Assembly: GCA_038087875.1 (NCBI GenBank)
Contig: CM075982.1
Span: forward strand, 72,044,001 to 72,108,000
DNA: 64,000 nucleotides
DNA from: Malacoraja senta
Lineage: Eukaryota
Reading direction: 5' to 3'
Positions 1 through 64,000 of the stretch are shown piece by piece. The number at the start of each line of letters is the position of its first letter. Position 1 is the first letter of the stretch. The position numbers were made by a program, and so were the translations under genes. Under the pieces are notes generated by a model. That model worked only from the letters and a program-made list of their open reading frames with translations, did no database searches and had not been told where the DNA came from.

Positions 1-1484
1 TTGTTCATATGACATTAAAACACTCTTGACTATTATAAACATCCTCTTGTGGAAAACTCTGATTTACTACATTAGTAATAACCATGATCTCTCAGTTGCT
101 ACCTTGTGTGGAGAAAATCATCCTACAAGTTAATTCAAATCTATGCCCAAAACAGCAATATGGAGAATATTTTGCATACGTATTCTGATGGTACTATTTG
201 ATGAGACATTGTGACAATTTTCCTTTACGTATGGAAGGGAGCTGTTCAGAAGTATAATGAAAGTGAGTACAAAGAGATCATTAGATTGGCAGGGAGAGTT
301 TTTTTAAGTCAAGAACAATGAAAATAGAAACACTAGCATGAAACCTGTCTGCATTTCGTTAGAATTGGATGGCTGGAGACCACTAATAGGGGAAAGATTA
401 TCAGCACAAGATATATAATTAGAAAAACAGTCCCTTATTCAATTTTACATTTTCCCCTTGCCCTAGCACCCATCACTGCATTATAGGAACATGCCGGTAT
501 AAAGTGTCTGACTTTTACATAAGAAAAAGTATAAAGGACCCTGGTTATGAATTTGGACAGATATAGGGATAGGAATGATTTAGAGAGCTATGGGGCAAAT
601 GTGCTAAGTTAGCCCAGTATGCTAACTTAATCAGCACGGACAAGGTGAGCTTAAAGGCCTTTTTCAGTGCTTTACGGCGGACTCCAGCAGCAAGGTGCAA
701 TGTGCAATGTTAGGTTTGCTGTACATTACAAAAGGTTTCAAAAAAAAGTTTTGCTGGAGGGAAGTTGAATACAAGCCAATCAACCAAAACGTAAGAAACA
801 TAACAAATGGCAGAAGACGACAGAAAGTGCTGGAGTAACTCAGCTGGTCAGATAGCATCTCTGGAGAACATGGATAGGTGACATTTCAGGACGGGACACT
901 TCTTCAGCATCTGTAGTTCCTTGTTCCTACATATCAATTAGCAGTCTGTAAAGGTACCAACGTATAGAGTATTAAACAGGGGATGTTTGGTTTGACAGTA
1001 ATCCTGTCTCATGATTCCTGTCTCATGATTGAATTAAAAAAAGAAAGCCATAGGTAATAATTAATGAAGAACTGCTTACATCTGTGCTACAGCTTGGAAT
1101 TTCAGACTTAAGTTTGTCATCAAGGTGACAGGATGTAGCCTTAAATCATTCCTACACTTCTCACACTCTCTTGAACTGCCAAAGTCATGAAGTTGGCTGT
1201 GTTTTTACAAACCTCCCAGAACAGGCATCATGCATTGTTGTAAAAGGGAAAGGGTGGGGGAAAAAATGCAGATAGCAGTGTTGTGTTGGATCATATTCAT
1301 GAATCTACTGCTAAATAGCCAAAATTAACATTGATGATGGGTGGGGATTTGGCAATCTGTCGAGCCTGTGTCTATAGGAACAGCAAACAACGTGAAGCCA
1401 ATGGAAAGGCAATACTGGTGTTGGGGCAGGGACCGGGGGGGGGGGGGGGGGGAGTGGAGGGTAGTTGTGGATAGTTGATAAGAG

Positions 1485-2168
1485 CAAAGATCCTATAGCA
1501 AGCAAGATAGATCACTCGACGAAAAAGACGTAGTACGGTCATGGGCAGATTCATGGGTAATTTTCGGCCCCATTTCTGTAACCGGCTTCCGTCTCCGCAC
1601 CACAAATCCTATAGCGGAGCAAAGATAACTAGTGCGGAGACGGAAGCCGGTTACGGAAACATCCTCATAAAAATATAAGTTCTCCTTACTTCTTTTTTCT
1701 TTTTCTTCCTTTTTTCTTTTATTCTCTTTTTCCTATTTTCTACTCTTTAACTTTCCTCTTTCACTCTCTATTTTTCTTCTCCACACACTATATATCTCAC
1801 ATTTTTCTATACCATTATCTAATTTCTTTTTCTTTTCTTCTTTATTATAATAAAAAAAATAAGAAGCTGTACATAAAATGTATTATGAAAATATGATTGT
1901 ATACAATTGTACTTACTTCTAATAAAATAAAAATATTAAAAAATAAAAATTAAAAAAAAAATTAAGTTCTTTGGTAAAAATCTTCTAATTTTCAGAATTA
2001 TAATTTATTAACACAAACTGTTCCCCCGCAACGTTGATTACACTGCGAGTCGGGTCGGGTTACTGAAATGGATGAAAAAAAGGCCCACGTTCCGCTCCGT
2101 TGCGTACTACACGTCAGCCCATTGCATTTAGAAGGAGTGGTCTATCTTGCTTCGCTATAGGATCTTTG
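1485..2168. mobile_element. Non-autonomous hAT-type MITE
   Basis: TIRs CAAAGATCCTATAGC...GCTATAGGATCTTTG (~30 bp). 8-bp TSD GATAAGAG/AATAAGAG (7/8 match). Confidence 0.85.
1685..1962 (+). mobile_element. L1-like 3' end (T-rich UTR, AATAAA, poly-A) nested in the MITE
   Basis: Resembles the L1 3' UTRs at 18615 and 34457. Flanked by an AAAAT(A)TAAGTTCT duplication. Confidence 0.65.
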
Positions 2169-3439
2169 AATAAGAGTGCAGCACACAAGGAGTGCATGCT
2201 GGATCAGAAAGAAGAGTAAAGCAAAAACGGCGGCTCGTTCTAGGAACATGTTTTTGGAGAAAATTGAGATATGCTTTGCATTTGGGTGGATGACCAAACA
2301 TAGTTATAATGACCCCCGTAGAGCGTGGTTTCATTTATTGCTCCATTTTCTGGGAACGTATTGAAAGCACTAATCAAGGATTTCCTGCATAATTCAATTG
2401 TAGAAAAATGATATAAAATGATAATGGCACAAAGTGTTGGAAAACAAACTACATGTGAGGTTCATCTGTTTAACTGAGGCATTATACAGTAGGAGTATTT
2501 TGAGAATTTTACTTTTAAGAAGAGTTAAATCAGATTCAAGCAGTTTGATTTGCTAAAACATACAGAACATTGCTACAAACTCAGCAAGTCCGACAGCATC
2601 TGTGGAAAGAGCAAGGAACTGCTTGCCTGGACAATGGGTTCAGACAGACGGTCGCTGATCTGAAACATTAACTTTCTTTCGCTTTCCACAGATGCTGTCT
2701 GACTAGCTGAGTTTTTCCAGCATTTCTTTCCCCTGGAATTCCAGCATCTGCAGATCTTTTTTAGATTTTTACTTCTATTTATAAAACCAAATCTCTCAGC
2801 ACATTCTAAGATTTGGTCCAACCAATACTCAATATGCAGTGCTTGACGTTCAGTTTATATTCAACAATTGCCTGCTGTATTTAGACTCAATTTCTACTTT
2901 GACATCAAATTTATTTTATGTTTATGGCTTTGTTGAAACACTAAGCATAGAGCTTGTGCATAACTACAATTATATTCATATTCAAACTCCAAGCATAGGT
3001 CATATTTCTTAAACCTTGGCACTTGACATCCATGAATACCTGATCATTATTGTCTAGACTGAATTGCTGAATGCCTAATTACAAAGATTTTGAAGAAGGC
3101 TTTGTAATTGACTATATTTACCCTAGTTCAAGTGAGTTTATTGTCATGTGTCCCTGATAGGACAATGAAATCTTGCTTTGCTTCAGCACAACAGAACATA
3201 GTAGGCATTGACTACAAGGCATTCTATAAATATATACACACATGAATCAATGTTGATGCACAGAACTAGGTTGCAAACTAATTGAGAGTTTATTAGAATC
3301 TGATTGCACTTCCAGTCCTGTGACATTTCACAATGCTTGTTTCTGCATTCACTTTGTACGTATAACAGAGAATGGAAGTATGTCAGGAAGCCATGAAATA
3401 TTTACATACAATGGGTATCTCGAACAATAATCCTTCAGT

Positions 3440-3855
3440 GTATGGGTAGCTTACAACCCAACGGTATAAATATCGGTATGAATATCGAGTTCTCTAACTT
3501 TAAGTAATTCCTGCATCCACCCCCCCCCTCTCCCCCTCCCCCACCCTAGTTGTTGTACTAGTTTCACTGTCGTCCTGGTGAGTTTCATCATCTGTAACTC
3601 CTTTTGATCTAGCCCAGTTAACTATGGCCTGTTTCCTCTTTACCTTTTTGCATATCTTTCATTCATTCGTTCTATATCTTTCCATATCGTCTATAGCTCT
3701 CGTTTCCCTTTCCCCTGACTCTGTCTGAAGAAGGGTCTCGACCTGAAACATCACCTATTCCTTTTCTCCAGAGATGCTGTCTGACCTGCTGAGTTACTCC
3801 AGCATTTTGTGTTTATCTTCGGTATAAACCAGCATCTGCAGTTCCTTCCTATACA
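3440..3855 (+). mobile_element. Penelope-like element 3' fragment with hammerhead-bearing terminal repeat
   Basis: GSLQPNGINI-like endonuclease C-terminus remnant. CTGAAGAAGGGTCTCGACCTGAAACATC at 3725. Confidence 0.75.
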
Positions 3856-5902
3856 TCCTTCAGCGTATGTAGCTTTAACTGGTAGACAGACAGAGCCCAG
3901 TGCCACAAAGACAGAAGTTGAAAAAGGCTAAATATATCAGACTGGGGCATATTAAACAATTTCAATTTCTGCAAGCCTGTTTGGTGTCAGTAAAAAATGT
4001 AACCCTGTGGAACATTAGTTTGGAACAGCACTGGGCTTCTAAAGGTCCGTTTGATTTAAAAACAATGGAATCAGGCAGGTCTGTAAATGGGTTCAGGACA
4101 CTCACTGCCTGCTGGAGGAGCACTGAAGGATAAGGAATGATGTGACTGCAACCAATGCCAAAAATAGCTCTGCAGCACACAGCTGGGCACCGTGTGGATT
4201 CTCACTGTCACTCGGTCACTGAAATCTACTCAAAAAGTTGACGTGACATCCTGTACAAAAACTCCAACGAAATAAAATAGTGGACAACAAAATCTTTGAT
4301 GTGGAATGTTGGTTAAAAAAAGCTTATTTGCAACATTTGCTTGAAATAGTTTACACAGAATAATATAGAATTATGTATGAAGACAGACACAAAAAGCTGG
4401 AGTAACTCAGCGGGACAGGCAGCAACTCTGGAGAGAAGGAATGGGTGGCGTTTCGGGTCGAGACCCATCCTCAATTATGTATGTGCTGTTTATCAAACTA
4501 AGGCACAAAGTTGTGGATGGAATCCAATGCATAGGGCGAGTTCGCCCGCTGCCCCCGACGCTGGCCTCCGAGAGGACTCTGAGGGCACCGGAACAGTTGA
4601 TCTAGGCTGCTGGGGAAACTGAGATACCAGCCAGTAAAGTTGGCCTTGGATGTCGGCTATGGGTGGAGATCTGCCAACGCCAGCCGGGCCGGAGTACCAG
4701 AGCCCCGGCCGCAATTGAAAATTTAAACTGCGTATCGGAAGTCTGGCCGCTAAAGTCTCGATAAGGTGGGGATCTGCCGCCTCACCCAGACTAGGCACCA
4801 CATTTTCAGAGGGGATTTTAAGTGCGCTCTCTTAAGTTTGTCTGGATTAAAGGAGGTGGCAGAAAATCGATGGTGGACCTGCACTAATGAAAACCCTAGA
4901 CTTACACGTGCCAGAGTGGGGGAAATCAGGAGAGAAATGTTGCCTTGACAAGTATTTATTCAGTGGGTTTCATCAAGAACTCAAAGATACAAAGAATAAA
5001 CAGCACAAGTCAAACTACCCCTTTGTCACATTTTGGGGGCATGTTAAAACACCAGACTATTATTGCATCTAGCCACAGCTCCAATTCTACCACACAACAG
5101 GAATGAACGTTAAATGTATCTGGAATCAAAAACCCTGCTATGAGTAATAGTGACAAATAAAGCGTATGATTGTCATAAAAACACATTCAATTCATTCATG
5201 ACCTTCGGGGAAGATAATCTCTCACTTTCTTGTCTGGCTTCAGAATCATAGTTGATCATCCACTACAGGAACCCTAAGAAATCGATGAACTAGCCACTTG
5301 GTTCAAGGGAATTACGGATGGGTAATAAATGCCAGCTAAGACCACATCCCACGAAACAATTCAAAGAAAATCAATCCAGCATATCCATTGGATATCCAGA
5401 ATATCCCCTGATATTTACAAAGTGTCACTGTAATACCACTGAATCTTTGGGATAAGTGCCTTCGATTTATAAAGAGTGTGCCATCCGATGCCCTTGGAAA
5501 TACACTGAAATACCCGAAAAAAACAATTTCATACGGTCATCTCAATTTACAACATTTTGCAAAATAAAACATTTTTATAAATCAAGCAACACCATTTCCT
5601 TTAAGCATTACAACTCAAGAGCTGAAAACTGATTTAAAAAAAGTTGCTCATTTATCTAATCTTGTCGATGGGCTAGAGAATGATAAGATTTTCACAAATT
5701 AAAGTTAAGGGTATAATTAAATCCAATGGATTATAAACAAGAATGTATATCATTAACTAGTCCAATTAGCTTCTGCTTTCTTGAGCCCCAGCAGCCCTTG
5801 CTATAATGCTCGTTTCTGGGTGGCTAGTATTTTATTTATAGCTGGATTATAAAGTAGCTCCAGTCAACAATGGGAAACATCAACCCTTGATGCATCTCAT
5901 GC

Positions 5903-6110
5903 AAGGAGGAACTACAGATGCTGGTTTACACTAAAGATAGACACAAAAAGCTGGAGTAACTCAGCGGGACCGGCAGCATCCCTGGAAAAAAGGAACAGGT
6001 GACATTTTGTGTTGAAAGAAAGGTCTCGACCTGAAACGTCACCTATTCCCCGTCTTCAGAGATGCTGCCTGACCTGCTGAGTTATTCCATCTTTTTGTGT
6101 CTATCCTTGA
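5903..6110. mobile_element. Inverted pair of Penelope-derived terminal repeats
   Basis: Minus copy followed by plus copy, joined at the hammerhead region. Confidence 0.75.
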
Positions 6111-6523
6111 TGTATCTCAATGAGTTTGTACTTTTTAAGACAAAGGATTACATCAGGTATAGGAACAAGTGATTTGGTCTAAATACTCCTTGTTGGTGTG
6201 TACATTCTACTCCAGCTTCCTTCCACATATCCTCAACTATAGGGATAACTTTGTGCTCCTATCTCATATTTATTTGACGTACATTTGCATGCATCTAATT
6301 CTAACAACTACATTTCAATGCAAAATGAGTTTCTTAGAGCAGCTTGCTCACCCCCCTGGATAGAAGATATTGGAGTAAAGGTCATGGTGAATGCTCCTGT
6401 GACTTCTCAATAGATGCTCCCAGCGGGTAAGAGCCCAATCTGCAGCGACTGAAATAAGACCTGCCCTTCAGCCTATGTGATAACCAAGTTAAAATAGCAA
6501 GAGTAAACAAAGAGTAGCATTAC

Positions 6524-6682
6524 CTCTTTCATTTTGTCCATTTCACTCTGCAACACCTGCTTGGAAATGTCCATTTCAATTAGTTTCTGTTGAAGATCTT
6601 CATTTTCTTCTTCCAGCTTTATTCTTTTCTTCCCAATAGCTTCCAGTTCATTGTGAAGCCTTACAGACACGTCCTTTGAAAC
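6524..6682 (-). CDS. SOGA1: SOGA1/MTCL2 coding exon 3 (53 codons, VSKDVSVRLH...MDKMKE)
   Basis: CAG acceptor ending at 6683, GTAATG donor at 6523, 159 bp, phase 0/0. Continues the SOGA coiled-coil in frame with exon 2. Confidence 0.92.
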
Positions 6683-7229
6683 CTGCACACAGAAAGTACA
6701 GTACTCAGAACACGTACTGGCAGGCTGCCTTTTTATTTAATAATGCCTCATAAAGCCCCACTTGTCTACTGCAAAGCAATTAGTCATAAATTCTGTTCGA
6801 ACCCTAACTGAACTTCATTAGACCAAGTCAGGGCATGCATTTTGAATTTTGCACACACAAACTATTCCAAAGGGATTTTTTTATTCCACTGCCAGAAATT
6901 GGGAAACAATGACCAATCTATTGTTTGAAAGGTGGGAAGTTACTTTAAACACCGCATATACTACAAAGATGTGTACTGAAAAACTGATTGCATTGACGTA
7001 CCAAGGACACGTGGAATCTGTGGCGGTTTAAAATCATTCCAACTCCATCATTTGACAAAGTGGAGAGACAACATTGGCGTATAAAAAAAAAGTTGAGATT
7101 GTGCTATTCTCCTCAAATTGTGTTTCTTATTTTCTTTTGGTGCTTTTGAAATTGAATTCTGTCCTTGATTTGTGTACTGTGGTGTTTTCTTATTTAATTT
7201 ATTCCGATTTTGTGTTTTCTGTTTTGTTG

Positions 7230-7310
7230 TGATTCTATGCATTGTAAGGTGTCCTTGGGTTTTAGAAAGGCGCCAGTAAATAAAATGATTATTATTATTA
7301 TTATTATTCT
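7230..7310 (+). mobile_element. L2-type LINE/SINE 3' tail ending in (ATT)n
   Basis: TGTAAGGTGTCCTTGGG...GAAAGGCGCC...ATAAAATG(ATT)n. Confidence 0.6.
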
Positions 7311-10300
7311 GATCTTTCACATTTCTATCCCAAAGCATTGCGGACCAGCCAGCACCGAAGCCAACACTTGCACCATTCAGAGTCATTAACTAAACCCTTC
7401 TGCCACCCAAACACATGTTGACTCAGCTATATTGGAATGAACATTCTTCAGTCAAAAAAATGTATCTGCAAAGGCAGAAGGCATGGCATATTTCATCTTA
7501 ATTTTTGGTGGAGAATAAATACAGCTGTCACAGAGAAATTTAGACTTAAGAAGCGTAACGTTCCAGTTGGAATGGTTTGAGATGGGGGTGGGCAATGCAG
7601 ACAATCAGAAAAATTCAAGTACTAGTAAAACAGGAAGATAACAAATCGATCATCTAAACAGACATTAAAATGTAAAAAAAGGTAAGTGAGGTTCAAAGGG
7701 ACTTTAGTGCTAATGCTCTTTAAATTAGGAATAAATTCAAACTCAGCTGGGCTCTCTCGCAGTGAATTTTAATCTGCAAGACTACTGCTGTTGCATTCCA
7801 AATTAAATGATCAGAACTGCAGATAGCATCTAATATTTCTAATATCTAGGTGTTGGACAGCAAATTATAATTAATAGAAGATCAACCAGTTCACAACTTG
7901 AGTTAAAACAATGTTGTGAAGAGAACCACACTTATTTTGTGTTCTTTTTGCCAACACATCTAATACAAACAGACCACTCAACCAAATTAAACCTGATGAA
8001 GTTACAATCTGGAGCGACATGGTTGCCAAAGGGAAAACAGCAGGTAATGGACACAACAGAGCATTCCCAGAATCACTAGGTCAGATCAAAGCCTTGCTGT
8101 TGCGAATGGTGGACGACAATTAAACAACTGGCAGGAAACATCATGAACATCCTCGGTAATGTTGCACGGGGAAAGACAAACCCGAATTAAATGTTTGCAT
8201 CCTTCTGCAGCCAGAAATGGTAAGTAGATCTAAGTCAGCTTCCAACATCCCATCTAAGTCAGCTTCCAACATCCCACTACCACAGAAGCTAGACATCAAA
8301 CAGTCTCATTCATTCCAAGGGCTGTCAAGAAACACCAAATAACAACTCACTGTAACACAGAAGACTCCACACTTCTAGGATAGCACGGTGATGCTGGCAG
8401 AGCTGCTTTCTCATAGCTTCTTCGGCCTGGGTTAAAAGTTGACCTCTGGGGCTATCTGTGTGTAGTTTGCATGCTCTCCCTGTGATCATGTGGATCTCCT
8501 CAGGGTGCACTGGTTACATTCCACCTGCCCTGGGTTAGGGTAGGGATTAGTGTAAAAATAGGTGTTTGATAGTCAGCATGGACCGATGCACCTTTCTGTG
8601 TTGTATCTCTCTAGGATTCTATGACTAGATAACTTCTACTTCAGAACCAGCTGCAAAGTCTTTCCAAGCTCTTCCAGTCCGAGTGGCTTCACCATCGGCA
8701 GAAGTGTTACCAAAAGACCAACTGCCTTTGTGGGAAATTGGCATTTGAAGTGTTACATCAAGCAGTTCTAATACATGGGAATCAGGAGGAAAACACATCA
8801 CTAATTAGAATGAACACAAGATATAAAGGACTGGATTGGGAGGTCAATTCCAAGGCATGACTAACAGTTTTTTATGGAACCACCAGCCTTCAAAAGATAA
8901 CATCAATGATGTATTAGAAGATAAACAGGGGTGAGGTTCATTGATGCTGCAACTCCATTCTCATGGCCTCAGATTATCAATGTCTATGACCATAAAACAT
9001 TCAGGCTTGGGCAGAGAAGTGGCAGATAACATTTGTAGATTAATTGGCCATTGTAAATATTATCCCCAGTGTGTACAGAGTAGAGAGAAAGTGGGATAAC
9101 AAAGAACTAGCGTGAACGGATGATCAATGGTTGGCGTGGATTCAGTGGGCCTAAGGGCCTGTTTCTATGCTGTATCTCTAAACTAAACACGTGTGCCACA
9201 CAATGATGCCAATGTTCACTTTGGGCAAGAGAGATGAACAATCTCTCCTTAACATTCAACACCATTATCATTTCCAAAATGTCTCCAATATCCTGGAAGG
9301 CGACCCATGACCAGATGCCTATACAGACAAAAGCAAGAGTTATGAAGCTGGGTATTCCCTGCAGAGTGCCCTACCTCACTTACTTTCTAAACCCTTCCCA
9401 CAAGTTACCAGTCACGATTACTGTGGAAAACTCTCCATCTGCCTGGACGAGCACAGTTCCAACATTCAAACAAACCTCCACGCCATCTGCAACAAAGCAA
9501 GCCAACTGGTAGGCACCTCATCCATCATCCTAAACATCCACTGATAAACTGCGATCACAACATGCACGTAGAAACTACAAGGTACCCTGTAATTAAACTG
9601 CCCAATGTTCTTCACAAGAACCGTCCAAAATTACAGTCTTTAACTCCGAGGATGCGGGCAGCAAGCATAAGGAAACACACGTGAGCTCTTGTCCATATGA
9701 CACATCTAGAAATATACTGTAACTCCATTCTCATTGTGTTAAAATACTAGAAATCTCTTTATAACAGTATTAAAAGAATCATCAAAACCAAGATTAAGAT
9801 AGCAGCACAAGAAAGTAGCAATCATCTCTTCAGGCACTCCTGGACGACCAATTAGTGCTGGCCTTCCCAGTGATGCCCACAACTCAGGAAAGATTTTGCA
9901 CCAATAACTGAATTGGTCACTTTCCAACGCCAGATATTCTACACACGCACAAACACTTAAAACAGCCGTTCTCAGGTCCAAATTGTTCTGGATTTAATTG
10001 CACCACGCAACCACAAAACAGCCAACCTCAGGATTTTGGTTAAACTTTAAACGTATGCTATGGAACTGTTTCAAGTTTGAATTCAGTCTGGATATCCACA
10101 GATCGCAAATACATGTCATCAGTCTCCAAAACTGCATGACCAGGCTTTCCAAACCAATGTATATTTGTCTTCCTCCTTGCTTCACTCTGGAATTCTGTGT
10201 TTGTACTACATACAAGTCTTACCATGACACAACATAATTTATTTTGTTGAAAAATGCACAAGACTTCACAAAGACAAAGATATTCCCCAAACATCATCAT

Positions 10301-11599
10301 CCGTTCGTTAAAGAAAAGTAACACACTGAAAAGAAGGATTTTGGTCTGGTGCAAATTTAAATTATACATTCTGATAATGCAAATGCATGCATACTTGCCT
10401 CATGCTTGGAGCTGGCATGGTTCAAATTAAACCAATTAACTCATTCTTACCTCAATGGCAATCACCTAATCTAAACTCAATTATTTCCAGAAAAAGTGTC
10501 ATTAGAATGGATAGAATTTGTTCATTAGAAAGCTATTTAATTCAATTAATTAAATTTAGAATAAATTTGAATGAACTAGAAAAAATGAACCACTGCAAGT
10601 TTTTTTAATCCATCCCAATGTTAACAAAAGTGAAACTGGTATACAGCATCCTTGACAATCAATCTTCAATCATTAATTAATTATAAATCATTGACATATT
10701 TTTGCTTTATCTTTAAAATACCAAGTTAAAATGGGCACGTTTCAGTGAATACCACACAGTAAATGGCAATGAAATTAATGTGTTCCTCAATCTTCAAGCT
10801 TAAACATTTTGGGACTTCAAATTTTACTTTTATTTTCTGAAATCTAAACAAGCAAGCATACAAAGTACAAAAAGTACATATCAGTACACTTCAGATTGGA
10901 AGCAACAGTGCTGGCATATTTTTTGGTATTTATTACCAATCTAAAGTACAAGATAAATCATCCTTTCAAATTTTACAGGAATTATCGTCATAGTCGCTGT
11001 ATATGTGAAGAGAATTTGGGCAATTGCTTCAAAACCTAATAACTGCCAATCCCCTTGACGGTTTGCAGCGGTTCCAAGATTTGACCAACTATTAGTGCAA
11101 CCAAGAGATCCGAGCAGGAATACAATTCATTCTCTGGCCTTGAGTATTTAGCCGGTTTCAGGTGGCAATAGAGGTCACAACTTGTCAAATAGGAAATAAA
11201 CAACTTGGTGCCATGCCCAGTGTTCATTGTAACATTCAGGGAAAACACTCATGATAAATGCCAGGATAGGGCATGTTGAGGCAAATTCTGGTACGGGAAC
11301 ATACGAGCTTCCCCCCCCCCGGAAGGGACATTTGGTGAATGACACGATTTATAATTTGTTTGCAGTTATTGAAGGAATTAAACAGCTCACAATATGTCAC
11401 TGATTTGTACAGGACGTGGCCAAGACTCAGGGTACCTCATAGCAACACAGCTTTTAAAGTTGCCACGATTTAATGGATGCTAAAGGCGTGACTTTACAGC
11501 TTCCAAAATTGTGCAAATAATATCCAGTTTTTAGGTTGTCATAACAAGATTTTTGAAAGTACCCCTAAATACTTCATCGCAGTTAACATTCACACCTAG

Positions 11600-11740
11600 T
11601 AAACATAGAAAATAGGTGCAGGAGTAGGCCATTCGAGCCAGCACCGCCATTCAATATGATCATGGCTGATCATCCAAAATCAGTACCCCGTTCCTGCTTT
11701 CTCCCCATATCCCTTGATTCCGTTAGCCCAAAGAGCTAAA
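11600..11740 (-). mobile_element. CR1 3' end fragment
   Basis: Reverse complement of the CR1 3' UTR and tail. Confidence 0.8.
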
Positions 11741-11887
11741 CCTTCCAGCAAGTTTACTTAACACTATAACATTTCCTGACAAACACATCCAGCCATAGTT
11801 CTGGCAATAAACACTGGACAGAAAAAGCATAGAAAGATTTTTTTTTTGGACATAATGGGAGATGATAGCTAAATAAAGATAACTTTA

Positions 11888-12196
<309 letters not shown>

Positions 12197-13246
12197 CTAA
12201 GGAAACATCAGTGCATTTTGTTTTTAAAGAACTGCTAGAAAAATCTAAAACAAGGCAGGAAATGGGGCAAAATAAATTCCGCAATGATCAACATAACAGT
12301 GAGCTTGCACACAAATCCAGTATTATCATGTAATATTATTTTACATGTCATTTTAATCCTCAAAGGGTGTTACAAATTATTATGAAATAGAGAAAAAATA
12401 TTACAATTGTAATATTCAATCCATTTGTAAATGAAATAACTGAGTGTACACTTAATGTTCTTCAACATTTGAATTTGCGTAGGACGATGGAGAAATAAAC
12501 TGGTCCAGATGTTCAAAATATGAGAGTTGAAGATTTAATTAATTTTACTTGTCTTGATATTTCATTCAAGTTTCTCCACAATATCCAGTCATGTAAAATT
12601 CAGTGAGGGGATTGAATCAGAAGCTTGTGGGATTCATCGATGCATTAAGCCTCCTTCTCCTTCACTGCATGTGATCTCACTGGTATTGTTTTGTTATTTA
12701 TTCATCCAGCGAATGCGAGTGTCACAAGGAATACCAGAATTTGTCATTGATTCCGAACTACCCCTGAACTGTGGAGGACGTTAAGAGTCACCATATTGGT
12801 GGATCTGGAGTCACATATTAGGTCACACGTGGCAAGGTTTTGAAGGACAATGCTGAACCAAATAGAATTTTAATGACAAAATTCTAGTTTCATTTCTACT
12901 ATACTTGCAACTATTTATCACTCCAGATGTATTTGATTAATTGAATATAAATTGCCCAGCTGCCTGGAACTAGCATCTTTGGATCAATAGTCCAGAACTC
13001 CGGCTGCTGTGCTGAATGCTGACTAAACCACTGTACACACCACCACAATGATCCAAACAAGAACAGCCAATGTACAATGATTTGAAGATCATCCAGTATC
13101 TCTTAGAAAGGATTGATTGTACAGTACCCAAAATAAATAGTTATGCTTGGAAAACATTTACAGTGCCCTCCATGTTTGGTACAAAGACCCATCATTTATT
13201 TATTTGCCTCTGTACTCCACAATTTGAGATTAGTAATAGAAAAAAA

Positions 13247-14010
13247 TAGACAATAGACAATAGGTGCAGGAGTAGGTCATTCGGCCCTTCGAGCCAGCAC
13301 CGCCATTCAATGTGATCATGGCTGATCATCCCCAACATGTTTTCTCCCCATATCCCCTGACTCCGCTATCTTTAAGAGCCATATCTAGCTCTCTCTTGAA
13401 AGTATCCAGAGAACTGGCCTCCACCGCCCTCTGAGGCAGAGAATCCGTCAGACTCACAGCTCTCTGTGAGAAATAGTGTTTCCTCATCTCCTTTCTAAAT
13501 GGCTTACCCCTTATTCTTAAACTGTGGCCCCTGGTTCTGGACACCCCCAACATCGGGAACATGTTTCCTGCCTCTAGCGTGTCCAAACCCTTAATAATCT
13601 TATATGTTTCAATAAGATTCCCTCTCATCCTTCTAAACTCCAGAGTATACAAGCCCGCTGCTCCATTCTCTCAGCATATGACAGTCCCGCCATCCCGGGA
13701 ATTAACCTTGTAAACCTATGCTGCACTCCCTCAATAGCAAGAATGTCCTTCCTCAAATTAGGGGACCAAAACTGCACACAATACTCCAGGTGTGGTCTCA
13801 CTAGGGCCCTATACAACTGCAGAAGGACCTCTTTGCTCCTACACTCAACTCCTCTTGTTATAAAGGCCAACATGCCATTTGGTTTCTTCACAGCCTGTTG
13901 TACCTGCATGCTTACTTTCATTGACTGATGAACAAGGACCCCCAGATCCCGTTGTACTTCCCCTTTTCCCAACTTGACACCATTTAGATAGTAATCTGCC
14001 TTCCTGTTTT
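13247..14010 (-). mobile_element. 5'-truncated CR1 nested in the Tc1
   Basis: ORF2 C-terminus ([21 protein letters not shown]), 3' hairpin and (CTATTGT)n tail. Confidence 0.9.
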
Positions 14011-14212
14011 TCACATGTGGTTAAAGCGCACATTGTCAGATTTTATTAAAGGGTATTTTTATACATTTTGGTTTCACCATGTAGAAATTACAGCTGCGTT
14101 TATACATACATAGTCCCCCCATTTCAGGGCACCATAATGTTTGGGACACATGGCTTCACAGATGTTTGTAATTGCTCAGGCGTGTTTAATTGCCTCCTTA
14201 ATGCAGGTATAA

Positions 14213-15131
14213 TGTTTAAGAAGGAACTGCAGATGCTGGAAAATCGAAGGTAGACAAAAGTGCTGGAGAAACTCAGCAGGTGCAGCAGCATCTATGGAGC
14301 GAAGGAAATAGGCAACGTTTCGGGCCAAAGTCCTTCTTCAGACTGATGTAGGGTGGGGGGGGCGGGGAGAAGAAAGGAGAAAGGAAGAGGAGGAGCCCGA
14401 GGGCTGAGGGAGAGTTGAGAAGGGGAGGAGACAGCAAGGGCTACCGGAAATTGGAGGTCAATGTTTATGCCGCTAGGGTGCAAACTGCCCAAGCGGAATA
14501 TGAGGTGCTGCTCCTCCAATTTCCAGTGGTGCTCACTCTGGCCATGGAGGAGGCCCAGGACAGAAAGGTCGGATTCGGAATGGGAGGGGGTGTAGAAGTA
14601 CTGAGCCACCGGGAGATCAGGTTGGTTAATGCGGACCGAGCGGAGGTGTTCGGCGAAACGATCGCCAAGCCTATGCTTGGTCTCACCGATGTAGATCAGC
14701 TAACATCTAGAGCAGCGGATGCAATAGATGAGGTTGGAGGAGATGCAGGTGAACCTCTGTCGCACCTGGAACGATTGCTTGGGTCCTTGAATGGAGTTGA
14801 GGGGGGAGGTAAAGCGACAAGTGTAGCATCTCTTGCGGTTGCAAGGGAAAGTGCCCGGGGAGGGGGTGGTGCAGGAGGGAAGGGAAGAATTGACCAGGGA
14901 GTTACGGAGGGAGCGGTCTTTGCGGAAAGCAGACAGGGGGGGAGATGGGAAGATGTGGCGAGTGGTGGGATCACGTTGGAGGTGGCGAAAATGACGGAGG
15001 ACTATTTGTTGTATGTGATCTCTAGTGGGGTGAAAGGTGCGGACTAAGGGGACTCGGCCCTTGTTACGAGTGGGGGGAAGGGGAGAGAGAGCAGTGTTAC
15101 GGGCTATTGAAGAGACCCTGGTGAGAGCCTC
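14213..15131 (-). mobile_element. Penelope-like element 3' fragment (endonuclease end plus terminal repeat with hammerhead)
   Basis: KLEEQHLIFRLGSLHPSGINI C-terminus of a GIY-YIG-type endonuclease. 14-bp TSD TAATGCAGGTATAA (14199-14212 and 15145-15158). Confidence 0.85.
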
Positions 15132-15231
15132 AATGCAGGTACACTAATGCAGGTATAAGACAGCTTTCAGCACCTAGTCTTTCCTCCAGTCTTTCCATCA
15201 CCTTTGGAAAGTTTTATTGCTGTTTATAAAC

Positions 15232-15868
15232 ACGAGGACCAAAGTTGTGCCAATGAAAGTCAAAGAAGTCATTATGAGACTGAGAAACAAGAATAAAACT
15301 GTTAGAGGCATCAGCCAAATATTCGGCTTACCAAATTCAACTGTTTGGAACATCATTAAGAAGAAAGAGAGCACTGGTGAGCTTACTGATTGCAAAGGGA
15401 TTTGCAGGCCATGGAAAACATCCACACCTGATGACAGAAGAATTCTCTCTATAATAAAGAAAAATCCCCAAACACCTTTCCGACAGATCAGAAACACTCT
15501 TCACGAGTCAGGTGTGGATTTGTCAATAACCACTGTCTGCAGAAGACATCGTGAACAGAACACCAGAGGCTACACTGCAAGATGCAAACCACTGGTTAGC
15601 CCCAATAATAGGATGGCCAGGTTACAATTTGCCAAGAAGTACTTAAAAGAGCAACCACAGTTCTGGAAAAAGGTCTTGTGGACAGATGAGACGAAGATTA
15701 ATTTATATCAGAGTGATGGAAAGAGCAAAGTATGGAGGAGAGAAGGAATTGCCTAAGATCCAAAGCATACCACCTCATCTGTGAAACACAGTGGTGGAGG
15801 TGTTATGGCCTGGGCATGTATGGCTGCTGAAGGTACTGGCTCTTATCTTCATTGATGATACAACTGCT
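15232..15868 (+). pseudogene. Tc1-family transposase pseudogene
   Basis: Paired-like HTH (STVWNIIKK), KPLVS, RLQFAK, VLWTDETKINL, VKHxGGGVMAWACM. Probable start mutated to ACG, premature stop at 15754-15756, truncated. Confidence 0.88.
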
Positions 15869-16279
15869 TATGTAAGGCGTTTCCTTTATGCAGTATCATT
15901 AATGCACTGCTGGGCAATAGCGTCACAAAATAGGAGCATCACACCTTCACACATCCAGTCCCACAACTGAGATGTGGGACTGGATGTGAACAGACGTCAT
16001 AGCTTCCTGTGATTTTCCCAGCTGTACTCAGCAAGTCAAAATGTTTTCTATTTTACAATAACAAAGCAAATATTATTAGGAAATAAATTATATCCAAACC
16101 AATCATTCGTTAACTGAAAATAAATTAAATCACAATCTGACCATGGCTACAACACTTATGCTCATGAAATTTACTGGTTTTGAAATAAATTCTCGAGAAC
16201 AACAAAGCATTAAGCAACAAAATCTTCCCAGGGAGAGCAATTCAGTTTGTGCAAGCAGGCCCAAGTTTAAAAAAAAATC

Positions 16280-16690
16280 CTTGAGGAATTCAGCGAGACA
16301 GGCAGCATCTGTGGTCAGACAACATTTTGGGTTAGGTGCCTTCTTCCGATGGGAGAAAGCTGGAGAAAGGGAGCCGGGGGGGGGGGGGGGGGGGGGGGAG
16401 ACAAAGCCTGGCGGGTGAGAGGTGGATGTGCAGGTGACGAGGGGGTGATTGGCAAATAAGAGGAGTAAATGACAAAGGCAAGAGGTGAAAAGGTGACAAA
16501 AGGGTGTCAAATAAGGAAAGAAGAGGTGTGAAATGCCTAGCCCATGGGAGAGTTGTGGGCAGAAGGGGAGGAGAAAGAGCGAGGGGATAAAAGGGAAAAT
16601 GGGACTGGGTGGGAGAGGAAAGAGTGGGTGTGTTCGTGGGGGGATATTACTTGACATTGGAGAGGTCAATGTTCATAATGTAGGTTTCCT
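16280..16690 (-). mobile_element. Degenerate Penelope-like 3' fragment
   Basis: Purine-rich UTR with decayed terminal repeat, similar to the 14213 element. Confidence 0.6.
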
Positions 16691-16999
16691 TGATGCTTGG
16701 CAAGACCAGCTGCATATACATTAGGGCTTTGCGTCTGAGAATTTAAATGATCACAGGCAGAATGATCAAAGGACTGAACACACCACTTCCTGTGAACACA
16801 AGGTGGAATTTCAATGTCAAGTGTGGGGTTAATGGATGAGGGCTGTCCTGCACCAGGCTGCACATTGGCAAGGGGAGATTCCATGGGATTAGTGGTATAG
16901 TTAGGACCAATTCTTCAGTTTTAAGGAGATTTAGACAATGTCGTTTTTTTTAAACTGTGTGAACGGCAGAAGTTACATTTATGAGAAAATAAAAATGTT

Positions 17000-17132
17000 C
17001 AGTCTGAAGAAGGGTCTCGACCGGAAACGTTGCCCATTCCTTCTCTCCATAGATGCTGCCTCACCCGCTGTGTTTCCCCAGCATTTTTTGTCTACCTTCG
17101 ATTTTCCAGCATCTGCAGTTCTTTCTTAAACA
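17000..17132 (+). mobile_element. Solo Penelope-derived terminal repeat starting at the hammerhead core
   Basis: CAGTCTGAAGAAGGGTCTCGACCGGAAACGTTG...CAGCATCTGCAGTTCTTTCTTAAACA. Confidence 0.8.
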
Positions 17133-17461
17133 AAATAAAAATTGCGGGTTATTTTACAAACATGCGTAAAAATATTGAACTATGTTAAAAAAAATAATGC
17201 ACCAATGTGACTCAAATTGAAAGCTCATGATTGCACAGCTTTTGAACTCTCTCAGGATACAGGCAATGCTGCAAACGGCATTCATTACTCATCAGTGTTG
17301 CTCATAGGTGGCAGGGTGTGTTCTGTTGGGCCGCTTCATACATGAAGCAATATTTTCTACTGGTGAAGGGAGAATAAATAATACAGGCCAGAAATATTGA
17401 AAATTCGTTTTCAGGATCCCTTATTTTGTCTCCAATGCCTGACAACCAGTCCTACTGCTAT

Positions 17462-17744
17462 GTCAGCTGTGACCCAGCTGGTAGCACTCTAGGCTGCGTC
17501 ACAGGGGTGTAGATTCAATCCCATCCCAGAAATGCGAGTGCATTATGTGTAGGGTAAGATTCCAGTGTAGGAATGAGCCCAGGGCACTACTTTACTTTAA
17601 ATAGCACAGGTTATTCCTGGTGTCCTGGAAAATATTTATGCAACTGGAATCACTAAAACAGCTTATCTGGTCATTATCACCTTGCTCCTTAAGGAAGCTG
17701 GCAGTTTGCAGTCACATTTCCTACTTCACATCTGTGACCACACT
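17462..17744 (+). mobile_element. DeuSINE (SacSINE1-like), 5' part
   Basis: tRNA-like head (A/B-box-like) and Deu-type body (GGTGTCCTGG..AATATTTAT..CACTAAAACAG.TTATCTGGTCATTATCAC). Interrupted by a TIR element. Confidence 0.7.
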
Positions 17745-17926
17745 CAGGGCTCTCACTTAACTTTTTTTCTCTGTTGCCAGCCGGGCAACCTTGACAGCTT
17801 TTTAGGTTGCCAAATGACAGTTTAGGTGGTCATTTAAGACGGTTTGCATGACGCGTGCGATAATGTGCTCGGACGAAGTGCGTAGTTACCAGTCAGAATT
17901 ATGCGCAATGAAGCATTCATATATTA

Positions 17927-18140
17927 TGTTCAAGAAGGAACTGCAGATGCTGGAAAATTGAAGGTAGTGCTGGAGAAACTCAGCGGGTGCAGCAGCATCT
18001 ATGGAGCGAAGGAAATAGGCAACGTTTCAGGCCGAAACCTATCAGTCTGAAGAAGGGTTTCGGCCCGAAACGTTGCCTATTTCCTTCGCTCCATAGATGC
18101 TGCCGCATCCGCTGAGTTTCTCCAGCACTTTTGTCTACAT
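17927..18140. mobile_element. Inverted pair of Penelope-derived terminal repeats
   Basis: Minus copy and plus copy abut at the hammerhead cores. Confidence 0.8.
18043..18077 (+). ncRNA. Minimal type I hammerhead ribozyme motif
   Basis: CUGAAGA (18047-18053), A, stem II GGGU-UUCG-GCCC, GAAA, palindromic stem III ACGU, H17=U. Stem I is only ~2 bp. Confidence 0.7.
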
Positions 18141-18614
18141 TCACATATTATTTCTGCTTCAAATAACTTACAAACTAAACATATTCACCAATCAAGACAT
18201 GATATATACCACAATGACATGCAGCAAAATTATAATACAATATCTCAACTCTTTTTACACATTGCAATTAATGCAATTCCTATTAGTTCTTTCCACTTCC
18301 AAACAAAAATGTGGTTGGATTATTCAGCATATGATCAACCTGTGTTAATAAATCCTGGACCATGGTAACATATATGCTTAACCATGCACACTACAGATTG
18401 ATGCAAGCTTGTTCTCTGTGAAAGACTGAAAATTATCATGACATGGCCTTAGCATGGGTCGTTATTGCTATTGGTACAGAAACACTCTCGCTTCCCACAT
18501 AATTTATCCATAACAAAATATACAGGTTGCAAGGAAATTTCTAAAGGCATTTTATGATAATAGCTGTTAAAACCGACTATACCCATCTGACAGGTTAAAC
18601 ATTACACTAACTGA

Positions 18615-19127
18615 AACATTACACCTAGAAGAGATAAGACTCCTCCTAGCAGGTAAACCAGATCACTTCCACCTGACGTGGTCTGCATTTATAGAATTAT
18701 TACAAACATAGGGTGCAAAAGTACTTAAAAAAAATAAAAAATTGAGGTCGGGTAAGGGGGGATGATAGTGGAAGAGTTGGTATGTCCTATTTACGTAATG
18801 CTCAAAAAAATATTTGTTTTTCTTTTTTTTTCCTCTCTCTCTTTCTCTTTTTTTTCCTAGGGCCTATTTCTTAACTCTTTTTCTTTTGTTTTTAATTTCG
18901 CTCTTATAGGGTCTTCGTCCTTTTTTGTTGTTACATTTTCTACACTTTTCTACACTCACTTTTTCCTTCACTTTCTTCTTTCTTTCAATCTTTTCTTTTT
19001 CTAGTGTAAAAAAATAAATAAAGGGAGTACATTAATTGTAAGAAGATACAAATGACGAGTATTAATGTATGTGGTTGTAATGTAATGTACTTCTAATAAA
19101 TAAAAATTAAAAAAAAAAAAAAAAAAA
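18615..19127 (+). mobile_element. 5'-truncated L1-clade LINE with poly-A tail and 18-bp TSD
   Basis: ORF2 end TLHLEEIRLLLAGKPDHFHLTWSAFIELLQT*, then AATAAA and poly-A. TSD AAACATTACACTAACTGA at 18597-18614 and 19128-19145. Confidence 0.8.
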
Positions 19128-19364
19128 AAACATTACACTAACTGACAAGAAATGGCCAAAGTACATAACTGCAGCAAATGTTCTTTTGGTAATATGTTTA
19201 AAGGTGTCAAAACATATAATAACATTGGGAATTAAAACACATTTGATTGAATTCCGTTATCAAACATAGTCAATGTTCGCTCTGAAGACCATGAAGAACA
19301 ATAGGGTCAGTACAGTACATTAGTACGTGTTGGTTGGAGTATCTAAAATTGTGAGGGGAGAGCA

Positions 19365-20100
19365 CGGGGGATGTCAGCGGGGGTTCAGTACGGGATGGAT
19401 GGGGGGGATCAGTACAGGATGAATGGGGGGTCAGTACATGATGAATGGAGGTAGACAAAAATGCTGGAGAAACTCAGCGGGTGAGGCAGCATCTATGGAG
19501 CCAAGGAAATAGGCAACTTTTTGGGTCGAGACCCTTCTTCAGACTGTTCCCTCCATTTTTCTTGAATGGGGGGATCAGTACAGGATGAATGGGGGGGGTC
19601 AGTACAGGATGAATGGGGGGGTGGGGGTCAGGACAGTGTGGATCGGAGGGTCTGTGCAGGATGAATGGGGGATCACTACAGGATGAATGAGGGGATCAGT
19701 ATAGGATGAATGGGGAATCAGTATGGGATGAATGAGGGGATCAGTACAGGATGCATGAGAGGATCAGTACAGGATGAATGGGGGATCAGTAAAAGATGAA
19801 TGGGGAGATCACTACAGGATGGATGGGGGGATTGGTGCAGGGTAAATGGAGGGTGGGTCAGTACAGGATGAATGGGAGGCTCAGCGCAGTATGAATGGGG
19901 GGGAGAAGTGCAGGATGGATGGGAAGGGGGGTCAGTACAGGATGAATTGGGGGACCAGTGTAGGATGGATGGGGGGGGTGGCAGGAGAATCAATGCGAGG
20001 GTGATGAATAGATTGGGGGGGGGTAGATGGCGAGGGGAGCACAGGGGGTGTCAGTGGGGACTGAATAGAGGAGGGAATGGGGATCAGTGCGGGATGGAGA
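19365..20100. repeat. ~21-bp minisatellite (GGGGGATCAGTACAGGATGAAT), interrupted by a Penelope-derived repeat at ~19450-19547
   Basis: More than 20 degenerate units. Confidence 0.85.
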
Positions 20101-20357
20101 GGAGGGGTCCCAGGATAAGAGGGGTGGAGGGGGGCATACAAGAGAGAGAGTGAGAGAGAGAGAGAGGGGTGTAAGGGGCAGAGGAGGTGGGGAGGAAGGA
20201 AGGTCAGTGCTCCTCGGGCAACATCGCCCCGCTGCCTTGGCCGTCCCTGTCCAATGCCAAAGTGCCGCCGCTAAAGGGGGTGGCGGTTGGGACTCCTCGC
20301 CACCGCCTCCCCTCCTCCGCCAGCCGACAGCAAGGTGCGGGGCCGAGCGGTGCAGCT

Positions 20358-20385
20358 CAAAGATCCTATAGCTATAGGATCTTTG
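20358..20385. mobile_element. 28-bp TIR-only hAT remnant with perfect 8-bp TSD
   Basis: CAAAGATCCTATAG+CTATAGGATCTTTG flanked by GTGCAGCT on both sides. Same TIR as the MITE at 1485. Confidence 0.85.
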
Positions 20386-20904
20386 GTGCAGCTGCTTCAG
20401 ACGGCGGATGGAGACCTCCCTCTCCCTCTCCCTCCCTCGGCGTGCGAGAGGGGTTGTTTTGAAAGCGCCGTTGGCGGATTTGCAGGCAGTGGCCGTTATC
20501 AGGGCGATAGCGGCCGCTGCTTGCAAATCTACCAACGGCGTTTTCAAAACAACCCCGCCCGCACGCCGAGGCCGGGAGGAGGGAGGAGGGAGAGGGAGGT
20601 CTCCTTCCGCCGGACGGGGTGCGGGAGGAGGAAGCGGTGGAGCCGCTGTCGCGGCCGCTGTTCGGGGCCCATCATTTGCTCCGACCCAACGTCACCTCGC
20701 AATACAGCCGCCACCGACACGAAACGCCACGTTCCTATTCGCCAGAGATGCTACCTGACCCGTGGAGTTACTCCAGTTTTTTGTGTCTATCGGTATAAAC
20801 CAGTATTTGATTGCCAAGCCGGGCAAAATGACTCGGCGTTTAGGTTGCCCGGCGACACTTTGAGTGGTCAATGGCACCCGGGCAACCGCTAATTTAGAGC
20901 CCTG

Positions 20905-20990
20905 ACTCTTCGATAGTTCTTTAATTGGCAGTGAAAGGACTTTGGGATGTCCAGCGATCATGAAAGGCTCTGCATAAATAAGAGTTTTTA
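20905..20990 (+). mobile_element. DeuSINE (SacSINE1-like), 3' part
   Basis: TTAATTGGCAGTGAAAGGACTTTGGGATGTCC...GAAAGGC tail, collinear with the 5' part. Confidence 0.7.
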
Positions 20991-21619
20991 CGTTTTACGC
21001 TAGCGTCAGATTAACCAAAGTCGGTATTGAGATTCACAGTAAATGTAGAGAAGCAATAACCTATAAGAAATATGAACAATCTGAACATTTTGAGTTAGTT
21101 TGTCTGGACACTATGCTCATATAACGTAGGGGGAGGAGATAGGGTTGAAGGACTGGACATCTTCTTATTAAACCCAATATCCTCTACTCCCTGGCTCCAG
21201 ACCTATAGTGGGATGGATTGTCTGAAGGGATATCTGCAATTTGAGGTGGAAATGTGCATGGCCCCGTAACCACCAGCGAGCCTGCCGGACTCCCGACCAA
21301 GTTCAACAGGCACTCATTGCTGCTGGTTGGTTATCAGCATCTGGGGAGGAAGCATCAGAGCCACCCTTCAAACTAAACAACATAGCCAAGTAATGCCCAC
21401 AAGCTTTACTACTAGAGGAATTACAATCGAAAAGCAGAATTATCCCTGCAGCTTTCTTTACATCCCCACAATATTCACCTCAGCACAAGTTCAGCAATCC
21501 TTCCACGACCCCACCACCCATCTGCCAACTCTGCCCTCGAACTTTGCCCCCTCAGAATCACACCCCTTCCCCAAAAACCTTTTGCCACTTTGCAATTCCT
21601 CACCCATCCAGCGACAAAA

Positions 21620-21746
21620 CATTCTGAAGAACGGTTTTGGCCTGAAACGTTGCCTATTTCCTTCGCTCCATAGATGCTGCCACACACGCTGAGTTTCTCC
21701 AGCACTTTTGTCTACCTTCGATTTTCCAGCAGTTCCTTCTTAAACA
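21620..21746 (+). mobile_element. Solo Penelope-derived terminal repeat
   Basis: CTGAAGAACGGTTTTGGCCTGAAACGTTGCC...TTCTTAAACA. Confidence 0.75.
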
Positions 21747-22907
21747 TAGATACTTTTTCAAATGTGATTGGATATTGCCACTCAGTCTTGGAGGCTGGAG
21801 GCTGCTAACACTGGGCATTGTTCTCCTCCAGTTTCTACAACATGATACGATAGAATTTTATTTATGTCAGGAGGGAAATTGGTCTGTCAACAGTCATAAA
21901 AACACAAGAAGATACATGAAACATGAAATTAAAGTGACAAGTGGAAAGTCCAGGATTTGGGATGTGCAAAGATTGGGGGGGGGGGGGGGGGAGGGCATGG
22001 CAGAAGTGGAAGGAGTTGTACAGTTGAGGAGTTGTACAATTCATCCGAAAGAATTAAATTTGTAGCTCCAGTTTAACACCTTTTCAATTATAAAATTTTG
22101 ATGTGAGCTACAAGAACGAACAAATGACTTTCATACAAATCGTTAAGTAATTTTATCTGACAACACATGTTGTCCCTAATGTCGCAGAGTGTCTTTCTAA
22201 TCAAACATCTGGAATTTTCTGCAGACGTCACTCTCTTTGCTTGATCATGCTGCTGTTTTCAATTGTTATTAAATTAAATTGAGGGCTATACGCTAAAAAA
22301 TACATTGAGAGGAATGCTTTTTTAAAACTGAATTTTATATTTTTAAAGATAAAATTAATCAATTTTTGGAAAGTACTATTTTATAATTCCACACTGTACA
22401 TTCAGATTATTCAAATTGACACACAAACAGTATCTTGAATAATTAATTTAAAACAAATAATAATGTGAGGCAACTTCTCTCACACCGTCTAATATGTTTT
22501 CCGGCATGAAGCAGATAGTCATAGGAGGATCATTCATATCATGAAAGAAAATGAAAAGAAACAAAGCTTTTTTAAATCAGCATACTATTTTAAGAATATT
22601 AGCTCTGCAATGGTGTTGTTTGCAGCAAGTCATATGATATGGTTATGGGGTAAGAGAACTGTTATACAAAGTGTTATTCAATTTGGATTCTTTTAGTTGT
22701 TAAATGAACACAAGACAGACTGACAGAAACTAATTGGTTTAGCGTTAGAGATTTTTTAGATTGGGATGCACTTTTAGACTACTTAGCCTAGTCTAATGGG
22801 AGCATAAGTTATTAGAAAAAAATATACAAGTCCACATGGACATCAGTGGGTGAGACTTTTATAATTTAAACGTTAATTTTGAAAATCCATTTCTCTATTT
22901 TTCTTGT

Positions 22908-23120
22908 ATAGGAAGGAACTGTAGATGCTGGTTTAAACTGAAGAAAGACACAAAAAGTTGGGAGTAACTCAGTTGGTCAGGCAGCATCTCTGGAGAAAAG
23001 GAACAGGTGATGTTTCGGGGCTAGACCCTTCCCCAGACACTTCTCCACCCGAAATGTCAACTATTCCTTTTCTCCAGAGATGCTGCCTGACCCGAGTTAC
23101 TGCAGCATTTTGCATCTATC
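22908..23120. mobile_element. Inverted pair of Penelope-derived terminal repeats
   Basis: Minus copy then plus copy around a decayed hammerhead centre. Confidence 0.7.
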
Positions 23121-23890
23121 TCTATTTTTCTTATTTTGTCCAAAAAATGCAATGATTTGCTTTATTAAAATATATAGCAGTTACACCATTGAACATATTC
23201 ACCTCAGTTTAAAGGGCGAATCAAATCCAGGACTGGCCCACGAGTGTTGCACCCTGACCATTGTCCAGCCACCCATTGCTGCCCTCCACTGACACTGCGA
23301 TTTGCATGTATTATATAAACCCTCCTGCCGTATCACACACACATGCATGTGACCGCCAATTCTACTCTTGCTGACATGACGACACCTCAGGCATCTGCTG
23401 ACCTGTGGCTATGAGGGAGCGGTAATTCACTGGCTCAAAGCCAAGATGGGGGCTCAAAGTGGTCCAAAATGGTTAACTTTTGAACCCTAAAGCCAAGGGA
23501 GAACAGTCCTAACAACTACCCTTTGTCACACCAACCAATGTCATATGTCCCATTGCCTTTAATTTTTTTCTAAACACCAGGCATTTCTTCATTGTATAGA
23601 TACTGTTATGCATTTTTAAATCTCACACCTGGTCCATTGTTGCAATTTAAGTTTGCCCGTCTGTACTCTGTGCCTCCACAGTTGCAACTTTTGCAATATG
23701 ACACTTGCATTAGCTGTAGTAACCAGTGATACACGTTTGCTGGCTCTGCGCCATAAAGACTTCCTGGGCACAGCCTGGCTTCCCAATTCAGGCTCGATCA
23801 TACACTTAGGCTTGACGCTGCCTATGGTTAGCTCAGGTTTTAACGCTAAACCCGCGACAAACTCTAATATTCTAGTTAATTGCAGCTTTA

Positions 23891-24211
23891 AAGCCCTGTC
23901 CCACGGTACGAGTTCATTCCAAGAGCTCTCCTGAGTTAAAAAAAAAATCAAACTCGTGGTAAGCACGGAGAATGAACGTAGCGGGTACGTCGGAGCTCGG
24001 GGACGTCTCTTAGCGCTAATGGTAGGTACTCGGGAAGACTCGCTAACGGCAGGTAAGCACGGGAAGACTCGTGAAGATTTTTCAACATGTTGAAAAATGT
24101 CCACGAGAGCCCCGAGTACCGACGAGTGGCCATTACCGTAAATCTCCGAGTTCGAATCAGGGCAAACTCGGGAGAACTCTTGGAATGAACTCAGACCGTG
24201 GGACAGGGGTT
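23891..24211. mobile_element. PIF/Harbinger MITE
   Basis: TIRs AAGCCCTGTCCCACGG.../...CCGTGGGACAGGGGTT with long imperfect inverted arms. TTA on both flanks. Confidence 0.82.
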
Positions 24212-24386
24212 TTAAAACAGCATTTTTGGATAGTATTTGTGACAAAGTATCTTGTTGGAGTGAGCTGCACATTTTAAAGATATTTTCCACTGTGAAATGA
24301 AATTAGAAACAATGCAGAATCCTACTGCTGGCATCTCAAATTTCAAGACTGAAAGGTGTGACAGAACACCACCCTGACCCAGGTTA

Positions 24387-26299
24387 AAGCCGTCTCACTG
24401 TGCGAGTTGACCCACGAGTGACCCCAAGTGAAAGACTCGTGGTTGCGTACGAGACTCCAAGTTTATGATCAAGAGTTTAACCGAGTTCCCACGGGTATGT
24501 CTAAGTTTGCCGTTTATTTCTTATTTCTCATTTCTGCGATGTTCCAAGTTCGTCTCCCGAGTGTACCAAGTTCCTCTCCCGTTAATCTTGAGGCAACAAT
24601 GTATACCGACGTGTTGAAAAATCATCACATGTTAAAAAAATGATGTCATGCTTTTTTTTTACATACTATAAAAAGCCTGCCTTGTTTAAATTGGCTCATT
24701 TGGAAAAAATGTCTGCAAGAAGGCTATTGGAGTCCAGGATGGTGATGTTTTTTGTTCGAGTGCTGTATGCAGCAGCCCTTTATGTGATGCAAGGACGCTT
24801 GTGTAATGAAGGCAGAAGAGAGAGAGTAAAGAGGAAAATTAAGAAGAGGTCTCAGTGGGTGAAGCCCCTGTTTCAAAGGAGATCTCTCTTGGACAGTATG
24901 AAAAGCTGCTTAATGTGCTGTGCGAAGAAGATAAATCTGCATTTAAAAATGTCATCAGAATTTCACCTGAGCTCTTTAATGAGCTGAAGAATAACAAGGT
25001 GGATGTGAAATCTCACCTACCTGTTTCAGTGACAGGCACCCGCAGCCAGTGAATGAAGACACCCCCATCTGTCTCCCCCTCCTCTCCCTCCACTCTCTCT
25101 CCTCCACCCCCCCCCCCCTATTTGGAAATGTCATCCCATCACCCATTCCTTCTCTCCAGAGATGCTGCCTGCCCGCTGAGTTAAAGAGTTCCCACTTGCA
25201 GCAGCATAACAGGCCAGTAAACACAATACTCATAGATAATATACTAAACAAAGAAAATATATATTAAAAAATCCCGTATTATTGCAAAAATCCCAAAGTC
25301 CTTAGTGCAACCAAGGCAGTTTGTAGTTCATAGTTTAGTTAGCATTTGTAGCGTTCAAGAGCCCGATGGTTGTTGGGAAGAAGCTGTTCTTGAACCTGGA
25401 GGTAATGGTTTTCATATTCTTATACCTTCTGCTCAGCAGGAATGAAATGAGAGCATGGCCAGGGTAGTGTGGGTCCATGACAATGCTGGCTGCCTTTTTG
25501 AGGCAGCACCTCCTATAGAACCCTTTGATTCAGTAAAGTTCAGTAAAGAGATCGGGAATCTGGCATCATGGCTTGTGAATAAAACCCAGCCTTAAACATC
25601 CGCATAATGAAAGAGTTGGTGTTGTCCTACGGAACAGGGGTGCAGGAGAGGTGAACACAACCCTGTCTTCTTCAACAGCACTGGTAGAGATGGCTTCTGG
25701 ACGTGACTGGCAGACCTCAGATTAGGCTGCCATGAAGTGTCATAAAATGTTCTCACGCTGTTCCTCAATACTGGTTTGTCTTAAGGTTGTGAGCTCAGTC
25801 CCAAATACGCAAAATCAATATATAAACTTCAAGCAACATTTTCTTTTCAACCCACTCTGTCACCTTATCAATAACTTGCTTAACTTTGTTAAGCAGAATT
25901 TGTCTTTAAAAAGTCTATGTTGGTGTTCCTTAACTGATCCATACTTATCCAAGTAACTGATATTTCTGTCCCTGATTATTGTTTCTAAAAAGAGTTCCCA
26001 CGGTAGACTCACGAGTCACAAAGGTAAAAGCACGGGCCACTACATTCTTACAACAAGTTTAAATGTTTCAAATTTTAACCTCAAGAGTACATTTTACTCG
26101 TGGAAAAGTTTAAACATGTTTGAAATTTTTCAAGAGTTAACAAGTTTCACGGGTACCTGCCGTTAGCGCCAAGAGTCGCTAAGTTGCGTCCACGAGTTCC
26201 GACGTTCCCGCTACGTTAATTGTACGTGATTACCACGAGTTAAATTTGTTTTAAACTCGGGGTACCTCGTGGGTCAGCTCGCACAGTGAGACAGGGGAT
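24387..26299 (+). mobile_element. Internally deleted PIF/Harbinger transposon with decayed transposase N-terminus and nested repeats
   Basis: TIR GTCTCACTGTGCGAG(T/C)TGACCCACGAG at both ends. 24840-24985 encodes (frameshifted) RSQWVKPLFQRR / GQYEKLLNVLCEEDKSAFKNVIRISPELFNEL, typical of Harbinger transposases. Confidence 0.72.
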
Positions 26300-26791
26300 T
26301 TCGTTTCTTTCACTTGTGTTACAACGGTTCCCCTCTCCCTCGATTCCTCTTCTCATCTTTAATCCCAACAGGGTCCACATTTGATGATCATTTTCAAAGA
26401 TTTTGGCATGATGCTACCACAGTACACCTCATTGTGATACCATGCTTTATTCATCCAGGAGAGATGTTCTCATCAGTGACACACTGCACGATCAATATCA
26501 GCATATCCTGCTCATCCCTGGGCACTTTCCTGTGCCAGTGTAGTTTACGCAAAATTTTAATTTTTACCTCTTCCTTTCTACCCAGTACTCCAAATATTTG
26601 CTCTAGGCAAAAAAGTATTTAACGTGCTTAGAGTCAGAGTCATACTGCACGGAAACAAGCCCTTCGATCAACTTGCCCATGCCAACCAAGATACCCTATC
26701 TATCTAAGATAGTCCTATTTGCCTACATTTGTCTTATATCCCTTTAAACCTTCCTATCCATGTACCTGCCACAAGTCTTAAGAAGGGTCTC

Positions 26792-27047
26792 AAAGGAGAC
26801 GAGGAAACACTTTTTCTCACAGAGAGTTGTGAGTCTGTGGAATTCTCTGCCTCAGAGGGCAGTGGAGGCCGGTTCTCTGTATGCTTTCAAGAGAGAGCTA
26901 GATAGGGCTCTTAAAGATAGTGGAGTCAGGGGATATGGGGAGAAGGCAGGAATGGGGTACTGATTGGGGATGATCAGCCATGATCACATTGAATGGCGTT
27001 GCTGGCTCGAAGGGCCGAATGGCCTATTCCTGCACCTATTGTCTATG
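26792..27047 (+). mobile_element. CR1 3' fragment inserted into stem II of a hammerhead repeat, itself inside an older minus-strand LINE
   Basis: GAAGGGTCTC lies before the CR1 piece and AACCTGAAATGTCACC after it. Confidence 0.75.
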
Positions 27048-28221
27048 GTCAACCTGAAATGTCACCCATTTCTTCTCTCCAGAGATGCTGCCTGTCACGC
27101 TAATTTACTCTGGCTTTTTGTGTTCATCTTCGGTTTAAACCAGCAAATGCAGTTCCTTCCTACACAAGTCTTTTAAATGCTGTAATAGTACCTGCTTCTA
27201 CTACCTCCTCTGGCAGCTCAATCCATATACCCACCACCTTTTCACTTTTTGAGTGAAAAAGTTGCCCTCAGGCTTGTATAAAATCTTGTGCCTTTCACCT
27301 TAAACATATGTCCTCTTGGTTTTGATTCCCCTCCGCTGGGTAAAAGACTGTGCGTTCACCCCATCTATTCCCCTCATGATTGTACAGACGTCCATAAGAA
27401 TGTAACCCACAAGAATGTAATTGTTACAAGTATGTAACCCACGACAAATTATCTGGTAATTGGAAAAACATCCCAAAGCATATTTGGGTGTTGTTGAAAC
27501 TATGGGTAAATATTTCAACAGACTGAATGTGTATGACTAAAGTTTAACATTTTACATACGTTGACAGAATACCAATAGAAATGTATTTCACCTGTCCGCC
27601 CACATCCCATCCCATCCCCCCCTCCCCCCCCCCCACCCCCCAAACAGCCATTCCTCCGTCAGTACAATTATTTTTGCAAAGGTATCAAAAACAATGACTC
27701 ATTCATAATTTCAACAAACGGCAGCAAGGTGCATCAAGATCGGCACGGGTAACACGTGTAGACTTAACCTAGTTTCTTTAAATATTGGAATCGAGCCATG
27801 CTTGTGCAAAGACTCAAAAAGAATAAAACGTTCAGTCTCACTATCTTCAGAAATCAAGAAATTAGCGTTTCCTTGAACCTTCTGAAAATTTGGGCTTCCA
27901 CCAACAGAGGAAGTTCCAGCACAAGAATCATGTCTGGAACAATAACAAGGGTGTACAGTAGTACTATGGTGCTGAAACAGTCCCTCATTCTGATAACAGC
28001 AAGATGTATTCATCATACATTTGGACCTGGGCAATTGCTAGGATGTGGAAACAACAAGATCAAACCCAAAAGGGATCTCTGCTGTTAGCCAGGTCATACT
28101 TCAGCACTGTGATGCGCTTGCAAGCACCATGAAACCTATCCAGTGTATTAAATTTCCAAGGTAGACACAAAATGCTGGAGTAACTCAGCGGGACAGGCAG
28201 AATCTCTGGAGAGAAGGAATG

Positions 28222-28256
28222 GGTGACGTTTCAGGTCGAGACCGTTCTTCAGACTG
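28222..28256 (-). ncRNA. Minimal hammerhead motif in sense orientation within SOGA1 intron 1
   Basis: Reverse strand reads CAGUCUGAAGAACGGUCUCGACCUGAAACGUCACC, with one stem II mismatch. Confidence 0.55.
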
Positions 28257-28349
28257 ATGTCAGGGGAGTGGGCGGGACAGAGATAGAATGTAGTCGGAGA
28301 CAGTAAGACTGAACTGATCATCCATCACCCTCAATCCACAGCAACCTTT

Positions 28350-30900
28350 ATTGCCGGACACAACAGACCATTACCCCCTCCCCAACCGACCGTCATCCAC
28401 AAACCCAAGGTTGGGGAAAAGGGTTTGGGGATCAAAGATCCATCAACGTCAACCAATCATCTCCCCCCAACCACAACCATCACCCCCAGCCCCGACCATC
28501 ACCCCACCGTCAGCCGAGTATAATTCCCAAACCTAATCAACCATCTCTTCCCCCAACCTCAACCATTAGCTCCAACCCAATAAACCAGCACCTTCATCTC
28601 CAGAGCATCAACCCCCAACCATCTCACTCCACCCTCAACCACCCATCACCCAACCAACCATGACACTCATCCCCAACTGAGCATCAGCCCCAACTCCAAC
28701 CATCTCACCCCTCCCCAATCACCTATCACACCCATTCCCAACCAACCATCACACCCAACTGAGCATTACTCCCAACTCCTACCACCTTACCCCACCATCA
28801 CCCTCACCCCCAACCTCAACCATCAGCTCCAACCCATCCTAACCACCCATCATCCTCAATCAACCACCCGTTACCCCCCCCGTGAATTGACCCCCCAACC
28901 ATGACGCTCACCTCACAAGAGCATCAGCCCCAACTCCAACCATCTCACCCCACCCTAACCAACCACCCATCATCACTCCCCCATTCCCAACCATCACCAG
29001 CACTCCCTAACAGAGCATCAGCCCCAACTCCAACCATAACCATCAGCTCCCTCATCAAACCAGCACCTTCACCTCCAGAGCGTCAACCCTATCCATCTCA
29101 CCCCACCCTACCTAACCATCAATCACCCCCATTGCAAACCAACCATCACCTTCACCTCCCCAACCATCACTCACCCCACCCTCAACCACCCACACCCCAA
29201 CCAACCACGACACTCATCCCCAACTGAGCATCAGCCCCAACTCCAACCATCTCACCCCCTCCCCAAACCACCTATCACACCCATTCCCAACCAACCATCA
29301 CACCCAACTGAGCATTACTCCCAACTCCTACCACCTTACCCCACCATCACCCTCACCCCCAACCATAACCATCAGCTCCAACCCATCCTAACCACCCATC
29401 ATCCTCAATCAACCACCCGTTACCCCCCCCCCCAATTGACCCCCCAACCATGACACTCACCCCCACAACAGAGCATCAGCCCCAACTCCAACCATCTCAC
29501 CCCACCCTAACCAACCACCCATCATCACTCCCCATTCCCAACCATCACCTGCACTCCCTAACAGAGCATCAGCCCCAACTCCAACCATAACCATCAGCTC
29601 CCTCATCAAACCAGCACCTTCACCTCCAGAGCGTCAACCCTATCCATCTCACCCCACCCTACCTAACCATCAATCACCCCCATTGCAAACCAACCATCAC
29701 CTTCACCTCCCCAACCATCACTCACCCCACCCTCAACCACCCACACCCCAACCAACCACGACACTCATCCCCAACTGAGCATCAGCCCCAACTCCAACCA
29801 TCTCACCCCCTCCCCAAACCACCTATCACACCCATTCCCAACCAACCATCACACCCAACTGAGCATTACTCCCAACTCCTACCACCTTACCCCACCATCA
29901 CCCTCACCCCCAACCATAACCATCAGCTCCAACCCATCCTAACCACCCATCATCCTCAATCAACCACCCGTTACCCCCCCCCCCCCAATTGACCCCCCAA
30001 CCATGACACTCACCCCCACAACAGAGCATCAGCCCCAACTCCAACCATCTCACCCCACCCTAACCAACCACCCATCATCACTCCCCATTCCCAACCATCA
30101 CCTGCACTCCCTAACAGAGCATCAGCCCCAACTCCAACCATAACCATCAGCTCCCTCATCAAACCAGCACCTTCACCTCCAGAGCGTCAACCCTATCCAT
30201 CTCACCCCACCCTACCTAACCATCAATCACCCCCATTGCAAACCAACCATCACCTTCACCTCCCCAACCATCACTCACCCCACCCTCAACCACCCACACC
30301 CCAACCAACCACAACACTCATCCCCAACTGAGCATCAGCCCCAACTCCAACCATCTCACCCCCTCCCCAAACCACCTATCACACCCATTCCCAACCAACC
30401 ATCACACCCAACTGAGCATTACTCCCAACTCCTACCACCTTACCCCACCATCACCCTCACCCCCAACCATAACCATCAGCTCCAACCCATCCTAACCACC
30501 CATCATCCTCAATCAACCACCCGTTACCCCCCCCCCCCAATTGACCCCCCAACCATGACGCTCACCCCCACAACAGAGCATCAGCCCCAACTCCAACCAT
30601 CTCACCCCACCCTCAACCACCCACACCCCAACCAACCATGACACTCATCCCCAACTGAGCATCAGCCCCAACTCCAACCATCTCACCCCCTCCCCAACCA
30701 CCCATCACCCACATTGATTCCCAACCAACCATCACCTCCACCTCCCCACCATCAACCCCAACCATCAGTTCCAAGCCAACAAACCATGAGCTTCACCTCC
30801 AGAGCACCAAACCCCAACCATCCATCAGCTCCACCCCAGAGCACCAAACCCCACCCATCCATCAGCTCCACCGTGAGGAGGGGCTCCGGCCCCACCCACC
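28350..30900. repeat. C/A-rich (minus strand G/T-rich) satellite with a ~550-bp higher-order unit
   Basis: ACTGAGCATCAGCCCC recurs at 28676, 29223, 29774 and 30327 (spacing 547/551/553). Internal sub-repeat GAGCATCAGCCCCAACTCCAACCAT. Confidence 0.9.
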
Positions 30901-30907
30901 CACCCAC

Positions 30908-31576
30908 CTTCAGGTAGTCGTTCTCTGAGCGCAGCTCCTCCATCTCCTTGACCATCTCCTCCTCCTCCTCATGGACGCCGTCGGGCAGCTGTTCCTCGCT
31001 GAAGTCGGAGAACCCGAGCGAGTTGGTGAGGTGGAGGCGGCCGTCGGACTGCGGGCTGCCCGGTGATCCGGAGCCGGAGCCGGGGAGGGTGAGGGAGAGG
31101 GCCGGGGCCTCGCTGTCGCTGGTGTGGGCCGACAGGTCAGAGCTGCTGTCGGTGGCTCCGGCTGCCCAGCGCCTGCCCGGGCCCGGGGTGTGGACGTGGC
31201 CGTGGTTGTGGGCCTGGGCCCGCGGGCTCTTCCAACGGGCGGCCGCTTTCTTCTTCTTCCCGCCCGCGGCCGCAGCGGACGCCGCCGGCGCCTTCTTACC
31301 CCTGAGCTCAGCCCGCGCTCCCTCCGCCCCGGGCCCGGCACCGGCCGCCTTGCCGCTCGCGCCCGGCCGCGTATCCTTGAGCCCCGGGCTGTGGCTGTGG
31401 CTGTAGGTGTGTCTGGACAAGCGGCATTGCCCCTTCACCCGGCCCACTGACCAGCCCCGCACCGCTGCCTTGGGTCTGGCCGGCGACGGCTCACGGTGCA
31501 CCTTCTTCTTCTCGCCCGGCATCTTCTTCTGCTGCTGCTGCTGCTTGCTATCTGCAGTCCCGTTCACCGCCTCCAT
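30908..31576 (-). CDS. SOGA1: SOGA1/MTCL2 first coding exon (223 codons, MEAVNG...ELRSENDYLK)
   Basis: ATG at 31576-31574 in strong context (GGG ATG G). Contains SOGA/MTCL-family motifs HRxPSPARPK..GWS, TDSSSDLS, RLxLxxSLxFSD and EELRSENDYLK. GT donor (GTGGGT) follows 30908 in phase 0. CpG-island-like composition. Confidence 0.9.
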
Positions 31577-31656
31577 CCCTCACCCAACCCACCACCCACA
31601 CCCCCCCGGCCGATGCGATTCACTCAATGCAACGAACCAAGACCGATGGGATCCTC

Positions 31657-31699
31657 GTCTCATCTCATCTCATCTCATCTCATCTCATCTCATCCCATC
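31657..31699. repeat. (ATCTC)n microsatellite upstream of the SOGA1 ATG
   Basis: About 8 tandem pentamers. Confidence 0.9.
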
Positions 31700-31719
31700 C
31701 CCGCGTCCTGGCACGGCTC

Positions 31720-32060
31720 AAAGCAAATGCAAAGCTCGGTCCAGTTGCAGATGCCAAGCTCGGTGCAAAGACACAGATGCAAACCCCCCCGGGTGACGGT
31801 CGAAATTCAGATGCAAAGCTCGGGTCCAAATTCAGATGCAAAGCTCGGGTCCAAAGACACAAATGCAGAGCTCGGGTCCAAATTCAGATGCAAAGCTCGG
31901 GTCCAAAGACACAATTGCAAAGCTCGGTGCAAAGACACAAATGCAGAGCTCGGTCCAATTGCAAATGCAAACCTCGGTCCAAAGACACAATTGCAATGCT
32001 CGGTGCAAAGACAAATAAATGCAAGCCCCCCGGTCCAAAGACAAAAACCTCAGTCCAAAT
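31720..32060. repeat. Minisatellite, ~20-27 bp units (ATGCAAAGCTCGGTCCAAAGACACA-like)
   Basis: Recurrent TGCAAAGCTCGG(G)TCCAAA units. Confidence 0.85.
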
Positions 32061-32199
32061 TACAAATCTCAATCCACAAGCAGTCGGTCCCCTTTTGCTC
32101 AGATGTCCAACAACAGTTTCCTTTGTGTCTTTTTTAAATATTTTTATTGGAGTGCTGGTGCGATCTATCTATTTCTTGCGATCTCTCTGTTTTCACTGA

Positions 32200-32340
32200 A
32201 ACACGCTGGCTGTCTAATGCACCACTCCGCTCCTGGGAAATAACATAATACTCCGCCCAAGCTGCTGATCCAGTGACGCAGTGATCCTGAGCCACCGAGA
32301 GTTAACTTGCTCCCCCCCCTCTCCCTCTCCCTTGCATCAG
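32200..32340 (-). promoter_or_regulatory. Putative SOGA1 promoter/TSS region
   Basis: Unique sequence ~0.65 kb upstream of the ATG with a GC box (GGGCGGAG on minus, 32251-32258) and a CRE-like TGACGCA (32274-32280). The TSS itself cannot be seen from sequence. Confidence 0.35.
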
Positions 32341-33057
32341 ACGTCCTTGGCTGGAACTGCTGCCGAGAAAGGCTAAGCTAGCTGCAAGTCCATAACGCAC
32401 ACACATCCACTGACAGTCACTGCATTTTACTACAGCATCCCTCCTTATCCTCGTCGATTCCATTCGGACCAGGCTGTTACATAAGCAAAAAACAGTACAC
32501 ATTGAGAAAAACAAATGACGCAAAATAAAATGGAAATTTAAACATTAAGTGGGTGCAAAGCCAAGGACGGTTTGTAAGTGGGAGGATCTGGATCTCTGTA
32601 CTATTGGTCCATTGTTTTGTTTTAAATTCGTCTGCTGTGTGAATTCCCAACATTTTCTGCCCTTTGTTTGTCTCTGAGATTTTTTAATCAGTTAAACAGA
32701 CATCTCTAATATGCAATAATATGTGATGTTAGAACAAACCGAGAACCGTATGAGCCACCACCTTACTCCAGAATGTTATGCTTTTTTGTGTGAAAATGAC
32801 AGAGAGACGAAACGAATCTAGACTTTGGTTTTAATCCCGGCCATTTTTCGTGTGACTCAGTAACTTACTAAATCGGATGCAACCAGAAGACCACGTATCA
32901 ATGATGCAGGTAGAAAAACCCCAACACAAAGTGCTGGGGGAACCCAGCGGGTCAGGCAGCATCTGTGGAGGATACACAAAAGTGCTGGAGAAACTCAGCG
33001 GGTGCAGCAGCATCTATGGAGCGAAGGAAATAGGTAACGTTTCGGGCCGAAACCCTT

Positions 33058-33350
33058 CCCGAGCCACCGGGAACGTTGAACCACAAGAGACTGTAGATGT
33101 TAAGCAACAAAATCATTTGCAAAACACAAAGTGCTGGAGGAATTTCAGTGGGTCAGGTAGCATCTGTGGAGGAAATGGACAGACGACGTTTCAGATCGGG
33201 ACCCTCAACGTTGCCGGTCGACTTCACAGTCTTTCCCTCCACAGACGCTACCTGACCCACTGAAATTCCTCCAGCACTTTGTGTTTTGCTAATGATTTTG
33301 TTGCTTAACATCTACAGTCTCTTGTGGTTCAACTTTCCCGGTGGCTCGGG
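33058..33350. repeat. Near-perfect inverted repeat with ~115-bp arms built on Penelope-derived repeats
   Basis: CCCGAGCCACCGGGA... pairs with ...TCCCGGTGGCTCGGG, with few mismatches. Confidence 0.9.
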
Positions 33351-34456
33351 CAAAGTAACGCGTTGAAACACGAAAACCTGGAGTAACTCACTCAGCATCT
33401 CTGGAGAAAGGGAATATGTGACATTTCTGGTCGAGACCCTTCAAGGTCCCAGAGCTCCAGAGATGCTGCCTGGCCCGCTGAGTTACTCCAGCTATTTGTT
33501 TCTTTATCTTCGGTGTAAACCAGCATCTGCAGTTCCTTCCTACACGTGTTGAAACACGATCTGTGTCGAGGTGTGGATGGACATTGGAAATGAGAGAAAA
33601 AGACAGGAAATGCTGGATACACTCAACGAGTCACGGAGCATTTACCGAGCGTGAAAATAAATGTACCGTATCACGTCAACGGTCGTTGGTCTGAACTGGT
33701 CGTCTATTGTAACAAAGAATGATTCAGTCGTGCCAAAAGATTGTGCAAGCTTCCTATACAGCATTTCCTATTCCAGACTCAAACATGTAAGCACAGGTAT
33801 TGCCACCATTTCAACCCAACAACACATCTGCAGATTCTACCGGTGGTGGTTTTCATGCTGTAGGTGATGTGAACACGTTAATTAGAGGAGGGTGACATGT
33901 CATGTTCAAAACTGAACCCCCCCCCCCCCCCTCTGCTCATCCAATGTGTACAAACATCCCGAGTTTTAATGTTTAGCTTTCAGGTTCTTCTTGATCTTTC
34001 ATTTTTCTTTACGATTATTGGTGTTATAATGTTTATAACAGACATTGTGGCAATTCTGATCACCAGTTAGCTTTCAAACTGTCAGGAAGTCAATGGGAAA
34101 AATGTACTGTTGTCACATAGGATGTGGAATTCTGATTGGGTCTTTGATGATGGAACCAAGTAACAGTAATAAAGAGATATTGATTCTCGCATGTCTTCAT
34201 TTTCACAATATTTTCACATCTCTATCAGCAAAACAGAGCTGCCCCCCCACTGGATTTGTTCATTTACCATCTTTCCCTTTCTGTGGAAGAGTATAGTGAG
34301 TCATACCGCATGAAAACAGGCCCTTCGGCCCAACTCATCCATGCCGACAGGGACGCCCCATCTAAGCTAATCCCATCTGCCCAAATTTGGCCGACATCTC
34401 TCTAAACCTTTCCTATCTATGTACCCATCTGAACGACTTTTAAATATTGTACCTGC

Positions 34457-34875
34457 GAAAAAACTTATACTCAAATTGTGGAAAAAGATAACAGTTCCCA
34501 CCGTGGAGATGAGGACCACTGAAATGACCGAGACACTACATTTAGAAAAAATGAGGCTTGTCTTGGCTGATAAATCAGACCAATTCTCCAAAACATGGTC
34601 TCCTTTCACTGAATGTCTTCAACAATAGAATGGTTGAACACAAATTTAAAACCGATGCTTGGGATGGGTGAGCGCAGGGGGGGGGGAGGATAGCGGGATA
34701 TATCTCCGTTTTTTCTTTTTCTTCATTCTTTCCTTTTTACTTTTTTTTTCCGTTTCATGTATCAATTTATAAAATGTTAAAAATGAAGCTGTACGAAAAT
34801 TGTATAATTGTTATGCCGATTGCTTTATTCTTGTACAATTGCTTCTAATAAAATTAATTTAAAATAAAAATTAAA
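34457..34875 (+). mobile_element. 5'-truncated L1-clade LINE with 16-bp TSD inside an older CR1-like fragment
   Basis: AKKLILKLWK...TLHLEKMR...TWSPF ORF2 C-terminus and A-rich tail. TSD TAAATAT(T/C)GTAC(C/T)TGC at 34441 and 34876. Confidence 0.8.
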
Positions 34876-35624
34876 TAAATATCGTACTTGCCTCAACTCC
34901 TTTCTCTGACAGCCAATTCCATATACCCTCCACCCACTGTGTGAAAAGTTGCCTCTCAATTTCCTATTAAATCTTTCCCGTTGCACCTTAAACCCATGTC
35001 CTCTGGTTCTTGATTCCCGTACTCTGGTAAAAGACTCTGAACATTCCCCTCAGTGATTGTGTACACCTCTACAAGAATATATCTCATCCTCCTGCGCTCC
35101 AGGAATCTTGAAAGATTAAATCCACCTTCAAGTGAGAATTCTTGATCATCCATGGATTACAGCATCTTCAAATTTAAAAACTGCCCTTTCATATCATAGT
35201 TAAATGTGCAACATTCCAGCCAATTAATCTGTTGTATAGTTATTATATCCTTCCCCAGATTTTATAAAATTGAACATTTCTCCACGGCAATCTGCATCAT
35301 TTGTCCTCTAAGAAATGCTGATAAAAGATCCATCATGCAAGTTGATGTACCAGACATGAATCATTTGTTTGTAATCAATAATTTATGTAGCCTCCAGACC
35401 AATTAGTTAGTGCCATCTTAAATATGAAGTGTTCATGAGCTGAGTGCCATTCCAATCATCATCATTCTTTTGTTCTGCAGATCAAACAGAGGAAGGCGAA
35501 ACAACTTTGATGCCAAGACATGTTACTGCTTGGATTGTTCAATGCATTGCCGATTGGAGAGGCTTCTGGGTGCTACTTAATGTATTAATACCAGGCGATG
35601 AATGTTGATTTTTATTTCTATATA

Positions 35625-35932
35625 TTAGACAATAGACAATAGGTGCAGGAGTAGGCCATTCAGCCCTTCGAGCCAGCACCTCCATTCACTGTGATCATAG
35701 CTTCTTCTTAAGCCCTTTGCTCCTCGAGAGAGCATAGGCCATTGACAAATGTCCTCCACCTCACTCGGTTGTTCGCAGTTCTTTCTCCCCAGTTGAGCCC
35801 ACTGATCATCCACAATCAGTACCCCGTTCCTTCCTTCTCCCCATATCCCCTGACTCCGCTATCTTTAAGAGCTCTATCTAACTCTCTCTTGAAAGCCTCC
35901 AGAGAATTGGCCTCCACTGCCTTCTGGGGCAG
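35625..35932 (-). mobile_element. CR1 3' fragment with an internal insertion
   Basis: LPQKAVEANSLEAFKRELDRAL and CR1 tail. Confidence 0.8.
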
Positions 35933-36474
35933 TGGTTTGTTCTCATCAAACATCACTTCAAAAAAGTTACCATTGTGCTGAATAACCACTGGGACTTTTT
36001 GTTGTATGCAAGATTCCAACATCTGCAGTTCCCTGTGTCTCGTTTTCCAATCTCTCTAATTTTGTTAAGCTTCCTGAGAAGCCTCCTCCCTGGTCCATAT
36101 TTACACCATGTCTTCCTCAGCAATCACCACTGCACGATAGCCAGGAATTTACTGTCGGCAGCAAGGTACTTTCAGCTAACCCACAGAGATAGATGTTCCC
36201 TCAATGATCAAGCTAATAATTTGGCAAGAACTTTCACTATCACATGGTGTAATTGGGGGTCTGTTCAATTGGATTTTAACTGTCACAACAACTATGCTAA
36301 CACCATAATAGCCAGGCAAACAATTCTCCCAGACTGAATGTTTAGGAAGGAACTGCAGATTCTGGTTTAAACCGAAGATAGACACAAAATGCTGGAGTAA
36401 CTCAGCGGAACAGGCAGCATCTCTGGAGAGAAGGAATGGGTGATGTTTCGGGTTGAGATCCTTCTTCAGACTGA

Positions 36475-36507
36475 AGTCTGAAGATGGGTCTCGACCCGAA
36501 ACGTCAT
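36475..36507 (+). ncRNA. Minimal hammerhead motif (GUC subfamily)
   Basis: CUGAAGA-U-GGGU CUCG ACCC-GAAA-CGUC. Confidence 0.65.
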
Positions 36508-36584
36508 CCAAAATGTGAGGGTAGAATGCGAGATGTCCATAGTGCTGGGTTAAAACTGAGGGGTGGAATGTGAGGGGTTGTACG

Positions 36585-36932
36585 AGGATTAAGCAGGTTA
36601 GATGCAGGAAAAATGTTCCCCATGTTGGGGGAGTCCAGAACCAGGGGTCACAGTTTAAGAATAAGGGGTAGGCCATTTAGGACTGAGATGAGGAAAACCT
36701 TTTCACCCAGAGAGTTGTGAATCTGTGGAATTCTCTGCCATTGAAGGCAGTGGAGGCCAAGTCACTGAATGTTTTCAAGAGATAATTAGATTTAGCTCTT
36801 AGGTGTAAAGGAATCAGGGGATATGGGGAAAAAGCAGGAACGGGGTACTGATTTTAGATGATCATATTAAATGGTGGTGCTGGCTCGAAGGGCCGAATGC
36901 CCTACTCCTGCACCTATTTTTCTATGTTTCTA
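36585..36932 (+). mobile_element. CR1 3' fragment
   Basis: ORF2 C-terminus, hairpin and TTTCTATG tail. Confidence 0.85.
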
Positions 36933-37493
36933 GTCGTATCCAAAGTGAGGGCTAAGTGAAACTAGATGAAGGCTTTTTCCCCAAAGCAACGTTTCCCTCC
37001 ACAGATGTTGTCTGATTCGCTGAGTTCCTCCAGCTGCTCTCCTATTCGAGCCATCTTTTTAATCAGCACACTCTGGGGATCCCGGCAGAAGCCTCCTCGT
37101 GGTGATCCCCGGAAACAATGACACGATGCACTCTGTGACGCGTCGGGCGACCAATTCTGTCAACATGTTGGACGACGACGGAAGCCAGCAGCGAGCTGTA
37201 CGTCGTCTGACACACGAGCACACTCTGATTCCAATTTAGATATATGGCTAACATTACTTTACAGCTTGGACGCCTTCTATAAGAGTCAAGAGTCAATGGA
37301 ATCCAGAGTCAAGAGAGTTTCATTGTCATGTGTCCCTGATAGAACAATAAAATTATTACTTGCAGCAGCACAACAGAATATGTAAGGTAGACAAAAGTGC
37401 TGGAGAAACTCAGCGGGTGCAGCAGCATCTATGGAGCGAAGGAAATAGGCAACGTTTCGGGTCGAAACCCAAAGGAAATAGGCAACGTTTCTC

Positions 37494-37552
37494 TCTTTTT
37501 CTTTTTCTTTTTCTTTTTCTTTTTCTTTTTCTTTTTCTTTTTCTTTTTCTTT
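37494..37552. repeat. (CTTTTT)n microsatellite
   Basis: Perfect hexamer run. Confidence 0.9.
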
Positions 37553-37801
37553 TGATAACATCCTTGCATTTTTGCAGGTTTGGAGATGAAGTTTTAAAAG
37601 TATACTAGCAGTATTGATAAAATAAGGCAAGAAAAGGATACATTCAATAAAGCATATAAATATTTTTAATATTGTATTTAGGAAGCTGTTCTGTACTGGA
37701 GAACTTTATGTTATCTGGGCATAGTCTGTCTAGACATCGTTAAGATATTTGATGCTAGTTTATTTCCATTTGGAAACTCCTAACAAAGCCAACAAACAGA
37801 T

Positions 37802-38193
37802 TAGAAACATAGAAAACATAGAAATTAGGTGCAGGAGTAGGCCATTCGGCCCTTCGAGCCTGCACCGCCATTCAATATGATCATGGCTGATCATCCAACT
37901 CAGTATCCCGTACCTGCCTTCTCTCCATACCCCCTGATCCCCTTAGCCACAAGGGCCACATCTAACTCCCTCTTAAATATAGCCAATGAACTGGCCTCAA
38001 CTACCCTCTGTGGCAGAGAGTTCCAGAGATTCACCACTCTCTGTGTGAAAAAAGTTCTTCTCATCTCGGTTTTAAAGGATTTCCCCCTTATCCTTAAGCT
38101 GTGACCCCTTGTCCTGGTCTTCCCCAACATCGGGAGCAATCTTCCTGCATCTAGCCTGTCCAACCCCTTAAGAATTTTGTAAGTTTCTATAAG
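37802..38193 (-). mobile_element. Young 5'-truncated CR1 of the same subfamily as the full-length copy
   Basis: Encoded peptide differs from the last ~87 aa of the intact ORF2 at only 2 positions. Same ATTTCTATG tail. Confidence 0.9.
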
Positions 38194-38571
38194 TTTATTC
38201 CCATGCTAGATTTGTGCATGCATGGCCGTGCATTTGAAAACTTGTTCTCAGTGTGCTAGTACACTTTTTAAACTGCATCTGGTTTGATGCAAATGGATAA
38301 TTTGTGATGATTGTATCTTCACAGAACAACAAGGTAACGCAGTGACGCAGTGGGTAGAGTTGCTGCCTCACAGTGCTAGAGATCTAGATTCCATCCTGAC
38401 TACAGGCGCTGTCTGTGTGGAGTTTGTACGTTCTTCCTGTGACTGTGTGGGTTTTCTCCAGGTGCTCCAGTTTCCCCCCCACTCTCCAAAGACCTGTGTC
38501 CAAGATTATTGAAGCTTAATCCTTGGCTGTACAATGAAATCTTAAATAATGTGTTACCTTCCTCCAGTGGC

Positions 38572-39397
38572 AATAGACAATAGGTGCAGGAGTAGGCCAT
38601 TCAGTCCTTCGAGCCAGCACCGCCATTCAATGTGATCATGGCTGATCATCCACAATCAGTACCCCGTTCCTGCCTTCTCTCCATATCCCTTAACTCCGCT
38701 ATCCCTGAGAGCTCTATTTAGATTTTAGATTTAGAGTTTATTTCTTGTCATTTGAACCTCAAAGAGGCTCAAACGAAACTCCGTTTCCACAGCCATACAA
38801 ACAAAACAATTCCTGCACGACACACAAACAATTCAATTTACAGAAAAACATCCATTACAGTGAATCTCCTCCTCACTTTGATGGAAGGCAAAGTCATTTC
38901 TCTCCCCTGCACCATTTTTCTCCCGATGTTGAAGCCCCAGGCGGGCAATGTTAAGTCCCACGGCCATTGAGGCCGCGCCGGGCGGTGTACTGCCTCGCTC
39001 CGGGCCCAAAAGTCACAAAGTTGGAGCCCCGGCGGGCGCTGGAATGTCCCGCTGCTTTAACATTAAAGCCGCGCCGGGCGATTTACGGCCCCGTTCCGGG
39101 TCGTTCCAACCCCGCGACTCGAGCTGGAGAAGTTGCGTTGCGGGAGCTCCGGAAAGTGGTCTCTCACCCGGACCCGCGAGCTCCCGATGTCCCAGTCTAC
39201 CGGTCTGCAGCTGGAGCTGGAGCTCCGGAGTGAGCAGCAACAAGTCACCACCGCTCCCCGCGCTCCGAGGCCGGCCAGCCCCACGATGGTGAGTCCACAG
39301 CTAATCTAACTCTCTCTTGAAAGTATCCAGAGAACCAGCCTCCACCGCCCTCTGAGGCAGAGAGTTCCACACACTCACAACTCTCTGTGTGAAAAAT
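38572..39397 (-). mobile_element. CR1 3' fragment split by a ~580-bp GC-rich LINE-like 3' end (~38720-39300)
   Basis: CR1 stops at GAGAGCTCTA (~38716) and resumes at TCTAACTCTCTCTTG (~39305). Confidence 0.7.
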
Positions 39398-39777
39398 TGA
39401 TACCTATTTTCTCGGGTCATTTCAAATGTCACTAGATCTGTTATGGGAAGGACAAGTAAAGAGAAGGCACGAGAGCAAGAAGCAGCAGCATTGGCCATTA
39501 AGTCTAGTTTCAGTGCCCTAAAATGAGGCAGCAGTTTTATTACTGCAGGTCTGTCTTGTGCTGCATCATGTAGTGTGGGCGTTAGTCTTGCTGTGTTTGT
39601 GCATTCCAATGGCTTCAACTGCCCCATGGCTAACAGTTTGTTAATTATCTAATGTGCAATATTTGTATTGTTGTTCACACTCGCAATCTATTGATACCTA
39701 TTTATTTACATTCCTTTAAGAGTTAATTACACCCCTTTGGTGATCAGACTAATTCTGATTGACTAGTCAACTGTTTT

Positions 39778-40088
39778 CTGTTTAGAGACGCAGTGTGGAA
39801 ATCGCCTTTCGGCCCACCGAGTCCACGCTGATCATCGATGACCCGTTCACACTAGGTCTATGTTATCCCACTTGCTCATCTACTCTCCACACACTTTTAG
39901 AGGCCAATTAACCTTCAAACCCGCGTGTCTTTGGGATGAGGGAGGAAACCGGAGCACCAGGAGGAAACCCACGGGGACACATGGGGAAGGTGTAAACATC
40001 GCACAGACAGCACCCGAGGTCAGGATCAAATCTAGGTCTCTCGCTCTGTGTGGCAACAGCTCTACCAGCTGTGCCACTGAGCCCCCTT
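39778..40088 (-). mobile_element. HE1-like tRNA-derived V-SINE
   Basis: Head GGGGGCTCAGTGGCACAGCTGGTAGAG, V-domain GTGGGTTTCCTCC.GGTGCTCCGGTTTCCTCCC, CR1-like tail. Confidence 0.8.
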
Positions 40089-40145
40089 CACTGATTGGAA
40101 TCATGGCATTACAACTTTGTACAAGTCTCAGTGCTATACTGTTAA

Positions 40146-40740
40146 CATAGAAACATAGAAAATAGGTGCAGGAGGAGGCCATTCGGCCCTTCGAGCCAGC
40201 ACCGCCATTCACTGTGATCATGGCTGATCGTCCCCTATCAATAACCCGTACCTGCCTTCTCCCCATATCCCTTGATTCCACTAGCCCCTAGAGCTCTATC
40301 TAACTCTCTCTTAAATCCATCCAGTGACTTGGCCTCCACTGCCCTCTGTGGCAGGGAATTCCACAAATTCACAACTCTGGGTGAAAAAGTTTTTTCTCAC
40401 CTCAGTCTTAAATGACCTCCCCTTTATTCTAAGACTGTGGCCCCTGGTTCTGGACTCGCCCAACATCGGGAACATTTTTCCTGCATCTAGCTTGTCCAGT
40501 CCTTTTATAATTTTATATGTTTCTATAAGATCCCCCCTCGTCCTTCTAAACTCCAGTGAATACAAGCCTAGTCTTTTCAATCTTTCCTCATATGACAGTC
40601 CCGCCATCTCAGGGATCAATCTCGCGAACCTACGCTGCACTGCCTCAATCACAAGGATGTCCTTCCTCAAATTAGGAGACCAAAACTGTACACAATACTC
40701 CAGATGTGGTCTCACCAGAGCCCTATACAACTGCAGAAGA
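40146..40740 (-). mobile_element. 5'-truncated CR1
   Basis: [15 protein letters not shown] to TRGHSL, CR1 3' hairpin and tail. Confidence 0.9.
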
Positions 40741-40865
40741 ATCGTGGGTTGCTACAGACCCAGTGGATGGTCACAAGATTTCTGATCATGTTAACTATCT
40801 GAACCTATCAATGGCACTCTGTAATGGCTCAGCAGAGGCAAAGAGGCCAGTGCAACAGTCGGCAT

Positions 40866-41065
40866 NNNNNNNNNNNNNNNNNNNNNNNNNNNNNNNNNNN
40901 NNNNNNNNNNNNNNNNNNNNNNNNNNNNNNNNNNNNNNNNNNNNNNNNNNNNNNNNNNNNNNNNNNNNNNNNNNNNNNNNNNNNNNNNNNNNNNNNNNNN
41001 NNNNNNNNNNNNNNNNNNNNNNNNNNNNNNNNNNNNNNNNNNNNNNNNNNNNNNNNNNNNNNNNN
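40866..41065. other. Assembly gap (200 N)
   Basis: Run of N. Confidence 1.
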
Positions 41066-41894
41066 CAAAAATGCTGGAGAAACTCAGCGGGTGAGGCAGC
41101 ATCTATGGAGCGATGGAAATAGGCAACGTTTCGGGTCGAGACCCTTCTTGAGACTGATGTGAGGGTGAGGGGGGGGGGGGGAAGAAGAAAGAAAGAGGGT
41201 GGAGCAGAGAGCTGAGGGAAAGCTGGGAAGGGGAGGAGATAGTAAGGACTACCTGAAATTAGAGAAGGAATGGGTGATGTTTTGGGTTGAGAATCTTCTT
41301 CCGGCATTAGATGTTGGCTTCACCAGCAATGTCCTGAAGATGAATACAAGAGATCAGGTGGTAGACAAAAATACTGGAGAAACTCAGCGGGTGAGGCAGC
41401 ATCTATGGGAGCGATGGAATGGGTGACGTTTCGGGTCGAGACGACCCGAAACGTCACCTATTACTTCGCTCCATAGATGCTCCCTCACCCACTGAGTTTC
41501 TTCAGCATTTATGTCTGCCTTCGATTTTTCCAGCATCTGCATGTTCCTTTTGAAACAAGTGAATAAGTTCTCCGAATAGGTCAAGTGTAGGACATATCTG
41601 ATTGACATGGACGTACATCTTCACAGAAGATGCCAAGGTCACTTGACGTCAATAGACAAGGGTTCCCCTCAAAGGTTGACACTCTAAGCTGCACATCCAA
41701 TCTTTTCTTCAGGGGATAGAGTCATCCAGCATGGAAACAGTCCCCTTGGGCCAACCTGTCCATGCCGACCGAGGTACCCCATCTACCCGGTCCCACCTGC
41801 CAGTATTTACCCCATATCCCACCATGCTTTGTACCAATGCCCCCATCTCTCTTCCAGCTTTCTCCTCCTCCACAATCAGACTGAAGAAGGGTCC

Positions 41895-42190
41895 CAATAG
41901 ACAATAGGTGCAGGAGTTGGCCATTCAGCCCTTCGAGCCAGCACCGCCATTCAATGTGATCATGGCTGATCATCCCCAATCAGTACCCCGTTCCTGCTTT
42001 CTCCCCATATCCCCTGACTCCACTATTTTTAAGAGCCCTATCTAGCTCTCTATTGAAAGCATCCAGAGAATCTGCCTCCACCACCCTCTGAGGCAGAGAA
42101 TTCCACAGACTCACCACTCCTCTGTGAGAAAAAGTGTTTCCTCGTCTCCTTTCTAATCTTTGTGAGAAAAAGTATTTCCTCGTCTCCGTC
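41895..42190 (-). mobile_element. CR1 3' fragment inserted into a hammerhead repeat
   Basis: CTGAAGAAGGGTCC lies before the CR1 tail, and CCCAAAACATCATC...GATGCTGCC resumes after it. Confidence 0.75.
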
Positions 42191-42489
42191 CCGTCCCAAA
42201 ACATCATCTATCCATGTTCTCCAGAGATGCTGCCTGACCCGCTGAGTTACTCCGGCACTCTGCATCTTTTTCTGTAAAACAGCATCTGTAGTTCCTCGTG
42301 TCTACAACAGCAGAAAGTTTGACTCTGTTACACTTCAGGGGAGGACTGGTTTTATCTGCTCAGTCACCATGCTGTTCAAAATAAATAATTTGGTATTTCA
42401 TAAAAAAAAGTCTTAATTGTGTAATTCCAACTACGTAATCTTCCCAAAATCTTATATCTAATAACAACACATGAAGAAATCATATCTAA

Positions 42490-42870
42490 AAGGTAGAGAC
42501 ACAAGAAACTGCAGATGCTGGAATTGTTAACTAAAAACAAAGAGTGTGAAGAAGGGTCCCGAACTGAAACATCACCTGTCCATTCCCTCCACAGAACATT
42601 GTCTGACCTGCCGAGTTCCTCCAGCACTTTGTGTGGGCAGGAACTGCAGATGCTGGTTTACACCGCAGGTAGACCCAAAATGCTGGAGTAACTCAGCGGG
42701 CCAGGCGGCATCATTGGAGAAAAGGAATAGGGGATGGACGTATCGGGTCGAGACCCTTCTTCAGACTGATGTCTGGAGTCTGAAGAAGGGTCTCAACCCA
42801 AAACTTCACCTATTTCTTACCTCCAGAGATGCTGCCTGACCCGCTGAGTTACTCCAGCATTTTGTTTTTT
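42490..42870. mobile_element. Cluster of two inverted pairs of Penelope-derived terminal repeats
   Basis: Alternating minus/plus copies with hammerhead cores near 42546, 42740-42765 and 42780. Confidence 0.75.
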
Positions 42871-43499
42871 TGCAAACAAGATATTGTGCGGTGCAAAGCA
42901 TCTACAGGGTGTAACACAGGTTAAGTTGTTAAGCCTTTGGGAAATAATTGTTGCAAATTACCGCTGCTGATATTTGAATATAATTATAATTTCCCTTCTG
43001 AATGTGAAGGCACTCCTTGCCTATATTTTTTGGTTTTCAGAACGCTTTTTATTGGATCTTTTCCATTTATTGAACTCTTGTTTGTTCATTGTTTTATCCA
43101 TGGCTGCATATGTTTGTAGCAAAGATCGACACAGAGTGCTCAGCGGGTCGGGCAGCATCTCCGGAGAGAAAGATCAGGTGATGTTTTGGGTCGGAACCCT
43201 TCTTCAGACTGTGCTTACAGGCCTGTGGTAAGTCCTGCAAGACCAGATGCTGCAAGTAAGACCTTCAATGTTCTGTTGATGACAATTAAACCTGTAACGC
43301 CACCTGGAGCTCTCAGCTGATGTTTGCTGTGGCTCTGAATTCCCCTGTCACAATCGCCTTCCCACCAGCACCAGTCATTATTTGACTTCACTGGCATTGT
43401 TCATTGGTCGGATGCACTTATGGGTGGGGAGCGGGGGAGGAGGTTTGTGGGAGAGAGAGTGGACATGGCTTCCTGGATTTTTACACGATCAGTGGACTG

Positions 43500-44400
43500 T
43501 TTTCTTCTCACGTTGGATTGCAACCTTGTCGTGGTCGGGGAGCTTGTGTGTCTCAGTGATCCCTAGAGCTATGCCAGCGGGAGATTCGTCTCCTGTTAGG
43601 GTCTCCCATGCTGGGCAGGTCGAAGGGTAGAGGCGAGACGAAGAGCGATCCACTGGTCCTCCAGGTTGGAGGTTGAGCACAGGGCTAACAACCCTGTCTC
43701 GTAAAACAAATATGTGTCATTGAAACATATAAGATTGTTAAGGGTTTGGACACACTAGAGGCAGGAAACATGTCCCCGATGTTGGGTGAGTCCAGAACCA
43801 GGGGCCACAGTTTAAGAATAAGGAGTAAGCCATTTAGAACGGAGACGAGGAAACACTTTTTCTCACAGAGAGTGGTGAGTCTGTGGGATTCTCTGCCTCA
43901 GAGGGCAGTGGAGGAAGGTTCTCTGGATGCTTTCAAGAGAGAGCTAGATAGGGCTCTTAAAATAGCGGGATCAGGGGATATGGGGAGAAGGCAGGAACGG
44001 GGTACTGATTGGGGATGATCAGCCATGATCACATTGAATGGCGGTGCTGGCTCGAAGGGCCGAATGGCCTACTCCTGCACCTATTGTCTATTGTCTATTG
44101 AAACAGCAACTGAAGGAATCAACACTACTGGGCGTGATGGACTTCCAGGGCTATCGACAGATGCTGGGATGAATGTCAACAGCATCCCAAGAATAGCCGG
44201 CCACTGGACACCGGAAGGGAAAAGGAAAAGAGGGAGACCCAAAACCACCTGGCGTCGAACTGTAGAGGAGGAAATGAAACAATGGGGCTGACTGGGGTAG
44301 TGTCCAGAAGCTAGCCCAGAACAGACAGGAGTGGAGGGCCTTCCTTGCTGCCCTACATCCCAGGAGGCTGAATAGGCAGTAAGTAAGGAAGTAAGTGGAC
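43500..44400 (+). mobile_element. Bipartite (internally deleted) RTE-clade element interrupted by a CR1 fragment (~43717-44099)
   Basis: RTE/Expander-like 5' region (CCTTGTCGTGGT...GGTCCTCCAGGTTGGAGGTTGAGCACAGGGCTAACAACC). ORF end WTPEGKRKRGRPKTTWRRTVEEE and (TAAG)n tail. Confidence 0.75.
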
Positions 44401-44544
44401 TGTTTGGTTTAGGAGGGAACTGCTGATGTTGGTTTAAACTGAAGATAGACACAAAATGCTGGAGTAACTCAGGCAGCATATCTGGAGAGAAGGAATGGGT
44501 GACGTTTCGGATGGAGACCCTTCTTTGGACTAGGCTGAAGATCA

Positions 44545-45012
44545 AAGGAGGTTTACAAGAATGATTCCAGGAACAGTGGGTTAGCATATGATGAGCGTTT
44601 GTCAGCACTGGACCTGTACTCGCTGGAGTTTAGAAGGTTGAGGGGACACCTCATTGAAACTTACAGAATAATGAAAGGCCTGGATAGAGTGGATGTGGAG
44701 AGGATGTTTCCACTGGTGGGAGAGTCTAGGACCAGAGGTCACAGCCTCAGAATTAAGGGGCGCTCTTTTAGAAAGGTGAGGAGGATTTTTTTTGTCTTAG
44801 GGTAGTTAATCTGTGCAACTCATTGCCACAGAGGGTTGTGGAGGCCACGTTAGTGGATATTTTTAAAGCAGAGATAGCAGGTGTTTGATTAGAATGGGTG
44901 TCAAGGGTTATGGGGAGAAGGTAGGAAAATGGGATTATGTGGCAGAGATCAGCCATGATTGAATGGTGGAGTAGACACGATGGGCCGAATGGCCTAATTC
45001 TACTCCTATAAC
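44545..45012 (+). mobile_element. CR1 3' fragment (older subfamily)
   Basis: LYSLEFRRLRGHLIETY...TRGHSL. Confidence 0.8.
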
Positions 45013-45119
45013 TAATAAATTGTGACGAAGGGTCTCGACCCGAAACGTCACCCATTCCTTCTCTCCAGAGAAGCTGCCTGTCCCACTGCGTTACTCCAGT
45101 ATTTTGTGTCTAGCGACTA

Positions 45120-45425
45120 TCAGTTTAGTTTAGAGATAGATACAGAAACAGGCCCTTCGGCCTACTGAATCCATGCTGACCAGCGATCCCCATACACCAA
45201 AGATATCCTACACACTAGGGAGAATTTACAATCTTTATCAAAGCTAATTAACCTACAAACCAGTACGGCTTTGGAATGTGGAAGGAAACTGGAGCACCTG
45301 GAGAAAACCCACGCCAGTCATAGGGAGACGTACAAACTCCGTACAGACAGCATCCGTAGCCAGGATCGAACCCAGGCCTCTGGCGCTGTGAGGTAGCAAC
45401 CGTAACGCTGCGCCACCATAGCACC
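45120..45425 (-). mobile_element. HE1-like V-SINE
   Basis: tRNA head, V-domain and (CTAAA)n tail on the minus strand. Confidence 0.8.
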
Positions 45426-45880
45426 CCTGGTTGTGGGCATCAGGCGAGTGATTTTTTTGGAGAGAAGCACACCAACAAGGTGAATGCACAGTGTCTTTTA
45501 CTCTGGGGAATCGAGAAGCAGAGGACATAGGTTAAAGGTGAAGGGGAAAGATTTAATAGGAACCTGAGGAGCAACTTTTTCAAACAGAGGGTGGAAGGTA
45601 TATGGAACGAGCTGTCAGAATAGGTAGTTGAGGCAGGTACAATGACAACAATTATAAGAGGCTTGGACAGGTACATGGATTAGAAAGGTATAGGTGTATA
45701 TGGACCAAACACGGGTAGATGGGTCTAGCTGATTGGCATCTTGGTCGGAGTGGACAAGTTGGGTCAAAGGGCCTGTTTCCGTGCTGTTTATCACGCTGTA
45801 ACTCATTCACATTTTGATTCAATTGATAATTGGTCATCAGTCTGTAACCTATTTTCTGTGGTCAGCACCTTAATTACTAG

Positions 45881-46565
45881 TGTTTAAGTTTTTATAGTGG
45901 ATGTCAGTCAGTAGTCTATCACCTGCGATGGAGATAGTGAGGTCAAGAAATGGTAGGGAAATGTCGGAAATGGTCCAGGTGTATTTGAATGCCGGATGGA
46001 AGTTAGTGGTGAAATGGATGAAGTCAGTGAGTTGTGTGTGGGTGCAGGAGGTAGCACCAATGCAATCGTCGATGTAGAGGAGGTAGAGTTCGGGGGATAG
46101 GGCCACGGTACGCCTCAAACAAGGATTGTTCGACGTACCCTACAAAGAGTCACATAGCTGTGGCCCATGCGCGTGCCCATAGCTACGCCTTGTATTTGGA
46201 GGAAATGGGAGGAGTCAAACGAAAAGTTATTAAGGGTAAGGACCAGCTCCGCTAGGCGGAGGAGAATATCAGTAGACGGGGATTGGTTGGCTCTGCGGTC
46301 GAGGAAGAAACGGTGGGCTTTGAGACCCTCCTGATGGGGGATGGAGGTGTAGAGTGACTGGACATCCATGGTGAAGATGAGGGAATGGGGGCCTAGAATA
46401 CGGGTCCTTGAGTAGATGAAGAGCGTGTGAGGTGTCTTGAACATAAGTGGGGAGGGATTTGACCATTTGACCAGTCTGGAGAAAGGTTTTGTCCTGAAAC
46501 GTTGCCTATTTCCTTTGCTCCATAGATGCTGCCTCACCCGCTGAGTTTCTCCAGCATTTTTGTCT
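45881..46565 (-). mobile_element. Penelope-like element fragment: RT remnant (minus) with inverted terminal repeat (plus), 14-bp TSD
   Basis: PLE RT motifs FTMDVQSLYTSIPH, QIQGVAMGTRMG, YIDDCIG and LPFLDL. ACCTTAATTACTAG at 45867-45880 and 46566-46579. Confidence 0.85.
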
Positions 46566-47873
46566 ACCTTAATTACTAGGATGGGGGGGTATCTATGGGA
46601 GCTGTTATTATCTTAATGAGCTGCTAATTATATCCTCTGTATTGAATTTCCATGATGTTCAAGATGAAGGCCTGGAACGCACATTAGTTGAGGCTCATGA
46701 ATCTAACCAGAAAAACTTAGGCGTGGTTGTGTTTAGAGACAACGTGGACAGAGGCCCTTCAGCCCACCCATTCCCTCCACAGATGCTGCCCCACCCGCTG
46801 AGTTCCTCCAGTGACAGCAAAGCTCTAGAGTTTGTGCAGTGCCAGAGATTGTGAATGAGTCTGCCTGTGTTTGTATCTTTGCTGCTCATTTGAAAAGCCC
46901 TCTCTCCACCAAGACACCATCACTCAGCAAGGAGCTCTGCTGAAGAGTTAACACCTTTGAGATAGTTTTCGCTCAGCATGCGGAATAAAATAAAAAAGTG
47001 CTAACCTGTTTTCTGCAGAGAAGTGGCCCAAACTCTCACAAGTACCTGACATTTTTTTAATATCTTTCCTTCCGAGTTATTCCATTTTAAATGAGTTTAC
47101 AGACATGTAACTGTAGCCCTGTGGCAAAGGATACTACGTTCTAACGGAGATTTCTCAAAAGTCCTTTTCAATCTCTATTTAAATGCATAAATGTTCCGGG
47201 AAGGCAGAGCTGCTTAAACTCGAATTTCTTCCTCTGTCCACGTTACGAAGTGAAATGATTATGACTACAGCAAGATTGTTCCTGCTGCTGGCACTTTGGC
47301 TCTGACTACTATTGCCGTAATAGACCAATGGACAAGCCTGCCGCTCCTTTCCTCATTTCCAAGCTGAATGGTGGTTGCAATTTCTTTCAAGATGAACATC
47401 AGATGTTCATGAGCAGGCAATACGCTTACACATTAAGCAAATGTATTCAGTCTGAACAGACTTCACGATGCCTTTGTCGTACCCCTATAATGGAATGAAA
47501 TCGCCAGGTACTTGCTAACAGGTCACACATAAAGTCTAAAATATGGACACAAGAGAGGGCAGATGATGGAATCTGGAGCAAAACATCAACACAAACCAAT
47601 CATTTCTTGATTAGTGCGGGTGTCAGGGGTTATGGGGAGAAGGTAGGAGAATGGGGTTAGGAGGGAGAGATAGATCAGCTATGATTGAATGGCAGAATAG
47701 ACTTGATGGGCCGAATGGCCTAATTCTTCTCATGTGTCTTATGGCCTTATGGGCTGCAGCGGGAAAGTATAAAGTTTACAAGGCCCCAGTGGGTAATCAG
47801 AGGTCTTGGTGCTTTGTAGCAAAGATAATAGTATCTTTGCTTTGTCGGCTCTCCAAACTAAATGTTTGAAACA

Positions 47874-48005
47874 TGTTGTTTAAGAAGGAACTGCAGATGC
47901 TGGAAAATCGAAGGTACACAAAAGTGCTGGAGAAACTCAGCGGGTGCAGCAGCATCTATGGAGCGAAGGAAATAGGCAACGTTTCGGGCCGAAACCCTTC
48001 TTCAG
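47874..48005 (-). mobile_element. 132-bp solo hammerhead element with 17-bp TSD
   Basis: ACTAAATGTTTGAAACA at 47857-47873 and 48006-48022. Confidence 0.85.
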
Positions 48006-48008
48006 ACT
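47975..48008 (-). ncRNA. Minimal type I hammerhead ribozyme motif
   Basis: Reverse strand reads AGUCUGAAGAAGGGUUUCGGCCCGAAACGUUGCC. Confidence 0.7.
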
Positions 48009-49027
48009 AAATGTTTGAAACAGTTGTTTAAAGCCAGCAGGTGGCAGCAGACAGCACGGAATGGAACAATGTAATTGAAATCAACCTGAAGGCAAGGAGG
48101 CACAAGGAACTGCAGGTGCTGGCTAACAATAAAAAAAAAGTCACGATGTGCTGGAGTAACTCAACCCAGAGATGGAGAGGAGAAGTGGAGAAGATCATGG
48201 TAGGAATAGATAATGGTAAATGCAGTCTTTCACCCAATTATTTTTAATTGTCTACTATATATCGTGTTGTTACTTGCGAGCAAAGCACCATGGCAAATTC
48301 CTTGTATGTGTACATACCTGGCTAACAACATTTATTCATTCATTCAAAATGGGGGAAAGATACATGGTGAGGAGGGAAAGATTTGTTAAGAACATGAGTG
48401 CAACTTTTTCACACAAAAAATGGTGGGTGTATGGAAGGAGCTGCTGGAGGAAGTTGAGGCAGGTACTATCCCAATGCTTAAAAGACATTTGGACAGGTAC
48501 ATGGATAGGATAGGTTTAGAGGGATCAGTCTGAAGAAGGGTCATCGACCTGAAATGTCACCCATTCCTCCTCTCCAGAGATGCTGCCTGTCCCTACAGCA
48601 TTTTGTGTCTACCGTAGGTTTAGAGGAATATGGGCCAAACACAGGCAGGTGGTTCTATGGGACATGGGCAAGTTGGGCTGAAGGGCCGGTTTCCATGCTG
48701 TATGACTCTATGACTCTGTCACTCAGCGGGTCAGGCAGCATCTCTGGAGATCATGGACAGGTGACGTTACGGGATGAGACCTTCATGTGGAGGAATGGTT
48801 CGGTTTGAGTAATGCAGTGAAAAGCAGTTGTTTCCTGTCTCTGGGCCAGTGCTCCACAGCTCTGCTTTTCGCTGTTGAGAGAATTTTGGGTTGGGAGGCA
48901 TTAATAGGGCTGAGGTGATCTAACTGGAGCTGCCCTTCAATCCGTGTTCCTGCAGCCCTGAATGTAGAACACAGAACATGAAACACACTGGCCTATTCCC
49001 TTTACATCCCCATCTCCTGTTGAAGCC

Positions 49028-49318
49028 TTTAGACTCTAGAGATACAGCGCAGAAACTGGCCCCTCGGCCCACAGAGTCCACACCAACCAGCGATCATCCT
49101 ACACACCATGGACATTGTACAATATTACAGAAGCCAATTAACCCACAAACCTGTACGTACACCTTTGGAGTGCGGGAGGAAACCGGAGCACCCGGAGGAA
49201 ACCCAGGCAGCTCACGGGGAGAAGGTACAAACTCAGGGCAGACAGCACCCGTGGTCAGGATTGAACTCAGATCTCTGGCTCTGTGAGGCAGCAACGCTAC
49301 CGCTGTGCCACCGTGCCG
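49028..49318 (-). mobile_element. HE1-like V-SINE
   Basis: Head CGGCACGGTGGCACAGCGGTAGCGTTGCTGCCTCACAG and V-domain. Confidence 0.82.
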
Positions 49319-49651
49319 ACCTCCTGGCAGCGTAGACCCCTTCAATGGCGGAGAGGGCAGTACCTGTGGTAGACCGGGCAGTGTCGACCACCCTCTGTAG
49401 ATCCCTTTGATGGTGGCGAGGGCAGTATCTGATTGGGTACAAAATGGAATGCCATAACCAAAATAAAAAACAGGATCCATGATGACTTTTAAAAGGACTA
49501 GAAAAATATCTAGTGAAAGAAATAGTTAAAATGGCATTGGGGCTCTGGGATGGGAATGCAATGGGATTATGTGTAACCACATTCATGGGGAGCAGGCAGG
49601 ATTAAATAACCTCCCTTTGTCCTGCGAGAATCCCCTGTCGGTGGGAGTGAT

Positions 49652-50142
49652 TGTCAAGTCAAGTTTATTCGTCACATACACATACGAGATGTGCAGTGAA
49701 ATGAAAAAGTGGCGATGCTCGCGAATTGTGCAAAAAAAACCACACAAACAAACTACAAACAGAATGGAACAGAATCACATATTCACATATTACATATTTG
49801 TGGGAGGGAAGAAAAAGGAAAAAAACAGCAATTTTAAAAAACAGTAGAATGGTTCAGTAAAGTGAGTCCCTGGTGAGATAGGAGTTTACAGACCTAATGG
49901 CGTCTGGGAAGAAACTCCGTCTCATCCTCTCCGTTTTCACAGCGTGGCAACGGAGGCGTTTGCCTGACCGTAGCAGCTGGAACAGTCCGTTGCTGGGGTG
50001 GACGGGGTCTCCCATGATCTTATTGGCTCTGGAGTTGCATCTCCTGGTGTATAGTTCCTGCAGGGGGGCGAGTGGAGTTCCCATAGTGCGTTCGGCCGAA
50101 CGCACTACTCTCTGCAGAGCCTTCTTGTCCTGGGCAGAGCAA
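49652..50142 (-). mobile_element. Rex1/Babar-type LINE 3' fragment
   Basis: RSAERTMG..LQELYTRRC..DPVHPSNGLFQLLRSGKR..TERMRRSFFP; tail AATAAACTTGACTTGAC. Confidence 0.75.
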
Positions 50143-50890
50143 TGGGATGTGTATGTGCTGACTGGAGAGGTAAAACCACATCACCAAAGATAGACACAAA
50201 ATGCTGGAGTAACTGGTGTCTGAGGAAGGGTCTCGACCCAAAACTGCGTCGGTTCCTTCCGACGCAGTCAGTACCAGAGAGGCGCATGGGCGATGCCTGG
50301 TCGGTCAGTCATGGCTCTCTCTGAGCCGTGATTCAAAACCGTAGCCCTCCTACTCAAGGACTAAAAGCCTCCGAGTGAGGCTGAAATATCTGAGACATGG
50401 ATGCTGAGTCTCCCGGTAAACAAGCAACGTGTTTCTGCAGAAACGCCATTCCTCACTGTAGCTACTCATATCAATATTGTGTCAAGTCATGGGTGCAGCC
50501 TGCAGCCTGATCGCTGCAATTTCACTGAGAGCGGTTGACATGGTCTCTTAAAACTGACGGCAGTCAGCAGAAACAGAAGATCGATTACAGCTGCCTCCGT
50601 GCCCTCCGGTATTTTATATGAAATGTACTGAATGCACTTTCCATTTTATTGCTGATATCACATTTACTTCCGTCTCTTTGCAGTTGTTTGCAAAATAGTA
50701 GCTGTTAGCTCCACCAGGCCACTCAGCCGACTCAAGAGTCAGGAGAGTTTAATTGCCATGTGTACTGAGAACAGAACAATGAAATTCTCACATGCAGCAC
50801 GGCACAACAGGCCTATCAACACACACAACGCAATAAACAAAAAAAAAGTTCCATAAATTAAACTAATCCAATATTAGTATCCAACATTAA

Positions 50891-51170
50891 GGGCGGCATG
50901 GTGGCATAGCGGTACAGTTGCTGTCTTGCAGCGCCAGAGATCTGGGTTCGATCCTGACTATGGGTGCTGTCTGTATGCAATTTGTACGTTCTCCCCGTGA
51001 CCTGTGTGGATTTTCTCCAGTTTACTCACACACACCAAAGACGTACAGGTTTCAGTAAAGATTGTAAATTGTCCCTAGTATGTGGTATAGTGCTGGTGAT
51101 CGCCGGTTGGCGCGGACTCGGTGGGCCAAAGGGCCTGTTTCCGAGCAGTATCTCTAAACTAAACTAAACT
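50891..51170 (+). mobile_element. HE1-like V-SINE
   Basis: GGGCGGCATGGTGGCATAGCGG (A box), GGGTTCGATCC (B box), V-domain and (CTAAA)n tail. Confidence 0.85.
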
Positions 51171-51200
51171 AGTGCAAAGAAAGCCGGCGTTTGTTCGGTT

Positions 51201-51677
51201 CCTGTGGATTGGAGGGTAGCTAATGTTACCCCACTATTTAAGAAAGGCGGGAGAGAGAAAACAGGGAATTATAGACCAGTTAGCCTGACATCGGTGGTGG
51301 GGAAGATGCTAGAGTCAATCATAAAAGATGAAATAGCGGCAAGGGAGAGCCAGTGGATGTATTGTACCTGGACTTTCAGAAAGCATTTAATAAGGTCCCA
51401 CATAGGAGATTAGTGGGCAAAAGTAGAGCACATGATATTGGGGGTAGGATACTGACATGGATAGAAAGTTGGTTGGCAGACAGGAAACAAAGAGTAGGGA
51501 TTAATGGGTCCCTTTCAGAATGGAAGGCAGTGACTAGTGGGGTACCGCAAGGCTCGGTGCTGGGACCGCAGCTATTTACAATATACATCAATGATTTAGA
51601 TGGATTCAAAGTAACATTAGCAAATTTGCAGATGACACAAAGCTGGGTGGCAGTGTGAACTGTGAAGAGGATGCTAT
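51201..51677 (+). mobile_element. Older 5'-truncated CR1, left part (host of the full-length copy)
   Basis: Degenerate RT ([27 protein letters not shown]) with deletion and frameshifts, ending at GAGGATGCTAT. Confidence 0.9.
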
Positions 51678-54600
51678 GTTGAAAAGTAGAAGCCAAGCAC
51701 AGGCAGACTTTATTCAGAACTGCTGTAGATTTGGGAGCAACAGCAGCAGGAGATTAGCAAGAGATACGACTGATTGGCTCTAGCCCGAGTGGGAGGAGAG
51801 AAGTGAGTCAGAGGGGGGAAAAACAGTTGAAAAGTAGAAGCCAAGCACAGGCAGACTTTATTCAGAACTGCTGTAGATTTGGGAGCAACAGCAGCAGGAG
51901 ATTAGCAAGAGATACGACTGATTGGCTCTAGCCCGAGTGGGAGGAGAGAAGTGAGTCAGAGGGGGGAAAAACAGTTGAAAAGTAGAAGCCAAGCACAGGC
52001 AGACTTTATTCAGAACTGCTGTAGATTTGGGAGCAACAGCAGCAGGAGATTAGCAAGAGATACGACTGATTGGCTCTAGCCCGAGTGGGAGGAGAGAAGT
52101 GAGTCAGAGGGGGGAAAAACAGTTGAAAAGTAGAAGCCAAGCACAGGCAGACTTTATTCAGAACTGCTGTAGATTTGGGAGCAACAGCAGCAGGAGATTA
52201 GCAAGAGATACGACTGATTGGCTCTAGCCCGAGTGGGAGGAGAAAAGTGAGTCAGAGGGGGGAAAAACAGTTGAAAAGTAGAAGCCAAGCACAGGCAGAC
52301 TTTATTCAGAACTGCTGTAGATTTGGGAGCAACAGCAGCAGGAGATTAGCAAGAGATACGACTGATTGGCTCTAGCCCGAGTGGGAGGAGAGAAGTGAGT
52401 CAGAGGGGGGAAAAACAGTTGAAAAGTAGAAGCCAAGCACAGGCAGACTTTATTCAGAACTGCTGTAGATTTGGGAGCAACAGCAGCAGGAGATTAGCAA
52501 GAGATACGACTGATTGGCTCTAGCCCGAGTGGGAGGAGAAAAGTGAGTCAGAGGGGGGAAAAACAGTTGAAAAGTAGAAGCCAAGCACAGGCAGACTTTA
52601 TTCAGAACTGCTGTAGATTTGGGAGCAACAGCAGCAGGAGATTAGCAAGAGATACGACTGATTGGCTCTAGCCCGAGTGGGAGGAGAGAAGTGAGTCAGA
52701 GGGGGGAAAAACAGTTGAAAAGTAGAAGCCAAGCACAGGCAGACTTTATTCAGAACTGCTGTAGATTTGGGAGCAACAGCAGCAGGAGATTAGCAAGAGA
52801 TACGACTGATTGGCTCTAGCCCGAGTGGGAGGAGAGAAGTGAGTCAGAGGGGGGAAAAACAGTTGAAAAGTAGAAGCCAAGCACAGGCAGACTTTATTCA
52901 GAACTGCTGTAGATTTGGGAGCAACAGCAGCAGGAGATTAGCAAGAGATACGACTGATTGGCTCTAGCCCGAGTGGAGGAGAGAAGTGAGTCAGAGGGGG
53001 GAAAAACAGTTGAAAAGTAGAAGCCAAGCACACGCAGACTTTATTCAGAACTGCTGTAGATTTGGGAGCAACAGCAGCAGGAGATTAGCAAGAGATACGA
53101 CTGATTGGCTCTAGCCCGAGTGGGAGGAGAGAAGTGAGTCAGAGGGGGGAAAAACAGTTGAAAAGTAGAAGCCAAGCACAGGCAGACTTTATTCAGAACT
53201 GCTGTAGATTTGGGAGCAACAGCAGCAGGAGATTAGCAAGAGATACGACTGATTGGCTCTAGCCCGAGTGGGAGGAGAGAAGTGAGTCAGAGGGGGGAAA
53301 AACAGTTGAAAAGTAGAAGCCAAGCACAGGCAGACTTTATTCAGAACTGCTGTAGATTTGGGAGCAACAGCAGCAGGAGATTAGCAAGAGATACGACTGA
53401 TTGGCTCTAGCCCGAGTGGGAGGAGAGAAGTGAGTCAGAGGGGGGAAAAACAGTTGAAAAGTAGAAGCCAAGCACAGGCAGACTTTATTCAGAACTGCTG
53501 TAGATTTGGGAGCAACAGCAGCAGGAGATTAGCAAGAGATACGACTGATTGGCTCTAGCCCGAGTGGGAGGAGAGAAGTGAGTCAGAGGGGGGAAAAACA
53601 GTTGAAAAGTAGAAGCCAAGCACAGGCAGACTTTATTCAGAACTGCTGTAGATTTGGGAGCAACAGCAGCAGGAGATTAGCAAGAGATACGACTGATTGG
53701 CTCTAGCCCGAGTGGGAGGAGAGAAGTGAGTCAGAGGGGGGAAAAACAGTTGAAAAGTAGAAGCCAAGCACAGGCAGACTTTATTCAGAACTGCTGTAGA
53801 TTTGGGAGCAACAGCAGCAGGAGATTAGCAAGAGATACGACTGATTGGCTCTAGCCCGAGTGGGAGGAGAGAAGTGAGTCAGAGGGGGGAAAAACAGTTG
53901 AAAAGTAGAAGCCAAGCACAGGCAGACTTTATTCAGAACTGCTGTAGATTTGGGAGCAACAGCAGCAGGAGATTAGCAAGAGATACGACTGATTGGCTCT
54001 AGCCCGAGTGGGAGGAGAGAAGTGAGTCAGAGGGGGGAAAAACAGTTGAAAAGTAGAAGCCAAGCACAGGCAGACTTTATTCAGAACTGCTGTAGATTTG
54101 GGAGCAACAGCAGCAGGAGATTAGCAAGAGATACGACTAATTGGCTCTAGCCCGAGTGGGAGGAGAGAAGTGAGTCAGAGGGGGGAAAAACAGTTGAAAA
54201 GTAGAAGCCAAGCACAGGCAGACTTTATTCAGAACTGCTGTAGATTTGGGAGCAACAGCAGCAGGAGATTAGCAAGAGATACGACTGATTGGCTCTAGCC
54301 CGAGTGGGAGGAGAGAAGTGAGTCAGAGGGGGGAAAAACAGTTGAAAAGTAGAAGCCAAGCACAGGCAGACTTTATTCAGAACTGCTGTAGATTTGGGAG
54401 CAACAGCAGCAGGAGATTAGCAAGAGATACGACTGATTGGCTCTAGCCCGAGTGGGAGGAGAGAAGTGAGTCAGAGGGGGGAAAAACAGTTGAAAAGTAG
54501 AAGCCAAGCACAGGCAGACTTTATTCAGAACTGCTGTAGATTTGGGAGCAACAGCAGCAGGAGATTAGCAAGAGATACGACTGATTGGCTCTAGCCCGAG

Positions 54601-54783
54601 TGGGAGGAGAGAAGTGAGTCAGAGGGGGGAAAAACAGTTGAAAAGTAGAAGCCAAGCACAGGCAGACTTTATTCAGAACTGCTGTAGATTTGGGAGCAAC
54701 AGCAGCAGGAGATTAGCAAGAGATACGACTGATTGGCTCTAGCCCGAGTGGGAGGAGAGAAGTGAGTCAGTGCCGGGAAAACA
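51678..54783 (+). repeat. 21 tandem 148-bp monomers forming the CR1 5' UTR / putative promoter array
   Basis: Units start at 51678, 51826, 51974 ... 54637. Only about 5 variant positions in copies 1-20; copy 21 diverges at its 3' end. Confidence 0.97.
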
Positions 54784-54987
54784 GTTGAAAACTGTGGAAT
54801 TTTGTTTGTAAATTGGTAAATCAGGCAATTTATCCGTCAATTTAAGCAAGACGGCTCTTAGCGAGCGGCAGTGAGTGAGCGGCCTTGTGAGGGAAGTGCC
54901 CTGTGAGAAAAGTGTGAGTCTTTGGCTCGAGAGTCTTCGGAGAGGACACCACGCAATACGCTTGAGAGGTAGAGACAAAAGAAGGAG

Positions 54988-55914
54988 ATGTCAGGCAAGC
55001 TGATTCAGTGCGATGCTTGCAGTATGTGGGAGGTCAAGGACACCGCTGGTGCCTCTGGCTGCTACAAATGCGAGAAGTGCATCCAGGTAGAGCTCCTGAA
55101 GGGCCGTGTTGGGGAACTGGAGAAGCAAGTGGATGACCTCCGGTTCGTCCGAGAAACGGAGTCGTTCCTCGACAAGTCCTACAGTACGATTGTTACACCT
55201 AAGGTACTGGAAGAGAGAAGGTGGGAGACGGTGAGAAAGGGAGGGAAGCATGGAATGCCAACGTCCCCGGGTGTTGTACCTCTTGTGAACAGGTTCACCC
55301 GCTTAGAAGCTGTTGGGACAGAAGACGTGTTTACACTGAGTGGCGGACTGGCTTGCGATGCGAATAGGGCTGTTGAGCCAAAACCAAAAAGGCCTAAGGC
55401 AGGCAACGCCATTGTAGTGGGAGACTCCATTGTGAGAGGTACGGACAGGGGTTTCTGTGGCAACAGACGGGATGCGAGGATGGTGTGCTGCCTTCCTGGT
55501 GCCAGGATCCAGGATGTCACGGACAGAGTGCAGAAAATCCTCAAGGGCGAAGGTGAACATCCGGAAGTGGTAGTGCATGTCGGCACAAACGATGTCGGAA
55601 AGAAGGGGATGAATATTCTGCAGCGTGACTTTAGAGAGCTCGGAAAAATGCTGAAAAGCAGGACCTCCAGGGTTGTTATCTCCGGTTTGCTTCCAGTTCC
55701 TCGTGCTGGTGAGAGCAGGAACAGGGAGATACGGGACCTGAACGTGTGGCTCAGGAACTGGTGCATGGGGCAGGGATTTAGATTCTTAGATCACTGGGAT
55801 CTGTTTTGGGGTAAGGGGGAACTGTACAAAAGGGACGGATTGCATCTTAACAGGTGTGGGACCAGCATTCTGGCAGGCAGGTTTGCCACTGCTACACGGG
55901 TGGTTTTAAACTGA
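54988..55914 (+). CDS. CR1 ORF1p: zinc finger/leucine zipper plus SGNH (GDSL-like) esterase domain
   Basis: CDAC...CEKC zinc finger, heptad LKGRVGELEKQVDDL, SGNH blocks GDS, PGA, GTND and DGLH. 308 aa uninterrupted. Confidence 0.93.
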   Translation: MSGKLIQCDACSMWEVKDTAGASGCYKCEKCIQVELLKGRVGELEKQVDDLRFVRETESFLDKSYSTIVTPKVLEERRWETVRKGGKHGMPTSPGVVPLVNRFTRLEAVGTEDVFTLSGGLACDANRAVEPKPKRPKAGNAIVVGDSIVRGTDRGFCGNRRDARMVCCLPGARIQDVTDRVQKILKGEGEHPEVVVHVGTNDVGKKGMNILQRDFRELGKMLKSRTSRVVISGLLPVPRAGESRNREIRDLNVWLRNWCMGQGFRFLDHWDLFWGKGELYKRDGLHLNRCGTSILAGRFATATRVVLN

Positions 55915-58900
55915 ATAAGGGGGGTGGGGTGTCAAATGGGATAGTGGAGGATGGAGTTAAAGGGAAAGGGTTTCTTAAATGTGTGAGCGTAGAGACAGAG
56001 GAGTGTAAAATGAGGGTAGAAGCAATAGGTAGCAAGGTGAAAAGTAAAAGTGGAAGACAGACAAAACCAGGGCAAAAATCAAAAAGGGCCACTTTTCAAC
56101 ATAATTGTATAAGGGGTAAGAGTGTTGTAAAAACAAGCCTGAAGGCTTTATGTCTCAATGCAAGGAGCATTCGTAATAAGGTGGATGAGTTGAATGTGCA
56201 GATAGCTATTAATGACTATGATATAGTTGGGATCACGGAGACATGGCTCCAGGGTGACCAAGGCTGGGAGCTGAACATCCAGGGATATTCAATATTCAGG
56301 AGGGATAGAGAGAAAGGAAAAGGAGGTGGGGTAGCGTTGCTGGTTAGAGAGGAGATTAACGCAGTGGAAAGGAAGGACATTAGCTTGGAGGATGTGGAAT
56401 CGGTATGGGTAGAGCTGCGAAACACTAAGAGGCAGAAAACGCTGGTGGGTGTTGTGTACAGGCCACCTAGCAGTAGTAGTGAAGTTGGGGATGGCATCAA
56501 ACAGGAAATTAGAAATGCGTGCGACAAAGGCAAAACAGTTATAATGGGTGACTTCAATCTACATATAGATTGGGTGAATCAAATTGGCAGGGGTGCTGAG
56601 GAAGAGGATTTCTTGGAATGTCTGCGGGATAGTTATCTAAATCAACATGTAGAGGAACCAACGAGAGAGCAGGCTATTTTAGACTGGGTATTGAGTAATG
56701 AGGAAGGGTTAGTTAGCAGTCTTGTTGTACGTGCCCCCTTGGGCAAGAGTGACCATAATATGGTTGAGTTCTTCATTAGGATGGAGAGTGACATTGTTAA
56801 TTCAGAAACAATGGTTCTGAACTTAAAGAAAGGTAACTTTGAGGGTATGAGACATGAATTGGCCATGATTGACTGGCAATTAATTCTAAAAGGGTTGACG
56901 GTGGACATGCAATGGAAAACATTTAAAGACTGCATGGATGAACTACAAAAATTGTTCATCCCAGTTTGGCAAAAGAATAAATCAGGGAAGGTAGTGCATC
57001 CGTGGATAACAAGGGAAATCAGGGATGGTATCAAAGCGAAAGATGATGCGTACAAATTAGCCAGAAAAAGCAGCATACCAGAGGACTGGGAGAAATTCAG
57101 AGACCAGCAGAGGAGGACAAAGGGCTTAATTAGGAAAGGAAAAATAGATTATGAAAGAAAACTGGCAGGGAACATAAAAACTGACTGCAAAAGTTTTTAT
57201 AAATATGTAAAAAGAAAGAGATTAGTTAAAACAAATGTAGGTCCCTTGCAGTCAGAAACAGGTGAGTTGATCATGGGGAACAAGGATATGGCGGACCAAT
57301 TGAATAACTACTTTGGTTCCGTCTTCACTAAGGAAGACATAAATAATCTGCCGGAAATAGCAGGGGACCGCGGGTCAAAGGAGTTGGAGGAATTGAGTGA
57401 AATCCAGGTTAGTCGGGAAGAGGTTTTGGGTAAATTGAATGGATTAAAGGCCGATAAATCCCCAGGGCCAGATAGGCTGCATCCCAGAGTACTTAAGGAA
57501 GTAGCTCCAGAAATAGTGGATGCATTAGTAATAATCTTTCAAAATTCTTTAGATTCTGGAGTAGTTCCTGAGGATTGGCGGGTAGCAAACGTAACCCCAC
57601 TTTTTAAGAAGGGAGGGAGAGAGAAAACGGGGAATTACAGACCAGTTAGTCTAACATCGGTAGTGGGGAAACTGCTAGAGTCAGTTATTAAAGATGGGAT
57701 AGCAGCACATTTGGAAAGTGGTGAAATCATTGGACAAAGTCAGCATGGATTTACGAAAGGTAAATCATGTCTGACGAATCTTATAGAATTTTTCGAGGAT
57801 GTAACTAGTAGCGTGGATAGGGGAGAACCAGTGGATGTGGTGTATCTGGACTTCCAGAAGGCTTTCGACAAGGTCCCACATAAGAGATTAGTATACAAAC
57901 TTAAAGCACATGGCATTGGGGGTTCAGTATTGATGTGGATAGAGAACTGGCTGGCAAACAGGAAGCAAAGAGTAGGAGTAAACGGGTCCTTTTCACAATG
58001 GCAGGCAGTGACTAGTGGGGTACCGCAAGGCTCAGTGCTGGGACCCCAGCTATTTACAATATATATTAATGACCTGGATGAGGGAATTGAAGGCAATATC
58101 TCCAAGTTTGCGGATGACACTAAGCTGGGGGGCAGTGTTAGCTGTGAGGAGGATGCTAGGAGACTGCAAGGTGACTTGGATAGGCTGGGTGAGTGGGCAA
58201 ATGTTTGGCAGATGCAGTATAATGTGGATAAATGTGAGGTTATCCATTTTGGTGGCAAAAACAGGAAAGCAGACTATTTTCTAAATGGTGGCCGACTAGG
58301 AAAAGGGGAGATGCAGCGAGACCTGGGTGTCATGGTACACCAGTCATTGAAAGTAGGCATGCAGGTGCAGCAGGCAGTGAAGAAAGCGAATGGTATGTTA
58401 GCTTTCATAGCAAAAGGATTTGAGTATAGGAGCAGGGAGGTTCTACTGCAGTTGTACAGGGTCTTGGTGAGACCACACCTGGAGTATTGCGTACAGTTTT
58501 GGTCTCCAAATCTGAGGAAGGACATTATTGCCATAGAGGGAGTGCAGAGAAGGTTCACCAGACTGATTCCTGGGATGTCAGGACTGTCTTATGAAGAAAG
58601 ACTGGATAGACTTGGTTTATACTCTCTAGAATTTAGGAGATTGAGAGGGGATCTTATAGAAACTTACAAAATTCTTAAGGGGTTGGACAGGCTAGATGCA
58701 GGAAGATTGCTCCCGATGTTGGGGAAGTCCAGGACAAGGGGTCACAGCTTAAGGATAAGGGGGAAATCCTTTAAAACCGAGATGAGAAGAACTTTTTTCA
58801 CACAGAAAGTGGTGAATCTCTGGAACTCTCTGCCACAGAGGGTAGTCGAGGCCAGTTCATTGGCTATATTTAAGAGGGAGCTAGATGTGGCCCTTGTGGC

Positions 58901-58946
58901 TAAAGGGATCAGAGGGTATGGAGAGAAGGCAGGTACGGGATACTGA
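55854..58946 (+). CDS. CR1 ORF2p: APE-like endonuclease plus reverse transcriptase (frame open from 55851; first AUG at 56010; possible -1 frameshift entry at 55911)
   Basis: EN motifs NARS, GITETWL, YRPP, MGDFN, SDH. RT motifs [35 protein letters not shown]1 C-terminal TRGH. No stops. Confidence 0.96.
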   Translation: MWDQHSGRQVCHCYTGGFKLNKGGGVSNGIVEDGVKGKGFLKCVSVETEECKMRVEAIGSKVKSKSGRQTKPGQKSKRATFQHNCIRGKSVVKTSLKALCLNARSIRNKVDELNVQIAINDYDIVGITETWLQGDQGWELNIQGYSIFRRDREKGKGGGVALLVREEINAVERKDISLEDVESVWVELRNTKRQKTLVGVVYRPPSSSSEVGDGIKQEIRNACDKGKTVIMGDFNLHIDWVNQIGRGAEEEDFLECLRDSYLNQHVEEPTREQAILDWVLSNEEGLVSSLVVRAPLGKSDHNMVEFFIRMESDIVNSETMVLNLKKGNFEGMRHELAMIDWQLILKGLTVDMQWKTFKDCMDELQKLFIPVWQKNKSGKVVHPWITREIRDGIKAKDDAYKLARKSSIPEDWEKFRDQQRRTKGLIRKGKIDYERKLAGNIKTDCKSFYKYVKRKRLVKTNVGPLQSETGELIMGNKDMADQLNNYFGSVFTKEDINNLPEIAGDRGSKELEELSEIQVSREEVLGKLNGLKADKSPGPDRLHPRVLKEVAPEIVDALVIIFQNSLDSGVVPEDWRVANVTPLFKKGGREKTGNYRPVSLTSVVGKLLESVIKDGIAAHLESGEIIGQSQHGFTKGKSCLTNLIEFFEDVTSSVDRGEPVDVVYLDFQKAFDKVPHKRLVYKLKAHGIGGSVLMWIENWLANRKQRVGVNGSFSQWQAVTSGVPQGSVLGPQLFTIYINDLDEGIEGNISKFADDTKLGGSVSCEEDARRLQGDLDRLGEWANVWQMQYNVDKCEVIHFGGKNRKADYFLNGGRLGKGEMQRDLGVMVHQSLKVGMQVQQAVKKANGMLAFIAKGFEYRSREVLLQLYRVLVRPHLEYCVQFWSPNLRKDIIAIEGVQRRFTRLIPGMSGLSYEERLDRLGLYSLEFRRLRGDLIETYKILKGLDRLDAGRLLPMLGKSRTRGHSLRIRGKSFKTEMRRTFFTQKVVNLWNSLPQRVVEASSLAIFKRELDVALVAKGIRGYGEKAGTGY

Positions 58947-59036
58947 GTTGGATGATCAGCCATGATCATATTGAATGGCGGTGCAGGCTCGAAGGGCCGA
59001 ATAGCCTACTCCTGCACCTAATTTCTATGTTTCTAT

Positions 59037-59910
59037 AAGAATGCAGGGTGACTTGGACAGGTTGGGTGAGTGGGCGGATGCATGGCAGATGCAGTTTAAT
59101 GTGGATAAATGTGAGGTTATCCATTTTGGTAGCAAAAACAGGAAGGCAAATTATTATCTGAATGGTGTCAAGTTGGGAAAAGGGGAAGTACAACGGGATC
59201 TGGAGGTCCTTGTTCATCAGTCAATGAAAGTAAGCATGCAGGTACAGCAGGCAGTGAAGAAAGTGAATGGCATGTTGGTCTTCATAACAACAGGAGTTGA
59301 GCATAGGAGCAAAAAGGTCCTTCTGCAATTGTACAGGATCCTAGTGTGACCACACCTGGCGTATTGTGTGCAGTTTTGGTCTCCAAGTTTGAGGAAGGAC
59401 ATTCTTGCTATTGTGGGAGTGCAGCGTAGGTTCACGAGGTTAATTCCCGGGATGGCGGGACTGTCACATGTGGATAGAATGGAGCAGCTGGGCTTGTATA
59501 CTCTGGAATTTAGAAGGAGGAGAGGGGATCTTATTGAAACATATAAGATTATTAAGGGTTTGGACATGCTAGAGACAGGAAACATGTTCCCGATGTTGGG
59601 GGAGTCCAGAACCAGGGGCCACAGTTTAAGAATAAGGGGTAGGCCACTTAGAACGAAGATGGGGAAAAACTTTTTCACCCAGAGAGTTGTGAGTCTGTGG
59701 AATTCTCTGCCTCAGAAGGCAGTGGAGGCCAATTCTCTGGATGCTTTCAAGAGATAGTTAGATAGGGCTCTTAAAGATAACGGAGTCAAGGGATATGGGG
59801 AGAAGGCGGGAACGGGGTACTGAATGTGGATGATCAGCCATGATCACAGTGAATGGCGGTGCTGGCTCGAAGGGCCGAATGGCCTACTCCTGCACCTGTT
59901 GTCTGTTGTT
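59037..59910 (+). mobile_element. Older CR1, right part
   Basis: Resumes at AAGAATGCAGGGTGAC, collinear with the left part. In-frame stop; CR1 3' hairpin and tail. Confidence 0.9.
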
Positions 59911-60611
59911 GTTCAATATCCTGATGGTTGTGGAAACTCTGGACAAGTCAGCATTTTTACGGAGTGGCTTAATTCTCAGTGGTTGACTGGGAAGTGTTAG
60001 CTCGGATGCAAAGCCGCAACTGTGGAGCTGGCGCACAGGAACCCAGCCAATTCCGGATGTGTCGAGCTCTGTGGAATGCTTTGTTACCAGTCATTCATAT
60101 TTAAATTAATACGGACTATATGAAAGACTCTCCTTGTGAGCAGTGCACCTCATTACAAAGCTACAGCTGGACATGAAAGAGACGATTATCATCGAGGGGT
60201 TGTACTTCATCCAATTAAATACAGTGAAATAATGGAGCTTAATGGCAATCCCAATACATTATTCTATCTTCCTCGCAAATGAATTGCAAGGTTAAAGCAA
60301 TTGAATATATTTGCAAAACAGTCATGCTGAAAGATTTTGGAAACACATTCCCATCCTCGTTTATTAATGTTTACTGACAGATATCGTGTTGCGGATGGAT
60401 TTGAACGAGATCTTCTTGTGATTCATTTCTCCAGCGACTCTCTTTATCCCAGAATGTGGGAAACAGGCCCTTCGGCCCATCTTGCCCATGCCGACCAAGT
60501 TGGCATATTCGACTAGTCGTTCTTGTCTGCATTTTCCCCATTTCCCTCCCAAACTTTTCCTATCCCTGCATCTGTCCAAATGTCTTTTGAAAGTTGAAAT
60601 CACATCCACTT

Positions 60612-61140
60612 CTGCAGTTGTACAGGGCCCTGGTGAGTCCGCACCTGGAGTATTGTGTGCCGTTTTGGTCTCCTAATTTGATGAAGGACATCATTGCTAT
60701 TGAGGGAGTGCAGCGTAGGTTCATCAGGTTACGGGTCGACTAGGCTTGTATTCACTGGAATTTAGAAGGATGAGAGGATATCTTATAGAACCATATAAGA
60801 TTCTTTAAGGATTGGACAGGCTAGATGCAGGAAAAATGTTCCTGCTGTTGGGGGAGTCCAGAACCAGGGGCCACACACAGTTTAAGAATAAAGGGTAGGC
60901 CATTTAGTACTGAGATGAGGAAAACCTTTTTCACCCAGAGAGTTGTGAATCTGTGGAATTCTCTGCCACAGCAATTCACTGGATGTTTTTCAAGAGAGAG
61001 TTAGATTTAGCTCTTTGGGCTAACGGAATCAAGGGATATGGGGACAATGCAGGAATGGGGTACTGATTTTGGATGGCGGTACTGGCTTGAAGGGCCGAAT
61101 GGCCTACTCCTGCACCTATTTTCTATGTTTCTATGTCTAT
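60612..61140 (+). mobile_element. 5'-truncated CR1
   Basis: Degenerate ORF2 C-terminus, hairpin and tail. Confidence 0.85.
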
Positions 61141-61602
61141 GTTTATGTTTTCCTCAGGCAGCTCATTCATCCCAGATATGGAATACCGTCTGAGTGAAAA
61201 GGATTCCAGCATTGCCACTTACCTGTGTCTCAAATTCATACTTCTTGGATAAATGTCAGGCCCCACCACTCTCTGTGTAAAAAAACTTGCCCTGCACATC
61301 CCTTATACTTCCCCCCCCTCACCTTACAGCTACGCCCTCGAGGTTTGGACATTTCCACCCTGGGAAGAAGGTTTTCACCTATCTACGCCTCAGAATTTTA
61401 TTTACTTCTATCGTCTCCCCCCGACATTCCAATGAAAGAAAACAATCCAGTTCTATCCAACTTCTCTCTGTAGCTGAAACCTTCTACTCTGGGCAGCATC
61501 TATACCGGTAAAGATCCTCGGCACCCTCTCCAAAGCCGCCACATCCTTCCTGCAACTGGGCGACCAGAACTGCATGCAATACTCCAAATGCGGCCTGACC
61601 TA

Positions 61603-61858
61603 AGGACGGCGCGGCGGTAGAGTTGCTGCCTTGCAGCATCAGAGACCCGGCTGCTGTCTGTTCGGAGTTTGCACGATCTCCTTGTTGCTACATGTTTTTT
61701 CTCCGGGTGCTCCGGTTTCTCCCACGTCACCAAGACACGCAGGTTTGTAGGTTAATTGACATCTGTAAATTGTTCCTGGTGTTTGGGAAAGAACTAGTGT
61801 ATGGATGATGGTTGGTTGGCGCATGCTTGGTGGGCCGAAGGCTCTAAACTACACTAAA
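61603..61858 (+). mobile_element. Degenerate HE1-like V-SINE
   Basis: GTAGAGTTGCTGCCT head and CTCCGGGTGCTCCGGTTTCTCCCAC V-domain. Confidence 0.7.
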
Positions 61859-63199
61859 GTCTTATTCAGCTGCATCATGACTTCATGACTCTTATATTCA
61901 ATGCCCCTAGCAATGAAAGAAAGCAAGAACACCATTTGCCTCGTCACTTTTGTGGATCAGCTCACGTCCCTCTGTTCCTGCACATCATTATGAGCAGTGA
62001 CAGATTGTCTCTCAACATACAGCAGAAATTAAAATTCAATCCCAGGCATTCCTCTAGCATGGCGGAAAGCACATCTGGAACCTTGCAGTTATAGGGCCTC
62101 CTTAACTTGACATGGGCACTCAATTGTCAGTCGTAACCACTCACATCAGCCCGGTTAATATTCCACACGGAGCACTGGTGCAAAATGCTAAACACCTCTT
62201 CGACTGATTGTGAACAGAGAGCCACTTCTGCAGCACAATTAACCATAAAGAGACACGAGGCGCAGAGCGGTTTATATCCATTCGGCAGTATGGAAACATC
62301 TGTTTCGAAACAGGACCATGGGGATAACAAAGAAAAATAAAGGCCACATTTGGAGATTTGGTTTAAGCACATGGCAGCTCATTCCAAATTTAAACTAACC
62401 CCAGGAGTGAAAAGTTGTCCCTGAGGTCACTCTTAAATCTGGAAATAAGAAACTGCAGATGCTGGTTTACACAAAAGGACACAGAGTGCTGGAGTAACTC
62501 AGCGGGTCAGGCAGCATCTTTCAGGTGTCCTTGGTTTCCCCTTTTAGGTCCACAAACTCCATCGCATCCGCATCGTCTTTCTTTCAGGTCCGCTTGCGCT
62601 CTTGGTTTGCCCTTTCAGGTCCGCTTGAGCCCCGCCTCATCCTCTGTCTTTCAGGTCCGCTTTTACTGCGCCCTACTCGGTCCGCACCTGTTCTCTAGTT
62701 CATTGCCCCTTCCTCCCCCTCCCGCAACCCCCCTCGGCCGCGTGTCCCTTTCACACCCGCTTGCGCCCCCCCCCCCCAACCCCACCCCACCCCACCCAGT
62801 CAGGTTCACTGGGAACCATGCCGCGCTGCCTCAACGCTTCTCCCGCCCGCAACCTTCACCTTTCCGCTCTCTCTGCCTCTTCAGCCAGTTCATGCCCTTC
62901 GCCTCGCCAGCCTGCTCCTCTCTCCGGCCCTGCCTCGCCCCGCGGTCGCTCATCGTCGCGCTTCTCCAGTGAGGCGCCTCTTCGCTCCGCCCGTGCCTGG
63001 TGCTGGATCACCCTACACGGTCCGCATGGGCTCTATCATTCTACACGGTCCGCATGGGCTCCATTTGCCGTACTCCTTCCAGGTCCGCTTGGAGCATGCC
63101 CATACATTGATTCTTCCCGGTCCGCTTTAAGCTTGATTTGTTTCCGGGTCTGCTTGCGTTGCGCCCTGCCTGCAACAAGGCATGTCCCCTCATTGGAAA

Positions 63200-64000
63200 A
63201 TTATAGTGGAAGGCTGTTTTTTTCTTTCGACTGGAGGCCTGTGACTAGTGGCGTGCCTCAAGGATGATTTTTAATTGTCTACTGTTGTTACTTGCGAGCA
63301 AAGAAGTTGGCTAATAAAGCATCGGTTGGCAGGTGGGCTGAGGAACAGTTAATGCAGTTTAATACAAATAAGTGCTGGGTTCAGCATTTTGGGAAGTCAA
63401 ACTAGGGCAGGAGCTACACTGCGAATGGCAGGGCTCTGGGGGATTTCTTGACAGTAGCATCAAGAAGGCTTTCGGCACATTGGCCTTCGACAGTCAGGTT
63501 TATGTTACTGGTTTTGTGAGGCATTGGTGAGGCCACATTGGGAAATTTGTTGTTAACCTGGAATCAGTGCAGAGAAGGTTTGCTGGGATGTTGCCAGGAC
63601 TCAAGGGCCTGAGCTATCGGGATAGGTTGGGAAGACTAGGACTTTAGTCCTTGGGACACAGGAGATTGGGGAGGGGGGGTTGATCTTACAGAGATGTACA
63701 TTGGGTAAATGCACAGAGTCTTTTACCCAGTAGGAGAATCAAGAACCAGAGGACATAGGTGTAAGGTGAGAGGGGAAAATTTAATAGGAACCTGAGGGAC
63801 AACTTTTGTTTACACAAAGGGTGGTGAGCTGCCAGAGGAGGTAGTTGAGGCAGGTACTATCAAAACGTTTAAAAGGCATTTGGACATGAATAGGGTAGGT
63901 TTAGAAGGATATGGGACAAATGCAGGCAAGTGCGACTAGTGTAGATGGGGCCTGTTGGTCGTCTTGGGCAAGTTAGGCAAAGGACCTGTTTCCACACTTT
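63200..64000 (+). mobile_element. Old degenerate CR1-clade LINE 3' region
   Basis: [11 protein letters not shown] remnant, RTRGH region and 3' UTR. Confidence 0.7.

What the first reader, a model, noticed from the sequence alone, without database searches (positions are those of the whole stretch)
51678..54987. CR1 LINE with a 3.1-kb 5' array of 21 promoter-like 148-bp monomers, beginning exactly at a monomer boundary
Seen: there are 21 nearly identical monomers. Each has an inverted CCAAT/NF-Y box (CTGATTGGCT) ~50 bp and an AP-1 site (TGAGTCA) ~20 bp upstream of the next monomer start, which lies in an initiator-like CAGTT. The element's 5' end (51678, GTTGAAAAG) is at that same phase. The whole 3.3-kb leader contains no AUG before ORF1. 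Established: tandem 5' promoter monomers are a hallmark of rodent L1 and are not a textbook CR1 feature. Inference: each monomer may act as an upstream promoter firing at the next boundary. Each retrotransposition would then lose at least one monomer, offset by array expansion, giving a self-renewing sacrificial promoter that arose convergently in CR1.
Basis: partly seen in the sequence, partly recalled or inferred. Interest (0 to 1): 0.82.

Follow-up and report, generated by a model that had tools for sequence, protein, structure and literature searches.

The report
Skate CR1 retrotransposon with 21-monomer leader
A young, intact CR1 jumping gene in a skate genome carries 21 near-identical 148-bp copies of its own 5'-end segment, which holds an NF-Y-type CCAAT box; this resembles mouse L1 promoter monomers, but promoter activity is untested and shorter 5' repeats in CR1-group elements are already published.

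Summary
At 51678-54783 there are 21 head-to-tail units (19 of 148 bp, 2 of 147 bp), and 15 are identical. Each carries CTGATTGGCT and TGAGTCA. There is no ATG before ORF1.

The array is the 5' end of a 7.36-kb CR1 with intact ORFs, cleanly nested in an older CR1.

The monomer is not a foreign satellite. A 96%-identical copy in Leucoraja erinacea has one homologous partial unit joined to the same leader.

The inverted CCAAT box is also the conserved core of an unrelated skate CR1 5' module. A promoter role is therefore plausible, though inferred.

Several claims weaken:
- "No AUG in 3.3 kb" rests on about 350 unique nt. The monomer alone gives P=0.13.
- The "exact boundary" start is one observation with roughly 6-9% chance probability.
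- Two other copies begin inside the unit, at positions ~39-47.
- The monomer is CpG-poor, while the leader is CpG-rich.
- Two RNA-seq runs show almost no monomer reads.
- The monomer-loss-and-renewal idea is already discussed for mouse L1.
- A 2026 CR1 survey reports 5' repeating subunits, 1-5 per array, in ORF1-less elements.

Verdict: a real new member of a known kind, unusual in having 21 copies and an ORF1. A genome-wide census and TSS mapping could not be done here. The scan holds no other note of this monomer.

The parts
51678..54783 (+). Array of 21 tandem monomers (148 bp; m9 and m21 are 147 bp). Each has an inverted CCAAT/NF-Y-type box CTGATTGGCT at position 93 and TGAGTCA at position 127. 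The + strand is 67% purine, CpG o/e is 0.26, and there is no ATG.
54784..54987 (+). Unique leader ('tether') that opens with GTTGAAAAC, an 8-nt repeat of the monomer start. It is CpG-rich (9 CpG, o/e 0.90), has no ATG, and is shared at about 95% identity with copy L001.
54988..55914 (+). ORF1, 308 aa: a Cys-rich N-terminus followed by a GDSL/SGNH esterase domain. It is intact.
55854..58946 (+). ORF2 open frame, 1030 aa: apurinic-type endonuclease plus reverse transcriptase. It is intact and overlaps the end of ORF1.
58947..59036 (+). 3' UTR ending in two octamers, ATTTCTAT and GTTTCTAT (59021-59036), with no poly-A. The last four bases, CTAT, repeat the CTAT at 51674-51677; this is either a 4-bp target duplication or priming microhomology.
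51198..51677 (+). Left half of the older CR1 copy (RT region, about 81-85% identical to the new element) that the young element interrupts.
59037..59897 (+). Right half of the same older CR1 copy. It continues exactly where the left half stops, with no target bases lost.

Best explanation
This is a recently inserted, apparently coding-competent canonical CR1 LINE in a skate genome. It spans 51678-59036 (7,359 bp). Its 5' UTR consists of 21 tandem copies of the family's own 5'-terminal 148-nt segment, then a 204-nt CpG-rich unique leader, then ORF1. That much is shown by the sequence and by related copies.

The rest is inferred. The amplified segment carries a strong NF-Y-type inverted CCAAT box and an AP-1-like site, and is part of the element's internal promoter region. 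Reiterating it multiplies the promoter module, and a copy truncated at its 5' end still keeps at least one module. This parallels the monomers plus tether of mouse L1.

The array probably grew by repeated unit duplication. One route is DNA slippage or unequal exchange. Another is reverse-transcriptase template switching at the 8-nt GTTGAAAA that is shared by the RNA 5' terminus and the unit boundary.
For: The array and motifs are real. Both ORFs are intact and have the expected domains. The tail is an octamer repeat of CR1 type. The insertion is bracketed exactly by the two halves of an older CR1, so the whole array lies inside the inserted unit and forms its 5' terminus.

The monomers differ from their consensus at about 0.2% of positions, so the array is young or homogenised.

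L001, a 96%-identical copy in Leucoraja erinacea, has one partial unit (positions ~47-125, including the CCAAT box) joined to the same CAGTTGAAAAC boundary and leader. The monomer is therefore native 5' UTR sequence and not a captured satellite.

CTGATTGG is present twice, 31 nt apart, as the best-conserved block of an unrelated CR1 5' module (ORF1 only 49% identical) in three diverged copies, L003, L004 and L006. Those leaders also carry their own tandem duplications of 80, 92, 16 and 51 nt.

The monomer plus leader together lack ATG (P=0.004), as expected for a scanned 5' UTR.

Monomer words occur at high summed depth in contigs of two differently labelled organisms, so the unit is multi-copy.
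Against: There is no functional evidence. RNA-seq depth on the monomers is 0-1.7. All leader reads carry G at 54947, the variant found in L001, so they come from copies other than this one. The tissues are unknown and the libraries are unstranded.

The monomer is CpG-poor (o/e 0.26) while the leader is CpG-rich (0.90), so the leader may be the real promoter.

Only three copies of the family could be examined. One has a single partial unit and one is truncated inside ORF1. Summed word depth of monomer relative to leader is about 0.3-1.6, a poor measure, but it suggests most copies carry few or no full monomers. Twenty-one units may therefore be a local expansion.

ATG absence in the monomer alone is not significant (P=0.13). 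The AP-1-like site is missing from L001's unit.
Confidence: 0.6

Rival explanations
1. The array is a locus-specific, post-insertion minisatellite expansion. A CR1 landed here with one or a few 5' units, and these then amplified in place by replication slippage or unequal exchange. The array has no role in the element's life cycle.
For: Fifteen of 21 units are identical, and m4 and m6 share one substitution at a two-unit spacing, a typical trace of DNA-level duplication. The only other full-length relative seen has one partial unit. Summed monomer word depth is low relative to the leader in organism D. No monomer RNA was seen. Other skate CR1 leaders show small, idiosyncratic tandem duplications, so the region may simply be duplication-prone.
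Against: Summed monomer word depth is far above that expected for one locus in two organisms. This suggests many monomer copies elsewhere, though the measure is crude. The array length is a whole number of units plus 8 nt, and the array begins at the element's 5' terminus. This fits transmission through RNA but does not exclude local growth.
Confidence: 0.27
2. Each monomer is an upstream promoter that fires at the next boundary (CAGTT). Every retrotransposition therefore loses at least one unit, and array expansion compensates.
For: The 5' end of this copy lies at the boundary phase within 0-4 nt. The CCAAT box sits about 55 nt upstream of the boundary and TGAGTCA about 21 nt upstream. These distances are reasonable for a pol II core promoter, from general knowledge.
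Against: This rests on a single 5' end with about 6-9% chance probability. Two other copies begin at unit positions ~39-47. CAGTT is only a partial initiator match. No start-site data exist, and the RNA-seq runs show next to nothing on the monomers. In single-unit copies such as L001, a start at the boundary would yield promoter-less progeny, so the ancestral start must lie upstream of the CCAAT box.
Confidence: 0.15
3. The copy number of 21 is an assembly artefact, caused by mis-collapse or over-expansion of a short array.
For: Near-identical 148-bp units are hard to assemble. The window contains a 200-N scaffold gap elsewhere, at 40866-41065. No spanning long reads could be examined.
Against: The array has scattered private variants in a fixed order and clean unique junctions on both sides. 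An array of 3.1 kb is well within long-read length.
Confidence: 0.08
4. The array is an independent satellite picked up by 5' transduction or read-through from a parent locus.
For: None directly. The monomer is multi-copy, and its genomic linkage could not be surveyed.
Against: L001 carries a homologous unit continuous with the same leader. The last unit, m21, grades into the leader through the shared GTTGAAAA.
Confidence: 0.04

Closest known systems
Mouse/rat L1 (L1Md) monomeric 5' UTR: tandem promoter monomers plus a tether (PMC6454616, PMC5381506, PMC9022269)
   Same: Both have tandem units of about 150-200 bp at the extreme 5' end of an autonomous LINE, followed by a unique ~200-bp leader before ORF1. 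In both, the units carry transcription-factor motifs. The idea that unit duplication offsets 5' truncation is stated for L1Md (PMC6454616).
   Different: This element belongs to a different LINE clade: CR1, with an esterase ORF1 and no poly-A. The units share no sequence with L1 monomers and are CpG-poor, whereas L1 monomers contain CpG islands. The motif is an NF-Y-type box instead of the YY1 site described for L1. Promoter activity and start sites are demonstrated for L1Md and untested here.
Repeating 5' subunits in CR1-group elements (PMC13343379, GBE 2026, Fig. 4 legend)
   Same: Both are CR1-group LINEs with species-specific repeating subunits of 100-500 bp near the 5' UTR. That survey included Leucoraja erinacea.
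   Different: The survey reports these only for some ORF1-less elements, with 1-5 subunits per array and no functional reading. This element has an ORF1 and 21 subunits.
Chicken CR1 5' UTR
   Same: Both belong to the same clade, and their 5' UTRs differ between subfamilies.
   Different: From my own recollection of the chicken CR1 literature, which I did not check here, no tandem monomer array is described for chicken CR1.

Membership tests
CR1-clade LINE (canonical CR1) | ORF2 with an apurinic-type endonuclease and a reverse transcriptase | tested here: met
   Pfam Exo_endo_phos 1e-12 and RVT_1 4.5e-33
CR1-clade LINE (canonical CR1) | Esterase-type (SGNH/GDSL) ORF1 | tested here: met
   Lipase_GDSL_2 3.8e-12. 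PMC13343379 states that esterase ORF1 is the only ORF1 type in CR1/L2 and that chondrichthyan L2s lack ORF1.
CR1-clade LINE (canonical CR1) | 3' end made of short octamer-type repeats, with no poly-A tail | tested here: met
   ATTTCTAT GTTTCTAT at 59021-59036. Thousands of RNA and DNA reads end at 59035/59036.
CR1-clade LINE (canonical CR1) | RT groups with CR1 reference elements in a phylogeny | tested here: inconclusive
   The best ORF2 hits are unnamed RT proteins of turtles, Xenopus and a lizard at 44-65% identity. No labelled reference set was available for a tree.
L1Md-type monomeric promoter | Tandem monomers at the extreme 5' end, followed by a unique tether | tested here: met
L1Md-type monomeric promoter | Monomer number varies among copies of the family | tested here: inconclusive
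   Only three copies were seen: 21 units, one partial unit (L001), and one truncated in ORF1 (L002).
L1Md-type monomeric promoter | CpG-rich monomers | tested here: not met
   Monomer CpG o/e is 0.26; the leader is 0.90.
L1Md-type monomeric promoter | Monomers have promoter activity and contain the transcription start sites | not testable with these tools
   The only RNA data were unstranded oligo-dT RNA-seq, with 0-1.7x depth on the monomers.
L1Md-type monomeric promoter | Element belongs to the L1 clade | tested here: not met
   The ORF1 is an esterase and there is no poly-A tail. It may work like an L1Md promoter but is not a member.
CR1-group 5' repeating subunit (PMC13343379) | Subunit of 100-500 bp near the 5' UTR | tested here: met
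   148 bp
CR1-group 5' repeating subunit (PMC13343379) | 1-5 subunits per array, in ORF1-less elements | tested here: not met
   21 subunits, and ORF1 is present

The most novel reading that the evidence does not exclude
The 148-bp units are working NF-Y/AP-1-dependent promoter modules that pass through the RNA intermediate. They are regenerated one unit at a time when the reverse transcriptase, on reaching the RNA 5' end (GTTGAAAA), re-primes on the identical 8-mer one unit downstream. This would make it a self-extending monomeric promoter that arose in CR1 independently of rodent L1. NF-Y boxes would then be a shared core of skate CR1 promoters.
Probability: 0.25. Interest if true: 0.65.

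Novelty: new member of a known kind. Interest (0 to 1): 0.42.

Why it matters
CR1 is the dominant LINE of most non-mammalian vertebrates, yet how it is transcribed is poorly understood. This full-length, intact copy has a cleanly defined 5' end and a reiterated 5' module. Its CCAAT box recurs in an unrelated skate CR1 leader. Together these give concrete, testable candidates for a CR1 promoter. If the monomers prove active, monomeric LINE promoters would have arisen independently in two LINE clades. That would suggest tandem reiteration is a general answer to 5' truncation. If they prove inactive, this is simply a large minisatellite in a LINE leader.

Tried and rejected
1. Other copies by protein look-up. 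The exact ORF1 is not on record. Near relatives gave only L001 and L002. No near-identical ORF2 exists in the protein database. Four look-ups for shark and ray homologues returned no record or no DNA.

2. Small ORFs that span the monomer junction (42 and 44 aa). They found nothing in the protein database or the contig index.

3. A monomer probe against metagenome contigs gave 0 hits.

4. Read laying was meant to give 5'-junction phases and start sites. Only contigs or unstranded RNA-seq were available. Most loose ends were not listed. Depth is a summed word depth and not a copy number. RNA coverage rises steeply towards the 3' end on both strands, which fits truncated copies carried inside other transcripts. 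It is therefore not informative about autonomous transcription.

5. Rfam found no family in 51000-59200. A two-monomer RNA folds no better than shuffles, z=-0.7. A structured-RNA role is rejected.

6. Upstream homology of L001 beyond unit position ~47 is no better than shuffles.

7. Earlier scan notes by sequence or words turned up no other instance of this monomer.

8. Captured satellite or 5' transduction is rejected, because L001 has a homologous unit continuous with the leader.

Full report
**1. What is there**

Tandem Repeats Finder reports a single array at 51678-54791 with period 148, 21.1 copies and 99% matches. Splitting at GTTGAAAA gives 21 units: 19 of 148 bp and 2 of 147 bp. Fifteen are identical. 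m4 and m6 share G123A. m9, m10 and m17 each carry one private change. The last unit, m21, differs in its final ~14 nt. A 30-nt probe from the unit matches 21 times, all inside the array, against 0 expected.

Every unit has CTGATTGGCT at position 93 and TGAGTCA at position 127, and CAGTT spans each junction. The stretch 51678-54987 contains no ATG.

After the 21st unit the sequence repeats only GTTGAAAA. It then continues as a unique 204-nt leader up to the ORF1 start at 54988.

**2. The element**

ORF1 (54988-55914, 308 aa) has a GDSL/SGNH esterase domain. The ORF2 frame (55854-58946, 1030 aa) has an endonuclease and a reverse transcriptase. Both are open. The 3' end consists of two octamers, ATTTCTAT and GTTTCTAT, with no poly-A.

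The element interrupts an older CR1. The old copy's reverse-transcriptase sequence stops at 51677 and resumes at 59037 with no bases lost. CTAT is present at both junctions. That is either a 4-bp target duplication or microhomology used for priming, and it leaves the 5' end uncertain by at most 4 nt.

The whole array therefore lies within a 7,359-bp retrotransposed unit and forms its 5' terminus.

The window also holds more than a dozen 5'-truncated CR1 tails.

ORF1's closest relatives are two Leucoraja erinacea proteins at 95% and 93% identity. An earlier follow-up note in this scan also calls this a skate genome.

**3. Where the monomer comes from**

L001 is a copy in the little skate assembly that is 96% identical over 4.4 kb. 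It carries a single partial unit (monomer positions ~47-125) joined to the same CAGTTGAAAAC boundary and leader. Upstream of position ~47, its similarity to the monomer is no better than shuffled sequence. Its unit keeps the CCAAT box but lacks the TGAGTCA region because of a 13-nt gap.

L002 is truncated inside ORF1.

The 148-bp unit is therefore native 5' UTR sequence of this CR1 lineage that has been amplified. It is not a satellite acquired from elsewhere.

**4. Is the unit promoter-like?**

The 10-nt CTGATTGGCT is a full match to the extended NF-Y box; I mark this as my own knowledge of the consensus.

Independent support comes from a second, unrelated skate CR1 5' module, whose ORF1 is only 49% identical. 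In three diverged copies (L003, L004, L006) the best-conserved block of the leader is a pair of CTGATTGG boxes 31 nt apart. The surrounding sequence has diverged and carries its own tandem duplications of 80, 92, 16 and 51 nt.

Two things follow. Recurrent inverted CCAAT boxes on the sense strand look like a shared feature of skate CR1 leaders. Tandem duplication in these leaders is also common.

This makes a promoter role plausible, but it remains an inference.

**5.

- *ATG absence.* The ATG-free 3.3 kb is really 148+204 unique nt. Dinucleotide shuffles give P(no ATG)=0.13 for the monomer, 0.034 for the leader and 0.004 for both together.
- *Boundary start.* The array is 21 units plus 8 nt, so the start at a boundary is one observation with roughly 6-9% chance probability. 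L001 begins at unit position ~47. A contig of another run joins an ORF2 position to unit position ~39 (table 5c). These 5' ends are not at the boundary.
- *CpG content.* The monomer is CpG-poor (o/e 0.26), whereas the leader is CpG-rich (0.90). Mouse L1 monomers carry CpG islands (PMC5381506). The leader may be the main promoter.
- *RNA.* Two oligo-dT RNA-seq runs, unstranded and with about 5% of each read, give depth 0-1.7 on the monomers, 4-8 on the leader, ~25 on ORF1 and ~6,000 at the 3' end, equal on both strands. This gradient is what truncated copies embedded in other transcripts would produce. All leader reads carry G at 54947, as L001 does, so they do not come from this copy. The tissues are unknown, so this is absence of evidence only.
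- *Copy number elsewhere.* Summed contig word depth of monomer relative to leader is about 0.3 in one organism label and about 1.6 in another. The measure is crude. It suggests the unit is multi-copy but that most leader-bearing copies carry few units.

**6. Mechanism**

Shown: this is a young, intact CR1 whose 5' end is a 21-fold reiteration of its own 5'-terminal segment.

Inferred: the segment is part of an internal promoter (NF-Y box, possibly AP-1). Its reiteration raises promoter dosage and buffers against 5' truncation, as proposed for L1Md (PMC6454616).

The same 8-mer, GTTGAAAA, sits at the RNA's 5' terminus and at the unit-leader boundary. This fits growth by reverse-transcriptase template switching at the RNA 5' end. 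It also fits microhomology-mediated DNA slippage. The shared m4/m6 variant points to at least one two-unit duplication.

The main rival is a purely local, functionless minisatellite expansion after insertion. The tools here could not exclude it, because no genome-wide census was possible.

**7. Comparison and novelty**

Tandem 5' monomers plus a tether define rodent L1 promoters (PMC6454616, PMC5381506).

A 2026 survey of CR1-group elements in 101 vertebrates, including the little skate, notes that some ORF1-less elements have 1-5 repeating subunits of 100-500 bp near the 5' UTR (PMC13343379). The general phenomenon in CR1-group LINEs is therefore already on record, though only descriptively.

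This case differs in having an ORF1 and 21 units, and in the identifiable NF-Y-type motif. I file it as a new member of a known kind. It is a useful substrate for the first functional test of a CR1 promoter.

No other note of this monomer exists in the scan.

**8. What could not be done**

- A census of the monomer across the genome.
- Long-read confirmation of the copy number.
- Start-site mapping.
- A labelled RT phylogeny.

Noticed in passing
L006:4509-7127 compared with window 55985-57639: This contig has an ORF1 only 49% identical to the window's ORF1. Immediately after it comes an ORF2 that is 96% identical in DNA to the window's ORF2. The same ORF2 lineage is therefore attached to two unrelated 5' UTR+ORF1 modules, which points to recombination or module swapping between CR1 lineages.
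   Followed up: partly
L005:2676-3605: A ~930-bp insert sits inside a CR1 ORF1 that is 90% identical to the window's. The insert has six 60-bp tandem units, each with a GC box (GGGGCGGG) and a forward CCAAT box. These are followed by a ~500-nt purine-rich tract and a CR1-type tail (TTTTCTATGTTTCTGT). It looks like a non-autonomous retroposon mobilised by CR1, with its own 5' promoter-like monomers.
   Followed up: partly
window 51674-51677 and 59033-59036: CTAT at the target matches the last four bases of the element's octamer tail. This is consistent with priming by microhomology between the nicked target and the CR1 3' repeat.
   Followed up: partly
window 55854-55914: ORF2's open frame overlaps the end of ORF1. 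GGUUUUAAAC sits directly before the ORF1 stop codon. Other scan notes propose a -1 frameshift here. It was not examined.
   Followed up: no
window 54947 and about 245 other sites in 54341-59040: Most reads and contigs of organism D, and copy L001, carry a different base from the window. In organism A the window's base is often the majority. The array-bearing copy therefore belongs to a sublineage that is minor in one skate label and commoner in another.
   Followed up: partly
window 26960 and 44005: CTGATTGG also occurs in the conserved 3' UTR of older CR1 copies (GGGGTACTGATTGGGGATGATCAGCCATGATCAC). This raises the background frequency of the motif in the window.
   Followed up: yes
window 40866-41065: A run of 200 N, an assembly gap. 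It was left untouched.
   Followed up: no
RNA runs X37/X38 at window 58459 and 58536>58415: Hundreds of reads carry the loose end GTATCAACGCAGAGTACAT, which I recognise from memory as a template-switch oligo, at 58459. There is also a 'goes back 122' joint at 58536>58415. These look like library artefacts or a variant copy with a local duplication in the CR1 3' region.
   Followed up: no
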